A DNA stretch of 61,809 nucleotides, filler included, from Vannella sp. (lineage: Eukaryota): the NCBI GenBank assembly GCA_023345925.1. It is 7 parts of 7 records of this genome, joined end to end, with 100 filler letters (N's around TTAATTAATTAA, not from the genome) between each part and the next. Parts side by side here need not be neighbours in the genome. Positions count along the whole stretch, not along the records: positions 12,420 to 27,199 come from JAJQQN010000521.1; 6 more parts are not named here. One strand, written 5' to 3'. Below the pieces are notes generated by a model. The model did no database searches. It was not told the origin of the DNA and saw only the letters and a program-made list of their open reading frames with translations. The translations under genes were made by a program, and so were the position numbers. How positions within the stretch are numbered: the stretch's first letter is position 1; each line of letters begins with the position of its first letter. Below are positions 1 to 61,809 of the stretch, one piece after another.

Positions 1-630
1 GAAGTCCCTATGGTTAGCAAGCTACGCCAAGGAACCTACGCCTTGAACACAACAGCCATCATCCAAGTGATCCGCAAGAAGTATGTCGAAGCGTTTGTCT
101 CAGAGATGCTTGGGATCGAGTCTCTTCGAGTGTTCAGGATGCTGCAAGAGTTCAAGTTCATGGAGGAAGACCAGGTTCGTTAGAGGCCGACGGTGTAGGC
201 AAAGGCGACTTACCGTGGGAAAAAGATCACTCGGGTGGCCTTGATTGACGCCGAGGAGGTGCGCAGGATCCTTTATAAGATGATGGAATATGACATTGCG
301 CACGTCCAAGAGGTACCACGTGGTTCTGATTACGCTCCTGCCAAGACTTTCTATCTCTGGCACGTCAATCTCTCCCGAGTCTTCATTTCCGCGGAGGAGA
401 ACGTTCTCCGCTCGATTCTCAAGCTCAAGCAACGCCTTGTTGCAGAGAAAGAGAAGTACCGCTTCGTTCTTGAGAAGCGCAGCGGACTGGAACAAGATCC
501 GACCGGAATTGTTCTCTCTTCGGCTGAAAAGGCACTTTTAAGCAAGTTCACTCGTACAGAGAACGTTCTTCGAGCAAACATCCATCGGATGGCTGGGATT
601 TACACGGTTCTGCACTTTTATCACAAGTAA
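1..630 (+). CDS. POLR3C: RNA polymerase III subunit RPC3 (RPC62/RPC82), 3' part, one intron ~175-224
   Basis: Translation ...RVFRMLQEFKFMEEDQ|ITRVALIDAEEVRRILYKMMEYDIAHVQEVPRGSDYAPAKTFYLWHVNL resembles the RPC3 QE(I/V)P..DxAPxxTFYL motif; 5' end lies outside the window. Confidence 0.8.
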
Positions 631-660
631 ACGGTTCGAGTGTCCTTTCCTTGGTTTGGC

Positions 661-906
661 TTAAAGCGCTCCCCAGTGGAGTCGTCGAGGTGGGATCGAG
701 GGGAAGCGAGAGGATGTTGTGTTCACTTCTCGAAGAAGATGCGGGGGCCGAAACGATGAGGGCAAGTCGACCTGGACAACTCGCCTCTTGGGTATGGGGA
801 TAGGAGAGGATTTCTTGTTAGCAGGTTCACTCTCTCTACCCCATCCTGAGCTACTGGCATTCAGTGCGTGAGACATCACAATCGAGCAACGAAAGAATGA
901 ACTCAT
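661..906 (-). CDS. Small hypothetical protein with SSPIPIP and FRPPH motifs
   Basis: Short ORF preceded by a CCAAT box (933-940). The motif pair is loosely reminiscent of S40/PRAS40-like small regulators; start codon uncertain. Confidence 0.35.
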   Translation of the reverse strand: MSSFFRCSIVMSHALNASSSGWGRESEPANKKSSPIPIPKRRVVQVDLPSSFRPPHLLREVNTTSSRFPSIPPRRLHWGAL

Positions 907-1058
907 AAACTCCGTTGCCGAAAAGATCCAGCCTGATTGGGACATTCCATTGACTTTGTTAGACTTTCCTTTTGTGGTTCCGCTTTCGCATTCCTCTGAC
1001 TTGAATGGGCTTTCCCCACAAGCCCCCGGTTTTGGATAAGTAGGAGAGAGAAGGGACT

Positions 1059-2206
1059 TTAAAGGACTTTCTTGGATGCAGGGGAGCTCTTTGCTTGGTT
1101 CGATTTGGCTCTCTCTTGAGCCAGCGTGGTGCGGTTGGAGTAGATGGTAATCATGGCTTTGGTCCAGTAAAGGTTCATCATACTCAACAGAGACACAATA
1201 GTGAGGACACTGACGCGACCAACGAGGTGTTCAGCGGAGAAGCTGTCGTAATGAACGTAGATTTGATAGAACACGAACGCTGGTACGGGAAGACGCAGTA
1301 AAAGGAAGGACCACAAGCGCGCCCCTTGGTTAAAGTGGAATAGGAGCGTGCTCTTCATTCCATACAGCTTCAGGTACCAATGCAAGTTGCTTGGTATCAC
1401 TGTTAACTCAGTAATCAGCATCGTTGCTACCACGAACGCGAACTTCTTGTGGGACTAAGTGACCGTTAGGACCACAGACTCGACATTCAAGGTGCTAACA
1501 TACCAGGGAAAGGGCGTATGCTACGCAGAGACTGACGTGGTGGACGTACATACCGCTACTGGCGCCAGTTTGGAGATACATAACGATGACGTCGTAGATC
1601 TCGTACCCAAAGGAGAGGGCCATGAGGACATCACAGAGAGGGCTGTAGCCTCCCATAAGATCAGACTCAAACGTTTGATCAATGAAGATGATACGGAGAG
1701 CGAGGAGGCTCGTCAATAAAGCGTGCAGGGAGCTTGGCACCCTCCAAAGAGAGTGAGAGAGAGATGGAGAAGGGTAGAGCGACTTACTTTTGAGCAAGGA
1801 ACCACTGGTCCCTTACATCGTAAGAGTCATAGCGCTGGCGGTCTGTAAAGAGCCTGAAAAGGAGGCCGAGGACAACTTGAAGAGCGAAACATCCGAGAAT
1901 AGTTAACAGAGTCATCTGTACGATGCGCTCTCCTCGCACAGAGAAGAGAGTATCTACCATATTCCTGAAAACAAGGGTAAAGTCCCCTTCCCACTTGACT
2001 TCTCCTTCCAACTTGCTTGGGGAAGGCGCCAAGTGCGGGTACAAGTCCAAATCTACGTATCCCATCGCGTAAAGACCGACCAAACCCACCACACTCATAA
2101 CACCAACCACCCATAACCTTGTAGTAGCCTGTACCCGCCGGGTGTCCATATCCTGCTGTATTTGCAGCTTCCGTGCCTCCTTCGTCGCGTCCGTCCTCGT
2201 GGCCAT
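1059..2206 (-). CDS. TLC (TRAM/LAG1/CLN8) domain membrane protein, TMEM56/TLCD4-like, spliced
   Basis: Multiple TM segments; SFGYEIYD, YVHHV, TELTVIPSN, FLLLRL, MNLYW motifs across three ORF-track fragments joined by short introns. Confidence 0.8.
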
Positions 2207-2259
2207 GACAAAGTGACTCTCAGCTGTCCACGGGCACTAACACACTTCATTCTACACTC

Positions 2260-3608
2260 TCAGCTGCTTGGTTCGATGACAGGACGAGAGCGAGAGACAG
2301 AACGGTGGCGCTTCTTCTTCGTCTCACTTGCGGTCAGTCCTTGGACTTTGTCCTTCTTGCTGTGGGAGCGGCTGGCTTTGTGTCGACTCTTACGCTCCTT
2401 CTTGGGCGGGGAGGCTATCTCAGAGTCGCCTTGGGAGAGTGTCCTGCGAAGGAGGTCGGAGGGGAGAGGGTCTTCAAGGGGGATGGCGATGTTGCCCGTG
2501 TCTAGGACGAGAGCTCGGCCGTCGAAGTCAAAGTCGGTGAGGAGGTTACTCAGGCTATCCAGGTCGCCGGACTGTGCACTAGGAGAGGTCAGTGTGGGGG
2601 AGGAACCGCTGTGGGGGTTTGTGAAGTCAAGAAGGAGGCGGGATCGGGTCCTGGTGGTCTGCGCCTTGGTTGTTTTTGCTTTAGGTTGACGAGGTGGTGC
2701 TATCGTTGGAGCTACAGCTTCTGGAATAGACCTGCGATGGAGTTAGTTGGAGAGGAGATATGGTAGAGCCGAAACAAACCTCTCAGCACGAGAAGAGGCG
2801 ACAAGTAGACTTGGAGAGTTGCACGAGAGAACACTTGCTTCGATGCCACTCACATAGAGCAGCTGATTCCCCCTCACTCCCAAATGAGCAAGTGTGTGAT
2901 GGTCACCAGAGGCCAGTGGGTTGATCATATCAGCACTCTGAGTACCCAATGGCCACCGCCAAGTGTTAGCAACTTGCTACACGCTCTCAAAGCACGCACC
3001 ATTACACGCTCTGTCGAGAGACCGATCTCAGATGCCGTGAGAGGAGCCGCTGAGGAGTCTTTGAAGGCTCGGATGATCTCATCTCGTAGCCGTTGCTTCA
3101 CGGTATGGAGGGTATCGCTCTTCTCGAAGTGCAGGATGGCGATCTTCTTGTAGTTGCTCATAAAGTGAAGCGTCACGGAGTCCTCGCTGAGAAGCTTCTT
3201 GATTTCCTTCATTCTCTCTTCAGAGATAGGGACCTTACCATCCTTAGGTGCTAAGGGAGACGTAGCACCGTTGGTACCGCGGAGGCGAGTGGGGAGGGGC
3301 GAGCGGGTGAGACTTTCAGAGGAGAGAAGCGTTTGAGGGCCAAGATGACTGACCAAAGGTGTTGATTCTGTATTTCCTCGGCGCCTTGTGATGATAGGAC
3401 TTGCAAGGGGTGGTTTGAGAGGCCCACTAGGAGCCCTAACGGCCACTGTGGGGACTAAAGGAGCTGTTTCGCTGCGGTCAAGGACCTGCCTGAGTAGCCC
3501 TTCTATCACAGTGATGCGCTGGTCCATCCCAGCCATTATCAGCGTAAGTTTGGCCATCTCAGCCGCAAAGGCGGCCACAATCGGCCTAACCACATCATCC
3601 ACTTCCAT
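2260..3608 (-). CDS. Hypothetical protein (N-terminal coiled coil, Ser/Pro-rich, basic C-terminus), spliced
   Basis: ORF 2925-3626 plus a downstream open frame ending ...RPVIEPSS-TGA at 2260; no recognised domain. Confidence 0.5.
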
Positions 3609-3691
3609 CAGTTTATAAAATGCCAAAGTCCTCCGTTTAATTCGCCCTTGTATTGGCCGATTTAGAATTTAATTCTGTACAAGTCATTATT

Positions 3692-6159
3692 ATGCGGTCT
3701 GGGTGGTTGGTGGTTGGGGTCGTCTTGTTCTCGTTGATGTCGCTGTTGTTGATGGTTTGGACGGAGGAGACTCATCCTGGGCGTGAACGAGATCTGGCTC
3801 TCGAGATGGAGCGTGGAGTGCTGGGTTCAGGAGGTGCTCTTGTGGCTGAGAAGGATCTCGATGAGGATCTGGTCATGCATGGGAACTCAGGAAGCCAGAG
3901 AGAAGTAGTAGACGCATATTTGATGGAAAAGGAAGTCCCTATTGTCTCTGAATTGGCCCTAACCGACTCCACTGCCTCGAATGGAGAGAAGGAAGTTCAG
4001 TTGGGTGATGCTGGCATCATTGGTGGGTCCGAGAAAGCGCCATCTGGAATCTCTTACGGAGTAGAGATGCCTGCGCTATTGAGAAAATGCCTTCAGGCAA
4101 AGGTTCGACTACTTCCATCTCGGTCCGTGTCAGTAGAGGATCTGGAGCTCTCCCAGGCCGACTGGTTCCTTCATTTGGAGTGTAAATCCGAGGAGCATGT
4201 TGATGATGTCGAGAATACGGCCACAGACACGCAGTTCACCCGCCGCATTCCCTTTGTTGTCGATTCGGCAGAGCTTTGGTGGGATTAGCTTCCTCCTACT
4301 GTGGACTTGCACTCACCAGAATGCACAGCTTAGTGGCGCAGTTCTTTCCAGATGATTCAACTGAGGAATGTCGCTTGTCTGTCGTCGCGAGTGAGCTTTC
4401 CGCCCCTTCCTTGGAGGGAGAGGTGGCGGAATACCGCGTTGAAGAGCTCTCTGAGCTTCAAAGCAGGGCTGATTTTTGCTGGCACTGCCAAGGTGAGTTC
4501 ACTGGCCTCCATCCGGCCAAAGCTGACCTCAGAAGCTTGGCTTTACCGGGATCTTCCAACTGCTCAGCATTTCCTCCTTTATGATAACAAAGGAGAGCCT
4601 TTATGGAGAACTACCAATCCATTGGAGATAGTGAGAGGAAACCGTTTGGTAAGTGAGAAATGAAGAAGTGAATAAGTGAATTCCGGATCTCATTCCGGAC
4701 CAGACACTTTGGATCGTCCCTCATCCCGAAGCTGTGAAAGATTATCCCGATTTTCTATCTCAAGCAGGATTCAACGCCTTCTTGGATAGCTCAGAGATGA
4801 AACAGGCGGTTTGGGTGTCGCGAAAGTACGAACCCATCTCCAAAGGAAGCTCTCAACGAGGCTACCGTATCGAGGTGGAGGGTCTAGATGGCGGACAGTT
4901 TGAGCTGGTGGTAGCTTTATACTGGTTTCATTCTTCAAATGAGCCTCACGCCCACAAGGCAGAGCCCATTTTAGTGGGCTCTCACTCTTTCCACGAGTAC
5001 TCTGGCTGTGATTTACATAGAAGCGAAGTGTGGGGTTCACGAAAACTGATACATGTCCACAAAGAAGAGAACAACGATGCAACAGCGCGACCCTTGCTGG
5101 ACTTGATTGTTCCATCGAACCCCCAAAAATGCACTTCCATGAACGAGCCTGGCCGTTGGCTTCGCCATGCTGTTGGAGAGGTCTGCCGGCCTCCTTATTG
5201 CACAGGAGATCTGGCCGAAACGATTATCTCAAAGCCAAGCTGGCAGGGGATCCAAAATGGGTGGGTTTGGGTGCCTTATGCGTGCCACTATCACGCGTAC
5301 AGCCAAACGGACTTCTTGCGTTGTGCAGAGGAGAGGAATGTAGCCTGGATTCATGTAATGGGTGACTCTTTAGCACGAGAGTATGTGGGCTATCTCATGT
5401 CTCTCTTCCACAACGTGGACACCAGCAAGTTCGAATCTGCTGATGTTCAGCTGGGAAGCGGAAAGGACTCAATTCGCCTCACTTTCCAGAGCTGGCAAGA
5501 TGTTATCTTGTTACAACAGGGCGCAAGCAACCGTTCCGGAGACTTTACTGAGACCATGCTTAACCATTGGAACATTCTTGGACCCGGCGCTTCGACCCCT
5601 CTCGAGTTTCCTAAGTATCGCTTAAGCATCCCTGACACAGAAGTGACCCGACCAGATGTGTTTATCATGAATCCTGCAACAGCCTACTCTCTCTTCAAGC
5701 AGACAGAGCCAGTAAGCAGCTGAGTGTGGGAGAGTGTTGCTCATCTTCCTCGGCAGGCATTCCGGTCGTATGTCAAGTCATTTGCTGATATGATGAACCA
5801 TTCCAGCTCTTCAAAAGGATCCCCGCACATCTTCTGGTACCATGCACCGTTCCTCTTTGGAACCGCTCATGAAGGAACTGAGTTCATCACACAAACTCGC
5901 AACGAAAGATTCTCCCGCATTGCACAGTACGGTCACTCCAAACGACTACAAAGAGGCTTAAAGTGACTCACTTCACACTAGGGAGGAGCTACAAGGGACT
6001 AGAGTGAGATACTTTGACAATATGGACTTATCGCAAAGCCGTCCCGAAGAGTCTTGGGACGGTTTGCACTTTCTCAGCGGATACGAAGAGTGGACCGGTC
6101 ATGTGGCTTGCTCATACGTTCAGAGATGGCTGAACGAACTGTTTGGTGAATGCACTTAA
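3692..6159 (+). CDS. Type II membrane SGNH/PC-esterase-like (TBL/NXPE/CAS1-type) putative O-acyltransferase, paralog 1, 5 introns
   Basis: N-terminal signal anchor; W.W.P..C followed by VMGDSLARE (GDS) and C-terminal WDGLHF (DxxH). Confidence 0.7.
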
Positions 6160-6218
6160 GTTCTCTGGAGGAGGTGGCGGGAAGGGCAGGGAAAAGGGAA
6201 TCATTGTGGCGTGGGAGG

Positions 6219-8735
6219 ATGCGGCTGGCGTGGCTGCTCCGGGGATTGGTCCTGTTCTCGGCACTTTCGGTGTTTATGCTGATGCTGGAGGAACAGGATA
6301 CAGGGAGAGAGTCTGCAAAGGTGTTCCAGAAGGCCTTTCGAGGGAGGAAGATGAAGCCCATGTTGGTGGAAGTGCGCGGAGTCGAAAAGGAGGACCCGGC
6401 TCCGGACTTGTCCCAGCTCTCTGACGCTAGGAACACTTTGATCCATCAAGGAGACATGATAAGCTCCTTGAACCCGGGAGAAGAGGCCCCGTTTACTGCT
6501 GAGGACGGGAAAGGTGTTCCTTCGTTGACCTTGAGGGAGATAGAGGCGGATTCCTCCCACATGGACTTGAACCAAGGGAGAAACGATGAACTGAGAGGCG
6601 ATTTGACCATCTCCTTCGAGGTAGAGATGCCTGAATTCCTCCAGAAATGCTCCCGGGCTGTTTTTCGGCTTCTTCCTACTCAGACTCGGCTTATCTCACC
6701 CAATGAGCTCAGCCAACATGACCACTACCTCAACGTACAGTGTAAAGGCACAGTGCCTCCTGACGCGGCCACAAGCATGGCCAAAAGCATTCGCTTTACT
6801 CGCCGCATTCCCTTCATCGTCGATCCTGTGGGACTTTGGTACGCTGGACCTTCAAGTGAGATACAGAGAGTTAACAGAAACTCAGCCTGGAAGCTGCCTT
6901 CTTCCCAGATGAGTCTACAGAGCACTGCCAAGTGAATGTGGTTCGAAGTGACCTTTCTGCTGCTCCGTTGGAAGGTGCTGAGGTGGAGTTTAATGTGGAA
7001 GAACTCTCTATTGACCGGGCAGAGAACGAGTGCGGGATACATTGCAAAGGTGGGTCCTCTGGGATTGTCTCTTTCATAATCTCACTTGGAAAGGTTGGCT
7101 TCATCGGGCGCTTCCGACTGCTCAGCAGTTTCTTCTTTATGATAATGACGGATCTCCGCTGTGGAAGAGTAACAGTCCATTGCAGCTGACAAGAGGAAGC
7201 CGGCTGGTAAGAGAGAAGAAGTGAATAAGTGAATTCCGGATCTCATTCCGGACCAGACGCTTTGGATCGTTCCTCACTCCGAGGTTGTGAAGACCTATCC
7301 CAAGGCGGTGTCCAAAGTGGGCTTCAACGCCTTCTTGGATAGCTCAAAGATGAAGCAGGCGGTTTGGGTTTCGCGAAAGTACGAACCCATCTTCAAGGGA
7401 AGCTCTCAACGAGGGTATCGCATCGAGGTGGAAGGCCTTGATGCAGGCCAGTTTGAGCTTGTTGTTGCGCTGTATTGGTTTCATTCATCAAGTGAACCCT
7501 ACGGGAAAGAGGCAGAACCCATTTTAGTGGGCTCCCACTCCTTCCATCAATATTCTCCTTGTGACTTGAAGAGAAGCGAAGTGTGGGATTCCAGAAAGCT
7601 GATTCATGTCCGCATTGAGCCTCTAAAGAAGGGAAAGAGGGAATCAACGCCTCCATTGGACTTGATTGTCCCTTCAAAGCCTCGAAAGTGTACTTCCATC
7701 AACGAGCCTGGCCGTTGGCTCTGGCATGCACTTGATGAAGAATGCCAACCTCCAATCTGTACCGGAGACCTCTTCGAGTCTCGAATCAGCCAGCCCAGCT
7801 GGCAGGGGGCTCGCAGCGAATGGGTTTGGGTGCCTTACAACTGCCACTACCACGCTTATGACCGGGCGGACTTTCTTCGGTGCGCAAGAGAAAAGGACAT
7901 TTCTTGGATACACGTGATGGGGGACTCTTTAGCTCGCGAATACGCGGCGTATCTGATGTCTCTGTTCGGCAACGCAGACACAAACAAATTCGAGACTGCT
8001 GACGTTCAGCTCGAAGATGGGGGCGACTCTGTGCGCCTTAGCTTCCACTTCTGGCCGGACATCATCTTTTCTAATGAGGGAGAAATCTACCGAGACGCTA
8101 ACTTCACTCGAACCATGCTGGACCACTGGAACATTCTGAAGCCTGGAACTTCAAGTCCACTTGAGTTCTATGAGATGCATGTGAGCTTGCCTGGCACAGA
8201 GAAGACTCGGCCAGATGTTTTTATAATGAACCCAGCGACAGCCTACTCTCTTTACATCCAAACAGAACCAGTAAGTTGAAAGCAGAGATGCATCTTGGTT
8301 CTGCTTCTCACTCTTCTGACTTTTCCACTCTTTGGCAGGCATTCCGATCGTATGTCAAGTCATTTGCTGAGATCGTTGGGCGTTCCAACTCTAGGAAGGG
8401 ATCCCCACATATCTTCTGGTACCAAGCGCCCTTCCTCTTCGGAACTGCTCATCCTGGAACGGAGTTTATCACACAAACTCGCAACGAGAGATTCTCTCGC
8501 ATTGCACAGTAAGGAATGAGAAGTTGGGGAGGAGAGGTGTGCTGATGCTTGGCTTAGAGAAGAGCTTCGGGAAAGTCGAGTGAGGTACTTTGATAATATG
8601 GACTTGTCTCAGAGCCGTCCCTCCGAATCCTGGGATGGATTGCACTTCCTCAGAGGGAAAGAAGAGTGGCACGGGCATGTCGCCAACTCCTACGTCCAAA
8701 GATGGCTCAACGAGCTATTTGGTGAATGCAATTGA
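6219..8735 (+). CDS. Type II membrane SGNH/PC-esterase-like putative O-acyltransferase, paralog 2 (tandem duplicate)
   Basis: Same exon structure and motifs as 3692-6159 (VMGDSLARE, WDGLHF); starts only 59 nt after the paralog 1 stop. Confidence 0.7.
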
Positions 8736-8897
8736 CTTTTGACGTTTTGTCTTTGGAATGCTCTGAAAGCCAAGGAACAGGGAAGAACCGTATCCCGCAT
8801 TCCTTTTCCTCCAGCTCAGTGTGAGAAGGCCAACTGAAAAGAGAAGGTTTATAAAACGGTTAAATGAGACGAGGATGGCGCGGAGCGGGCGGCCCCT

Positions 8898-11800
8898 TCA
8901 CTCTTTGTTCGTGGAGCGAAAGTTGATTCCGGTGCGGCGCTCAATGTCCAAGTCAAGTTGGTGGGCCCTCCAACGGGCGTATCCTTCGATGAAGATGGTA
9001 CTCAAACCGACAATGATAATCGCAGCCCCGACCAAGCCCAAGGACACCCACGGCAGGATGTTATCGTGGCTGACGGAAACGCAAGGGTCAGAGCTTTCAG
9101 CTGCTCCACCTGAAAGAAGAAGGGCAAAGTTTGTGAGATGGCCCGTCTCTCCACAGAAGAGTCCGTCCTTCTTCCCAGTGTTAGTGAGACATCGGTCCTC
9201 ACAAACCCACTTGGATTTGCGCTCATCGTAGTAACTCAAGCACACTCTCTCATGAGAACCAATCGTCGCTGGGGGTTCCAAGCAGATGGTCAACGGGTTA
9301 GCAAGCTGAGTCACTGGATTCCCAGTTCCATCGAAGAGGGTTATGTCCAAGATTGTACTTCCCAGTTGCTGGTTGGACAAATTCGCAGGAATTTTGGAAA
9401 CGTACGTTATACTGAGAGTGGCGTTTGAGGACCCATTCAACTCTGAAGGTAGCGTTGTTCTTCCTACGAGATCTCCTCCGGGTGAGAGGAGTTCAAGCAA
9501 AGTTGGGAGGTTTCCTGCACTAAATGCCGAGTTGACGGTAACTTGGGAGACTTCGCAATCAGTGCATCCTCTTGTCAGGCTTTCTAACACAGGATCTACC
9601 ACGAAGGAGCCAGAAACTTGAGCAGTACTTGTCGAGGCTGCAGTGGAGCTCGGGTTTCCCGTCAATACCGCAGTTTGGCGCTCAAAGCTTGGAGCTGTGG
9701 CCTTTGAACTACTTTCGCTCAAGAATGAGCTACTCTCCGAAGAATCGTCAATACTGAAGGTTTGAGACATTGTCTCACTAGAACGAGGCGAGATACTTGA
9801 GCTTAGACTGGGTGATTCGTTGGCAATGTCACTGGGATTTGCAGGGAAACTGACGCTAGGAGTGGCGGCCACAGAAGCAATCACAGAAGACATGGCACTG
9901 CCCGGCAGTGATACACTTTCTCTGAGGCTCAATGCAGCGGTACCACTGTTTGATTCACTTGTAGTCTCACTCGCGCTTGCCGTCTCAGTTTGGTAGGCAA
10001 CTTTACTGCAGGTTTCAGTTACGCTTGCACTTGGGAAGGAGCTTTGGGTCCCAGTTATCGAAAAAGAAGAAAGGCTGGTACTGGCGCTTTCAGAGTGACT
10101 TGCGCTTGAACTTGCAGAGGCACTCAGGCTTTCACTTTCAGAGTGACTTCTACTTGGACTGGCGGAAGGACCGACGCTCGCGCTTTCAGTAGGGCTTAAG
10201 CTGGGACTGACAGAAGAGCTGCGACTTCCACTTTCGGATTGGCTTCGACTGGGACTAGTGGAAGAGCTATCACTGTCACTGGCACTTTCGGAGGGGCTCA
10301 TAGTTGGAGTGGGAGGGGGGCTGGCACTCACACTTCTGGAAGAGCTTGTAGTGGAACTTATGGAGGGAGTAACACTCGCGCTTCTAGAGGGACTCACACT
10401 CCCATTGGCAGAAGAGCTTGAACTCGGAGAAAAGCTGGCACTTTGGGAAGATGTCCCACTTTGGCTGTTGGTAACTGTAGAGCTTCCACTGGGTGAGAAA
10501 GTCGCAGTATCACTACTGGTCATGGTGGGAGAGGAGCTGGAAGAGGTTGTGAAACTCGCAGAACCGCTTCTCGAAGCGCTGGAACTTGGAGTGGCCGTCA
10601 TCGTCGGAGTAGAGCTTGGACTGACAGACTCGCTAACAGAAGAGCTGGAGCTGGGACTTTGAGAAATAGTGGGACTGAAGGTAAAGTTGACACAAGTTCC
10701 TCTGGTCTCGTTGCAAGTCGCTCCCGTGTATTTCAAAGGCAGAACCGAGCAGTTGAAAAACTGACTTGTCAGGTCGAGTGTAGCGTTGTTAGGAGACGGG
10801 TCAGGAAGCGGCCCACAAAGTTGATTCCCGCCAAGAAAAACAGTTCCGAGGCTGGTCCAAGTTGGCCAAACGGGCAACGTTCCAACCAGAAGATTACCAC
10901 TCATGTCACTGCATGGGATGAGTGGAGGTCCTGTCGCTTTTCAAGAAGACTCACAGATAACTCATCTTACTGAGCTGAGCCCAGTCCGGTAGATTCCCTG
11001 AGATCTGGTTTCCGTCTAATTTCCTGGACAAGGTGTTAGATAGATTCTCCTTATCATGCATTTAGGGACTCGCTTACAAGCTGCCCAACAAGGAAAGGGA
11101 AGACCAGAGTGGAAGCGTTCCGTTCAAACTGTTGTGGCTCAGATATCTGTGACCCAAGGTCAAGTGAATAAGTAGAGAATCCGAGAAGCAAACTTACATG
11201 TTGACAAGCCCAGTAAGGGTGGTCCATTGCGGTAGAGTTCCAACGAGAAGAGGATTGTAGTACAATGATCTACAAGAGCAGCTTAGCCGATTGGTCCAGA
11301 AGTATGGGGAAAGCTACTAACATCACACGCAGAGCTGTGTGGCCAGTCCACTCAGGGATAGTTCCATAAATTTGAGTCTGCCCAATGTTCCTGTTGCCCT
11401 TCCCGTCAGGAATACGAGGGAATGAACTAGAAAGCCCCACATGTTGGAAAGCTTCGTTAGATGAGCCCAATCCGGAAGGGTTCCAGTAAGTGCCGAGTTT
11501 GATTGCAGGAAGCTAGTCCATCCCCTGTGAACCTCTTGCCTTTGAGAGGAAAGAATACGAACATCAGGCTGAGTTCAGTGAGATTTGGCCATGTGGGAAT
11601 GGTGCCCGTTAGCTGATTAGCACTAAGAGTACTGCACTTGCCAATTAGCATCTTCCAAGTCGGATCAACGCACTCACATGGAACTGAGTTTGGCAAGGTT
11701 CGGCCAATCCGGGATGGTGCCATTGAGTTGTCCGTTGTACAACCTACTGAGAACATGCATTCAGCGAGATTCCTCCGTGAAGCAGGGACGAGGGGCTCAC

Positions 11801-12195
11801 ATGTTTACCAAGTTTACCAAGTTTGGCCACATTGGGAGTGTACCAGTGAGAGCGTTGTTATGCAGATCCCTGTCGTACCAAGATTAGGAGCGTCTCGAGG
11901 GCGGCGAGGGTCCTTACATGGCTGAGAGGTTAGGAAGCAAAAGATCCGGAAGTGTCCCCTTCAAGAGGTTGCCAACCATAACCAGAGAGGTTACTGTTGT
12001 CAGTGATCCGTCACAAGTCACTCCAAACCAGGCAGGAGGACCACAAGGGTCCGCGGACAGGTTCCACTTGTTGGTCCAAGAAGCCCCCACGGTGGACGTG
12101 TGGAGGTCAATCAGAGAGTTCTTCTCATACGAAGGAACAGCACACAGCACCAGCACACTCATTCCGAGACAAAACGCCCAGCGCGTCACCATCAT
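8898..12195 (-). CDS. Single-pass receptor: signal peptide, LRRNT and LRRs, Ser/Thr-rich stalk, GAIN/GPS, one TM, short tail
   Basis: MMVTRWAF signal; W..SADPC...WFGVTC LRR cap; about 8 single-LRR exons (LxxNxLxGxxP); about 300-aa S/T stalk; GPS W.C....LFCGETGHLTNFALLL; TM WVSLGLVGAAIIIVGLSTIFI. Confidence 0.85.
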
Positions 12196-12319
12196 AGAGC
12201 CAGAAAAAAAGGAATGGCCATTCCACAATAATCGCTCAATAAACAGGCAAAATCCCAATCGGAGTTGAAAACAGCAGTTTATTGCGCAATAATGATTTAT
12301 TTATTGCTTCGGCTGAGGG

Positions 12320-12419
12320 NNNNNNNNNNNNNNNNNNNNNNNNNNNNNNNNNNNNNNNNNNNNTTAATTAATTAANNNNNNNNNNNNNNNNNNNNNNNNN
12401 NNNNNNNNNNNNNNNNNNN
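12320..12419. other. Assembly spacer (N run with TTAATTAATTAA stop linker)
   Basis: Identical 100-nt pattern occurs six times in the window. Confidence 0.97.
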
Positions 12420-12770
12420 GATAAATGTTGTCATCCTTCCTGGCGAAGCTTCCAAGCGACTTTGCCTATTTCAACGGATGATTCATGCGGTCGAAGGATC
12501 ATGGAGAAGATGAGAGGACCTCGTCGAGGATCAAAGAATGAGAGAGGGCCGCAGAAAGGCTGTGGAACGTCGATTCAAGGTTTTCAACCACTTTTTGAGT
12601 CTGTCGTATCGGAAGTGAGACAGAGAAGGTGTGATTGCCCCAGTCGAACCAAAAAGCTCTTTCGGCATCAGTCACAGCTCATCTCTGCGTCTACCGCCTG
12701 CTTCACTCTCTTGACCCCCGTCACCCTCACTGGCTCAGATTGGGTGGGAAAGAACTCCTCACCTTCTCAT
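12420..12770 (-). CDS. Hypothetical protein, 5' part truncated by contig end
   Basis: ATG AGA AG|gtgagg...aag|A GCT TTT TGG gives MRRAFWFDWGNHTFSVSLPIRQTQKVVEN...LILDE|AKSLGSFARKDDNIY, open to the gap. Confidence 0.4.
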
Positions 12771-13221
12771 CCGTGGGGAGTCAGGAGATAATAAGGGCAC
12801 CTAACGATGGGAAAGTTGCCCTCTCAAAAACATATAAAAAGTCCATTCGTATTGACCTTGGTCGAATTTAGAGGTACTTTTTGGTAGAAGGCCAGCGGAC
12901 GTGGTTCAGCGGTGCGGAGGACTCTCCCTCTTGGTGATTCTAGCTGCGATAAGCTCGGAGGTAAAGGGAAGATGCAGCGTATCCCACTGCGTACCCAACC
13001 ATGCCATCAAGGTGCTCATCGATTCCAACGCACTGATGGTATGGAGCCTTGTTTCAGTTCCAAGGGAGATCCATCCTCCTAATGGGGTTAGTGTGGCAGA
13101 CTTGGAGTCCTTGAGAGTGGCGGAATCAGTGCCTGCTGAGCGCTTTATTGTGAGCCATCCCCTGACCAAGAGAAGATTGGCTCAGGCGCTGGGATAAGGA
13201 GTCTGTGTTCATGTTGAACAC

Positions 13222-13881
13222 CTATTTGTGAGGAGAACCGGTCAAGGCACTGCGAGAAAGACCGTATCGTCGACGAGCAGGGCCCTGAGGGAGGGAAATA
13301 CCACCCAGACCTCCTCCTGCACTCTTCAGGGAGGGCAGTTTCACTGCCTTACCCGATGTAGAGAGGGGAGCAGCCTTCTTCAGAGCTTTGGGAGCAGGTG
13401 CTTTTGGTGCAGCCTTGACTGGGACTGCGCTCTTCGCCTTCTTTGCGGGTGGCGCCTTCTTGGAGGGGCTGCTGGCGCGCTTGCCGGTGACTTTCTTTGT
13501 AACAAAGTCGTCTTCATCATCACCATCATCGCCTGGTACATCTTCATCCTCGTCGCCCTCATCTTCTGGTTCAAACTCTTCCTTTTCGGTCTTAGCGGGA
13601 GAGGCAGCTCTGCGGGGAGCAGCAGGCTTCACAACCTCCTTCTTTGGAGCATCTACCTTCTTAGCAACTACTTTCTTTGGTGCAGGTGCCTTCGTCTCCT
13701 TTGTGGGGGCCTTCTTGACTGGTTTCTTCGGCGCCCTTGCTGGTTTCTTCTGGATAAAGTCCTCTTCGTCCTCCTCTGACAGACCAGCACCAAACTCTTC
13801 TTCCTCATCATCCACCAAGTCTAGTAACTGGTCCTCTTCCTCCTCCCCTGAAAAGGAGTACTCATCGTCGTCCTTCCCCAT
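13222..13881 (-). CDS. Low-complexity acidic and Lys/Ala/Pro-rich probable nuclear protein
   Basis: 219-aa intronless ORF with AATAAA downstream (13144-13149); C-terminal RRYGLSR is weakly like the RAD51AP1 C-terminal motif. Confidence 0.7.
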   Translation of the reverse strand: MGKDDDEYSFSGEEEEDQLLDLVDDEEEEFGAGLSEEDEEDFIQKKPARAPKKPVKKAPTKETKAPAPKKVVAKKVDAPKKEVVKPAAPRRAASPAKTEKEEFEPEDEGDEDEDVPGDDGDDEDDFVTKKVTGKRASSPSKKAPPAKKAKSAVPVKAAPKAPAPKALKKAAPLSTSGKAVKLPSLKSAGGGLGGISLPQGPARRRYGLSRSALTGSPHK

Positions 13882-13924
13882 GCCGCCGCGATAAAATGAC
13901 CCAAAAGGAGGTCACGGAGGAGGT

Positions 13925-16264
13925 TTAGTGCGCCAAGAGAAGCTGGCGAGTAGCATCAAAGCCAATGATGAGCTTGCTGGACTCATCCTTCACAACGCAA
14001 TTGGATTGGAAGACGATTCGCCCTTCTTGCCAGCCGTTGAAGGTTCGCAAGTCGTTGATGACTTGCTGGGAGCCAAAGTAAGGGTGGGATATGACTTGGT
14101 TGTCGTGGAAATCGTGTCCTAAAGTGACGCACTCAAAGCTGTTGATGAGCATGGAGTGCTCTTGGTCCAGAACAAAGCTGAAGACTGCTTGGCACTTTCG
14201 AATGGAAGGCTCAGCAAGGTCTAAGGGGAAGGTCCAGACTCCATTGACACGGATGGGGTGGTAGGGAGTGATTTCAAGCTCTCCCAGTTTCACCAAGTCA
14301 GTCTGGTTGTTCTCGCAAAGGGTCTCGATAACGCATCGCACTGTCGCTTGACGACCAGATCCACTGCGAATGATGTCTCCTTGTTGGATGGCATCGCATC
14401 GCTTCAGGCTGCCATCTGACATGAGGACAAGGGACTGGCCACTGAAGCAAGGATTACTGGAGCAGTGGTATGCATTCATCGAGGAAGGTGCAGAGTAAGA
14501 ACTGGACGAGCCATACGAACTGATGCTGCGTGAAGGCTTTGGTGGTGGCAAGGAAATAAAGATCTCGTCGGTCAAGTCCCGGACCTCATTAAAGAGATGG
14601 CCCCCGTAAAACTGCACGCCAGGGTCCTTGAAGTTATTGCACTGCTGCAAAAGGTGCGCCCTGGCCAGGGAAGGGAGATAATGCCTCCCCCACTTGCTAA
14701 AGTAATCACATTTTGATGTTGCCACTGAAACCTGTCCTTCAGCGTCCTTCAATAACCCCTCTACAAAAGGATCAGAAGCGAATGGACTTGTGCGCGTTGT
14801 TTGAATCCACTTCTTGACAGCCTCATGGATGCTGTCCAGTTCTGACTTGCTGGTAGCAGTGGAGGCGATGCACTCCTGAATCAGATGGACTAAACCCTGA
14901 CGCATAAAGGAGCTTTCTACTGCAAGCGTCCGCTCTTGGATGTCTGCAAGACACAGTTCAGCAGTCAGGCGGTCCGGTTTTTGACCTGGGCTGTATCCAA
15001 GAATAGTGCGATACTCAGCGGTGACGGTGAGCAAAGGTTGCGCTGTGGATTCCTTTCCAGAAGTGGCATTCTTGGGCTTGAGTTCGAAGACAATGTCACG
15101 AGACTGTCCAAAATGGAGAGTCCCAAGAGAGGCAGTCATTCCCCACGACGTAGCAGTCACTGACGGGTGACTTTTGTAACCCACAGCTTCAATTGTGAAG
15201 TCAGATGAAGGCTCAAGAGATAGTGTGACATTCTTGGCCTGGACTGAAAGCAGATTGGAAAGAGCATTCACAAACGCAGTCCCAACAAAGGCGCTGTCGG
15301 GAATGAAGGAATACATTCCGTCACCAACTTGTGCAATCTGCTCCAAAAGCTGGCTTTCCATGTAATAGCCAAAGCCAAACGTGTTGATGGTGCAGCTTAA
15401 TCCGTGCTGATCAAGGTAGCGACGGAGCATGGGAATGTGGCCACGAGGTGGCTCAATGTTAGGCATCCCGTCCGTCAAGATAAAGACCGATTGAAGGCGA
15501 TTGGGCAGCTGGTCTTCTCGAAGAGTGTTCATTCCTTTCTCAAGCCCACCCCAGAGGTTCGTTGAGTCTTCCGTCTGAAGCGCCTTCAGCACCAAGTCAG
15601 CAGCAGCTTTCCCTTCAGGGTTCATGTGAACGAGAGAGAGGACTGTTACAGCCTCAGTACTGTACTTGACAAGAGAGAGTCTGTCGCTTGGCTCTAAAGA
15701 GCTGATGATCGTGGCTACCGCGTGCTTGACCACATCCAAGTACGACAATCCGTGAGATTCGCTCAATCCAGAGGCGTTTTGGAAGGTGGCTTCCGATTCC
15801 ATTGACCCAGAGACGTCAATGACGCAGCAGATGTCAACAGGTGTGCGTTTCCCTTCCATATCAGGCTTCAACGAAGCCAACACGTGAAACCCACCTCCAA
15901 CACTTGGGCTGGAAGACAACTGGAGCTCTATGCCAGAGGGCACGGGCGGGATTAGGATCGGGAGGTTCACGGACGATGCACTGGGTAAGGCTATCGCTTC
16001 AGTAGAGGCTTCAGCGATGATGGCGCCTCCGTTAGGGAGAATCTCTGCGATAAGATCCTTCAGGGCTCGGTTGGGAGCGAGAGAGCTCAAGGACAGGGGA
16101 GTTCTTGTTATGGGGGACGTTGTATTCTTCTTCAACCACGTCTCAATCGCAGATCGCTCGTAAGTGTTCCCTTCCGGATCCACAACAGGGTCTGTCATCA
16201 CCTCGTGGGTCAGCGGGCAGTAGAAGCTTTCAGGGACCGTCTCAGGAGCTGTGTTAGTCACCAT
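13925..16264 (-). CDS. U-box-VWA-Vwaint-Hint (Vint family) protein
   Basis: U-box FYCPLTHEVMTDPV...TYERSAI...SPITR; VWA MIDAS DVSGSM and LTDG; NNFKDPGVQ Vwaint; Hint N-terminus CFSGQSLV, ITPYHP (TxxH), CVTLGH and HPYFGS. Confidence 0.9.
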   Translation of the reverse strand: MVTNTAPETVPESFYCPLTHEVMTDPVVDPEGNTYERSAIETWLKKNTTSPITRTPLSLSSLAPNRALKDLIAEILPNGGAIIAEASTEAIALPSASSVNLPILIPPVPSGIELQLSSSPSVGGGFHVLASLKPDMEGKRTPVDICCVIDVSGSMESEATFQNASGLSESHGLSYLDVVKHAVATIISSLEPSDRLSLVKYSTEAVTVLSLVHMNPEGKAAADLVLKALQTEDSTNLWGGLEKGMNTLREDQLPNRLQSVFILTDGMPNIEPPRGHIPMLRRYLDQHGLSCTINTFGFGYYMESQLLEQIAQVGDGMYSFIPDSAFVGTAFVNALSNLLSVQAKNVTLSLEPSSDFTIEAVGYKSHPSVTATSWGMTASLGTLHFGQSRDIVFELKPKNATSGKESTAQPLLTVTAEYRTILGYSPGQKPDRLTAELCLADIQERTLAVESSFMRQGLVHLIQECIASTATSKSELDSIHEAVKKWIQTTRTSPFASDPFVEGLLKDAEGQVSVATSKCDYFSKWGRHYLPSLARAHLLQQCNNFKDPGVQFYGGHLFNEVRDLTDEIFISLPPPKPSRSISSYGSSSSYSAPSSMNAYHCSSNPCFSGQSLVLMSDGSLKRCDAIQQGDIIRSGSGRQATVRCVIETLCENNQTDLVKLGELEITPYHPIRVNGVWTFPLDLAEPSIRKCQAVFSFVLDQEHSMLINSFECVTLGHDFHDNQVISHPYFGSQQVINDLRTFNGWQEGRIVFQSNCVVKDESSKLIIGFDATRQLLLAH

Positions 16265-16427
16265 AAGAGCTAATTATCGAATGGATTCCCACAGCAAGCA
16301 GACCTCCGCCATTCTCCAAGTCTTCTTAGAGGAAACCTCTCGTTGCTGAAACAGAATAAACCCAGAATGAAAAGTTCCACAAACCTACTTTTCCAGGAAT
16401 TTTTGGAGTAAAGTTTGTTCAGTCGGG

Positions 16428-17970
16428 ATGGGGAACGGTGCAAGTCAAGTCCTTCAGGAGTGCAAGAAGGCGGGAGGCACTCGATTGGGTGTTAAATAAC
16501 TGTTTGTTGAAGGAGATTCCTTCCAAAGCTTTGGTAGGAATGGACCTTGAGCTCCTCAACGTGGAGGGGAACAAGTTGGCGGAGCTTCCCGAGGCCATTT
16601 GTGCGCTCTCTTCGTTGATAGAGCTCAACTGCTCTTCTAACCGGATCAGAACTCTTCCGCAAAATCTGGAACAGTTGAAGACACTCCAGCAGCTCCTCCT
16701 CCATCACAACAAGCTCGAACAGCTACCAGAAGGAGTCGGCAACCTCGCCCAGTTGCAGCTGCTGCACGTGGCAGACAACCGCTTGGTCTCTTTACATTCT
16801 AGCATTGGGAGACTAAGCTCACTAACGGCTCTCTTCTTGGAGGGGAACAGCCTACAGGCGATCCCACCAGAGATCGGCGAGCTTGGCTCTCTCACTTCGC
16901 TGAACATCGCTTCCAACGCCATTTCACTCCTACCACCTGATATTGGGCGTTTGACCAACCTTGCTTGCCTTGTCGCCTTCAGAAACGGGTTGTCCTCGCT
17001 CCCATCCGAAATTGGCCAAATGAGTTCCCTGGCCCTCCTGGATGTGTCAAACAACTGCTTGGAGGTTTTACCAGCAGATCTAGGACGGTGCATATGGCTT
17101 AGAGAACTTAACGTGTCAGAGAACGCTTTGGTGTCCCTCCCAAGCGAACTTGGTTTTTGTGAGCGTTTGGAGATCCTCAAACTCTCTCATAATCAACTGG
17201 AGGAGCTACCTGAATCATTGATAGGGATATTGAGCCTAAAAGAGTTGCACATCGCGTTCAACCAACTCACAAAACGGCCAGAATCCCAGACTATAGACCA
17301 GTTGGCACTCTTCGTGTGTGATGGCAATCCCTTCATTCAAGAGGAGTTAGAGTACTCTCTATGGGCTGCTCTGTCCATGAAGAACTCTTTCACAAAGTAT
17401 TCGCGGAAAAGGAAGTCCCAATGTCGATTGGTGTTCGACCACTCGACAATGCGCTTCATTTGTTTTTGCAAAGAAGTCAACCTGGGACCTGAGGAACATG
17501 AGTTCATGCTTGTTCGAGAGCTTTCTGAGGTCTTGGTTGGTCGCTGCACGTCGCGTTTGCGGCGCCACGGAAAAAGTGAGAAATGTTGCTTCTCGCTTGT
17601 GTCTGCTTCTGTCAGTTTCGAACTGGAAGCGGATTCTGAGAGTGAGTGCGCAATGTGGGTTGCTCTCTTCCAGCAAACAATTGCTTTCTATCGAAAGTAT
17701 CCCACGCCTCTTCCAATGAAACAACCCAGTGAGGGGTCCATGGAGCCAGATTCGATGCACGATATCCAAGCCACCAAAAACGAGCAAGGGGAGCTAACAA
17801 GCCAAGTTCCCTTGCACCAGAATCAATATCAGTACCGGTCTTACTACTCGAACAACCGTAGTTTGCCCAAGGGTTGCATTTGCAGGGTTTTCGTGTTGAT
17901 TTGGTGGGCGATGATCGATTCATGGACGAGGAACTACCAAGCCTACTATCCAAAGCGCCACCTCGATTAA
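16428..17970 (+). CDS. Leucine-rich repeat protein with C-terminal PH-like domain; apparent +1 frameshift near the N-terminus
   Basis: About 12 LxxLxLxxNxL repeats; FTKYSRK...FSLVS...FELEADSESECAMWV PH-like region; MGNGAS start is out of frame with the main ORF. Confidence 0.8.
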
Positions 17971-18393
17971 TCCCTTGGCCTTTGACTTTCTAATAATGCC
18001 AATCCTTCTCTTTCCTTGTCTTTACTTCTACGACCAATTCATGTCTATTACATGCTATCAGCTCTAAGAAGAACCAGAGTTTGGCACAGGTTCACCATCG
18101 ATTAGCGATCAATCAGAACAACGGGACTCTCCGATATGAATCAGAAGAACAAGACAAGCTCCCCTAGTTAACTCGTTTGTTCTTATCCGCCACCCCTGTA
18201 GCTCCATGAAAAGAAGGGTCAAAAGCTAAAACGCACGGTCTACGACATGCCAAAAAGCACTGACCTGCGTTCCAAGGACACCAATGACGGAGAAGACTGA
18301 CGAGCCAATCAGTGACCGACATGGGTGGAATCCTTCTCTTCATTTTGAAGAGGTGTAAAAGGAGGATTAAAATGGATATTTTGTTGAAGAACA

Positions 18394-18822
18394 ATGTGCA
18401 AGGAGTTGGTGCTCCCAACTCGGCTTCAAGTTCTCTCCTTGTACAAAAGGCTGATCAAAGAGTCTAAGAAGATGATAATGCCTGCAAGGAAAGCTTGGCT
18501 GTTACATCGGGTTCGCTTGGAGACGAGGGAAGTGCTCACAGCAACAGATGAGAAGATCATCATCGATCATTACCGACTTGGGGAGGTTCACCTTGACTCC
18601 ATTCGTGTCCAAGTGAACCAATATAACAAGTACATCCACTCACAAGAGCCAGAGGTCACTCTCGATCGAAAGATTGAGAAGAGGAAGGAAGCCTTTGATC
18701 CTTTCGATTCTGAGTCAGAAGACGAGGCTTCTTCAACACCACACCCTTTACAACGTCCTGAGATCATTTACGAACACTACAGTAACACAAAAGACGTCGA
18801 TCCTGCTTCAGTGAAGGAGTAG
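18394..18822 (+). CDS. Mitochondrial LYR-motif (Complex1_LYR) family protein
   Basis: VLSLYKRLIKES...LLHRVRLE pattern. Confidence 0.7.
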   Translation: MCKELVLPTRLQVLSLYKRLIKESKKMIMPARKAWLLHRVRLETREVLTATDEKIIIDHYRLGEVHLDSIRVQVNQYNKYIHSQEPEVTLDRKIEKRKEAFDPFDSESEDEASSTPHPLQRPEIIYEHYSNTKDVDPASVKE

Positions 18823-18879
18823 CACCGTATAAAGTGTTGCTCCTCTTTGATACATCAACATCCCTTACTGTACATCGCT

Positions 18880-19563
18880 TTAGTGGAAGAAAGAGAGTAC
18901 ACCAAAGAAGAAGGAGATGACCACAATGCTGAAGCTGGCCGCAGTCATCTGATCTGCCCCTTCGCGGATGATTAACTCGTTGTTTGGGTCATATCTCTGC
19001 ATGTATCCAAAGAGGACGAACAGGAAGAAGATGATGGTGCATACACACACTGTGACAATGGTCCAGTTGATAGGTTTGAGCTGTGGAGTGACGGAGAGGT
19101 CCTCTTGGCTCTCCGTATTCATTTGGGAGGCGGTTTTGGAGTGTACCCGAGGGCGAACCTTCCTGTTTGTAGATGACGATGATGAAGAGGTTCCTGGAAT
19201 CACTTCTGCTCTATCTCCAACCTCTTCTGCAGGCTCAGGTCGATCCATTTGGAGGGGCTCCCACTTCACTCGCTCGATGACGGTCATTCCCGAGAGCCCT
19301 TTCCTCTTGCAGATCTCCTTCAGTACCTTCAGTCCCACATGCTTTCCCTCAAGCTCGTAAGCCTCCCCTGCCTTAATCCGCTCCATGCTAACAACCGCCC
19401 CCAGCCCATGCAGTCGCAGGCCACCGTTCTCCACATTGAAGTACGCTTGGATGTCCTCCAAGCCACAGGACATCGCAAACTCCTCTGTCTGGTCCTTGTA
19501 CACCACGTAGAAGCTCTAACAGCCAAGTCAGACCCTCCCTCTCGTTCATCCCCTGCGTACCAT
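18880..19563 (-). CDS. Hypothetical protein with two C-terminal TM helices; first exon probably ATG only
   Basis: ATG|gtacgc...ctgac...tag|AGC TTC TAC joins ORF 18880-19506; two hydrophobic segments near the C-terminus. Confidence 0.6.
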
Positions 19564-19622
19564 CGCCACGTTGGCCCTATTTATGATTGCATAACGTTTT
19601 ACTTCTTGTTGCGCCAAAGGCG

Positions 19623-21718
19623 ATGACTCCCCTCCACCGTGCTTGCGTGCGGGGAGATTTGGAGGCGGTTGGGTTGGAGTTGGAGCGAGATTCGGGGCAG
19701 TTGGTTGTGCTGGTGGGTTCAATCAGGGAGTTAGTGATGGTACTAAGAGTCTGCATGGCGTAGAGCGAGGAGACGACAAGGTTTGAGGATGCTGAGGAGG
19801 CGGAAGTGGCCAAAAGTTCTCCGTTACATGCTGCGTGTCGATTGGGTCACTTCGAGGTGGTTAAGAAGTTACTTTCTCATCCTGGTGTTGACGTGAACCT
19901 ACTTGTGAGGCCATTGCATGGCTGTTTCCTCTCACTAACCCGTCGGTAGTGCGAGTTTCGGGTGTGACGCCTTCTACTCTTGGTTCTAGTTGATCTACTC
20001 ACAGAAAACCAGAAGGGGAATGCTCTACATACAGCACTGATCCAAAAGCACGAAAGAATCGCCCTGCTCCTTATTGACGACGGGCGCGTTTCTCTCCTCC
20101 AAGAGGTTTGGTGCAGCTGCGCTTGACTTTTACTCAAACGAAGGATGCCAGGGAGATAACAAAGAACTTCCAATCCTTTTGGCTGCAGATGGGGGCTTCC
20201 TCAAAGTTATTGAGGTTCTTTTGGAGAAAGCCGGAATTGACCAGATTCTCCAGCAAGTGAGTTCCTTTCAAAGGTTCCAGGAACATACTCCTGGCACGCA
20301 TAACTAACACATTTTCGGAAGGATGCCAATAAGGTATTCAGGAAGAGTCTTCTGATGGCAGTTGTTTTACTAAGTCAATAGGTTTCCCCGTTGGAGGCTG
20401 CGCTTGATCAAGAACACCACGATGTGGCCCGGCTTTTGATGAAGCATGGAGGAGACGATTTGCTTGCACTACGGGTTCGTACTATCAAACGGTCTGGATG
20501 GACTGAGTCTCACCGACCTGGGCATGGACCAGAATGATTATGGGGTCAGTAACTATTTCCAGTGAGACAGGCTGAGCTCAGCGGATTCCTTAGGATACAG
20601 CATTGATGTTTGCATGCGCCTTGCAATCGGAGGAAGCTGTGAGATTGGTTCTAGAGTTTACCAAACCTTCTCATTTGACTGAAGCTGTGAGATCAATCCT
20701 TTGATTGTTCGAAAGCAGATTCTAATCGGGAGTAGAATGATATGGGAGTTGGTGATTCTCTCCTCTGAAGGTTAAATGGGAAACTGACTCAAGGAAAGGA
20801 AAATCCGGTTCATTTGGCTGCTTCTTGGGCCTCTTCTGAACTTATGAAAGATCTTTTGAGCTCAGGAGTAGCAGAGGCACTCGAGATGAAGGTAACATTG
20901 AGACGACGGGTGGCGTTTATTGATATTGGTGTGGTAGAACCATGCGGGTAATATTCCATTATTCAACGCTGTACAGAACGAGGACCCTCAGTGTGTTAAG
21001 GCTATGCTCGAAAAAGATCCTGAGCACATCCACTGGGAATGTGTGATGGGAGTACGCGGGTAGCATTGAAAATTCCACTCTTGACTCACTTCTATGAGTA
21101 GAGAACTCCATTAACTCATGCTATGGATGCTGGTACCCCCTCTGTGATCCAAGCAATGCTTGAAATGACAAAAGAACCGGAAGATATCCATCGTTTCTTC
21201 TTCATTGCCTGTGAAACCAGTTTGGCTCTAGTAGAAATGATGGACCGCGCCTTTGGAAGCGTTCTCAATTACTCCAATCAGGTACCTTTTGCTACCTTAT
21301 GGTTTTGCGCCCTTCTCTAAGAATCAGCAAAGACAGAGTACAAAGAAACGGTTCTTCATTATGCCTGCCGTAGCAATGACCCATCCATTGTCAAGTTTCT
21401 TCTCGAGAAAACTGGAAAGGATCTCATTGTCATCCAAGTGAGTTCATCTCGTCTCTTAAGAAGCAAAACCACTCTAACGTTATGGCATTAAGGATGAAGA
21501 CGGGGTGAGTTAGCTCTGAAGTAGGGTTTCATTTTGTTACTTAATTGCAACAGCGGACTGCCCTAGATGAAGCTGAAGGTAACGAACAGATAATCCTCCT
21601 TCTGAAGAGCAAATTAGAAACACCTGCGGAGACTACCGGCAAAAGCAGTGGACAATCTACCCGAGGGCAAGAGGCCAAGGAGATTCCGAACCCACCCAAA
21701 AAGCCGAAGCCAAACTGA
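19623..21718 (+). CDS. Multi-exon ankyrin-repeat protein (about 9-10 repeats) with five 12-nt microexons
   Basis: Hand-spliced phase-0 exons: MTPLHRAC, SPLHAAC, GNALHTAL, LPILLAA, SPLEAAL, TALMFAC, NPVHLAA, IPLFNAV, TPLTHAM, TVLHYAC, TALDEA; all GT-AG. Confidence 0.85.
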
Positions 21719-22025
21719 TTTGAACGAAATGAACACTCGTTCCTCGTTCCTTTCAGACATTCCGTTCTTCTCAATTCAAATCAGGCTTCCCGAAAGAGGT
21801 GTTCCCTTTACCAATGATGATTTATTTATTCGATTGGGGTACTGTTTGGCTCATTTGACCATCCCCAAACGATCAAAAGTAGTCATGAGAGAAGTCACGA
21901 GCGGCGAGGGCATTTCTCCTTGTATGTAAACATCCAAAAAGTGAAAAAATCAAATCAGTCCAAAAGCTTATCCTGAAGAGATGGAGGTCATCAGGTCAAG
22001 CTACGCAAACACGAGTCACCAGTCA

Positions 22026-22240
22026 GGGATGGTTATGGTTCAGCGTTTAAAAGCCGTAAGGATTCTGGGGTGGCTGTATCTTCTTGCGGCTAAGCAACAA
22101 GCATCCCTAAAATCCTTCAGTGTTGTTATTCATTCATCCTAATCTGTCAGCTGTGGTTATGGTTCAGCCAGAAGAAGCAATAGCCATCCCGAAAACACCC
22201 GAAATCCTCACGGCTTATAAAAACTAGCCATAACCATCCC
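22026..22240. mobile_element. MITE/foldback-like imperfect inverted repeat (about 80-90 nt arms)
   Basis: GGGATGGTTATGG...AAGCCGTAAGGATT...GTGGCTGTATCTTCTT matches the reverse complement of the right arm (...AATCCTCACGGCTT...CCATAACCATCCC); no clear target-site duplication. Confidence 0.6.
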
Positions 22241-22269
22241 CGGTGCCAGTCGAATTTGGAGCATTTTAA

Positions 22270-23979
22270 ATGGATGAACAATTGAATTTCGCAGAATTCC
22301 TTGAACACAATTCGGGCCATCGGATTGGACAGAAAGTGTCAATGTCAGTCGCCTCTGGCCTGCCAGTTGCCTTTCGCATGCCAAGACAAGCAGCTCCTCG
22401 CCGAGGATTTCGGAGGGAGTCTGCGTTTCTTCAAAGTGCGCCCTCGCAGAGGTTCTCTCCATACGAGCAATGGGACCCCCTAGCCTTCTCTACCTCGCCT
22501 TCGACGACTTTCAAAAGAGAGCCTGTCATTGACCCTCCTCCTGTAGAGCGGTCGTCATTTCAGCAGGTCTTGCATGTTGTGAGATGTGTCTTTAAACTGC
22601 CCATGTATCTACTGGGGACAATGCAGGAGACTGCGAGCCTCTTGAAGAAGATGAGGGCGAAGCAGCCCGTTCTGGTCTTGCCCTTGCTGTTCATTGATGC
22701 ATCACTACGTGGGGTGGGACAGATCTTCTTCCAGAACAGCCCAATGACTGGTCTGATCATCATCGTGGCCATGTTTGTCGGTGGATGGTGGGAAGGCGTC
22801 TGCTCCCTCTTGGGTCTGGTTTGCTCAACCTTCACCGCAGTCCTCTTTGGCATGAATAGTGCCACGGTAGAGAACGGACTCTACGGCTACAACGGCTTCT
22901 TATGCGGGTCCGCCATGGCTCTTTTTCTTGAAGGACCTTGGGTTGGTTCGACTGTAGTGGCTATCGTATTCTCCTCCATCTTCAGCTCTGTATGTCCTAT
23001 CTCTCACTATCAATGCTCCACTGACACCTGAAAGCTGATTAACTTGGCATTGGGAAATATGCTGATTCCCACTTTCAAACTTCCTCCGTTCACGTTCGCC
23101 TTTAACGTGATTATGTACTTTACTCTGTTTGCAGTATTCAAGTTCGAGTACTTTCACTTTGCCCAGCCCTTCGGTTCTGCTGCTCTGCCAGTGGAAAGTG
23201 AAGCTGACTTTGAGATTTCAGCCTCGATTGTCTTCATTGGCTGGCTTAAAGGAGTGAGCCAGATCTATATCTTAGAGAACTGGATATCGTAAGCATAGTG
23301 AGCTATTTAGGTGTGCAGCAGCTCATCCAAGGGAAGGGGAATTATCATTCTCATAGGTATATCACTTTGTTCTCCCATCAGTGCCTTCTTTACTGGTCTT
23401 GGAAGTGCGGTTGGAATGCTAGTGGCGTTTCTCTTGGGTGCACCGACAAGCGAAATAGCTGCTGGGCTGTACGGCTATGACGCTGCGTTATCTTGCTGTG
23501 CCGTTGGCGGAGTGTTTTTTGTGTTAGTTTAAGGCTCTCCTGCTTCCGTCCCTCTCGTTCTGCTTCATCACTCATACTGTGGTTCTAGGTTGACGCTACG
23601 AGTAGCTTTCCTTTCAGTCTTTGCGGCGGTTCTGACGACGGTAACTCATGGAGCAATGGCAGCGTTCTTTGGAACCTGGGGCTTGCCACCCCTGACTGTG
23701 GCATTCAGTGTAGTGGCATCTCTCTTTGTTCTTCTCCAGGGAAGTGTGGCGGGGGCTACTGCGGTCCAAATCACGCGCATTACCACACCCGAAGCTCACA
23801 TCAGGCGCTATTGGCGGTCTCTCCCTCATGCCAGCAACCGCAAGGGCCCTCGATTCTTCTATTGGATACGAGCATTCGTTATCTCTTCTCATATGAAGAA
23901 AGAGGAGGAGATCCCGCCCGTTCCAGTCCCAGACAAGCATTTGGAGCCGCTCCCTTCGAGTGTGTTTGACCTCCCTTGA
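22270..23979 (+). CDS. Urea transporter (UT/SLC14 family), spliced
   Basis: LRGVGQIFFQNSPMTG, GLYGYNG, LPPFTFAF, KGVSQIY, GLYGYDA, LPPLTVAF repeated halves. Confidence 0.9.
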
Positions 23980-24046
23980 GCTGTCCGTGCCTCTCTGTAA
24001 TAATACGTATCATACTTGTAATAGCGCTTCATTGGGTCTCGCCAGG

Positions 24047-24143
24047 AGGGGAAGAGAAGCTCAAGCCCAGCCCCACTTAAAGTGTTTCGGGCAGACCACT
24101 GCGAGAGTGGCCCTGGATGGGCCTTCATGGGACTTCCACCCCT
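24047..24143 (-). promoter_or_regulatory. SECIS element (type II-like with an extra inserted hairpin) in the GPx 3' UTR
   Basis: Minus strand: AGGGG..GAAG..ATGAA-GGCCCA...GCCC-GAAA-CACT-TTA-AGTG-GGGC-TGGGCT-TGAG-CTTC..CCCCT, giving the AUGAN/NGAN core, AAA bulge and apical mini-helix. Confidence 0.8.
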
Positions 24144-24174
24144 AGAGAGACCTTCAAGTGCGAACGGGAGGTCA

Positions 24175-24818
24175 CTACTCCTTCAGCATGGCTTCGATCT
24201 CGTTGGCAAGACTGAGAGGGGAAGTACTCGCTGCAAAGTGCTTGCATTGTCCCTCTTTGTTGCAGAGATACTGCATGATGGTGAGGAAAGCATTCATCAA
24301 TGAGTCAATCGTACCTTGTTGAAGTTCCAGTTGACTGGCTGCTCATCTGTTGCCTTCTTCAGGAACCGGAAGACAATATGAGCATCAGGACCGTTTACGT
24401 TGACCTTGCTCATGAGTAGGAACTTTGCACCCATCGTAGTACGTGCAAAGGACTCCACTTGGGCGTTAGAACCAGGCTCTTGGTTGAGAAACTGGTTGCA
24501 AGGGAACGCCACAATCGACAAGCCTTTGTCGTTGTACTTCTCGTGCAGCTCATTGAGCTCCACATAGTTCTGTTTGGTTAACCCTCAGTTGGTAGCCACA
24601 TTCACAAACAACGAGACGCGACCGCGGAACTGTTCAAAGTCAACGGAGGTTCCTTGGATGTCGTCCGCCTTCAGCTCAAACAGCGAGTTCACCGGTACTT
24701 GTAAGTTGTCCGCTCCATGAGCAAATCGTGCTCCCAAGCGAGTCAAAAGCGACATGTTCTGGTAGGCCGCAAGGATCGAGAAGAAAGCGACGATCCCAAC
24801 CAGGTGCCCGACCCGCAT
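24175..24818 (-). CDS. GPX: Selenocysteine glutathione peroxidase (GPx4/PHGPx-like); TGA=Sec at 24585-24587; one intron
   Basis: VNVATN-TGA-GLTKQNYVEL in frame at the catalytic position; AFPCNQF..QEPG, KVNVNG, WNFNK motifs; SECIS downstream. Confidence 0.95.
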
Positions 24819-25018
24819 AAAGAATGACACAAAATCCGCCTCATTATTGAATACAATAGATTCCAAGCCTAAGCAGGATCAGATTCCCCAAAAATGCAAA
24901 GATAGAAAATCCATGAGCCAATCACAGGGCTTCGGCACGGATTTCCCCGGTTCCGATTGGTCCAACCCGATTTGGGACTTGAGCCATTTGTGCGTCATTC
25001 TACTGTTGGGGCGGCTGA

Positions 25019-26993
25019 ATGGCAGCTCAGGAGGTGAGCTTCTTGTTTGAGCTTCTGTCACTGTGTTCCCGAGACTCCTTGGAGGAGGCGTTGGGAAGTG
25101 AAATGAGGAAGAGGAAAGTGAGCTTCTTGGGTGCGGACTCGACAGACAGGAAGAAAGTGGCGAGCGTTTGCTTGACGTTTTTGGAGAGCGTGCTGGAGAA
25201 CTTTAACAAAGACATCAACTGGGCCACCTTCTTCCATCAACGAATGATCTCTCAGCAAGGTATCCTCCAAGGGGAGCAGATGGAACAGTGGGCGGAGGTC
25301 TTCAGCTGCTTTTGCAAGTGGTAGGACCTTCATACATCCCTTTTCTATCAGTCTGACATCCCCAGGAATGAGGGAAAGGTGGAGGAGACGACTTTACACG
25401 TGGCGCGACGGTTAGTCGAGTATTGTCGCACTCACACCCAGGACCCAGACAACGCTCTCATTGGCATGCAAGTTAACCTTGAACTCTTTCACCGCTGCTA
25501 TGAGCCGTTCCCCCGTCGCATGGGCTTCAAAATCCGAGGGGAATCAACCAACATGCTTCTTGCTAGCCCTCTCAGGTTCGTCCTAGGCTCCTCTTCGTAG
25601 CTTACTGACCCTTACTAGGGACACCATGTCGAGGGAAAAGGTCAAACGTACAAGGAGCTTCTACAAAGACAAGGAAGGGACCATCCCAGAACTGAATGCC
25701 CGCGGCTCTCTGGCTTTGTTCTGCTCATCAACGCCTTGGAAGCCAGAAACAACCACGTTTGTTCGCCTCATTGACGATCCAGAGAAGGTGACAGCTGGAT
25801 CTCTGGTCCAGCTGTTTAGTGAGCCGTACGAGAGCAAAGTGGTGGCAGTCCCTCGCTGGGGGGTTCTTGCTCTTCATTCTGATATGGAAGCGCTTGTCAA
25901 AGACTCCAAACGCATCTCTCAGCTGATAGAAGACCCGCTGGATGCCTTCTACCATGAGCTACAAAAGGGCATTCGTAACACCATTAACGATGCGTTGGAA
26001 CGGAAAGGAGTTGACCTGAAGCTCCTTTCCAATCTGGCAGAGCGCGTTGAGCTTCAAGAACTTTGCCTCCAGGATCTTGTAGCTATTCGGAACCTTTATT
26101 CGAAGATCTGTGACATGAAGGAACAGCCGGAAGATGTTTTCGAGAGGATTCAGGCTTTTGGCGAAGAAGCAGTCCACGACCTGCACCGAAACATCCCATC
26201 TGGAGTGTTTATACCATCCCTTAATGAGTCTCTTGCGGAGCTGCGCAGTTTGCGGTTCACCAGGCTGGCGGAAATCCGTCTGGTTCGTATGATGGGAGAC
26301 TGCGAGTCGGCATTTGATTATCTGATGGTCTTACGAACGGCTTACTTAAACAACCAAAAGAAGAATGAGCTTGTCTCGTGGTGGCATTCGCTCATCAGCA
26401 AGAGTGTCAAGAACTATCTCGAAAAAAAGGGATATAAGAGCAGTGCAGTTCCACGTGACTACCTCAAAGAGGCTCCTACCGATTTAGAAGTTATACGAGA
26501 GAACCTTTGCTTAGTGCGGGATGCTCTGAGAGAGCCAAAGAACACAAAGAGGCTGATTAAGCATCTGAAAGTGACAATTTACGGCCGAATGGACCGTTTC
26601 GTGTCTGACGTTGAGTTGCTGATATCTGATTTGCTCTCGTTCCCTGTTTCCAAGTACACTGAAGAGCATGTCACTGAAGCATTGGCGTATCAGAGACTCA
26701 CTCTTGATAAGGCGTTATACTCGGCGGTGCAATGCCTTCGAGAGGACCGAGAATATCTCCTCCGTATGAAAGAACTCGAAAACGAATCTCCATCAGCCTT
26801 TAATACCCTCCAAAGCGTTGTTCCAGTGAGTGGACTTGTCCTTTCCTGTCTCCACCGGAAAGAGAACATCCTCCGGACCATCCTGGAGCTATTCTCCACA
26901 CCCGAGACCAAAGCACCAGCAGTAGACACTCTTTCTCGCCGCATGTCAGTAATCAGCCTTCCTGAAAGTGCTCCAAATGCGGAATCCATTTGA
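25019..26993 (+). CDS. Hypothetical helical protein, spliced
   Basis: ORFs 25019-25324, 25379-25600 and 25626-26993 separated by short GT-AG introns; no recognised domain. Confidence 0.6.
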
Positions 26994-27199
26994 ACCAATC
27001 ACAAGCCCAGGATCTTTCTTTTCTTAAATCTGATTGGCTGGCCCGATTTTCCCAAAGAAAAGCGGTTCCCATTTAATATAGCACACCGAGGGCATTTGTT
27101 GTCATTTTTTCTCGCGTGGATGCGTTCGGGGGCTGTCTGGGAGCGGTATCGGGTCTCCTCTTCGTTTAATCAACAGCAAAGGTTGTCGGGGAAGGACTT

Positions 27200-27299
27200 N
27201 NNNNNNNNNNNNNNNNNNNNNNNNNNNNNNNNNNNNNNNNNNNTTAATTAATTAANNNNNNNNNNNNNNNNNNNNNNNNNNNNNNNNNNNNNNNNNNNN
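27200..27299. other. Assembly spacer
   Basis: N run with TTAATTAATTAA. Confidence 0.97.
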
Positions 27300-27404
27300 T
27301 CTTTCCCGTCCGCTTTCAGAAACTTCTTTGGAGAAGTCGTTTCGATGAGTCAATCGGTCAGAGTTGGCTTCTGGAAAAGTTCAAGACATGACGTGTTTAT
27401 CAGC

Positions 27405-28961
27405 TTATTCTGATTCCTCCTCCTCTGGGAGATCTTCTTCATCGTCCTCTTGGATGTCCACCGAATCGGAGTCGGAATCCTCAACAAGTGCAATGTCAGG
27501 GTCCGCTTTTGTGAGTTCTGCGGAAGGAGTAACTTCTTGGATGTCTTGGACTTCCTCAGCAACAATTTCTTCATCAGCCTTCACCTCTTCGATCTCCTCT
27601 TCTTTGATCTCCTCCTGAGACTCAGCAATTGGCTCTTCGGCCGAAGCAATATCTTCAGTGACCTCGATTTCTTTTTGAGATGACTCATCTTCAGGCTCCT
27701 GTTTGGCAGGGACCTCAATTTCTTCAATGGGAGACTCAGATTCGACAGTCTCAGGGGATACTTCCTCTTGTTTGTCTTGAATCACCTCAGATTCAACAGT
27801 CTCAGCGATCGCATTCTCTTGTTTGTCTTGAACAACCTCGATCTTTTCGGTGGACTCAACTGGCTTTACGGCAGATTCAGCAGACTTAGCGGGCGCATCC
27901 TCTTGTTCGTCTTGAACAACCTCAATCTCTTCACTGGATTCAACAAGTGGTGTCTCAGCAACAACTTCAGTAGCCTGTTGGACTGCCTCGATTGGCTGGG
28001 CCATTTCGACTTGATCAGCCACGATCTCTTCAACTTCCTCGGTCTCTGATTCTTGGTTGACTTCGACTGTCTTGGTAATCTCAGCTTGAGAGGAAAGCTC
28101 TTTCTCATCATGTCCATGAGCTACCACTTCCTCAACAACTTGCTTTTGAGTGATTTCTTCCGCAATCTCCTTCTTTGGAGAAGATTCAACACGTTCAGCC
28201 GACAACTCTTGTGCTTCTTCCACAATTTCCACTTCTCTTGAGGCTGGAATCTCCTCGATCGATTCGGCCTGCACTTCTTCCACAATTTCCACTTCTGGCT
28301 GCAGTTTGCGCGCTTCCTGGCTCAGGCGAACGGCCTCTTCCTGAAGAATCTTGTTGCTCTCCTTCGCAATGTTCTGTGCATCTTTGTGACTTGGCTCAAG
28401 CTCCAGAACCTTCATTGCGGCATTGAGGGCGAGGTCATGTTTGCGTAAGTTGGAGTAGCACGTTGCAACGCGGAAAAGACCCTTCAGGTTATCAGGCTCA
28501 AGCTCCACAACTGACTCCGCGTCCTTTAAAGCTGCGGTAAAGTCTCGGATCTGAATGTACGTGGCAGATCGGTTGTTCAGGCACACAGCGTTTGCCCCTT
28601 TCGACTTCTCGATGGCGTCACTGTAGCAAGAGATAGCTCGCATCCAGTCGCCAGCCTTGTAGAATGAGTTGCCGTCATCCTTGATCTTATTAAGAACGGC
28701 CTCCTTTGCTGCTTCGTCTAACTGCTCGAACACAACCTCAGGCTCGCGCTTCTTCTTCTGTGGAGCCTCACGCTTCTGAGAAGACACCACAGGAAGCTCC
28801 CTTTGCGTAAGTGTAACCGCTTGTAGAACCTTTGGTTTCGTTGGAGCCCCTCGAGAGGTAGTACGACCTCCGAGCGCCTTCTTCGCAAAGAAGAAGTACC
28901 ACGATGCCGACAAGGCCAGGATGGTTCCCAGACCAACTAACAGCAGTCTAACCTGCTGCAT
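27405..28961 (-). CDS. Signal-anchored 3-TPR chaperone-receptor-like protein (TOM70/OM64-like clamp) with long acidic repeat tail
   Basis: N-terminal TM LLLVGLGTILALSASWYFFF; KDDGNSFYKAG...NNRSA...KGLFR carboxylate-clamp TPR; EIEVVQD(E/K)QE-type repeats. Confidence 0.75.
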   Translation of the reverse strand: MQQVRLLLVGLGTILALSASWYFFFAKKALGGRTTSRGAPTKPKVLQAVTLTQRELPVVSSQKREAPQKKKREPEVVFEQLDEAAKEAVLNKIKDDGNSFYKAGDWMRAISCYSDAIEKSKGANAVCLNNRSATYIQIRDFTAALKDAESVVELEPDNLKGLFRVATCYSNLRKHDLALNAAMKVLELEPSHKDAQNIAKESNKILQEEAVRLSQEARKLQPEVEIVEEVQAESIEEIPASREVEIVEEAQELSAERVESSPKKEIAEEITQKQVVEEVVAHGHDEKELSSQAEITKTVEVNQESETEEVEEIVADQVEMAQPIEAVQQATEVVAETPLVESSEEIEVVQDEQEDAPAKSAESAVKPVESTEKIEVVQDKQENAIAETVESEVIQDKQEEVSPETVESESPIEEIEVPAKQEPEDESSQKEIEVTEDIASAEEPIAESQEEIKEEEIEEVKADEEIVAEEVQDIQEVTPSAELTKADPDIALVEDSDSDSVDIQEDDEEDLPEEEESE

Positions 28962-29170
28962 CAGCCAGAGAGAAGAATGAAACTGCCCAAAGGCTGTCCT
29001 CACCCATTTCCTGGAACTTCTCATTCGCCCCTTTGCATAATGAAGCTGCCAACCAACTGTGTTTTGGAATGTGGCTAAATTACTGTTTTCAAAGGCTCAT
29101 TTGCAAATGGCTCGGTTTTGGGAGGGGGAAAGTCAACGCTTTTCTGGCTCCATTGTTTGTTTGATTGGTG

Positions 29171-29800
29171 ATGAGGAGTGTTGTCCTTTTGGCTATCTTT
29201 GTTGCTGTTGTGGTGGCGGATGGGTGTCCACCGGTGGGTACCCAGGCTGATTTCAATGTGACCTCGTTTGTGGGGAAGCCTTGGTTTGCGCAGATGGCTC
29301 AGCCTGTGGTGTACTTGACGCCGAATGATCTGTACTGTGTGAGAGCGTCGTATAACTTGACCTCTCCCACGACTGTGGCGGTCAACAACTACGCCAATGT
29401 GGGCCAAATCAACGGACCTGTGAAGGGAGGAGACCTTTGTGCTGTCATTAAGGATCCCTCAGACCCCGCTAAGCTCTCTGTTGGTCCCTGCGAGCTTCCA
29501 AGCAACTTCTACGGCCCCTACTGGGTGGTATTTGCCGGTCCCTCTCCCTCCAACTACGAATACGCCATCATAAGCGGCGGCCAACCTTCCGTTAACACAG
29601 GCAAAGGATGCCGCCCTGGTTATGGTGTGAACGCGTCAGGCATCTTCCTCTTCTCCCGCACCCAAGTCGCTCCCACCCAACAAGTGAACATGCTTGTCGC
29701 CCAATGCGCCCAGCTTGGCTTTGATACGTCCATCCTCCGTCCCATTGAACAGCGTGGATGTGTTTACCCTTCTCTAATACACTTCCCCTCGCCCGCGTGA
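29171..29800 (+). CDS. Secreted lipocalin (ApoD-like), paralog 1
   Basis: Signal peptide; DFNVTSFVGKPWF, YWVV, YEYAIISGG, LFSR lipocalin motifs. Confidence 0.85.
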   Translation: MRSVVLLAIFVAVVVADGCPPVGTQADFNVTSFVGKPWFAQMAQPVVYLTPNDLYCVRASYNLTSPTTVAVNNYANVGQINGPVKGGDLCAVIKDPSDPAKLSVGPCELPSNFYGPYWVVFAGPSPSNYEYAIISGGQPSVNTGKGCRPGYGVNASGIFLFSRTQVAPTQQVNMLVAQCAQLGFDTSILRPIEQRGCVYPSLIHFPSPA

Positions 29801-29863
29801 TGGAAGCTCCGAACTTCGGGCGTTACGTTGGTCAGAAGACTTCCTTCAGTCGTACAACTCCGC

Positions 29864-30481
29864 ATGAACGGTAAGTGCTTGTACGTGGCTCTGTTTGTAG
29901 TGCTTGTGGGTGGCTCGTGTCCCGTGGTGAACGTGCAGGATGGCTTCAACGTGACGCAGTACGTGGAAAGGCCTTGGTTCGCTCAGATGCAGATGCCTGT
30001 TACGTACCTTCCCCTGGATGGCTTCTTCTGCGTAGCAGCCAACTACACACCTACAGGACCTAGCTCTATCAACGTGTACAACTACGCGAACAAGGGCGAG
30101 GTGAATGGTCCCGTCACTGGTGCGAAGCTTTGCGCTGTCATTCCTGATCTGTCTGTGCCTGCTAAGCTCTCTGTGGGACCTTGCCAGCTACCTTCGTTCC
30201 TATATGGAGCCTACTGGGTTGTCTTTGTCGGCCCTGATCCCGCCAACTACGAGTACGCGTTGGTCAGCGGAGGACAACCCACCATTGAGACTGGGAAAGG
30301 CTGTACCACTGGTTCTGGCAGGAGTAACTCAGGCCTTTGGATCCTTACGAGGAGTAGCACCGTATCGCCTACACTGATCGATCAGATCCTCTTGCAAGCA
30401 GCCGCTCTTGGCTTTGACACCTCCGTCCTCGTCCCTGTCGTCCAGCAAGGATGCTTGTTCCCTCCTCCCTTCTCGTCCTAG
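29864..30481 (+). CDS. Secreted lipocalin (ApoD-like), paralog 2
   Basis: Tandem paralog: FNVTQYVERPWF, YWVV, YEYALVSGG, LWILTR. Confidence 0.85.
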   Translation: MNGKCLYVALFVVLVGGSCPVVNVQDGFNVTQYVERPWFAQMQMPVTYLPLDGFFCVAANYTPTGPSSINVYNYANKGEVNGPVTGAKLCAVIPDLSVPAKLSVGPCQLPSFLYGAYWVVFVGPDPANYEYALVSGGQPTIETGKGCTTGSGRSNSGLWILTRSSTVSPTLIDQILLQAAALGFDTSVLVPVVQQGCLFPPPFSS

Positions 30482-30574
30482 GCAAGCCAGAGCTCTTCTC
30501 TATCATAAACTCGCTAGTCTTGCATGAAAGAGGGCTGGAAAGGGGCCTTCAGTATCATTGTTTGTCGGTGGCGA

Positions 30575-32232
30575 ATGCCACGCGAGCTTATCACAGTGCA
30601 AGTGGGCCAGTGTGGCAACCAGGGTACGTTCGTGTAGCACATGTAGCTCTAGTATGTCACTGACGAAGGAACACAGTCGGTTCAGAGTTCTGGAAGCGCC
30701 TGTGCGAAGAGCACGGCATTGGAGGAGACGGGCTCCTTCGAGACCCCTCTGCAGAGACGAACGACCGAAAGGACGTCTTCTTCTACCAAGTAGGCGATCT
30801 CAGAAGGAAGTACAGACTTGCAGACTCACTGTAGGGATAGGCTGACGACGATCAGTACATCCCGCGATCTTTATTAGTTGATCTGGAGCCGCGCGTGATC
30901 AAGTGCCTTCAGCAGACAGAGTATGGGCGCCTCTTCAACCAAGAGAACAGCTACGTACATCCAGAAGGTGGTGGAGCAGGGAACAGCTGGCCTCAAGGTG
31001 AGGGAACGGAGAAAGGAGAAGTGTGAGCCTCTTCTAAGCCGTGGGAAGGCTACTATCAGTCCTCAGAGGTCTATGAAGAGATTCTAGAGATGATAGATAG
31101 AGAAGCAGACAACAGTGATAGCTTAGAGGTACCAAAGAACGGTCTAATCACCCGAACTTCAACTGACTCACTGAAACAGGGGTTCATGTTGATGCATTCT
31201 GTGGCAGGCGGTACCGGCAGTGGTCTGGGATCATACCTTCTTGAAGCTTTGTCAGACAGGTATCCCAAGAAGCTTCTTCAGACCTATTCAGTGTTCCCCT
31301 CACAAGAACAAGGCGGCGAAGTGATTGTCCATCCCTACAACACAATGCTGACTCTCCAGCGGCTCATTAACAATGTGGATGCCACAGTGATTGTTGATAA
31401 CTCTGCTCTGGACCGAATCATTGGCGATAAGCTGCGAATCGAGAATCCCACTTTCGAAGAGACTAACTCACTTGTCTCGACCGTTATGGCCGCCACTACC
31501 AATACGCTGCGGTTCCCTGGGTTTATGAATAACGACCTGGTGGGCTTGATCTCTCCTTTGGTGCCAACGCCGCGCGCTCACTTTTTGACGACGGGCTACA
31601 CTCCTTTTACTAGTCTTCGAGAAGGCTCTCGCGTGGTGAGGAAAACCTCTGTTTTGAATGTGATGAAGAGACTCTTGGATCCTTCCAACATCATGACAAG
31701 CACCAATACTCGAAAGGGGCTTTATGTGTCGGCCCTGAACATAATTGAGGGAGAAGTGGACCCGCTTGATCTCCACAAGAGTCTCCAAGCTATCAATGAT
31801 AAGCGCTTAGCGAACTTTGTTCCCTGGGCTCCACAAAGCATTCAAGTAGCCCTCTCCCAACGCTCTCCCTACAACAAGTCTTCTCACCGCATCAGCGGAC
31901 TTCTCTTGGCCAATCACACTTCCATCCGCACGGTAAGCAGACCTCTCATCCTCCCTCCTTTCCTCGCAAAGGTACTGAAGTGAGAGACAAGCTGTTTGAG
32001 GGAGTGATGGGAAGCTACTTGAAACTCCGGAAGAAGAACGTTTTCCTGCAGAACTACACGAAAGAGCCCAACTTTGAGCTGGAAGAGTTCGATGTAGCTC
32101 TGTAAGTCCCGGAATCGGCCAAAGCGGGTCATCTCACACAATTGGGAATGCAGAGAAACGGTCAAAGGGATGATCGAAGAGTACCGGAATATGGAAAAGG
32201 ACAACTATTTGGAATCTGTGACACCTTCGTGA
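30575..32232 (+). CDS. TUBG: Gamma-tubulin, spliced
   Basis: [16 protein letters not shown] start; [44 protein letters not shown]. Confidence 0.93.
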
Positions 32233-32315
32233 TAGGAACAAGTATTTGCTTTGTTTAATCGGCCGAAAGCGCCTAAAGTGACATTTTCAGGCTGGCAGAA
32301 GCAACTCTAGAGGCG

Positions 32316-34577
32316 TTAAATGTCCACTGTGGGAGCAGGCACGTCATCAGGCAACTCGGGTGCATCACCAGTAGGAACATCTGTTCAAAAGAGTCACTAA
32401 GTGAGAGTGTGAGGGAGAAGGGGCTGGCTTACCAAAATCAGGCATCTTATGGAGAGACTCAAGCCCCAGTACTTGTTCTCGGTGATGAGTGAGAGCGGCC
32501 AGAGCAGAAATTTCGCTGCGAGAGAGTGCCTTGACCGTTCGCAAGTAGTATTGAACGGCTGGTTGCGGCCGTAGAACATAGCTTGCCTTCTGATAGCGCT
32601 GAATCTCTGAGATGACTCGCGCCACCTTCTTAAACTTGAGGAAGTGGATCTGAGAGGGACTCGTAGAAGAGGAGTCCAAGAAGTTATCCTCTTCCAGTTC
32701 CAAACTCTGAATCTCCATCAAGTAGGCCTGCAAGTAAGGTACACCAGGAGAGGTACTCTTATAGAGCTCTTGCTTCAGATTGGCAAAGTGCCCAGCTTTG
32801 GAAACGAGTTTGCGAAGATCCAACAAGATTGGAACGTACTTTTGACTGATCCCTTCCCATGTGCCATCGAAGCGCAACATGAGAGTGTCTTCGATGGCAG
32901 CCATGATTTGCATGACAGCATTGAAGTTTCGAAGATCTTTGCAGAATTTGGCGATTTGAATGAATTTGGAGAGCATTACGGGCCGCTTGGGCTTGTCCAA
33001 CTTGTTGATGCTCGTCATTACCCAGTTGCTCACTAATTGGAAGCGATCTAAGAACTGAGTCACGTTGGGAGCGGTAATGTGCTTGTCATTGTCCATCCAA
33101 GCCCTTTCTTTGGGTGAGTAGACAGTCTCTTAACACCCAAAGTAGCTTACAAACGGAGGAGTTCTTGTGGTCGGATAGCTTGGAAGAGTGCTTGGTCAAT
33201 CAGGGTAAGTTGTCGAGCAATTTCTTTGTCGTCCAAGTCATTCAAAGTGAGGAAAGCAATGTCTTGCTCTGCTGGAGCAACAGGATCGGGAGCACCATCT
33301 AAAAGAATCCTTCGAGGCATCAAATGGATCGTCACCTGATTGCGAAGGAGCGCCCGGATACGATTGCAGTCGACTTGGAACCCGCTTTTGATAATGGGGG
33401 TATCCAGGAAGGCTAACAGCACCCTCTGGGACTGGCCATCACCATGAAGATCATAAAAATGGTTGCTAATCCAGCTCTCCATTATCCCCAGGATGCTATT
33501 CTCTCAGTCAGAAAAGGGGAAATATCTCCTATCATAGATTAGACCACTTACTTCTGCTGGATAGAGTATTCCCCTCTATTAAAAGTACAAAGTGAGTTAA
33601 GAAGAACGAATAACAGGGACAGGAGAGAAGGAGGAAGAAGGCTGGAAGGATATTGTTTGCTTAATTCTCAGATGAAGAGAGCAGGCGTACAAAAGGCCCG
33701 ATAGCAAAGGATCCACGCATTCAAGAAAGTTGATGTCGACCCTATCACTCACAAGAAACTCAACTAGCGCCTCAAAAGTGCCTCCGGTCACTCCTTGAGT
33801 CTCATTGCGGACGAGTCCCGGAAGAGCACTGGTAAATGCAATAGGAGGAAGAGCTAACAGAAGCTTGCTCACTTCAATTTGTTGGTCCTGAAGGGCGTGG
33901 ATCTTCCTTTGGGCCACAGAGATTTGGAATTCACTGTAACTCTCCCTCAGATGTTCCGTTCTCTCCTCCAACTGCAAAACAGAAGTCAAAGTACGTCCCC
34001 ACTCTGTTGTATCTGACTCTCGCTCATAGCAGCGAATGGGATGGAAGGATTTCTTCTTCTCGTCAATCATAGGCACAAACTCTGTTGGTAATATGCTCCT
34101 TTTAGGCCCCTACAGCAGTCCTTGGTGAGCTCCCGAGTCACCTATATCCCTTCTATGACTTACGTTGCCCATGAAAGCGGAGGAGGAGTTGGTCAGCTGC
34201 TTCATGAGCGAGGCAGAACCCACTTGAATGGCATTCGCCCATTCCATGGCCGCTGGGAAGGTGACTGCATCCAATCGGAAGGTCTTTCCAGGTGTAATCA
34301 GGGTGAAGGTCTCTGGAGAAGCGGGGTCATCCTCCACTTTGACGCCGCATGACTGAAGGACGATGATGTCGTGGGCTTTCATGTCCTCTCGAGTGGCGTA
34401 GAAGTTGATAGTGGATGCTTCAAGGACCACCCACGTCTTCTTCGCCTTCTTTTTGTCCTTCCCACGCAAGTTGAGATAACCCCTCTTCTGTCCTCAGAAG
34501 ATTTTGCGCAGATACTTCTCTGCCACCCACATGCTTCGCTCTTTGGGAGTCGCAGAGGATGAAGGCTTGTTATAGCC
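32316..34577 (-). CDS. PH-domain RasGEF (REM + CDC25), 5' truncated by contig end
   Basis: PH (GYLNLRG..KKTWVVL...MEWANAI); REM (GGTFEALVEFL; ESWISNHFYD); CDC25 (EIARQLTL, NFNAVMQI, PGVPYL, FLKF). Confidence 0.9.
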
Positions 34578-34677
34578 NNNNNNNNNNNNNNNNNNNNNNN
34601 NNNNNNNNNNNNNNNNNNNNNTTAATTAATTAANNNNNNNNNNNNNNNNNNNNNNNNNNNNNNNNNNNNNNNNNNNN
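34578..34677. other. Assembly spacer
   Basis: N run with TTAATTAATTAA. Confidence 0.97.
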
Positions 34678-35923
34678 TCACTCTGGTTAGAACAAAGGGG
34701 AGACCTTCAAGGATCTGGACCTTCTCACCCTCCTCAAGCAGAAGGAACCGGCCCAGCAGCACAAGGTTCCCGCTATTTCGGTGATTGAGAACATTCAGAG
34801 TCACTTTGAACGTGCCTCCTTGCAGGGAGAGGGATCAGAAGCCCTGGAAGAGATGGATCTGGACTGGGACTTCCCTCAAGAGTTGCGAGGAGCTCCTTCT
34901 CTCCTTGGAAAGTGGCCATTTGGCTTCAACAAGAGGTTTACCGACTACTTTGACGAGCTACAAGATGTAAGGAATGCTCTTCCACCCTGGTCTCAGCCTC
35001 TGAACCCTCCACAGGAGTTTTATGAGATCATGGAGCTGCCGTTAGTCCCCAGCCAGCTCTCCCCAGAGGAGAGAAGGCAGGCAAGAGAACTAAGAGAAGA
35101 AGCCAAGTTCAGCATAGACCACTACATGGCTGACTTCATCGAGGACGAGATGATTCAGCCCATCCTCGCCTTCCCTTTGTCCTGGGTAACTTCCATGGAC
35201 ACGTACGCCGCGTCAAAGTACCCAGAAGGCGTCACTGTCCTTTCAGTAACAGGAGACTCTTCGTCAGTCTTCACAGATCCAGAGAAGGAGCAACTACGGA
35301 AGCTCCCTCACAAAGAGTACCTCCTCGACCCTTCTGAGCAACAAGTAGCCATGCTTGACCTGCTAGATATCCTCCTTGCCTTCACATACGACCTAAGATC
35401 AACACTGGGGGAGCACACTGTGGAGAGTGGCTGGACAATCTCCAAGATCAGCTCCGTTCTGAGCAGTGCTGATGTCAGTGTCCTCCCTTCCGAGATTTGA
35501 CCACGCAAAGCTGACTTCTGATCTTTCTAGAGCTTCTGTAGTGTAAGGGAAGTGGTTCGAGCCTTCCTCCGACGCTCCCTGAGCTTCCCATTGTACTGCC
35601 ATTGGCAGCTTTCCCTTCAAGTCATTCAGGACGTTGTGGAACTCCTTCAGAAGGGAAAGAGATTCGTGCTGAAGGCACTGCTAGCCGCCAGTCGCACTCT
35701 TCAGTTCTCTGAGTTCTTTGCTCACTTTGTCACGCTCCATTTGCAAGACTTTTCCGTTTGGATCCAAACGGCGTCCCCTGGCTTGCTCCAGAGCTTAGCC
35801 AGTAAGCTCGCGGAGATACTACCGACTATCACACCGGCTATCACTGGGTGGGATCTGGCCCTGATCGAGCAAACGGCTCGAGAGATGGAGGACATGTCCG
35901 AGGAAGAGGAGACCTCTCAATAG
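34678..35923 (+). CDS. SHQ1: SHQ1 H/ACA snoRNP assembly factor, 5' truncated
   Basis: FGFN, EAKFSIDHYMADF, LLAFTYDLRSTLGEHTVESGWTISKIS, RRSLSFPLY. Confidence 0.88.
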
Positions 35924-35968
35924 AGCGATTGAGAGCGATTGAGAGCACTTCATTGGTATGATAGACCG

Positions 35969-37047
35969 TTACTTGTCAATGGGCTTGTCCCCAAAGAAGG
36001 CGTAGGGCACAGCAAAGTCCTTGTTGCCTAGCCCGTGGGTGCTCATCAGGTTGTACAGCTGAAGGGCCGCAGATCCAAGAGGTACTGGAGCTTTGACCGA
36101 CTGAGCAGCTGTCATGGCCAGGGAGAGATCCTTCGAGATGAGGTCGACGCCAAACCCGCCAACGTACCCTTTGGAACTGGGCACATTCTCCATCACCCCA
36201 GGCACTGGGTTGTAAGAGTCACTGCTCCAGCAGCGTGCTGTGGAGCAGTTGAAGATGCTTGCAAGCAGCTTGGCGTCCATTCCAAGCTGAGTGCCGAGGT
36301 TCATTGCCTCCGAGACTCCGATCATTTGGATCGCCAGGGCGAGGTTGTTGCAGAGCTTGACGACTTGTCCAGATCCGTTGGGTCCACAGTAGATGATCTT
36401 GCTTCCCATGGCTTCAAGAAGGGGCCGTGCCTTCTCCATGGTGGACTCGTCTCCTCCCACCATGAAAGTGAGGGTGCCATTCGCCGCTCCTGTGACTCCT
36501 CCGCTCACAGGGGTGTCGATCATGCTCGCTCCCTTCTCCTTTACGAGAGCAGAGACCTGCTTGGCAACGTGGGGGTCAATGGTACTGGAATCAATGTAGA
36601 CGTCGCCGCTTTGTGCTGCCTGGAGGACTCCATTGGCACCACAATACACATCCTGAACATGTGCAGAGGCAGGAACCATACTGATGATGCGGCGTGCATG
36701 CTCAGCGACCTCCTTTGGAGAAACCGCGATATGTGCGCCTTCGCTCTCCAGCTTCCGGGCGTTCTCAGCAGAAACATCGAAGGCCACGACAGGGAAGCCC
36801 TTCTTCATCAAGTTGCGAGCCATGCTAGAAGTAAGGGGTCAGAATTTGAGCTCAGACATGGTCGCGGAGAGGCCTGTTCTCACCTCAAACCCATGTTGCC
36901 CAGTCCAATGAAGCCCACCGCCTCCTTCTACGCAGATCTCGTAAGCATACATCTGTTTGAGCTCGCCGATAACCCTTGACCTACCGCGCCTGTCGAGAAA
37001 GAACGAACTGCGGAAGCTCCCGCTCGGCATCCAACCGCAGCCAACAT
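35969..37047 (-). CDS. HIBADH: Mitochondrial 3-hydroxyisobutyrate dehydrogenase
   Basis: Presequence MLAAVGCRAG; VGFIGLGNMG, DSSTI, PVSGG, KLCNN, WSSDSYNPVPG. Confidence 0.93.
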
Positions 37048-37121
37048 TCCACCAAATAGTGACTGCTTCATGAAAGTAAGGTTCCTACCCTTTTTACACT
37101 TCGTTCTATCACTTTCGAGTC

Positions 37122-37149
37122 AACCCTAAACCCTAAACCCTAAACCCTA
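37122..37149 (+). repeat. (CCCTAAA)x3-4 telomere-like/telo-box tract in a bidirectional promoter
   Basis: AACCCTAAACCCTAAACCCTAAACCCTA ends 6 nt before the ATG at 37156. Confidence 0.85.
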
Positions 37150-37155
37150 GCCTCA

Positions 37156-38853
37156 ATGTTGGCGTGTATTGCTTTCACTCTCGTCCCTTGGAGGATGCGG
37201 TTTCCCGATTCTGCTCAAATAGAAAAGTTGAACAAAGTGGTGATCGTCCCATTTTTTTCTGGATGGGAGACAGGGGGCTGTCTCCGCTTGACGAGCACCG
37301 CAATGCTGTGCAGGGGTCGCTTTACAGCCCAAAGAACTTCTCAGATGCAGTTCTCTTCTTGGAAAAGTTTCCGAGCTATCTGAACGTTTATGTGAGGAGG
37401 GAGCCATCAGACTCTTCCTCGCTAAAGGGCCTCGCGTGTTTAACTCCACCATCAAGTGATTAAGAAACTGACATGCATGTAATTAGGAAGTATGCATGGG
37501 ATTGTCGCCCTAAACCTCGGTTCGTGCCATGGTAGAGTGTTAATCGATTGGGGATGTCTTTAGGGGGTCGGTTGCTCATTGATTCCTCCTCCTCTCTCAC
37601 CATTCTGTGCAGGAGGTGAGTGATCTATCGTTCGAGAACAGGCGAGATAACCAGTACCCCACTCGAAGGAAGTAAGTTACATCCTCTATGAACAAGCAAG
37701 ATGGTCAGTGTCTGACCAGAACGTATTGTAAAGGAGGTAAGATTCGGAACTATCCAACTCATCTTCCATCTTCTCAATGAGTTTCAGAACGTAAGTTTGA
37801 GAGAAGTTGAGCTCTTGCTGAGAGTATCAGGGGGTGAGTGCGAGCAGCCAACAACTCTGTGCTTGCCTCACTCGATTCTATTGTAGTGGGTGAGTGAGCC
37901 ATGGCATTTGGTATTCGGCGGCAGAACAAACCATTGTGCCAGACATTCCTGGGCATCGCTTGTGGACAGGGAATTACAGAGAACGTGGTTCGTTTGCTCT
38001 CTTATCGTGGCATTGATGTCCAAAAGGGAGTGAGACAGGACCAAACTTTTTGTGACATGTTTACTGATGCAATCGGATAGAGAGTAAGAAATCAAGCCTT
38101 TGACTTCCGCAATACTGAGGCCATGTCGTAGGAAGTAAGCTTGATTCTGGATGACTGTAACTCACCGATTTATAGAGAGTGAGTGGTTACCCGACCAGAG
38201 AATTGCCCTCTCGCTGATTTCCTCCATAGAGAGTAAGTTATGGCCGTTTATGATCCCTTCTCACAAAAATAGGAAGTAAGTGGTCGACCTTACCTAACAA
38301 TCTCCAGGAAGTTCTTAATTCTTGATATATTGTAGTATGTGAGTTGCTGCACCATCCCGAAACTGAAGTGTATCCTCTGACATGGACATTCTTAAGGGGG
38401 TAAATAAGAAAGAAAGCAAGCTCTTCAAAGTCTGACCTGTGTAGGTGGTAAGGATGTTATTTAGGAGGGACCAGTGAAAGCCTCTGAATGAAATCTCAGT
38501 GTGTAAGTCATATTTCTCTCTTCAAAGCAAATCCTCAAAGGCCCTATAGTTTGTAAGTTTCTCTCTGCTGTAAAGGAAGAGTTGAGTGCTTATGTAAGGT
38601 CAAAGAGCCCTTTGGACTTGGCTATGATCCACAAGAAACACCATCTCATCCCATTGCTTCTTGCCGCTGGATGTCGTTGCATCACTGTAATCCCTCCGTT
38701 ATTCCCATCCGTCACTGACACCTCATGTAGGAAGGCAGACACCTCGAAAAGTTCTCCATTCAGAACGTCCCAAAGCCGATCAAGAAAGTCAGCTTTTTCA
38801 GGAGGGCCATTTCATCTCTGAAGCCGCCAAGAGAAGAACAACAGGAACCCTAA
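37156..38853 (+). CDS. Small ankyrin-repeat protein whose two hairpin loops are encoded by 18 single-codon microexons
   Basis: Exons 37156-37163, 37223-37391, eight 3-nt exons (37487-37889), 37943-38029 (TFLGIACGQG...LLSYRGIDVQKG), ten 3-nt exons (38081-38552), 38606-38686 (SPLDLAM...LLLAAG), 38731-38853; all GT-AG, frame maintained. Confidence 0.85.
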
Positions 38854-39112
38854 CCCTCTCCATAAGAGAATAGAACCACAGCCAAAGAATCTGGTCCTAA
38901 GGAGAACGGGAAAGGGCGAACCCTGATTTCAGGTCTGAGAGTGATTCAGTATATAAATGAATGCATTCTCCAGGGACTAGTACTATTGTCATCAATCTCC
39001 TTTCATGCTCGCTGTGATAACGTCATCACTGTGAATGTTGGGGGGTTAGCCAATCAGAAAGCAGGCGTTCTTCGGTTCAAATTGTTCAGTTTCTTGTGGA
39101 CCGCCGCTGATC

Positions 39113-40757
39113 ATGGCTTATGATCACGGCTCGATCCAGTATTACCCTGGTAGGGGGAGACGGACTGGATTGAGGTCAGGGTAGCTCACTGAGGGCTGAA
39201 GATGAGGACGGGGCAACCCTCAACCTTCTGAAGACGACGGTGGCGGGCGATATCACCTATTCTTCCGCCTCGATCAACGGTGATGAGGGACTTGTTATTA
39301 CACCTACCACGGGAGATGCTCTGAGTCACGCTGTGAACCCTAACAACAAGGTGTACCGCCAGATCTTCTTTGTTGTGATGCCAGTCTTCTGGTATGGGCC
39401 TACTCTGCGCTTGCTACCACCTGTATAGGTTCTAACCACCTCCATACAGTGGATACGCAACTCTCTTCTCCATGCAGGAGCGTGTGATGGAGGCCATGTA
39501 TGGTTCTGGTGTGGAGGAGCCTCATATCTTTGGTGTTGCCTGCTCTATGCTCTACCTGGGCAACTTGTTCTTCCGGTTGGGTCATAACGTCGTCTTTGGC
39601 TTCATGAGCTCGCGTATGCGAGCAATCCTGGCCATGACATCGATGATGCTGTCCATGTGGACGATCTTCTCCATCTTCGTGTGGTTCCGGGACCCCAAAT
39701 ACATCTGGATGGTCTTCATTGGCTATGGCCTTGGTGGCTTAGCAATAGGTAAGCGCATCTCCCTCTCCTTCCCTCCCAAATCTCACAAAGTCGACAGGAA
39801 CGTTCGAGTCCAACATTCTGTCGATTATCACTCCTTTGGGGAAGGATACGAAGCTCTGGGCTATCATTGCCATCCCTGTTGGTATCAACGTCGTCAACAT
39901 TGGCGGGTTCCTCCTCTTAGGAGCTTGGGAATGGCTTCAAGAGAACCCTGAGCTCATCCATCTGAGTAAGGAGGCTCTGAGCTCCTCCTGGACACCTCTC
40001 ATGCTATCACAGGTGTTCTTATCTACACGTTCATTGGCTTCCTCATCCTCCAACTGAACCTTTACGATAAGTGCGCTGCCACGACTAGTTTCTCTATCAA
40101 GGAGTTCTTAGTGGCCTTCACCTTTTGGAGAGAGTGGATCAGTATCATTAGTAAGCCATGTAGCCTGTCAGTGGCTGAAGATCTGACCCTGAGGCAGAGT
40201 GGAACTGTTTGGCGATGATGTTCGACATGTTCTTCGTGTCGCTGTTCTCTCCTGGCATCATTCTGTACATCTACCAGGGCCCTTGTGTCCAATTCACCCT
40301 CTCAGGCTTCGTGATGAACTCCTTCTGGTTCGTGGCGTTGTACAACAGTGAGTTCTTCCTTGCGAGGGACTGCAAAGGCTAGTCTGACGTTAGCGCAGCC
40401 TTCTTCTTCGCAGGTGACACGCTGAGCCGGAAGATCTTCTACAAGGTTCGGTTGATCCCGCCGTTCCTGTTCCTTCTCTTCTCCGCTGGAGGCATCTTCA
40501 TGGGTCTCCTGGACGTCACCATCTTGGTACCTCTTACTGCTTTGGGTGTCTCCTTTGCTAATGGTAGTCTCTACACCCAAACCGCTCGCTTGATCGATCA
40601 AAAGATCCCAGAGAAGTACAATCTCGTCTCTCTCTCGTTCTGGCTGTTTGTAGGCGACATTGGAAGTGTTGCAGGCTCCAACATGATCAGCTATATCAGT
40701 GTTTGGGTTCAGGAGATCTACAATACCGCTAGCACTCTCCCAGCTTCGAGCTGTTAG
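39113..40757 (+). CDS. Battenin/CLN3-like MFS-fold membrane protein, multi-intron
   Basis: Many TM segments; GDTLSR; GSLYTQTARLI..IPEKYNLVSLSF....DIGSV resembles the CLN3 C-terminus. Confidence 0.65.
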
Positions 40758-41280
40758 CCTCAAGTAAACTGGGTATTTCCTCTTCCTCTGACATCGCCTT
40801 CCCATCAAAAAGGACCGTAGTACGTTGCAACAGTCTTTAGACGTGAAAGCTGGGTAAAGTGGGGCAGCTTTGGTGTTTGAAAAGCTTGTTCAAGGAGCCC
40901 ATGCGATACGGGTTTGTGTTAAACAGGGTCCTATTCTGATGTCAACAAGAAATCATAGAGAAGAGAGTAAAAGGCTTTCGTCAGAAGTAGCAAATAGATA
41001 CTGCCATGATGAAGTCCATTTCATGTTCACATCATCGAAAGCCGAGAACTCTCCAAATAATCAAACATACCTCAACTGATCAACCCTGGCGGGACTCAAC
41101 TGATCCGCAATCAGGGATTGGACATATCGGTCAACAGGTCGTGCTGTCTGGGAGGAAGGGGCAAAGAAAAGTAACCCACAGAACCCACCCAAAAATCGCC
41201 CCACAAATGGCCACATCAGCACATTCAAATAAATACTTCCTCACGTCACTTCAGCCGTCTTATCAATGATGAAAAAATGC

Positions 41281-41300
41281 AGGGTTTAGGGTTTAGGGTT
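41281..41300 (+). repeat. TTTAGGG telo-box tract upstream of MTMR14
   Basis: AGGGTTTAGGGTTTAGGGTT about 70 nt upstream of the ATG. Confidence 0.75.
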
Positions 41301-41369
41301 GCCCCAAATACAGTCGAACCTTCCAAAATTGGCATTTGATTGGAGCCGTTGGCGGGGACAACGGCTTCT

Positions 41370-42247
41370 ATGTCGCAGGCGAAGATCACGAGGAAGTATA
41401 AGCAGCGCCTGGAGAAGGAGGAGATCGATCTCCGGTTGCTTCTGGAGTTCTATCAAAGCAGCAAACAACCGGTGGCCCTTCTTCGCCCCCTTATGGGCCC
41501 CATTCAGAGCACAGTAGAGCGCTTGATGGAGAAGGACTATACGTGTGTTATCGTTGACAACGAAAACGGAGAGCTTTGTCCGACCTATCCATTCAACCTC
41601 TGCATCCCCGTCGCCCTAAAGTCTTGCTCTCAGTGTTCGGCCCATTCTGAAGAGGTTCCTTCGATTCCCAGGCTCAAAGAGTACTTCTCTGCTTCATCTC
41701 TGGGTCGAGGACGAGGGCGTTTCGTCGCCCCAGTCTCCTTGGTCCACTACAAGAGGGAAGGAGACTCTCCTCTTCACTTGGCTCGCTTCTCCTTGCGATC
41801 AGCAGCTCTCATTCAGAAGCCAGAGGTCCTACTCAACACAGTAACGAGGCGACCACGCCGATTAGCCAACCTTTCCATCGGAAGCTCCAAGGATATGATG
41901 GAGAGCGTCACTGGCACTCCTGCAACTCCTGGCAATCGAAGAGGCCGTAAGCTTGGACTCTCTAGCTCTGGTAGTAAGAGCTCAACGCCTCAGACCCTTC
42001 GCAAGAGCGACGGGATCATCCTGAATCGTCCAGAAGAGAATGACGAGGTACCTGAAGAGGCAACCTCACCTTTGGTCAGTCCTCACCGGTCAGATAGCCT
42101 CCATGAGCAGGCTACTATGCCTGTGGATGGTTCCAAAGCATCAGGGATGGATAAGATCCGCAAGGGAGATCTCAATTCCTTAACTGCCTTGGGAGTGACT
42201 TTCATTGGTGACTTGATGGTTGAAGAGAAGCTGAAGCTCCGCGGCAT
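41370..42247 (+). CDS. MTMR14: Myotubularin-related protein 14-like phosphatase, 3' truncated
   Basis: NENGELCPTYP, RGRGRFVAPV, RSAAL, DLMVEEKLK motifs. Confidence 0.78.
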
Positions 42248-42347
42248 NNNNNNNNNNNNNNNNNNNNNNNNNNNNNNNNNNNNNNNNNNNNTTAATTAAT
42301 TAANNNNNNNNNNNNNNNNNNNNNNNNNNNNNNNNNNNNNNNNNNNN
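42248..42347. other. Assembly spacer
   Basis: N run with TTAATTAATTAA. Confidence 0.97.
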
Positions 42348-45300
42348 TTCAATGCAGTTCTTGACTGTCAAAGCAGCGTAGTCGTAGAGATGAGAGACGT
42401 ACTCTTCCGTGTTCTCTCGTACAACCTTCTGGAGCAGGAGAGCGACCAGCTCACTCTTTTGGGAGGTTTGGTTGCGAGAGAAGGAGATGCGGAAGACGGC
42501 CTCAAGGTCGTCTTTGTGCTTTTGGCGCAGCTCTCCGAACACTTCATCCCGTTGGCGCTGTTGGAAGAGCTTTTCAACCTCCAAGAACCGGCCAAGGTAC
42601 TTGTTGACAATCACCTTCAGCTTCCCACTGATGTACACCTGCGCTAGAGCTCGCAGCGGCTCTGTCAGGGCGTGGAAGGCAGCTGCAGCTTCGGAAGCAA
42701 GCTCTTTCTCGTACGTGTCCAACACACTCGCGATGGACTTGGCAGGGAAGGTCGGTTTGCCGCCTCCTTCGGCGTGTTGCAAGGCAAACTCGTAGCTTTC
42801 AAGGAACTTCTGGATTCTCTCGAGTACTACGCGAGGTAAGCGGCTGGAGAGGTTGTCCAGTTGGTCCTGGAACTCGAGTAGGGGAACGGTGGGCTCATCC
42901 GTGAGGCGGATGAGCTCATCGACCTTGGCTTCGATGTCCTCGCTCATGTAACCTTCCATGACAGCATCCAAGTGCTCGATCACGTTACCCAGCAGTTGGT
43001 GGATCTTGTGCTTGGCTGCTCGGGGTAGTTCTGTGACAGGAAGCTCTCCTTCGAAGAGAGTGGATCGTTTGATGGCGTCTGGGTTCTCCAGCTGCAAGGA
43101 GGCGATGCTTTCTCCTCCTACCAAGACAGCCCCAACACCTAGCTGGTGGGTGATGATGCCAGACTCAGGACAGAGCAGTGGCATGTACATTTTCATCACT
43201 TCTATCTCTGCGTAAGGTGTCCCTGCCTTGATGGCAGACCCATTTGGCACCAGATAGCGAACAAGCTTGCCAGCGGTGGTGCTACGCAGGTTGGAAGGGT
43301 CGTACTCCTTTGGGAACATGCAGGTCTTGCCTTTGATCGTCAAACGGAGTCCTGACGGCTCATCCACGCCATAGAGAAGGTAGCTCTTGTTGCCTACTAC
43401 CGCAAGGAAGCCTCCATCAGCGAGTCCAGACACTTCAACCTCCACCTCCACCTCGCGGCTTCCTGTGGACAAGAAGTAGCGGTTCTCTCCGAACCGTCTG
43501 CTGTGGAACAGGTACTTGGAGTCCGCGTAGATCAACTCAAAGTCCTCTGAGCTTCGAAGAAGCTCGATAGGAGGGACTTGTCCGCGTTCGATGTAGGACA
43601 TGTACGCGTCATGGCGATTGGTACTGAGCTGGTGTGCTTGGTATGCTGCGCCACAGAGCACAGCAGTCATGGGAGCGATCCTCTTGCGAGCGCGGTTCTT
43701 GTCGCTGAGCAGGCCGTCGAGCCATCCAGTGTGGATGGTGAGCTGTTTGAAGTCCTCCATCTCCAGTAGCTCCACAAGGTACTCGACAGGCGTACGGATC
43801 TCACCACGGATGGAAAGCTCTTTGAGAGCGATCACCATGTTCTTCCGGCAGGTATCTCGGTCCTCTCCATAGGCAAAGAGATGTCCAAACTGTGAGTCAG
43901 CAAACTCATGAAGTCTTCCGTTACCCTGGACAGAGAAGTAGCCCCACACGCTCGGTGTACTGCGGAAGGTGAGCTCTTGGATGTGACCGCTGCTGGGTTT
44001 GAACCCTTCCTCTGGGTTCTCGGCCGTGATGCGACAAGCGATCACGTGGCCTTTGGGTGGGATCTGCTCCACATTGTCAAAGTCGATGGGGCTCAGTCCC
44101 AAAAGGTCGTCCTCTCCATAAAGGCGGCGGATGGAAGGGATGCGAGAAAGGGGGATTCCCATCGCCACGTTCAGTTGCGTGGCGGGTAAGTTGACTCCAG
44201 AGATCTGCTCACTGACAGGGTGCTCCACTTGGAGTCTGGGGTTGAGCTCGAGGAAGAAGTACTCCCCGTTGGCGTAGAGGTACTCGACTGTGCCAGCTCC
44301 AACGTAGCCGACCTCCTTAGCCAGGCGGACAGCAGCTCGCTCCATCTCTCTCCAGACCTTTGGGTCTGCAGCAATGGCAGGTCCTTCTTCGATGATCTTT
44401 TGGTGGCGACGTTGAACAGAGCAGTCTCGCCCATACACAGAGATCGCATTTCCGTACTCGTCTCCGACTACTTGGACCTCCAAGTGGTGGCAGTTGAAGA
44501 CCATACGCATCAAGAAGATAGGAGAGCCTGGCACTTCGCCCTGGACACTCTCAAAGGCGAACTTGAGCTCCTCTTCTGACGTGACCTTTCGGATGCCTTT
44601 GCCACCTCCTCCTTCAGAGGCCTTGATCATAAGGGGATAGCTGGGTGTTACTGTTAGTACAAGAATCCCTGTTAGAAGAGGAAACGCACCCCACTTTGCC
44701 AGCAGAGGCCAGAACTTGATCGTAGTTCGTGACCATGCACTGGAGCTGGACCGATTCAGGGATGCGTCCCTCTTTCTAAGATGGGATGAGCCGTTGATCT
44801 TCTTAGAAAGAGGGAGCGACGTACCTCATAATCGACAAAGACACCACTTCCGCTCCAAGGTACAACGGAGACGTTCACTGACTGTGCGAGGATAGTGGAG
44901 TTGATCTTATCTCCCAGCTCGTTCATAGCATGCGCACCAGGTCCAATGAAGACGATGTTTGCAGCGAGAAGGGTCCGTGGCAACTTTGGGTTCTCTGAGG
45001 CGTGACCCCAACCAGCCCAAACGGCCTAAGCAAGAGGTGAGTCGAGTGCTAGAGGATCCAGAGTACATACATCACACTTGTGTCGTTGTGCGATCTCCAC
45101 AATGAGGGGCACGTTGGCGTAGTTGTGGTTGTTAGTGCCTCCGGGAACCTTTTCGAACTGGTCCGCCATTCGGATGTACTCTGCGTTTGCCTTGAGGTCC
45201 TCAGGAGTAGCCATAGCAACAAACTGAACAACAGTTTCATCACCAAACGTCTGGTATGCCCACGAGCGAATAGATCGAATACACTTGACAGCACCAATAC

Positions 45301-45397
45301 CATTATTCGCCACCAGGACCTTGTGTATCGCGCGCTTTCCACCTCTATCCTTTACATACTCTTCGAGGGAGGCGAACGGCTTTGCCACCGTGCTCAT
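42348..45397 (-). CDS. ACC1: Eukaryotic multidomain acetyl-CoA carboxylase, N-terminal part (BC and BCCP), truncated by contig end
   Basis: [46 protein letters not shown], biotinylation site EVMKM. Confidence 0.97.
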
Positions 45398-45613
45398 CGA
45401 CCACCGAACCTCTCGAAAATGAAAGGTCCACCCTGGTCCCTGGTGGGTCCACAGAACACCCTCTGATTGGTCCATCCCCCACCTACCAATCAGAATGGTT
45501 TTGTGTGGACCCACAAGGACTGCCCATGTGATCTCCTTGTATTCGATTTATATTTTGCTTTGCAATACGCTCCATTGTTTGCCGGGGTGGCAGAAAAGGG
45601 GGAGTATTTGGAG

Positions 45614-47351
45614 ATGTTACGCGGGGAAGGCCGAGGGGAAAGGCGGGGAAAGTCAGTCAACAGAGTCGAGTTTGGAGATCACCCAACGGGACGCCGTCCT
45701 TGGGGCCAAGTGACAAGGAAGCAGGTGTATGTTCTCCTCTCGTAGAAGGTGAAAACCACCGTTTGTGGGGCAAAGCTGACTTCTGATGGAAGCGGTGTTC
45801 TGTTCATTGTACTCCTTGCGGTTATCTCCATCTACTACATAAGCGCCGCTTTGAAGTACGGCGAGAGTCAGTCCGATGATGCAGACCTTCGGGAAACTCA
45901 TCTCCGTTACGCGATCATGGGCGATATGGGCTCCTCTGGGAGCCGTGTTTACGTTTATCAGTACTATAGAAGGCTCAGTAAGAAGGCCATTTCATGTGGC
46001 CTTGGAAAAGGAGGAGAATACGAGGGAATGGGCCTCGTACCGGGCTTCGAGGAGTCTACCGTCTCCGAGGGACACAAACTCAACGAGAAGAAGCCCGGTA
46101 TGTTACCCTAGGACCATCTAGTCTCCATTACTTACTTTAGAAGGCGTTACATCGTTCTCCAAAAGGCCCGCCCTAGCAGGTCTCTACTTTAGTTCGATGA
46201 TCGACTTTGCCATGAGCCTGATCCCTGAAGAGGAGCATGCTAACACACCCCTCTTCATGTATGCTACAGCTGGGCTGCGAATGCTAGCCGATAAGAACAA
46301 AGAGCGCATCTTTGATGACGATGACCAAGACGATAACGCCATTCTGGATCACGATGACGATGATGTGAAGGTGGGAGAGGTTGCCGCTACGCTGAAAGCG
46401 ATCCGCTCTGCCTTGAAAGAGTCCCCTTTCTACTTCCGCGACGATCACGTTCGCATTCTTACTGGTGAGGAGGAGGCTCGCTACGATTGGATTGCGCTGC
46501 AGCAGAAGCTTCATAACGGAGAGCGAACGATTACCCGTGCTAACAACGTCCCCCTCCTCCTTGAGGACCCCGTAGAAGGCGTGTTCCCTCTTGGCATCAT
46601 CGATACAGGCGGCGTTTCATCCCAGATCGCCTACCCTCCGGCACTTGCTACCGATGCCAACATCCACACGGTTGTCTTCTCAGAGAGAGTCACTGACATC
46701 GTGGCACACAGCTTCCTGGGCTACGGAATGTACGAATCACGCGCCATTCTTGAATCAGCCGTTATCACCTCCTGTTGGGCCGACCCTAAGTGTGATGTTG
46801 GAGAGGTGGTCAACCCATGCTTCTCCTTCAACAACTCGCAACACAGCCTGCATCAAGGCCGCAAGTACTTAGTGACCGGTGGAGGTGACTTTGATGCTTG
46901 CTACGCCAAGGTCCTCTCTCAGTTTGACTTGCCAGGAGGCTGTGGTACGGGGCGCTGCGGGATTCATGGAACACGCCTCCCTGCCACCATGAAGGGAACC
47001 AAGTTCCTTGCCATTGACAATGCAAACCGGGCAGCGGAGTTCTTTAAGCATCAAGGACCTACCTCACTCATTCAGCTACAAGAGAGTGTGAAGGAGTTCT
47101 GCTCATTAGAATGGAACGACATCCTCATCAAGTACGGGCCGGTCCCCAATGAATTCCGGCTGAAAAAGTACTGTTACGAAGGTGTCTACCTTTTGGTGCT
47201 GCTTCACCACGGCTACGGCTTCCCCATGGACACCCAAGAGATCATCTTTGCTGACTACTTGGGCGGTTCCCACATCAACTGGCCCTTAGGGGCGATGGCA
47301 AGTCAACTCCACGAAATGTGTTCGCGCGGCGAACTCCCCAAACGGACGTAG
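45614..47351 (+). CDS. GDA1/CD39 nucleoside diphosphatase (apyrase), type II membrane
   Basis: ACR motifs DMGSSGSR, ATAGLR, GEEEARYDW, DTGGVSSQI, WPLG. Confidence 0.92.
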
Positions 47352-47389
47352 TTACGAGATAAAGCGAGCTTCTTGGCGCTTCTAACCCG

Positions 47390-48370
47390 TTACAAAAAGG
47401 AAAGGCAGGCGTAGTTGAAGCCACAGAGCATGGAGGTGGCCAGCCAGAAGCAAATCTGCCCGAGAAGGTCCAAACCCGAATCAGTATTTCTCACTTGCCA
47501 TTGACTTGGGGGCATGGACGCACCACCAGAATGATTCCGATGAGAATGATTAGTTTGATGTTCTTGCGGATGACTGCCCAATAGAGCTGGTTGCTTTGCC
47601 TCTTAAAGTGGAGTGTTTGAGAGTCCAAGTCCTCGCATTGCTCCACCAGCAGCTCGAACTTCTCGCCTCGTTCCAGGATGGACTCTGTGCTCGTGGGTGT
47701 GAGTGGTTACTCTCTTACACTCTCCTCTGTTGCCACTGCGGACGCACCAATGTTCTCCATCATCATGTTCTTTGTGTCTTCGATCTGCCTCTTAACGACG
47801 GCTAGCTTGTCAACAGAAGGGTCATAGGTGAAGAAGTACTACTCCCAAACCAGTCAATCAACAGCGATAGGGACAGTTCACTGGGGGACTTGCCATCTGC
47901 TTCTTGAGGACAGTCGAGAAGTCCTCATTCAGAGCAAAGGCAGAGCAATTCTGTGCAGTTTCTGGTGGGTACATGGCTTCAAAGCGATCCTGGCTTGGTA
48001 ATGAGTGCCTATGAGGAGATGAGGACCAGTAGCCCACCTTCAGGTCCTCCAGGAAGCCCATGCAAGTTCGCCGGCTCATTTTAGCGTCACTCATGCACAG
48101 GAATGTGATCCCACGACCTGTCAAGTAGTGAAACGCATACCTGGGTAACGTCATCCATGTCAGCAAAGGGTTCCCGATGCTCCCCTGAGCCAAAAGGATG
48201 ACTCACATGTCATATTCATACGACTGCCGTCCTTCCTGCGAGGAATCGATCTTCTCCAACACCACACGACTCACTGTAATGAAGTTACCCGACGAAGAAG
48301 CCGCATACTCTGCCAGAACCACATTCCCCCGAGCCACCAACGAGTAGATCAGCCCAGAAGGTGCCGCCAT
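47390..48370 (-). CDS. VAMP7: Longin R-SNARE VAMP7, multi-intron
   Basis: LIYSLVARGNVVLAEY longin start; YAFHY; MMENI..LERGEK SNARE motif; C-terminal TM. Confidence 0.9.
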
Positions 48371-48473
48371 CCCCTCCAATGAGCCTACAAATGACCTATC
48401 TCACGGTAAATGCCAGTGGAAACGCCATCGGCAATCAGCGGAAGGGATTTGAGCACTATTTCATAGCTTCCCC

Positions 48474-51081
48474 ATGCCCACGTCACCCAACTCGTCCTCG
48501 CTCACGTCCTCTGTTGATAGTCTGAACCTTACCGGCTTTAAGGAGAAGGGATCAGGTAAACGAGTCGGGAAGAAGGCCAAGAACAACCTCTCTCTCGTCA
48601 ACATCAATCCTACGCACCAGTTCATGGAGGCCATCAAGGCCAACGCGCTCGCCCAGACCTTTCACAACGAGCCCTTCCCTATCCCTCCTCCCAACAAGTA
48701 CAAGTATAGCCGCCAGGATATCTTGGATCTATGGGCGGAGCACTCTCTCCCTTCATGCACACTGGTGACGTTCGAGACAACAAAGGAAGAGAACCTGGTC
48801 CCTGTGTGCCAGGACGCCGCCCTTGTGAAGGATTTTCACGATGTAAGTGTCCTTGAGGCACTTTTGTTGGCCTTTGCTTACCCTTAGAACAAGGCCCTTC
48901 ATGGTCTTGGCAAGTGGGTCGCCCTTCAGTCACCTGCACGAACTTCACGAGCTCCTCGCGGTCGTGGACGAGCTGCAAAGCGTAAGAACTCTTTGTGTTT
49001 CCCCAAATGGAGAACTTATGCTCTCTACCACAGCTGGAGCACGAGGAGGAAGGGTTGATCTTATGGCTTCCGTGGACACATCGAGAAAGCCTCCAGGTCA
49101 AGAGAAACCTCGCAGTTGGGGAATCACGCAATCTGCAAACGATATTCCGACGGACGATGTGGTTGTCGAACCTCCCCCAACGGTCCAAAGCCAGACCGAA
49201 GCTTCCCTCAGTTCTACTGGTCCCTTGGCGAGCTCAGTGGAAGTACAGTGGCTCTACATTGATGATCAAGACAAAGTGGAAGGTCCCTACCCGACCACCA
49301 TGATGGAACATTGGTTCAAGAAGGGCTATCTTCCCCCGACTCTCCGCGTGAGGAGAACAATCGATCCTGACTTCACAGTCCTTTCAGTACTCTCCCAACA
49401 CACCGATTCTCCCTTCCAGAACAGCACTTTGCAGACGGCGTCGGCTCTTCTTGCCGCCAAGAAGAGCCAAACAGAGCCAAAGCCTCGTTCCTTGGATGTG
49501 TTCAACACTCGGCCGATTGCTGCACCTATTCCAATGGGTCCAATGGATCCTGTCCCTCCAATCAATTCAGGTGCTTTCAACTTTGCGTCCCTCCTTGGCA
49601 TCTCTCCAGATCAAGTTGTCACTGGACCCGTGGAAGAACCCCTCTTGATGGGCCCTCTTTGGGGCAGTATGCCTGAGCCAGCAGCAAAGGTGTGGAACTT
49701 GGAACAAATCGAAGGCCAGTGGGGCTCAACAAACACTCCAGCACCCCTTTCTGTCCCTGTCGCCTCTCCCTGGGGCCCACTGGACCCACCTGAACCTCAG
49801 CACATGCTGTCTCTTCGAGAGATCCAAGAGCAGCAAGTCATTGAACAAAGCAGACGAAGTGGGGCCAATTCGCTGAGAGTGAACTCTATCATCACTGATC
49901 CTCCTCGCACTGAAGTTCCCTTTGCTCACTGGGGATTCACCAACCCCGACGAAGTTCCTGTGATCTCCAGCTCTCACTCCCTCTTCAGTAGTGGAGACTC
50001 GCTCCATACTCCACAGCCTGCACCTTGGAGCATCCCCTCCATGCGACAGCCAAGCTTCCAGGAGATCCAAGAAGAAGAAGTCCGCAAGAGCCAACAGCTC
50101 CGTGATCCACCAAGAGCCGTCCGCCCTTCTACCCCCATCCACTCCACTGCGTCATTGTGGGGCGAGATTCCTTCGATCACTCCTGTCCCACTCCGCAACT
50201 TGCAGGAGGAAGAGGAACGCCGTCGACAACAAGAGCAGCAGCGGCTCTTTGAAGAGAATCGAATGGCCCAGTCCAACCGCAAGGGCACCGATCTCCCATG
50301 GAGCTCCCCTGCTCTTAACAGCCACCAGCCCTCTCTGAAAGAGATTCAAGCTCTCCAAATGGAAGAAGCTCGTCGACAACAAGAGCGAGCCATGCGCAAT
50401 GCGCAAGAAGCAGCGGAAGCTCAACAGTCCGCGGTCATGTGGGCACAACAACAAGCTGCTGGGCGACCAATGTCCTTGTTGGAGATCCAAGAAGAGGAAC
50501 TTCGCCACAAGGAGATGCAAGAGAGGGCCAAAGCAGCACAAATGCAAAGCAAAATGGCCTCCCCTGGGATGTGGGGCTCCACGTGGGGATCAGGACCAGC
50601 TGCGAGCTTCGCTGATATTCAACAACAGCAGCAAGCAGTTGCTGCACAAACTGCCCACACTCAAGAACCTGGTGCCGGAGGTATGTGGGGTGGAACAGAA
50701 CCTGGATGGGATGACAACGCTTTACTGTGGGACCCTGCTGCTGCGCGAGGCCCTCCCTCGAAGCCTGTTCCTGTGACAAAGTGAGCCTCTACTGGTGATA
50801 CATGGAAAATGATTTGTTAACCCCTTTGCAGAGCTCAGGATGAGTATCCTTCACTTGGCAAGAGCACAACCGCACCTGTACAGCAGCAGCAGAAGAAGCA
50901 GCGAGAACCCAAAGGCACACAACCAAGAGCAGAGGTCCAGCGAAAGCCCCAAGCTGCTGAGCCTTCCCAAAGCAAGGCTCAGCGCAAGAAGAAGAAGATG
51001 CAGAAAGTAGACGCCTCTCAGTACTTTTCCTTTGGTCCAGGCTCACTTGCTGGGAGAGCCATCGAAGATCCCGACTACTAA
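48474..51081 (+). CDS. GIGYF: GIGYF-family GYF-domain protein
   Basis: YKYSRQDILDL (4EHP-binding YxYxxxxL-phi motif); GYF WLYIDDQDKVEGPY..MEHWFKKGYL; repeated SLxEIQ motifs; C-terminus KKKMQKVDAS...IEDPDY. Confidence 0.85.
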
Positions 51082-51289
51082 TGCGAATATATCATGAGTC
51101 AGAATCACAAAGCATCTTGATCCGTGGAACTTTTGTCATTTTCATTCCATCATGATAAAGCGCAAAAAAAACAAGAACATAAAAGTGTTATTATTATTTA
51201 CCAGGACATAATTGTATGTTTATATCCTGTGACTCGGGAATGCCTTGCTGGGACTGGAGGGAACTGACATAACTTCCCTCTCCTGTATC

Positions 51290-51702
51290 ATGGTAGCCGT
51301 TGACCGCCCCGTTCCCCGTTCCTCTCTCGTCCAAGAACTCTTCAACCGCACGAAATCTCACCGCTGCACCGAGGAACGACTCCAAAGCACCTATCGCTGG
51401 TGCGGAGGTGATTCCAACTCGGACGCCGAATTCAAGAACCTTCTCGATTTCCTGGCCTCCGTTTGGAGCGACCCCAATTTCCGACCATTCGACGATGTGA
51501 CGTCCTCCTCTTCCTTCCTTTTCGAAAACCAAGACACCGACTTCTTGATTCGTCTGTCAACCTCACAGAGTGGTGGTATTACCCTCACCTTCCGAAAAGA
51601 GATCGGAACCAACAGCATCCTCCACACACGATTCTTTGTTAACAAGGAACGAAAAATCATCGACTCTGACGGTCAAGAACACAGCTCCATATCATCCCTT
51701 GG
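51290..51702 (+). CDS. SH2-domain protein, 3' truncated
   Basis: W....F...DFLIRLSTSQSGGITLTF...ILHTRF fits the SH2 FLxRxS signature. Confidence 0.72.
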
Positions 51703-51802
51703 NNNNNNNNNNNNNNNNNNNNNNNNNNNNNNNNNNNNNNNNNNNNTTAATTAATTAANNNNNNNNNNNNNNNNNNNNNNNNNNNNNNNNNNNNNNNNNN
51801 NN
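51703..51802. other. Assembly spacer
   Basis: N run with TTAATTAATTAA. Confidence 0.97.
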
Positions 51803-52143
51803 CCTTTGTTTGGGGTTCGATGGATTCTGGAAGCACTCCCCTTCACTATGCAGCGCTCAGAAAGGATGCTCGCTTTGTTCGCTTCTTGATCCACCAAGGA
51901 CTCGCTGTCGATTCCCGCAATGTCTATGGAGAAACCCCTCTCCATTGGGCCGCCAGAGCTGGGCATGTTGACACATTTAGTCTCCTTCTTTCTTTCGGAG
52001 CGGATCTGAAGAAGCTGGACACAAGTCTGAAATCGCCCCAGGATTGGGCCTTGGAGGAAGGTCAAACTCATCTTATTCGCCTTCTTCACCCCAGAAAGGA
52101 CAGATCCTGGACCCGTTTCTGGAGCTCCTCTGTTTCCAAGTGA
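51803..52143 (+). CDS. Ankyrin-repeat protein (intronless here, probably 5' truncated)
   Basis: GSTPLHYAA, NVYGETPLHWAA, KSPQDWA. Confidence 0.85.
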
Positions 52144-52421
52144 TTTGATAAACCATTTCTGATGAGCGTAGCGTAACAAAGGGACTGGAAACGCTGTTGT
52201 TCCGGAGCAAAAAAACTGGTCCAGCTTGGTAACCAAGCTTCCCAGATAATGCATGACGCCGACCAGCCAACAAGGACCTCTCCAGACCTGCGAAGGCTGT
52301 TGCAGGCTGCTTCTTCGTCCATAGAGGCCAGGGGAGAGCGAAAGCGAAGTGCCAGAGTTTATCAAGTCCATCCAGACGCCCTAATGATTGTGGCACTATC
52401 ACCTGGACTCATGTGTGTTGC

Positions 52422-53256
52422 TTAGTCGTCGATGTCGGGATACCAGCTGTTCTCTCGAATCCACTTGGTGCAGCAGTACTTTGTGCCCTCCTCGACTGGC
52501 AATCCGCCGTGAGTCGAGGTCCGGTCAAGTTGATGATCTGGCGTGTGGCTGTAGAACAAGACCGCTGTACCCTTAATCGCAGGTACCTTGATGTCAGTGT
52601 TGGTGAAGATCGTCTCCCCTCCTTTGATCGGAGTCGCCAGATAGAGTAACACTGTTGCAGTGCGTTGTCCAGGCGTTCCCAGGAAGGCAGACATCCCTGG
52701 CATCTCAGGGTCGAAGAAGTCATAGTGAGGAACATACTGTTGTCCATTCTGATAGCGTAAGAGGTAGAAGGGCTCCCCGTTCTCAGCTGGGATCTGAGTC
52801 CATTCCGCGATCCGCTCTTCAATGCGCTTGAGGACAGCAGCTTTGCGGGGTAAGAAAGCACCGTAGCTTGTACGGAACTCTGACTCTTTTGGCTGGCCAT
52901 CCTCCCCTGCCACAGCGGAGCGTTCAAGCCCCGTGGCGTTGCCAATTTGAATGATCTCCTCGCATTCCTCGTCTGAGAGGAAGTGAGAGTGGACAAACAC
53001 ACGTGGTTCCCAAGAGACTTGTTCTACAAAAGCTGGATTGAACCCGCAAGTCTGTCCGGAGGCTGAAAGGAAGGTTAGTCTCCCACGCATCACTGGAACC
53101 TCCCATACCAGATTCTTCCCACGCAGGAGGGGGCAGAACCACCCCAGGAAACGTCTTCGTGCCAACGCCACTACTTCGTGAGAAGATCGCCAACCCCGCC
53201 AACGAGACCAAGGCAAAGAGAGCCACCACCAGCAGCACGGGCAACGCCTTTGCCAT
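52422..53256 (-). CDS. P4H: Prolyl 4-hydroxylase (plant/protist type), one intron
   Basis: Signal anchor; SWEPR, RTSYG, PHYDFF (HxD), GGETIF, HGGLPV, TKWIR. Confidence 0.92.
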
Positions 53257-53427
53257 CGCCCCCAATAAATGAATCACAGCATCGACGTGTTGTCCAGATG
53301 CTGCACGAGGAGGAGTGCGAGTGGTGAGGGGTCGAACGAGAGAGATTCTGAGGGGGTGGGTGTATTCATGTGTGGGGAAGTTGTTTACACGAAAAGGATA
53401 GGAGGAGAAGTACTATTGAGTGGAGGC

Positions 53428-54333
53428 TTACTTAGGGGCCTTCTCAATGATGAGCCATTCGGCCTCGTCGTCCATTTCCCACATGTTGTTGTCGATGAGG
53501 CTCTGGATCTCAGCGGCTACACGGGGGGCAGCAACCCAAAGCTTGACGTCGTCCCAATCATGAATGACTTCCTCAATAGCCTCAGGGACGTTCTTGGCGT
53601 CGTATTCGAGGTTGTCGATGGTGTCGAAGTAAGGCTCGAAGCGCTCCTCCATTTGCTCATCCTGCATCACAAGAAGTCAGTAAAGAAGCATAGAATGATC
53701 TTACTATCGTTTGAGGTGATCATGGAAGAGCAGGAAAGCGAGGTAACGTACCAACTGGGCAAAGAAACGGGAGAAGACAGCGAGTTCGTCAGGGATTGGG
53801 TCCTCTGTCTTTGTATCTTGGAAAACTTCCTCAATGGTCTCCTCGTAGTTGGTGCGGAGGGTGTCGATGAAGTTCTTGTCAGGGAAGACTTCACGGAAGA
53901 AAGGCCAGTCAATCTTCATGTTGATGACGCTGTCCTCGTCTCCACGACGGTAGGTTCCGAACTCAAAATGACGAGTTGCGTTATACACAGGATCCTCTTC
54001 TCCTGCCTGAGTGAGAACACTCTCGAGAGTCGTGTCGACCTGATTAGCCTGCGCAATGAGGTTCGCGAGGGCGGGGTGTTGTCCCTCTACTTGAGAAGCA
54101 AGACCCATGCGAAGGGAAGAGATAGAAGCGCGGTCAAATGCCTTGCTCTGAACAACCTTGGGGTGAAGCCCATTGAGGAAACGCTTCTGAAGACCATCGG
54201 TATCCTTGAACTGGAGATCGTACTGCTTATCAGCGTACTCAACGCTAATATCTTCCCCGTTGGCATAGAAAGCACGAGCAATCAGGGGGGTGGCTGATCT
54301 TTGGAGGCCCCGAGTACAGAAGCGGGACAGCAT
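53428..54333 (-). CDS. Mitochondrial protein, probable ATP synthase subunit d, one intron
   Basis: Presequence MLSRFCTRGLQRS; KIDWPFFREVF..NFIDTLRTNYE and P.VAAEI...IDNNMW resemble subunit d motifs. Confidence 0.6.
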
Positions 54334-54473
54334 CGTTGGGCGACCAGAAAGTGGAGCAAGAATGGGGTGCCCATCATAATACTATCATTTAAATGGGCGC
54401 TATTTATGTGTGTAACTGACAAGTCTGGGACGGGGCTTGAACAGAGTGAAAGTGTAGCAGTTTGTGGTGCGAT

Positions 54474-55252
54474 CTACTCTTCCTCCTCGGCAACATAGGA
54501 TGGAGCCTCCTTGATAATACCAGGCTCTTCGAAGGTGTGGAAAGGAGCAGGACTGGGTAAGAGCCATTCCAGGGTAGGTTCGCCGGCAGACACGTTGTAT
54601 TTTTTGGCGACTTCCTGCTGCTGTGGTCCGCTGAACCCGAGCCTATAAAAGAGTATTCCTGTTAGATGGATCTGCAGAAATAGTTTCAGCCCCTCTCGCC
54701 CACTCACTTCTTGAGAGTGCGGTACGCAATCAAGTTCTGAAGGTACAGACCCTGAGTGAAAGGCTGGGGCATGGGAGTGAAGTAGAACTCCTCAAGCTGT
54801 TCAATAGTCCAGTTTGCAGGATCGTGGATGGTTCCCTTGATGTAGTCGAAGAACTGATCGACAGTGAAGGGTTGGCGAGGCATGTTGGCATAGACAGAGA
54901 AATGGTTAGGATCAATAGGACCCTCTTCCTCTCGCTCAAGACGTTCCAAGTAGTTGTTGTAGGCCTTGTACACGTTCATGAAGGACTCCTTCTTGTCCTG
55001 GATTTTGGCCTCAACCTCCTCATACGTCTCGAGGCCCAGGCTATCAGGAGTTTGGGCGACCTCCTTCTCATGGGCGCTTCTCAAAGAGTCAAGGGTGACC
55101 CTGACGCTTGCAGGGGCGGTGGAGTAACTGCGGGCCAAACTATGAAGAGGACGACCCGTTCTCTCAGTCACACTGTCTCAAGATAACTGGATGTAAGATC
55201 CAGAAGGGCTCGCCACCTACCTTCTGGTCAGCGAACGAGAGAGGGCGAACAT
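54474..55252 (-). CDS. cox1-c: Nucleus-encoded Cox1 C-terminal fragment protein (Cox1-c), two introns
   Basis: Presequence MFALSRSLTRS...ARSYSTA; C-terminal PTLEWLLPSPAPFHTFEEP matches the Cox1 C-terminus (LEW...PP..HTFEEP). Confidence 0.88.
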
Positions 55253-55407
55253 CACAGGCCGAAAGAAAGTGGGCTTCTAACTCCCACCTAGTTGCCCATT
55301 TTTATCAATAATTCATAAACTAAATAACTTGGGGCATGCATTGGAGGAATTGTGAAGCTGAGCCAATGAGGCAGCGGCACGTTTCCTTTCATCTTTTCTC
55401 GTCGCTC

Positions 55408-56092
55408 ATGAACAAGCTTGTTCTTTTGAGCCTCCTCGGACTTGTGGCCCTTGCGTATGCTGTAAGTTGGTCGCTTGGTAGAGTTTGTTGAGTAAATTGA
55501 TGACAGGAGTTGTCTCAGGGACCCAAAGTGACTAGCAAGGTCTTCTTCGACATTCAGGTTGGAGACGGCGCTGTTGAACGTATTGTGTTCGGCCTGTACG
55601 GTGGAACTGTTCCCAAGACCGCAGAGAACTTCCGTGCTCTTTGCACTGGCGAGAAGGGTGTTGGCAAGAGCGGCAAGCCCCTTCACTACAAGGGATCCAT
55701 TTTCCACCGTGTCATCCCCAACTTCATGCTTCAGGGCGGTGACTTCACCTCCGGAGATGGCCGTGGTGGAGAGTCCATTTATGGCGAGAAGTTCGCTGAT
55801 GAGAACTTCAAGCTCAAGCACACTCGCCCTGGTCTCCTCTCAATGGCCAACGCTGGTGTCAACAGTGAGTCATCACCACAGTTGATGGGATAACTACTAA
55901 CATCAGCCAGCCAATGGATCTCAGTTCTTTATTACCACCGTCCAGACTCCCTGGTTAGACGGAAAGCACGTTGTCTTCGGTGAGGTTCTCGAGGGTATGG
56001 ATGTTGTCAAGAGGGTCGAATCCGTTGGAAAGCAAGATGGCAAGACCACCAAGACTGTCACCATCGTCGACTCAGGCGAGTTGACCGAATAA
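55408..56092 (+). CDS. Secretory cyclophilin (peptidyl-prolyl isomerase B-like)
   Basis: Signal peptide; [47 protein letters not shown]. Confidence 0.95.
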
Positions 56093-56142
56093 ACTCGCGG
56101 CAATCACTCAACGAGGTAACCAAAGGACAGTTTATCGCTCAA

Positions 56143-57772
56143 CTATCCAAACCTAGCGCGAAGGGCAACAAGTGCCCAACAAACCCCGAGAATGCCGATC
56201 AGTTTGATGAGCCGACCTGCTGTGAAGGCACTCCGATGGAGAGTCTTCGGGTAGCCGATGAGCCAGCAGATGGTAGAGAGCTTTTTGGCGTTGAAAGGTG
56301 CCACGCGTACATCATTAGCAAACTCTAAGCCCGGGAACTTGCGCAAGCAAGGCTTCAAGTGAGAGAAGGCTTCGAAGGAGTGGGCGCCGTGGTATCCACC
56401 AATGCCACTCGGTCCCACCCCGCCAAACGGGAGAGTGTTACACCCTGCTTGGCTCATTGTATCGTTGGTGGTGAAGGCACCTGAAGAGGTTCGATCTCGA
56501 ACGTAAGCGATACTTGAGGACTTGGATGAGAAGAGATAGAGAGCCAGTGGCTTGTCTCGGTCATTGATGAGCTCCACTGCTTGCTCAAGAGAACGGAAGG
56601 TGATAATGGGCAGAATAGGGCCAAAGATCTCCTCCTTCATAACTTCAGCTTCCAAACTGACCTTCCTGAGTACCGTGGGGGCAATGTAGAGGTCATTTCG
56701 ATCAGACTGACCTCCGAAAGCTATCTCACCGTCGTTGAGGAAGCGTACTATGCGATCGAAGTGGCGCTCGTTGATGATGCGACCGAAGGAGTCCGATTCC
56801 TGAGGATTCTCTCCAAGCATTGCCTTGACAACTGCCTTGAGCTGCTCGATGAATGCTTCTTCTACACTCTCATGGATAAGTACGTAGTCAGGAGCAATGC
56901 AGCTTTGTCCAGAGTTCAAGAGTTTGCCCCAAGCCACTCGTCTCGCTGCCACGTAGAGGTCTGCGGTCTCGTCAATGATACAAGGCGACTTCCCTCCCTT
57001 CGTATGTGTGAGCGATAGAGTGAATGGGATAAGGAGGCCTCACCAGCTCGAGGGTGACCGGTGTCAAGTGCTGCGCAGCAGCGGCCATCACAATCTTGCC
57101 TACTGCAGTACTTCCAGTGTACAGAATGTGATCGAACTTGCTCTTCAGTAACTCTTGAGTCTCTGGGATGCCACCAGTGATGACTGCGAATGCATCGTTG
57201 GAAAGGTACTTCGGGACGAGCTCGTTCAAGAGGCGTTCAGAGCTTGTGGCCAGCTCAGAGGGCTTCCAAAGAGAGTGAGTGTGAATCATATAGTAGTGTG
57301 GGTCACTGTACCTTGATAATGACGCAGTTCCCAGCAGCAATTGCCCCAATAAGAGGAACAAGAGAGAGTTGAATGGGATAGTTCCACGGGGCCATGATGA
57401 GCATGAGTCCGTAGGGTTCAGGGACCATTTCTATCTTGTCCATGCCCCACAGGAGTAGGTTAGGCTTTGGCACTGAACGAGGACGGGTCCATTCTCGGAG
57501 ATGAGTGAGCGCCAACTCCACGTCCTCGAAGAACATAGAGAGCTCGGTCACTACTGTCTCAAACTTGGACTTGCGTAAGTCATCTCGCACAGCCCTGACG
57601 CGAGATTAGGAAGGAACTGTCTTCCAAAAAGGTAAACTAACTGAATGAACGCGTCCTGATTCTCAAACACCATCCTCTGCAGTGAAGCTAGTTGCTTCAG
57701 CCGCCAATCTACATCCAAAGTCACTCCAGACCGGAAGGTTGCTCTGAGACGAGCCACAACGCCAGCGGACAT
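56143..57772 (-). CDS. ALDH3: Class 3 (fatty) aldehyde dehydrogenase with C-terminal TM
   Basis: [43 protein letters not shown]. Confidence 0.93.
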
Positions 57773-58149
57773 GTTCGGTCCAAAGAATGCCAACTAAATG
57801 ACCTCCAGCCACACTACTGGGAGATTGCCATTAAAGTGGAATGATAGATAATGACTACAATCATCAAATGCCGGACGATGACCACTCCCCCGCCATGGCG
57901 TTGGAGGTGACGGGGTGACGAAGTGTCAGGAGTTGACACCCCCTGTAGTGGACCTTCCCTGCAGGGTCACTGTGAAGGTATCTTGTAAACCCTCTTTTAG
58001 GCTGTGAGCGATCCAGAGGGCGGAAGCGCTTTTTCCATTTCACTTTCGATGCTGGTCGTTCTGCATGGCGGAGCCCACGAAGAGGGTGCAAGCTTTCTCC
58101 GCAGCACCCAGATGGTGCAAATACATGCTGGATTCGAGTTATTGGCGTG

Positions 58150-58249
58150 NNNNNNNNNNNNNNNNNNNNNNNNNNNNNNNNNNNNNNNNNNNNTTAATTA
58201 ATTAANNNNNNNNNNNNNNNNNNNNNNNNNNNNNNNNNNNNNNNNNNNN
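58150..58249. other. Assembly spacer
   Basis: N run with TTAATTAATTAA. Confidence 0.97.
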
Positions 58250-58413
58250 GGTGGTGGCGCCTTTAACGTGGATGCTTCTGAAGAACAAGCGAGTCTTCAG
58301 CAAACACAGCTACTAAGCGTCCTTGTACAGCCGGTCTCTTTGACTCAACAAAAACGAATCGACTTCCTCTGCCTTTATCTCTGAGAGTAGACAGTGGGGA
58401 GGGTGTCACTGGG

Positions 58414-59071
58414 TTACTTCTTCTTGCCAAACATCTTCTTGAAAGGGGAAATGAGTGCAGCAGCGGGGTTCTTCGTCTTGGTGGTCGTGACGACGGTAGT
58501 TGTCACGACTGCCATGCTTTCCAGCTTCTTGTCACCGCAAGGGTCGCAGTAGACGTTCTCCTCAATGATCTTGTACGCGCCCTGCAACAAGTCCTGGCAT
58601 TCGAAGCACTTAAGGCACTCTGGATGGAACAACTTGGTTCCAACAGTGGCGCAGACCACTCCTGTCGGTATCTTCTCCTTGCATGCTTCACAGACTACCC
58701 CACACAGGTAAGGGTAAGGTGTATGAAGGGGGTAGACGCGTACTGAGTGAGGAGACGACGGTGGTGGCGCAGCTGTTACAATGAGGAGCCCCATTGAGCA
58801 GCTGGTACTGCGCCTCTGCGATCGGATCACCGCACTGGGAGCAGTTGATGATATCCTCTGAATCAGAGTCTGCTTCCTCCTCCTTGATCGCTGTAGCACA
58901 CTTCTCGCAGTGAGGTTGGTCGTGCATGGCGTAAAGCGTCCCGTTCAAGGTTACTTTGCAGCGGAAGCACTTCATACACTCCATATGCCACGAGCGGTTC
59001 AGCGCGAGCATGCTCTTGCCCTTGATAACAAGCTTACACTCATCGCAGATAAGAGGAGCGTTCGAGGCCAT
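58414..59071 (-). CDS. LIM-domain protein, one intron
   Basis: CxxC...WHxxCxxCxxC...HCxxC patterns; FHPECLKCFEC. Confidence 0.88.
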
Positions 59072-59140
59072 CCCAACAACGAATGAAGCGGAGGGCCGCC
59101 TAAAAAAGGGTCCAGCGAAGAGAGGAGGGTCTGGAGGGTC

Positions 59141-61425
59141 TTATTGAGAGTCTGTTGGGGGTGTTTGAGTGGGTAGGTTAGCTTGGTAGCACTGGACGAG
59201 GGCCAGGAAGGGCGGGAAATTAGCGGGGACGACTTTGTAGTGTTGTTGGATCTCTTCTCCGTATGAAATGACATCAAGGGAGAGCTGAATAGCAATCTTC
59301 TCATCAACAGTGAGGCCAACAGTGGCTTCCTCAGCGTCCTTGGTTGGTTTAACGTACTTCTTGAGGATGGAACCTTGCTTTTGAGCAGTTTCCAGCATCT
59401 CTGTGGCCCATTCCGTGTACCTATCTCATTGAGTGAGTGTATATCGAAGCAAGGTACAGTTTCATACTTGATAGTGACGTGGGAGATGACGAAAAGCGCC
59501 CATTCTTGGCGAGTATCTGAAGAGAGTTGTTGGACGACTTCTGTGGCCAGGAATTGTTGGAGGCTGGCGAAGATGTTTCGCACATAGAAAGAAGGACGAC
59601 TAGGAGGTGCTTTGTTGGTGATTCGATAGGTTTGCATGATCCCTTTGACTGGCTGAAGTGATATCAGGCATTGTTCCGTTACCCGGCCACACAATTGATG
59701 GCCCACTTGTGCCATGACTTGCGTTAATCCAACAAGACGGGAGTAGCTATCTATCTCAACGTCAGCCCAGTTCCTCCAGCAAGCAAAGAGGCTCACTTTT
59801 CAAGATATTGAGAATCTCCACTTTCAGGGAAGGCTGCAGACTTTGCACTATCTGGACGTAGGAAGTGGGCATCTGAATTCTTGTAAGAGATAGTCATGCG
59901 CTAATGGACTTACTTTGGAGCAGAGGCGCTCCATATCGCGGAAAAGAAGGAGGCGATGCTCGTCTGAAAGGCCAGAATGGTCTGTTTGGGTTTCCTGAGA
60001 AGTGGAAGAGCTTGTGGTTTTTACCCAAGCAGAGAAGCGGGCAATAAGTTGCAACGAAAGCTTGAAGAAGCTATCTGTGAGGGCGGGAAGGAAAATTTCT
60101 GGGGTCCAGCACTCTTTGAGCTGCCCCCAAAGTATCTGGCTTTGCAGGAACACAAAGCCATCACTCTCCAGTGCCAAAACAGGAGCTTGCTGAACTGCCT
60201 TTTCCATGGCTTTGGCTATTGTTTGATAGCGAAGGCCAAAGTAGATTGTCACATTCCAACGCTTTTGAAAGTCAATGTAGGATGCGCTGCTTCGGAAGCG
60301 TTCCACTTCAGAAGGGCTATGAAAAAGAGCCTCAAAGTTGTCTAGGAACTGTTGTGATACCAAGAAGTTGGTGTGGAAGACATGAGGGAATCCCGCTCCA
60401 AAAGCCACGTTACATTGCGAGACCATCAGTTGGACAACGGACACAAAAACAGAGTTTGATAGAAAGTCAAACCCGCGGACCTTATTAGTTAACGCCAGAA
60501 GGAACTGGCACTCCCGCTTTGCCCATTCCAGTACTTTGCTAAAAATAAAGTCCAAACTCTCTTTCTCGTAGGTTGACTCGCAGATGACCTTGAAACATGA
60601 TTAGTAAGAGAGACAGGGTCTAGATTGACCTACTGTACGAAGGAAAGGCACTACATGGCGCTCTTTGTAGAGAAGCTCGACATCTGCAGTTCGGTCAATA
60701 GCAGAATAGGTTCTAAGGCAGTTGGTGATGACTGATTCATCTTTTGAGGCAAGGCCTTCAAGGAAGAGTGTCTCAAGACCCTCTTGCATGGTGGTTTCGA
60801 TGCGTTCAATGCGATTTCCAAGATTCTTGACGAAAGGAAGATCTTTTGTGCGGGAAACGTAGTACTTGAGCTGGTTGAAGTCGTTGGCCACTCTCTGAAT
60901 CAAGTTGCTCGTATCTTCATCGGAAGTGGTGAACCGAACAGGGTTCTCCTCGCCCACACGAAGAAGAGCTTCAATCTTGCAAACGATTCCGTGGATATCA
61001 AGGAACAGGGTGAGGCAATGGCGTTTCTCTTCAAGTTGACGCTTGCGAGAGAGCTTATTGGCAACTTCTGTCATCTCGTTTGTCACTGCAGTGCGAATGG
61101 TGGCGACTTCTTGTTGAAGAGAGGTTGTGGGAACCCTCAAGTGGTCAATGGTTGAGTCAATACCCTTCAGATTAGAGGAGAGATTAACAAAGTCCGCGTA
61201 GTCCTTATTGATCAGCTCCAACAACTGCGTTTCAAGAGCACTGTTGTATCTGCGTAGGTCAGCCAACACGCTCGTCAGAGGTAGCGAGCGCCGGTGCAAA
61301 TCAAGAAGAAACTGATCCACTGAGAACCCTTCTTCATCAAACACCTCCTTATTGAAGCACAAAGGCTTCCCCAAGCCCGGAGAGACCCGCAAAGCATCCG
61401 CAAGAGGAGACTTGATCTCCGCCAT
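59141..61425 (-). CDS. COG2: Conserved oligomeric Golgi complex subunit 2, spliced
   Basis: LCF..E.F....FSVDQFL, LINKDYADFVNLSSNL, WNVTIYF..R, YRITNK.PP..PS.YV. Confidence 0.92.
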
Positions 61426-61497
61426 CCTCCCAAATAATGACAATGATGAACAATCGTTGATTTATAATAAGTCACTAAATCTGCTATCAGCGAGGAC

Positions 61498-61581
61498 GTC
61501 TCCTCCTCTCCTTCTCCTCTCCTCCTCTCCTTCTCCTCTCCTCTCTCTGGTGTCCTCTCCTCCTCTCCCTTCTCCTCTCCT
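61498..61581 (+). repeat. CT-rich low-complexity tract in a divergent promoter region
   Basis: Imperfect CTCCTCT repeats. Confidence 0.6.
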
Positions 61582-61732
61582 GAGGCCAACAGAGGCTCTC
61601 CTGAGACTTCCTTACGAAAATCCGGAATCCGGTACAATCCTCTGCACCGCCAAGGAGGCAGCCCAGGCAGAGAGAAGAATAAGACAGGATCCTCTGGAAG
61701 GGACAGAATGACCAAGTTTCCCATTCCTTGGG

Positions 61733-61809
61733 ATGCCCTTTGGCTTCCACACGCTCCTCCTCTCCCTCGAAGGGGGCCTTTTGGCTTTTGGCTGCAACGG
61801 TGAAGGCCA
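61733..61809 (+). CDS. RCC1-repeat protein, 5' part (runs off the window)
   Basis: MPFGFHTLLLSLEGGLLAFGCNGEG matches the RCC1 repeat GxxHxxxLxxxGxxxxxGxNxxGQ; true start uncertain. Confidence 0.6.
   Translation, partial: MPFGFHTLLLSLEGGLLAFGCNGEG

Follow-up and report, generated by a model that had tools for sequence, protein, structure and literature searches.

Predicted four-codon exons at the beta-turns of an ankyrin-repeat gene from Vannella sp.

Why would a gene set the same four-residue turn apart, as an exon of its own, in one ankyrin repeat after another? The question is raised by a locus in the 61.8-kb window (the whole stretch of DNA that was analyzed), which comprises seven contigs with N-spacers between them and contains three ankyrin genes. 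A sequence-only reading had described five exons of 12 nt in one of these genes, and we found all five in place, each between an AG and a GT. Here we consider whether such exons could be accidents of sequence, how they might have arisen, and whether they are likely to be skipped.

The gene model and its 12-nt exons

The genes of the window have short GT-AG introns, as in a compact eukaryote. To model the gene at 19623-21718 (+), we listed the acceptors for each candidate donor, and one consistent model resulted: 443 codons over 16 exons, with the stop codon at 21718. All 15 introns are GT-AG, are in phase 0, and are 45-65 nt long, and every one of them lies directly 5' or 3' of a four-residue beta-turn. 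The predicted features are:

19623..21718 (+): ankyrin-repeat gene with 16 predicted exons, from the gene model, Pfam, and the gene finder
19623..19712 (+): exon 1, first repeat core; the start codon is inferred
19764..19904 (+): exon 2, acidic loop of 17 residues plus core; Pfam Ank above the cut-off
19950..19961 (+): 12-nt microexon CEFR; a rival 6-nt form would use the acceptor at 19955
20013..20105 (+): exon 4, core of 93 nt; a rival acceptor lies 3 nt downstream
20152..20256 (+): exon 5, 105 nt, the turn GDNK fused with a 93-nt core; upstream intron only
20322..20333 (+): 12-nt microexon DANK
20382..20474 (+): exon 7, core of 93 nt
20533..20544 (+): 12-nt microexon NDYG, with the weak donor GTCAGT
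20594..20686 (+): exon 9, core of 93 nt
20736..20747 (+): 12-nt microexon NDMG
20799..20891 (+): exon 11, core of 93 nt
20938..21051 (+): exon 12, turn NHAG, core, and turn CVMG
21102..21281 (+): exon 13, one core plus an intronless degenerate repeat
21333..21437 (+): exon 14, 105 nt, the turn TEYK plus a 93-nt core; Pfam Ank above the cut-off
21493..21504 (+): 12-nt microexon DEDG
21554..21718 (+): exon 16, last partial repeat, tail, and stop codon

Together these exons encode about 11 repeats, one degenerate repeat, and a low-complexity tail. Four of the core exons are 93 nt long and two are 105 nt, or 93 + 12, so turn length is the same whether the turn is fused to its core or split from it. 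We scanned 11 exons with Pfam; the five 12-nt exons were left out because they are too short. Two exons matched Ank (PF00023) above the cut-off (33.4 and 28.1 bits versus 21.1), six matched weakly, and three had no match. Exon 14 also matches solved ankyrin structures. We expect the protein to be an ordinary ankyrin scaffold for binding other proteins, with repeats of 34-35 residues.

Two changes to the model were tried and rejected. An intron of 36 nt at 19781-19816 would shorten the loop in exon 2, but it scores below zero. An upstream extension that was proposed by the gene finder overlaps the divergent neighboring gene. This neighbor (19563-19516, -) apparently begins with a bare ATG (19563-19561) that is followed directly by an intron of 45 nt, and its start codon is 59 nt from that of the ankyrin gene.

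We took the repeat register from the consensus ankyrin repeat, in which Asp1 and Gly4 bound beta-turn 1 at positions 1-4, as described in PMC4308713. Positions 1-4 are the span of the 12-nt exons, whose translations are CEFR, DANK, NDYG, NDMG, and DEDG. It had been claimed that each microexon is a D/N-x-x-G hairpin: this is true of NDYG, NDMG, and DEDG but not of CEFR or DANK, although four of the five begin with D or N. DANK has only the Asp of the turn, without the Gly. CEFR fits neither the D/N start nor the full motif and was placed by its register; tandem acceptors flank it on either side (19949/19955 and 20012/20015). If the four fused four-residue turns are considered as well, Gly ends three of the five microexons and two of the four fused turns, and it is absent from CEFR, DANK, GDNK, and TEYK.

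Could the 12-mers be chance or decayed signals within single introns of 108-125 nt, or could the gene be unexpressed? One long intron would keep the frame in all five gaps, two of the flanking introns score at or near the floor of the control range (1.8 and 2.8), and a 12-nt AG...GT spacing, at any score, appears in 131-358 of 3000 shuffles (4-12%). However, no in-frame split scores higher than the 12-nt exon in any of the five gaps. When the interior of each gap was shuffled 3000 times, an equally good in-frame exon arose in 10, 64, 69, 13, and 15 of the shuffles (0.3-2.3%), and the product of the five probabilities is 3.5e-11. D/N-x-x-G within a 12-nt exon arose in 1-4 of 3000 shuffles per gap, yet three of the five exons encode it. 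Also, the length of 12 nt recurs five times, turns of the same length are fused to cores at four other places, and the frame of 443 codons is intact through 16 exons. We therefore consider accidental signals, or an unexpressed gene, to be very unlikely.

A gene finder gave a similar model. It was self-trained on the window with both of the intron-bearing ankyrin genes left out (65 training introns), starting from six introns of gamma-tubulin that were defined by homology. Its branch-point seed did contain 7-mers from the 19623-21718 gene and was later re-estimated on non-ankyrin introns. The gene finder recovers 14 of the 15 introns and four of the five microexons; it overlooks the donor of NDYG, at 20545, which is the weakest of the microexon donors. 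Internal exons of 15 nt or less account for 5 of 14 in this gene and for 0 of 47 predicted in the non-ankyrin genes, but the gene finder, which allows introns of up to 135 nt, misses the window's ankyrin gene with single-codon exons (described below) and so under-calls microexons. Outside the ankyrin genes, just one internal exon does not exceed 30 nt: a predicted exon of 24 nt at 33552-33575 (-), behind a pyrimidine-rich intron of 115 nt; from reading its translation, we take the gene to be RasGEF-like.

Phase also sets the gene apart: 15 of 15 introns are in phase 0, as compared to 22 of 57 in the non-ankyrin, non-LRR genes of the window (P = 6e-7). All 15 are at the two boundaries of the turn. 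Intron placement is tied to the repeat. Overall, the 12-nt layout is real and unusually regular, with junctions that are predicted from sequence.

Close relatives were not found. When exon 13 was compared to 1.84 billion proteins, there were 11 matches, and apart from a fragment of the gene itself, these were 28-42% identical. The protein collection represents the genes of the window as single-exon fragments only, which suggests that standard pipelines mis-call such genes. For other genes of the window, no named relative of gamma-tubulin is above 67% identity among the 240 matches listed, and the Atlas yielded only generic clusters of tubulin. The first named matches to 3-hydroxyisobutyrate dehydrogenase are from Acanthamoeba, Balamuthia, and Dictyostelium (56-59% identity), which points weakly to Amoebozoa. 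Unnamed relatives of two housekeeping genes are 75-86% identical. We also searched for the two-intron turn as a pattern (two short introns around a D/N-x-x-G exon, followed by x-T-P/A-L-H/D). The window has one match, at the DEDG locus, and 100 shuffles have none. Metagenome contigs yielded 11 loci, about the number expected by chance, and all 11 were without ankyrin context; as the window's own locus was not among these matches, the collection is uninformative about lineage.

History of the turn introns

Five junctions have both introns. Four have just the upstream one (the loop of 17 residues in exon 2, GDNK, NHAG, and TEYK), one has just the downstream one (CVMG), and one has neither (the degenerate repeat in exon 13). 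So, the claim that the other repeats retain one of the two flanking introns is correct for five junctions and fails for the degenerate repeat. Since these states adjoin in a single gene, the locus is well suited to testing how introns are lost within repeats.

We think that the five predicted 12-nt exons are separate beta-turns that probably descend from old tandem copying of a two-intron repeat, with some of the copies then losing one intron. The ancestral repeat would have borne a phase-0 intron on either side of the turn and would have been copied in tandem long ago. The unit of duplication would be a core exon, an intron, a turn exon, and another intron, or roughly 210 nt, and the single-intron junctions would reflect later, patchy losses. 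A tree that would distinguish loss from gain is precluded by the short length and divergence of the repeats; we infer loss as the simplest history.

The copying cannot be recent. Repeat cores are 6-40% identical as proteins, the six 93-nt cores are 27-51% identical as DNA, and pairs of introns of the same class score 11.6 and 12.1, as compared to 12.2 for control introns. We rejected recent duplication or gene conversion because both the introns and the repeats are too diverged. We also rejected insertion at proto-splice sites: AG/G is found at 2 of the 15 sites and at 6 of 61 controls, so it is not in excess.

The same exons could have another history, in which the turn repeatedly acquired introns, or in which each 12-nt exon is what remains of single-codon exons that were fused when their inner introns were lost. 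That the introns share no sequence would fit either of these, and the pattern of both, one, or no introns suits gain as well as loss. However, if introns were placed randomly, then 15 independent insertions at 2 of 105 positions would have a probability of 6e-27, which makes repeated gain very unlikely without a targeting mechanism, and the sites lack the proto-splice motif. As for fusion, Drosophila sowah (FBgn0036302) combines a 12-nt exon with 3-nt exons: its microexons include ME119 (12 nt), ME3 and ME2 (3 nt each), and ME19 (6 nt), and its annotated exons include ones of 12, 3, 3, 6, and 27 nt (PMC8042270, in particular Table S4). In the window itself, the other two ankyrin genes allow a comparison:

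37263..38686 (+): predicted ankyrin gene with arrays of single-codon exons
51803..52143 (+): ankyrin gene with three uninterrupted repeats at a contig edge

The gene at 37263-38686 has two arrays of predicted 3-nt exons between ankyrin cores (8 exons in one array and 10 in the other), with 20 introns of 40-95 nt. As had been noted, it is on a different contig from the 12-nt gene, and N-spacers separate them. Its array donors are strong (GTRAG at 17 of 20, versus 31 of 61 controls), and both arrays hold more codons than the canonical turn needs. In support of fusion, introns interrupt the turn region of this gene at each codon boundary, and both of the sites that are used in the 12-nt gene are among them. 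On the other hand, the arrays end before Thr/Ser, so that the last intron is one codon past any downstream intron of the 12-nt gene, and the two genes are not specially related: the best core pair of the 12-nt gene is 40% identical with the single-codon gene and 44% identical with the intronless gene, and 300 cross-gene intron pairs average 12.3, versus a background of 12.2. Altogether, repeated gain or fusion seems unlikely, and we prefer copying of a two-intron repeat.

The same comparisons show no special kinship to support the proposal that the 12-nt exons are an intermediate or ancestral state of the single-codon arrays. Also, intron loss from a single-codon array would look the same, so the "ancestral" order cannot be oriented: a 12-nt exon could split into codons, or codons could fuse into a 12-nt exon. 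A broader proposal, that the architecture extends across the gene family, is true to the extent that both of the intron-bearing ankyrin genes place introns in the beta-turn region, but it rests on three genes. The third of these was described as intronless, which holds for the three visible repeats; the gene starts at a contig edge.

The single-codon gene has some further peculiarities. After the Gly, there are three consecutive codons (Val, Cys, and Phe) where one is expected, as if they were alternatives for position 5. The first intron (37392-37486, +) is 95 nt long, about the length of two normal introns plus one codon, and it contains an AG and then a Gly codon, with no GT after it; this might be a dead single-codon exon. 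The plant-type telomere unit occurs inside contigs, as three copies of CCCTAAA at 37124-37144 and two copies of TTTAGGG at 41285-41298. The run at 37124-37144, which we take to be similar to a telo-box, sits between two divergent genes.

Skipping and shuffling

Loops and whole repeats had been proposed to be separately skippable or shufflable. Every possible skip in the 19623-21718 gene does keep the frame, but a working system of this kind is not supported. There is one exon per turn, the introns are dissimilar, and skipping would require long introns: 108-125 nt to omit a turn, or roughly 260 nt to omit an entire repeat. A six-frame scan of the window, with a profile built from 16 cores, returned just those cores (the next match had E = 0.086) and revealed no ankyrin exons that are spare, broken, or inverted. 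Among non-ankyrin introns from the gene finder, 61 of 65 are 41-68 nt. Among the longer predictions, two have scores close to zero and two others, of 90 and 115 nt, are possibly genuine; introns of 74 and 95 nt are required in the single-codon gene. With introns of 74, 90, 95, and 115 nt predicted in the window, a length of 108-125 nt would be unusual but within possible reach.

The microexon donors are weak. With exon bases included, four of the five (at 19962, 20334, 20545, and 20748) are below the 5th percentile of 61 control donors (P = 0.002), and from the intron bases alone, three of the five are below the 10th percentile (P = 0.022); these controls were chosen by the same model and lean strong. 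Such weak donors, which are common in cassette exons, would fit some skipping.

Nevertheless, we read the microexons as mainly constitutive, and weak donors are more likely to lead to retention than to skipping. This reading follows from the long introns that skipping needs, from the single exon per turn, and from two general tendencies: retained introns are much more numerous than cassette exons among fungi and most protists, in a trend that tracks intron length (PMC2397502), and short flanking introns, as reported in PMC8378409, ease the inclusion of microexons. A spliceosome suited to small introns would recognize every intron singly (intron definition), and a 12-nt exon would be included by default, at no cost. 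Splicing errors would then chiefly retain introns and truncate the protein, as retention of any one of the 15 introns does in our model. Frame-safe skipping would be a by-product of gene copying, and any function for it would be hypothetical.

The alternative is that splicing diversifies the protein: the turns, along with the tandem acceptors at CEFR, would be included or skipped combinatorially to vary the binding surface. This would be a coarser form of the mechanism described for nank in truffles, where NACHT-ankyrin genes are diversified by alternative splicing of codon-sized exons (PMC4986451, PMC3689799, PMC13449251), and five cassettes would give at most 32 isoforms. Besides the precedent of nank, a diversifier would account for the frame that survives all skips, for the weak donors, and for the surplus of codons in the nank-like arrays of the sister gene. 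Also, the 12-nt exon carries positions 2 and 3, which along with position 5 are among those randomized in designed ankyrin binders (PMC4308713), so skipping, if it does occur, would let splicing vary positions that engineers randomize to alter binding. However, with one exon per turn and no alternatives, a skip would remove the conserved Asp/Asn and Gly rather than swap residues. Skipping would require the long introns discussed above, the window lacks spare ankyrin exons, no NACHT or other signaling domain was found in the 11 exons scanned, and protists with small introns rarely skip exons. We consider a splicing diversifier to be quite unlikely, and we favor constitutive inclusion.

A more elaborate version would be a graded splicing system, in which this gene would use weak-donor cassettes of four codons and its sister would use single-codon arrays, both to generate repertoires of isoforms. 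The 12-nt form would then be the missing step from exon-per-repeat genes to a codon-by-codon diversifier of the nank type, and it would have been reached independently of fungi and animals, in an amoeba-like lineage. This seems decidedly improbable.

Similar architectures elsewhere and in the window

First, the 12-nt gene resembles nank of Tuber in that tiny, frame-preserving exons divide an ankyrin-repeat gene. As nank is described in the sources cited above, it differs in several ways. The exons here are four codons long, with one per turn, and alternative splicing is a feature of nank. The NACHT domain that precedes the repeats in nank has no counterpart in the 11 exons scanned. Also, nank has tens of 3-nt exons, whereas this gene has five exons of 12 nt. 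Finally, nank belongs to an enlarged family of paralogs; the window has three ankyrin genes in 61.8 kb. The single-codon gene, with 18 predicted 3-nt exons, is similar to nank in kind and is far closer to it than the 12-nt gene is.

Second, sowah is also an ankyrin-repeat gene with a phase-symmetric exon of 12 nt, and the two exons that follow it specify Gly and Tyr, in keeping with the end of the turn. In the data that accompany PMC8042270, the 12-nt exon of sowah occurs once and stops before the Gly; in the Vannella gene, the exon would include position 4 and is found in five repeats. A 3-nt exon after the 12-nt exon, as in sowah, was found at none of the five sites. Orthology is not suggested.

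Third, tandem-repeat genes commonly have exons that cover entire repeat units, as expected if exon-intron units are duplicated (PMC3995336). Exon borders follow the repeat units in the 12-nt gene as well, but unlike the genes described there, its unit is two exons (93 + 12 nt), and the two introns are 12 nt apart.

Fourth, ROCO-LRR and NB-ARC-TPR loci of brown algae are reported to recombine actively, with spare, inactivated, or inverted repeat exons within their introns (PMC3341825). Like those loci, the 12-nt gene has symmetric phase-0 exons of near-constant length (93, 12, and 105 nt). Unlike them, it has two exons per repeat, and it lacks the spare exons that are described in that account: none were found in the window scanned, and introns of 45-65 nt would leave no room for one. 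The gene works like an exon-per-repeat gene with a two-exon unit. It is not a nank, and there is no sign of active shuffling.

In the literature searched, which did not extend to subscription papers, we found no report of a four-codon turn exon that is repeated along one ankyrin gene. Going by the descriptions of truffle nank and animal sowah that we used, the Vannella gene would add a third, distant lineage (likely amoebozoan) in which microexons cut out the ankyrin beta-turn.

The habit of one exon per repeat is common to the ankyrin gene and to a gene for leucine-rich repeats (LRR) at 8898-12162 (-). The LRR gene has eight internal exons of 66-72 nt and nine introns, all in phase 2. Its predicted product is a surface protein in which each exon contributes one leucine-rich repeat, and a long Ser/Thr stalk comes after the repeats. 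Its LRR exons have a mean identity of 45%, and its introns are unrelated. A second LRR gene (16540-17970, +) is intronless, which parallels the intronless ankyrin gene.

Other genes of the window also lack introns or are duplicated. The gene at 13925-16264 (-) has 780 codons and no introns; its product may contain U-box, von Willebrand A, and C-terminal Hint-type domains, which it resembles. There are two tandem pairs of genes, at 3752-8512 (+) and 29171-30481 (+). The first pair has matching exon sizes (164, 113, and about 1010 nt). The second pair comprises two intronless genes for secreted proteins, which we take to be lipocalin-like.

Follow-up and report, generated by a model that had tools for sequence, protein, structure and literature searches.

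The closest described counterpart of the RNA element reported here is the eukaryotic type II (form 2) SECIS element (RF00031; PMC2647825; PMC3753652 in its available text). Both are positioned in a 3′ UTR, and both have a helix I, an internal loop and an AUGA/GA core followed by a helix II whose first pair is G with a pyrimidine, an unpaired AAA 12 nt from AUGA, and a helix III. By contrast, the element described here, which is encoded on the minus strand downstream of a gene for a glutathione peroxidase (GPx), carries a predicted 25-nt hairpin arm on the 5′ side of helix II and, with it, a three-way junction; moreover, it has UGAG instead of KGAW in the core and a long helix I of 18 bp.

The core consensus of eukaryotic SECIS elements is RUGAN/KGAW, known SECIS variation has been catalogued without branches, and the published range for helix II including the quartet is 11-16 (PMC2647825). 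The available text of PMC3753652 and PMC1802603 describes filters that discard candidates if they are Y-shaped or if helix 2 is bent by more than 2 nt, and the minimum distance between UGA and SECIS is quoted as 51-111 nt in that of PMC3753652. In the literature that we searched, with subscription journals mostly outside the search, we found neither a eukaryotic SECIS element with a hairpin in helix II nor a SECIS report naming Vannella.

In the Amoebozoa, the Sec machinery and ordinary SECIS elements have been described in Acanthamoeba (available text of PMC8038987 and PMC3521657). The SECIS element of Acanthamoeba castellanii TrxR-L is, like the element described here, an amoebozoan 3′ UTR SECIS that belongs to a UGA-containing redox enzyme; by contrast, it is a typical type 1 element that was found by Seblastian, and a side arm is not reported in the available text (PMC8038987). 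The lokiarchaeal lokiSECIS also combines an AUGA/GA core with apical adenines; however, it is archaeal and has a 9-bp stem (PMC4989117, available text).

Results

A GPx gene whose catalytic codon is an in-frame TGA

The window, i.e. the whole 61,809-nt stretch of DNA that we analysed, is compact eukaryotic DNA with a GC content of ~50% and contains genes for a tubulin, which we read as gamma-type, an acetyl-CoA carboxylase (ACC), a RasGEF, COG2, a urea transporter and others. The closest named relative of the ACC is a Vannella transcript (57%), and in a quick tree of 34 rows the ACC of the window falls into a clade of 10 rows that includes Vannella and Clydonella, with an SH-aLRT of 98 and no bootstrap. 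Judged from ACC alone, the source organism is probably a vannellid amoeba. The best DNA matches to the window are biofilm metagenomes. A search for tRNA genes in the window detected none. Elsewhere in the window, an open frame of 782 aa with U-box, VWA, Vwaint and Vint (Hint) domains is present at 13925-16273 (minus strand), and six pairs of N runs, each run 44 letters long and the two of a pair separated by 12 bases, are located at 12320-12419, 27200-27299, 34578-34677, 42248-42347, 51703-51802 and 58150-58249, none of them near the SECIS element.

The GPx gene is on the minus strand. Exon 1 (24315-24818) starts with the ATG at 24818, or alternatively with the ATG at 24755, and the homolog P0002 aligns from this second ATG. 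A predicted 44-nt GT-AG intron (24271-24314) brings the reading frame back into register with exon 2 (24175-24270), which encodes a GPx-like C-terminus resembling those of P0002 and P0004 and ends with the stop codon TAG (24177-24175), followed by a TGA. The protein scored 133 bits against the Pfam profile PF00255 (GSHPx), for which the cut-off is 27. An in-frame TGA at 24585-24587 encodes residue 78, which coincides with the catalytic Cys when aligned with GPx chains of solved structure and is, therefore, at the Cys/Sec position. Q113, W164 and N165 are also present, and together with U78 these are the residues that we take to be the GPx catalytic tetrad. The coding pieces of several sequencing runs differ from the window by 0-1 positions. 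Within the predicted intron, the same substitution and 1-nt insertion at 24274-24276 were observed in two runs from different studies (X5 and X8), which fits the non-coding status of the predicted intron.

Among 123 aligned GPx sequences, the catalytic column contains C in 91 (the query included, with its U written as C) and W in 30, while two sequences begin after this column. Tryptophan is also what the nearest full-length homologs, P0002 and P0003 (60%), have in this column, whereas P0004 (65%) begins just behind it. We infer that the W in the GPx homologs is a TGA that was translated under a code in which TGA is W. The frame of the neighbouring urea-transporter gene terminates in TGA, and there are no in-frame stops in 764 conserved ACC codons; a general reassignment of UGA is, therefore, unlikely.

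The urea-transporter gene is convergent to the GPx gene, and its last open frame (23533-23979, plus strand) leaves an intergenic space of 195 nt. The only AT-rich stretch (75%) of this space is 24000-24019, which is a candidate for the 3′-end region of both genes. In the long-range MFE structure of the minus strand, 24165-24173, just past the GPx stop codon, pairs with 23967-23979 at the end of the urea-transporter gene, probably by chance. The SECIS element begins ~20-30 nt past the GPx stop codon and, in the predicted spliced mRNA, 412 nt from the GPx UGA, i.e. in the 3′ UTR of a UGA-containing gene and beyond the quoted minimum distance. This element likely lets the cell read the GPx UGA as selenocysteine.

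The predicted fold is that of a SECIS element whose helix II carries a side arm

Including an extended helix I, the whole SECIS element spans 24035-24152 (minus strand, as are all positions in this section), and the three-way fold is both the MFE and the centroid structure. In helix I, 24133-24152 pairs with 24035-24054, and the predicted 18 bp consist of GGUCUC/GAGACC, CUAGGGG/CCUCCUGG and GGAAG/CUUCC, the last of which is also used by the Rfam alignment; together they close a 5x5 internal loop. An earlier reading of this DNA (the sequence-only reading) had proposed another register for helix I, which was wrong: its AGGGG/CCCCT pairing forms only if the region is cut at 24047. Motif position and the Rfam alignment place the 5′ strand of the core, AUGAA, at 24124-24128 and the 3′ strand, UGAG, at 24060-24063, with the former contributing to a predicted kink-turn G-A tandem.

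Helix II is predicted to be interrupted on one strand only. The 5′ strand of helix IIa, GGCCCA (24118-24123), pairs with 24064-24069 (pair probabilities 0.81-1.0), and that of helix IIb, GCCC (24089-24092), pairs with 24070-24073 (0.97). Between them lies the 25-nt side arm (24093-24117), in which a UCCA linker (24117-24114) is followed by an 8-bp hairpin (24113-24093; pair probabilities 0.84-1.0) of the sequence GGGCCACU-CUCGC-AGUGGUCU, with CUCGC as the loop and with G-U pairs at two of the eight positions. The 3′ strand of helix II, GGGC/UGGGCU (GGGCUGGGCU, 24064-24073), is unbroken according to the pair probabilities. Above helix IIb, GAAA with the apical adenines (24085-24088) is unpaired in the predicted fold, and helix III, CACU-UUA-AGUG (24074-24084), forms a type II apex of 4 bp (0.70-0.86). 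At the junction, the four nucleotides UCCA between helix IIa and the arm are unpaired, and there are no unpaired nucleotides between the arm and helix IIb or between helix IIb and helix IIa. The predicted junction persists from 10 to 37 °C, and helix II comprises 10 standard pairs, or 14 with the quartet.

The fold bears out most of the anatomy proposed in the sequence-only reading, i.e. all motifs of the AUGAA/UGAG core and the type II apex are present where it had placed them on the minus strand, the 25-nt insertion splits helix II into 6 + 4 bp in the MFE as well as in the centroid structure, and the arm is an 8-bp hairpin with a CUCGC loop; that two of its pairs are G-U is a correction to this reading. 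The observation of a branched element is confirmed, and its interpretation is partly supported.

Standard search models miss the element

We re-implemented the four SECISearch patterns (strict, default, loose and loose+) from the printed SECISearch3 supplement. None of the four matched the native element at 24128; by contrast, when 24093-24117 was removed in silico, all four matched, including the strict pattern, and the distance from AUGA to AAA was 12 nt. With the arm left out of account, the core-to-AAA spacing is canonical, which supports the sequence-only reading on this point. In a search with 161 nt, Rfam RF00031 (SECIS_1) was the top match with 18.0 bits against a cut-off of 35 (E 0.36), and SECIS_1 was absent from the Rfam results for searches with 5 kb and with the whole window. 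Thus, standard models miss the element, as had been anticipated.

Measured against the features that define a type II SECIS, helix I, the unpaired apical adenines and helix III are each present in the predicted fold. In the core, the invariant UGA and GA of RUGAN/KGAW are present, and the final W position is occupied by G. Continuity of helix II, with 10-13 nt from the core to the apical AA, is lacking, the one-sided insertion being 25 nt where 2 are allowed, and for this reason the element is outside the strict type II definition. As modelled, it matches a type II SECIS at every landmark except for the continuous helix II.

Stability of the predicted fold and partial coverage of the element in a second sample

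The fold of 24035-24155 had a z-score of −3.68 and was reached by 0 of 200 shuffles. For the shorter region of the sequence-only reading, 24047-24143, the z-score was −0.94 (32 of 200 shuffles) and from core to core it was −1.70 (11 of 200). For the side arm alone, the stability was reached by 3 of 200 shuffles and by 27 of the 4884 25-mers of the window. When both strands of the 61.8-kb window were scanned with a pattern describing a SECIS plus arm, two matches resulted, of which only the GPx element has the junction fold. When the arm was shuffled within the element, helices IIa and IIb both remained above 0.9 in 54 of 500 cases (native arm, 0.99 and 0.97). That only ~11% of the shuffled arms keep the flanking helices supports that tolerance requires a self-folding insert; it is not evidence for a function of the arm.

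Among the eight of nine runs that were compared, contigs over the SECIS element were obtained only from X1 and X4. The X1 contig had no differences from the element, and X1 may be the source of the window itself. From X4, another sample from the study that yielded X1, two contigs covered 24004-24109, and the 3′ 17 nt of the arm were unchanged in both. One of them, with a depth of 3, differs at 24034, 24049 and 24079, which are all unpaired or outside the predicted fold; because 53 of the 106 covered positions are paired, three such misses are expected by chance in ~1 of 8 cases and, given also the low depth, this pattern is weak.

Origin of the arm and search for relatives

Aligned in tandem, the arm and the adjacent apex have a CACU...AGUG stem in common and match in 12 of 25 columns. 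This match was equalled by 384 of 20000 plain shuffles and by 909 of 20000 shuffles that preserved the hairpin; moreover, it was found after the fact, and a duplication of the apex is thus at most suggestive. We also considered that the arm might be a repeated mobile element, which was rejected, as its next-best match in the window differs at 7 of 21 positions.

A metagenome scan for close relatives of the GPx detected none; of 200 loci, 80 were kept, and all of these were 34-47% identical. Among those with recognisable active-site motifs, all had Cys except for one (L070), which had TGA. L070 (3-698, 794-924) is an unrelated eukaryote-like GPx with a catalytic TGA and a Cys-rich C-terminal tail; the tail had no Pfam match at 1e-3, and a search for a SECIS in its 3′ region detected none, with a long hairpin located there instead. 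Similarly, close relatives were not detected in two viral scans (five and zero distant loci) or in two prokaryote scans (zero and 13 distant loci). None of these scans yielded the 3′ UTR of a relative.

Viral scans with patterns based on the element returned at least 123 stretches in one case and 58 stretches (43 distinct matches) in the other. By eye, the branched anatomy was absent from the folds inspected, i.e. 12 of 125 and 43 of 43, respectively. In a separate set of viral loci (L280-L522, many of them on GVMAG contigs), we observed a large family of ORFs of 10-45 residues starting with M[RK]GG-UGA-G. Altogether, 243 loci have this motif, and they provide 146 distinct 3′ regions of short ORFs. 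The ORFs are often followed, 20-80 nt downstream, by a short AT-rich AUGA...GA hairpin, frequently without apical AA. Of the 146 distinct 3′ regions, 63 have a core-closed hairpin, none of which is branched.

Discussion

We propose that the element functions as a type II SECIS that would direct Sec into the GPx UGA, and that it tolerates an inserted arm able to fold on itself, a reading that we favour with some confidence. In this model, SBP2 would bind the kink-turn core as usual, and helix IIa would stack flush on helix IIb across the junction to preserve the ruler from the core to the AAA. The side arm would be extruded approximately half a turn above the core, pointing away from it, and would be tolerated rather than needed. 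It would have to fold on itself, since its G/C-rich letters would otherwise invade helix II. More speculatively, the arm may have arisen by tandem duplication of the apex.

The unbroken 3′ strand of helix II would allow helix IIa to stack on helix IIb and in this way rebuild a 10-bp stem. The nearest-neighbour energy is −2.1 kcal/mol for the IIa/IIb stack versus −1.4 kcal/mol for the arm/IIb stack, i.e. a small margin of 0.7 kcal/mol and, because the arm abuts helix IIb without an unpaired base, the two stackings compete. Coaxial stacking of helix IIa on helix IIb is, on this basis, a plausible geometry. Moreover, helix 2 composition alone shifts recoding >300-fold in human elements (PMC2761289, available text), and a junction inside helix II could, therefore, be costly.

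A first alternative gives the arm a role of its own, as a conserved functional third arm, protein-docking or regulatory, of the SECIS elements of this lineage, including those of other selenoprotein genes. The stability of the arm, reached by only three of 200 shuffles, would fit such a role, as would the 3′ strand of helix II, which is left flush; also, both non-Watson-Crick pairs of the arm are G-U on the transcribed strand, while the opposite strand folds less well. However, the arm is documented for one gene of one species, and we recognised no second selenoprotein gene in the window; in addition, the TrxR SECIS of Acanthamoeba is described as typical type 1 in the available text of PMC8038987, and the core-closed hairpins of the giant-virus mini-ORFs were branched in 0 of 63 cases. 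We consider a conserved arm unlikely.

Alternatively, the arm could have been inserted recently and impair or abolish SECIS function, in which case little or no selenoprotein would be made and the gene would perhaps be decaying. This is what one would expect if helix II is the continuous, efficiency-relevant spacer described in PMC2647825 and PMC2761289 (the latter in its available text), and the literature searched contains no branched eukaryotic example. Against it, neither the frame nor the catalytic residues nor any SECIS landmark is damaged, the coding pieces of several runs are nearly identical to the window, and only about a tenth of same-composition shuffled arms would leave the flanking helices intact. 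In our view, a damaging insertion is quite improbable.

The arm could also be spliced out of the mature mRNA, or another SECIS could be used, two outcomes that would undercut the sequence-only reading. For splicing, a single GC-AG pair (24122-24099) can be removed with the core kept; nevertheless, it is 24 nt long, approximately half the size of the 44-45-nt introns of the GPx and ACC genes, has a poor donor (GCCCAT), misses the borders of the arm, and leaves a distorted and weaker fold (−32.0 versus −42.4 kcal/mol), and we rejected it, so that a clean option for removing the insertion is lacking. For a second SECIS, the loose pattern matches at 24032, yet helix II of that candidate has −0.3 to −4.0 kcal/mol versus −21.7 kcal/mol for the branched element, i.e. 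it is not stable, and this candidate was likewise rejected. In the whole window, the canonical pattern has one match, at 8311, which is ~16 kb from the gene. This leaves the branched element as the only credible SECIS downstream of the UGA-containing GPx gene, and both outcomes together have a very small probability in our estimate. Finally, a code in which UGA generally specifies Cys or Trp, with the hairpin being incidental, is scarcely credible: database entries of many homologs show W at the catalytic site, but the TGA at the end of the urea-transporter frame and the 764-codon ACC stretch without an in-frame stop speak against it, and it leaves unexplained why the gene is followed by a full set of SECIS features.

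Returning to the working SECIS with a tolerated arm, we conclude that a branched helix II in a eukaryotic type II SECIS, here predicted in a single instance, is probably a variant beyond the known range. In a bolder version, to which we assign a low probability, vannellids, and perhaps viruses using their machinery, would share a Y-shaped SECIS throughout the lineage, and its third arm would be conserved and dock a lineage-specific factor; if so, selenoproteomes would be hidden, because standard tools filter such elements by design.

Helix II is usually treated as a continuous ruler from the SBP2-binding core to the apical adenines. If an element branched in the middle of this helix works, then the distance matters and the continuity of the strand does not. 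Such an element would also point to a side of the SECIS that the ribosome leaves free, and it would imply that selenoproteins of protists currently go undetected.

Follow-up and report, generated by a model that had tools for sequence, protein, structure and literature searches.

The window (the whole stretch of DNA analysed, 61,809 nt with filler included) carries an ankyrin-like gene that sits within one unbroken piece of about 7.5 kb. Four predicted exons of ordinary size are interrupted by two arrays of one-codon units (Table 1), and the spliced model that includes all units encodes 157 residues in one open frame, with the codon exons making up 54 of its 471 coding bases. Exon 1 probably represents the first (capping) ankyrin repeat, and no hydrophobic leader was seen in it by eye. 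The exon beginning with S-P-L is followed by a predicted 44-nt intron (after position 38686) that contains a CTGAC branch motif. Only about 190 nt separate the start of the divergent dehydrogenase gene from the ankyrin ATG, which leaves no space for an N-terminal NACHT or other domain, and a Pfam scan of the frame upstream of the ankyrin gene gave no match. The plant-type telomere heptamers in the gap between these two genes are probably a promoter-region element, and a second run of such heptamers lies in an intergenic gap at about 41276-41300. Elsewhere, the window contains one long frame in which Pfam recognises U-box, VWA, Vwaint, and Vint (Hint) domains (13925-16273, minus strand) and, on the plus strand, an LRR-PH protein (16360-17970), a urea transporter (22270-23031), and two lipocalin-like frames (29165-30481). 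Two AG-CT-GTRAG sites 48 nt apart, at 20637 and 20685 on the plus strand, may represent either two successive 2-nt exons or a short repeated sequence.

Table 1. Features predicted at and around the ankyrin-like gene, in window coordinates.
Feature	Coordinates	Strand	Description
3-hydroxyisobutyrate dehydrogenase gene	35969..37071	-	Divergent neighbour, not part of the system
Plant-type telomere heptamer, four copies	37122..37149	+	Gap between the divergent genes
Exon 1, predicted	37263..37391	+	43 codons from the most likely ATG (start unproven), ends L-N-V-Y, phase 0
Array 1, predicted	37487..37889	+	Eight one-codon exons, E G E E E N G W
Array 1 unit starts	37487, 37564, 37613, 37669, 37734, 37788, 37831, 37887	+	
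Array 1 introns			95, 74, 46, 53, 62, 51, 40, and 53 nt before the units; 53 nt after the last
Middle exon, predicted	37943..38029	+	29 codons, two helices of one ankyrin repeat
Array 2, predicted	38081..38552	+	Ten one-codon exons, R E R R E Y G V C F
Array 2 unit starts	38081, 38132, 38176, 38230, 38273, 38336, 38397, 38445, 38500, 38550	+	
Array 2 introns			51, 48, 41, 51, 40, 60, 58, 45, 52, and 47 nt before the units; 53 nt after the last
S-P-L exon, predicted	38606..38686	+	27 codons, begins S-P-L, last ankyrin-like repeat
Last exon, predicted	38731..38853	+	40 codons and stop, basic low-complexity tail

An earlier sequence-only reading of this DNA had listed 18 AG-NNN-GT units, and the coordinates and translations of all of them were recovered. 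Its description of spacers of 40-95 nt was reproduced in the 20 spacers that we measured (median 51.5 nt), as were the presence of a GTRAG donor at 15 of the 18 units and the phase 0 of every unit. The absence of stop codons that it pointed out is a true count but not significant alone, as 2.1 stops are expected among 18 units. All 20 intervening spacers have GT...AG borders, the longer GTRAGT donor is present at 11 of the 18 units, and the unit acceptors are TAG (11), CAG (4), and AAG (3). The weakest donors of array 1 are those of unit 1 (GTATGC) and unit 2 (GTCGGT). Units 37613 and 37734 themselves end in AG, and acceptor choice could also drop them.

Within 37392-38605, AG-NNN-GTRAG occurs at 16 sites, of which 15 are codon units and one is the end of the 87-nt exon, whereas 1000 dinucleotide shuffles gave 0.37 on average and never more than 5. 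The equivalent patterns with 2 or 4 bases between the signals (AG-NN-GTRAG and AG-NNNN-GTRAG) have no site there. The loose AG-NNN-GT pattern was seen 29 times in this region against 7.8 expected, with its ten extra matches at chance level; three additional candidate units inside introns (37536, 37720, and 38308) were rejected as being at chance level with poor donors or spacers. A triple-unit pattern matched 3 times in the window, always in array 2, and never in 100 shuffles, and no runs of codon units besides the two arrays were found in the 61.8 kb. These shuffle tests rule out a chance origin of the arrays. A tandem-repeat or minisatellite origin is also ruled out by the spacers, which are nearly unrelated to each other: among 21 introns, 2 of 210 pairs scored above the 99.9th percentile of shuffled pairs. 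The GT and AG signals are nevertheless intact at all 18 units although the intron interiors are unrelated, and this combination implies ongoing selection. Judged from the DNA, the units are very likely used as exons.

The array introns were compared with those of the gamma-tubulin gene of the window, which has five clear introns of 51-59 nt with CAG, TAG, and AAG acceptors and a sixth with an acceptor that was not reliably fixed. The array spacers resemble these ordinary introns, AAG acceptors being common to both, and the array donors, though strong, do not significantly exceed the six tubulin donors in strength (p 0.14). Parts of both arrays were reproduced in contigs from public DNA runs of four studies, in which cover is shallow and partial, and a single 783-nt contig covers 37405-38187 with 1 difference. 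The variants found in 37392-38605 are six substitutions and one 2-nt deletion, all of them in intron interiors, a confinement (7 of 7 events) that is not significant (p about 0.24). Where the shallow and partial DNA-run cover reaches the arrays, no codon unit is changed, gained, or lost.

The proposal that the units act like in-frame exons in ankyrin hairpin loops agrees with their placement, since both arrays lie between a D-V-N-like repeat end and a T/S-P-L start. A helix-turn-helix-hairpin repeat signature at a spacing of about 33 residues is present on weak-to-moderate evidence from the Atlas, a profile, and an alignment with MYPT1. In the Atlas, ankyrin clusters came first for the middle exon at 0.95, with a recognition value of 2287, just below the 2300 mark, and the best PDB match of this exon was to the ankyrin repeats of MYPT1 (E 0.32). 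On an ankyrin profile, the joined model reached 7.6 bits, a score to which none of 200 shuffles came close (1.4 bits at most); the profile was built from 80 bacterial loci and its reference set is one actinobacterial family. Pfam searches with the single exons of 27-43 residues gave no match, ankyrin (PF00023/PF12796) falling below threshold. Exon 1, a weak query of 43-47 residues, had no relatives in two protein collections, exon 2 had no match among plasmids, and neither three viral records searched for Ank_2 nor a genome scanned with part of a fungal ankyrin gave anything. No SOWAH protein appeared among the homologue, PDB, and Atlas matches of the window exons.

The neighbouring dehydrogenase served as the marker for placing the host. 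Its best named relatives are those of Balamuthia (59%) and dictyostelids (54-56%), and no named fungus occurs in the best 120 of 4,255 matches. In a quick tree built from 74 of these 120 matches, with no named fungi included, the dehydrogenase falls in a clade of seven environmental sequences with support 100 on a poorly supported backbone. In the PDB search, the ACC of the window scored 682 bits with human ACC versus 617 with yeast ACC; no taxon was fixed by an Atlas query with gamma-tubulin or by PDB searches with ACC and gamma-tubulin. The dehydrogenase comparisons point to a host that is likely an amoebozoan and very probably not a truffle relative.

The length of the two hairpin loops bears on how many units are used. 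Reference loops, measured from D-V-N to the next T-P-L, have 5-11 residues (n=119; 7 residues in 35, 9 in 58, and 10 in 19). With no units included, both loops of the ankyrin-like protein would have 2 residues, against 5 in the shortest reference loop, and with all units included they would have 10 (array 1) and 12 (array 2); the former is within the reference range, and the latter exceeds every one of the 119 loops. Retention of the first intron would stop translation within 23 (array 1) or 16 (array 2) codons. As skipping of all units would leave 2-residue loops and intron retention would introduce stops, at least some units are probably included in the mRNA. The repeat pair around array 2 scores 15.5 bits on the profile with the best five codons, 8.6 with all ten, and 9.6 with none, and when all ten are included V, C, and F follow the G where the G-x-[TS]P motif has one residue. 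Array 1, which ends in a regular N-G-W-T hairpin, scores 6.8 bits with all eight codons and at best 7.7 with five, and its profile is flat between five and eight codons. The profile leans towards skipping in array 2 only, and with one bacterial family as the reference the loop-length argument is weak. The repertoire would in any case be smaller than the 2^18 isoforms given by the sequence-only reading because codons repeat, so that at most 100 x 576 = 57,600 distinct loop peptides could be formed.

Similar arrays were searched for with a pattern that required three units in a row, their codons being unlike. At least 144 stretches in metagenome contigs matched, versus 3 in viral contigs (an uninspected background); looser triple-unit patterns in viral contigs (68 and 12 matches) were set aside as nearly all ordinary tandem repeats or chance. 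Among the matches listed, 130 of 139 loci have four or more adjacent spacers of 33-80 nt. Ten loci that on visual inspection looked like simple repeats or chance matches were left out and duplicate units were removed, and in the 124 loci kept among the matches listed, the 1,864 units include 4 stops, where positional base use predicts 141. This shortage implies that such units are selected as codons. The unit codons of loci L084-L222, among the matches listed, favour E, D, R, L, F, G, and Q and avoid C, M, and stops. The window exons match none of the 139 metagenome array loci, and these arrays are therefore parallels and not orthologues of the ones described here.

Flanks are long enough to classify only part of the metagenome loci, and Pfam on 105 of their flanking frames named hosts in only 3. 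A P-loop G-domain family matches 27 array loci (20 contigs) among the matches listed, and wherever the sequence includes the P-loop (18 non-duplicate loci), the array begins 1.1-1.9 kb behind it. These G-domain array loci (16 contigs; L085, L092, L095, L101, L103, L114, L118, L124, L126, L128, L129, L134, L136, L138, L140, L144, L148, and L152) have weak Roc/MMR_HSR1 matches and arrays of up to about 50 one-codon exons, and some of their contigs hold two or three array genes. L092 adjoins a gene with a fungal Goodbye domain, so the hosts of the G-domain arrays are likely fungi. Ankyrin repeats were found beside arrays too. In L106 (866-4470, plus strand), a membrane domain without Pfam match and ankyrin repeats (PF00023, E 1.9e-10) precede about 25 one-codon exons at the C-terminal end, and on the minus strands of two loci with short flanks the one-codon exons stand directly before (L131) or directly after (L174) ankyrin-like exons, a layout close to that of the truffle genes discussed below and to that of the present gene. 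Many of the metagenome arrays combine near-identical introns with unlike codons. In nearest-flank pairs of units with 0-1 differences in 40 flank bases (n=211), the difference per base is 0.47 in the codons and 0.014 in the introns, a roughly 30-fold contrast computed with 18 false or duplicate loci left out and inflated because the search required unlike neighbouring codons; 138 of these pairs are residue-changing and 7 synonymous only. In L095, L098, L107, L112, L127, L132, L151, L159, and others, a second GTGAG lies 16 nt downstream of the donor in the repeated introns and is possibly a frame-shifting alternative donor in every unit. A peak of 19-nt exons in the metagenome loci was rejected as explained by this second GTGAG within repeated introns.

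By analogy with the truffle genes discussed below, the reading that we favour, at about even chances, is that variable skipping of the one-codon exons yields proteins that differ in loop length and sequence. Each intron of about 50 nt would be recognised singly and removed in turn, and a 3-nt exon would be too small to hold the donor and the acceptor complex together. A donor would sometimes be joined to a later acceptor, with one or more codons lost and the frame kept, and isoforms with about 3-7 codons per loop would form a normal hairpin. The ankyrin hairpin is part of the partner-binding face of the domain; that this variation would serve pathogen or prey recognition, as the sequence-only reading suggested, is a guess made by analogy, to which none of our results points.

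The strongest competitor of variable skipping, and one that we hold to be a real possibility if somewhat short of probable, is that the codon exons are constitutive: every intron would be removed, a single protein with loops of 10 and 12 residues would be made, and the array would be an old product of intron-plus-codon duplication kept by protein selection. The strong donors (GTRAG at 15 of the 18 units) fit this well, and so does Drosophila sowah, which besides 6- and 12-nt exons has the 3-nt exons GGC and TAT, the latter two listed as constitutive in a study that in its accessible part also finds stronger donors at constitutive Drosophila microexons (PMC8042270). Among the splice variants of fungi and protists, moreover, cassette exons make up about 3% according to the accessible text of another study (PMC2397502). 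The same reading would account for diverged introns with invariant codons among the DNA runs and for the normal all-included loop of array 1 with its regular hairpin end, but not for array 2, which with all ten codons scores below none or five and outgrows the 119 reference loops. It also leaves unexplained why 20 introns fall in 18 codons, all in phase 0 and exactly at two binding loops. On the other hand, no signalling domain was found in the ankyrin-like gene, nor were paralogues seen (no second array in the window and no paralogous DNA-run contigs at 80%, besides the lack of exon matches in the 139 loci), unlike what an expanded receptor family would present. Four metagenome loci (L100, L108, L126, and L128) argue for constant inclusion too, in that they have the same first five or six codon residues, and so keep the codon order of the array start, despite diverged introns.

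It is very unlikely that the units are not exons at all and that the locus is a relic or pseudogene with its arrays retained or removed as two long introns. The missing relatives of exon 1 and the non-significance of the intron-confined polymorphism would be compatible with this; perfect GT and AG at 18 of 18 units with unrelated interiors would not, nor would the all-skipped loops of 2 residues, too short for a hairpin, and the early stops met on first-intron retention. Variation in the DNA itself, with intron-plus-codon units duplicated, deleted, or recombined between alleles, each allele spliced one way, and strains therefore differing in loop sequence, resembles the metagenome units that differ mainly in the codon between near-identical flanks, but it is most improbable here, where the dissimilar introns offer little homology for unequal exchange and the DNA runs of the four studies show the same codons with no unit gained or lost, at their shallow and partial cover.

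We tentatively propose, while regarding it as rather unlikely, that one-codon exon arrays have evolved repeatedly in eukaryotes as a general means of composing peptide libraries one residue at a time. The ankyrin-like gene would then be the minimal form of this device, a natural DARPin-like amoeba binder for recognising microbes, its two loops being randomised through splicing so that 1.2 kb could give up to 57,600 peptides. Soil fungi would employ the device too, in hundreds of unannotated genes where strongly diversified codons, set between introns that are nearly identical, follow G domains and ankyrins. If skipping is true, a gene of 1.6 kb with two loops would be small enough for a minigene to show how back-to-back 3-nt exons are handled by the spliceosome and whether one cell produces a combinatorial library of binders. 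Even if inclusion is constant, such genes are invisible to gene callers and aligners. The 1,864 units in 124 loci, among the matches listed, indicate a class of fast-evolving eukaryotic genes that is being missed, and a simple pattern now finds them.

In the openly accessible literature searched, such arrays are not described for amoebae or for the likely fungal G-domain family. The concept of alternatively spliced codon-sized exons is already published; we found no printed report of a stand-alone form in a protist, of arrays at both hairpins, or of the metagenome breadth and stop avoidance of the arrays. Among known systems, the micro-exon genes (MEGs) of schistosomes contain runs of symmetric small exons, the skipping of which keeps the frame. 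Their exons are mostly longer than one codon and form most of a secreted protein, whereas the codon exons of the ankyrin-like gene are a small fraction of the coding bases (54/471) and lie inside a folded repeat domain. The fly gene sowah, a member of the sosondowah ankyrin-repeat family, is alike in having 3-nt exons, but as far as the accessible part of the source goes it has two codon exons about 1 kb apart (PMC8042270) and not 8 and 10 in a row separated by introns of 40-95 nt. Brown-algal ROCO and NB-ARC-TPR receptors vary their binding surface by splicing with one exon per repeat, so that, in the text available, whole repeats are the unit there and single loop residues are the unit here (PMC13449251). 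For Coprinopsis, the accessible part of one study counts only 27 three-nt exons in 26 genes (PMC12230235), and arrays are therefore not the fungal norm.

The closest counterpart is provided by the NACHT-ankyrin (nank) genes of Tuber melanosporum, for which alternatively spliced codon-sized exons have been described by Iotti et al. 2012, to judge from the accessible portions of later papers (PMC4986451, PMC13449251, PMC10197012, PMC9815663, PMC3689799). In view of them and of the 3-nt exons of fly sowah (PMC8042270), the remark of the sequence-only reading that it knew of no published case of serial one-codon exons in an ankyrin loop is not supported. As presented in those portions, the truffle genes have many serial 3-bp exons in an ankyrin-repeat gene, as the present gene has 18 units predicted as exons from DNA, and alternative splicing has been proposed to diversify their recognition domain, a function that is putative here and assigned by analogy. 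The differences are that NACHT lies N-terminal to the ankyrins in the truffle genes and is absent from the stand-alone protein of about 157 residues found here; that the present host is probably not a fungus; and that the truffle genes form an expanded family, none being seen here in the window or the DNA runs. By this analogy, the ankyrin-like gene would function in the manner of the truffle nank genes without belonging to them. The truffle exon mechanism was still treated as lineage-specific in 2026 in the accessible text of one of these papers (PMC13449251); if skipping is true, what has been regarded as a truffle oddity would extend to a distant lineage and to a far simpler gene.

Follow-up and report, generated by a model that had tools for sequence, protein, structure and literature searches.

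In the truffle Tuber, the NACHT-ankyrin (nank) genes are reported to vary their sensor domain through alternative splicing of 3-bp mini-exons (work cited in PMC4986451, PMC9815663, PMC13449251, PMC10197012, PMC3689799). The Drosophila gene sowah has annotated 3-nt exons, GGC (G) and TAT (Y), that are listed as constitutive in the supplementary tables (PMC8042270 Tables S4, S5). The micro-exon genes (MEGs) of Schistosoma carry symmetrical micro-exons; skipping them keeps the frame and yields variants (PMC4015677). Among proteins, an N-terminal cap, one internal repeat and a C-terminal cap form the minimal layout of designed ankyrin proteins (PMC8683736), and the hairpins between repeats are part of the binding face of ankyrin domains (PMC4986451).

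Here we describe an ankyrin gene with two arrays of single-codon exons (cassettes) in Vannella sp., an amoebozoan. It lies in a window, by which we mean the whole stretch of DNA analysed, of 61,809 nucleotides including filler, where a sequence-only reading had drawn attention to the second array. Judged from its sequence, the gene structure is real and unusual: codon-sized exons occur in a minimal ankyrin scaffold that stands alone, the introns have diverged fully, and array 2 offers about twice the codons that its hairpin normally takes.

The predicted gene and its surroundings

The window is gene-dense, with about 50% G+C and short spliceosomal introns. Next to the cassette gene lies a divergently oriented gene for 3-hydroxyisobutyrate dehydrogenase. 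The closest relatives of this enzyme are environmental proteins (66-81% identity), P0002-P0005 among them at 75-81%, the first named matches come from Acanthamoeba (57%) and Balamuthia (59%), and a quick one-gene tree built with 69 of the 120 matches placed it in an open group that also holds Acanthamoeba and Balamuthia. Four perfect copies of the telomere-like heptamer AACCCTA, possibly a promoter element, lie between the dehydrogenase and ankyrin genes (37122-37149).

The full predicted model comprises 157 codons in four larger exons and two arrays, with all junctions in phase 0 (Table 1). Cassettes make up 54 of the 471 coding bases (11%) and are confined to two hairpins; both arrays fall exactly in the hairpins between predicted ankyrin repeats. 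Exon 1 ends in phase 0 at a GTGAG donor, and a GTAAT donor, a CTGAC branch and a TAG acceptor suggest the junction of the last exon. By eye the predicted N-terminus is polar, with no evident signal peptide. The tail includes K-K-V-S-F (38782-38796, + strand), which we take to resemble the RVxF docking motif for protein phosphatase 1 (PP1); the motif is short and the likeness may be due to chance.

Table 1. Features of the cassette-bearing ankyrin gene, with positions along the window.
Feature	Positions	Strand	Basis or remark
Predicted exon 1, 43 codons; likely N-terminal capping repeat	37263..37391	+	Sequence, translation
Array 1, eight single-codon cassettes E,G,E,E,E,N,G,W	37392..37942	+	Cassettes within 37487-37889
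Array 1 cassette starts	37487 E, 37564 G, 37613 E, 37669 E, 37734 E, 37788 N, 37831 G, 37887 W		
Exon 2, 87 nt, helical body of internal ankyrin repeat	37943..38029	+	Matches to natural ankyrin repeats
Array 2, eleven introns of 40-60 nt and ten single-codon cassettes	38030..38605	+	Splice-motif reading, shuffles
Pre-glycine cassettes, six: R,E,R,R,E,Y	38081..38338	+	Usual register takes three or four
Pre-glycine cassette starts	38081 AGA, 38132 GAA, 38176 AGA, 38230 AGA, 38273 GAA, 38336 TAT		
Glycine cassette GGG, G-x-S-P-L turn	38397..38399	+	AAG acceptor, GTAAA donor
Post-glycine cassettes, three: V, C, F	38445..38552	+	Usual register takes one
Post-glycine cassette starts	38445 GTG, 38500 TGT, 38550 TTT		
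Predicted exon 3, last (C-cap-like) repeat, begins S-P-L	38606..38686	+	Weak PDB ankyrin-chain matches
Predicted last exon, basic 40-residue tail and TAA stop (38853)	38731..38853	+	Putative junction

We compared the larger exons with protein families, structures and sequence collections. Exon 2 matched ankyrin repeats of six natural proteins with E values from 3.7e-12 to 8.5e-4, and none of the three single exons scanned against Pfam had a match. In the PDB, nothing matched exon 1, and exon 3 gave weak matches to ankyrin chains (E 0.79-7.7). Exon 2 had two weak matches there, one to the repeats of MYPT1 (E 0.32) and the other to SDE2, which is not an ankyrin protein. MYPT1, the best of these and non-significant, is a PP1 regulator. 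The protein is likely a stand-alone three-repeat protein, predicted to consist of a cap, one internal repeat and a second cap.

Searches for spliced orthologues found none among 1480 candidates, for which the three-exon alignment made a poor profile, and none among the seven matches of a two-exon profile (exons 1 and 2) in 1.84 billion representatives. Six of these seven were unrelated multi-repeat ankyrin proteins aligned through the exon-2 part. The seventh was P0122, the window's own unspliced 59-residue read-through; gene finders would overlook one-codon exons such as these, and the protein collection's entry for the stretch is this read-through. A three-cassette pattern returned 12 viral loci, all of which we read as tandem repeats from their regular spacing, while patterns of the G/x/T-P-L type (slashes mark splice junctions) returned 5 viral and 42 metagenome loci, none then followed by an exon that looked ankyrin-like by eye. 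Both the cassette-pattern and the profile searches are insensitive, and most relatives would escape patterns as exact as these.

As an internal control, the window also contains another small ankyrin gene (51799-52140, + strand; Pfam Ank E 7e-18). Its hairpins are uninterrupted, so within the window the cassette layout is special to the first gene. The 5' end of this second gene runs into an assembly gap. Elsewhere in the window there is an intronless 782-codon frame (13925-16273, - strand), whose start looks U-box-like by eye and is presumably followed by a VWA domain and an end of the Hint type. Two tandem paralogous gene pairs were noticed by eye in the ORF list (3641-8279 and 29165-30481, both + strand), the latter of which we take to be lipocalin-like.

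Cassette anatomy and the register of the hairpin

Array 2 holds ten AG/codon/GTRA cassettes in the order R,E,R,R,E,Y,G,V,C,F. The sequence-only reading had listed ten microexons here, and all were found where it had placed them, with AG before and GTRA after; its 29-codon length for the constant exon upstream (87 nt) and its recurring junctions (ATAG/AGA/GT three times, TAG/GAA/GTAAG twice) were likewise confirmed. The donor is GTRAG in nine of the ten cassettes, with the glycine cassette using GTAAA, AG precedes all ten, and a branch-like pentamer is present in 8 of the 11 introns. Each cassette is 3 nt long, in phase 0 and not a stop codon, such that any subset stays in frame. In 2000 dinucleotide shuffles, the mean count was 0.48 cassettes and the maximum 4. 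The densest 600-nt stretch of the window contained 11 AG-N3-GTRA sites, and other AG-GTRA spacings (0-12 nt, both strands, whole window) never exceeded 3 per 600 nt. No further codon-cassette array was found elsewhere in the window.

Two other identities for this stretch were rejected. Ordinary coding sequence is at odds with the lack of any ORF of at least 100 aa spanning array 2 on either strand, except one starting at 38507. As for a structured or non-coding RNA, the one Rfam match had an E value of 0.92, far below threshold, and the whole of array 2 folded no better than its shuffles (z +0.74).

The V cassette reads TAG/GTG/GT (38440-38452, + strand), with a GT directly after the acceptor. 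This GT could, speculatively, act as a weak donor after upstream splicing, and V would then be lost by re-splicing. In array 1, the first two cassettes have weaker donors (GTATG, GTCGG). The first two introns of that array are longer than the rest, at 95 and 74 nt (37392-37563, + strand), and enclose weak cassette-like sites at 37453 and 37536 that are perhaps decayed cassettes. Candidate extra cassettes at 37536, 37720 and 38308 were left out of the model for their poor donors and their spacers of 11-25 nt.

The number of codons that the hairpin takes was estimated from 678 distinct repeat units, cut out by regular expression from 120 natural proteins that all came from one search around P0124, a set biased to relatives of one protein. 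In the 430 units anchored on a D-V-N-like motif, the place of array 2 is filled by five residues in 289 and by six in 96; rarer cases are seven residues (9 units), 8-16 (9 units) and fewer than five (27 units), and ten residues occurred in none. The sequence-only reading had allowed for only four further codons. The register instead calls for five (or six), since the 29-codon exon is one residue longer, through an insertion, than the 33-residue ankyrin consensus has it. Its claim of a surplus holds in that the array offers more codons than the register takes, but the size of the surplus is about five codons, not six.

The position of the glycine cassette is also informative. Natural units have the turn G two residues before T/S in 570 of 678 cases and four before, with none closer, in only 2 of 678; three hydrophobic residues directly before T/S are never seen (0/678). 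In the single place between G and T/S, V, C or F is present in 78 of the 570 units. We also scored all 576 distinct isoforms of array 2 on an ankyrin profile made from 300 two-repeat units, where bits measure how typical a loop is rather than its ability to fold. The 20 top isoforms were all five codons long, the last two being G and then V, C or F; in the best-scoring ones, three pre-glycine codons stood ahead of this pair. The best isoform reached 33.3 bits, which supports the ankyrin build, whereas the isoform with all ten codons scored 20.3 bits and ranked 564 of 576. The same test was flat for array 1 (14.6-17.6 bits) and does not tell loop lengths apart there; the form with all eight codons ranked 10 of 100 at 15.8 bits. 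The menu-like ordering around the glycine that had been proposed is thus borne out by the place of the G and by the top isoforms, and, on the predicted exons, the loop surplus is about two-fold and ordered around the turn glycine.

Origin and possible use of the cassettes

The introns bear on both the age and the use of the arrays. Their bodies had been described as different, and an all-versus-all alignment of the gene's 21 introns agrees: kinship is not detectable, with z averaging 0.16 over 210 pairs and reaching 3.75 for the best of them. The background for comparison was a set of 41 introns from other parts of the window, called by a heuristic (filter 38-75) and 41-73 nt long. Within array 2, positional identity departs from this background only in bases -6 to -3 of the acceptor (p 0.014, uncorrected). 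Acceptors of array 2 are enriched in TAG (8/10 against 8/41 in the background) and ATAG (5/10 against 3/41). In base composition, too, the array introns differ, with 41% GC against 51%. The suggestion that the cassettes arose by tandem duplication fared less well than the anatomy: the repeated codons and the enriched ATAG fit it weakly, but the array introns are AT-richer and their bodies carry no trace of shared ancestry. An old duplication of codon-plus-intron units is plausible, if unproven. A recent tandem duplication or satellite was rejected because no tandem repeat was found within the gene and the intron bodies are unrelated.

Amid intron bodies at background identity, all 40 invariant splice bases of array 2 are intact in 10 of 10 cassettes, and the chance of their survival without selection is 1.3e-4 even at 80% identity per base. 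The cassettes are therefore likely under selection to be spliced. It follows from the sequence that they are likely in use and kept spliceable by selection, which equally fits constitutive and alternative use.

The reading we prefer, and to which we give an even chance, is that the ten cassettes are real one-codon exons and that the spliceosome skips varying subsets of them, giving in-frame proteins that differ in hairpin length and side chains. The gene would be transcribed and each intron presumably removed by intron definition; joining a donor to a later acceptor would then drop codons without a frameshift. Alternatively, inner introns could go first and a block of codons be removed afterwards. 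Forms with three or four pre-glycine codons, G and one of V, C and F would be expected to fold in the usual register. The hairpin variation is predicted to alter part of the binding surface, and selection would keep the surplus of codons if the variants bind different partners. As every subset is in frame and no cassette is a stop codon, skipping would be costless at the mRNA level. There are 576 distinct loop strings for array 2 and 100 for array 1, or 30 and 6 in the five-residue register. Weighing against skipping, the pre-glycine codons repeat one another (R, E, R, R, E), so that a library would have little to choose from, and intact splice signals are equally predicted by constitutive use.

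A bolder version of the skipping reading, which we consider doubtful, is that this one amoebozoan gene encodes a natural DARPin-like library in which splicing picks hairpin residues codon by codon and position by position in both hairpins. Such a library might offer about 30 x 6 in-register loop pairs, and up to 576 x 100 with free skipping; that it represents an old, selected recognition device outside NLRs and outside fungi is similarly a rather unlikely, tentative proposal.

The main rival is that all ten codons are constitutive and form one fixed ten-residue finger, with any skipping being background noise. This is a serious minority possibility, and we see as somewhat improbable, to the same degree, the history that goes with it, in which old intron-plus-codon duplications lengthened the hairpin residue by residue. 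The splice signals are all intact and near consensus, as constitutive splicing would have them, and the repeated codons (AGA three times, GAA twice) fit duplication. Long loops at this place do exist, with 8-16 residues in 9 of the 430 natural units and in engineered LoopDARPins that carry a long loop at this turn (PMC6977956); the single-codon exons of sowah are constitutively spliced as tabulated (PMC8042270). The hairpin could be lengthened on both strands by the surplus residues, three ahead of the glycine and two behind it, and the array 1 profile shows no preference for a short loop. The reference units nonetheless argue against a ten-residue finger, in its length (0/430), in a G four residues before T/S (2/678) and in three hydrophobic residues before T/S (0/678), as does the rank of the all-ten isoform (564 of 576). 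Ten consecutive 3-nt exons would, moreover, each need near-perfect inclusion. If the codons are constitutive, these ten exons are joined faithfully between introns of 40-60 nt, a hard case for splice-site recognition.

The sequence-only reading had proposed that the cassettes may serve as position-specific alternatives. We regard as quite improbable a strict menu of that kind, in which mutually exclusive splicing would deliver exactly one of V, C and F together with a fixed number of pre-glycine codons. Dscam-type mutually exclusive arrays depend on docking/selector RNA pairing, steric crowding or frame-based exclusion, and none of the three was found in the cassette gene. The order of residue classes around the G and the profile ranking are what such a menu would give. 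However, the spacer introns (40-60 nt) are of ordinary length, within the range of the 41 background introns, and with all subsets in frame the decay of faulty mRNA cannot police the choice. No docking/selector pairing for V, C and F was found among the 55 intron pairs of array 2, where the two strongest duplexes (z about -3.5, each with an uncorrected p of about 0.01) would loop out other blocks. Since no device forcing a one-of-three choice was found, probabilistic skipping is favoured over a strict menu; the choice among cassettes is more likely probabilistic, by free or biased skipping, than strictly one-of-n.

Very improbable, finally, is one fixed five- or six-codon form with silent leftover cassettes, or an origin by chance or assembly artefact: the extra AG-NNN-GT sites with poor donors inside introns (37536, 37720, 38308) could be decayed cassettes but are about as many as chance would give, the signals of silent cassettes would have decayed as intron bodies drifted whereas the 40 invariant bases are intact, the shuffles exclude a chance origin of the motifs, and the stretch holding array 2 is without gap or tandem repeat.

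Comparison with known systems

If skipping is real and selected, splicing would edit a protein-binding surface at single-residue resolution, which in the accessible part of the literature is known only from truffle immune-type receptors. The mechanism would then be more widespread and not tied to NLRs, since a distant lineage would use it in a small ankyrin protein that stands alone and whose gene has old, fully diverged introns. The literature searched, largely non-subscription, gave no report of a codon-exon array in an amoeba.

DARPin libraries are randomised at sites that include the hairpin x positions of D-x-x-G-x-T. In its predicted order of N-cap, internal repeat and C-cap, and in possible variation on the binding surface, the cassette gene resembles such libraries (PMC8683736, PMC6977956). 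DARPins are engineered at the DNA level, with many residues per site and helix positions included, whereas in the cassette gene splicing would be the source of any variation, drawing on few kinds of residue and altering the loop length. With the Schistosoma MEGs the gene has in common symmetrical, frame-preserving micro-exons, the cassettes all being 3 nt long and in phase 0. In MEGs, however, micro-exons are described as making up as much as 75% of the coding sequence, mostly of secreted proteins (PMC4015677), in contrast to 11% of coding bases in two hairpins of a folded domain here. The sowah gene resembles array 1, which ends G/W/T-F-L, in using single-codon exons for G and the next residue, but its single-codon exons are few and lie among long animal introns, with no reported surplus.

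The closest precedent for the cassette gene is the nank family of Tuber. Both have runs of 3-bp frame-preserving exons in an ankyrin gene, in what is presumed to be the recognition domain. The nank genes belong to an NLR family that has expanded, encode a NACHT domain and are reported to be alternatively spliced, whereas the Vannella gene encodes a predicted 157-aa stand-alone three-repeat protein, its introns are fully diverged and its splicing is predicted. It has no NACHT domain, the 157 codons between the divergent dehydrogenase gene and the stop at 38853 leaving neither room nor an ORF for one. By analogy, the cassette gene may work like the nank genes of Tuber while, without a NACHT domain, not being a member of that family.
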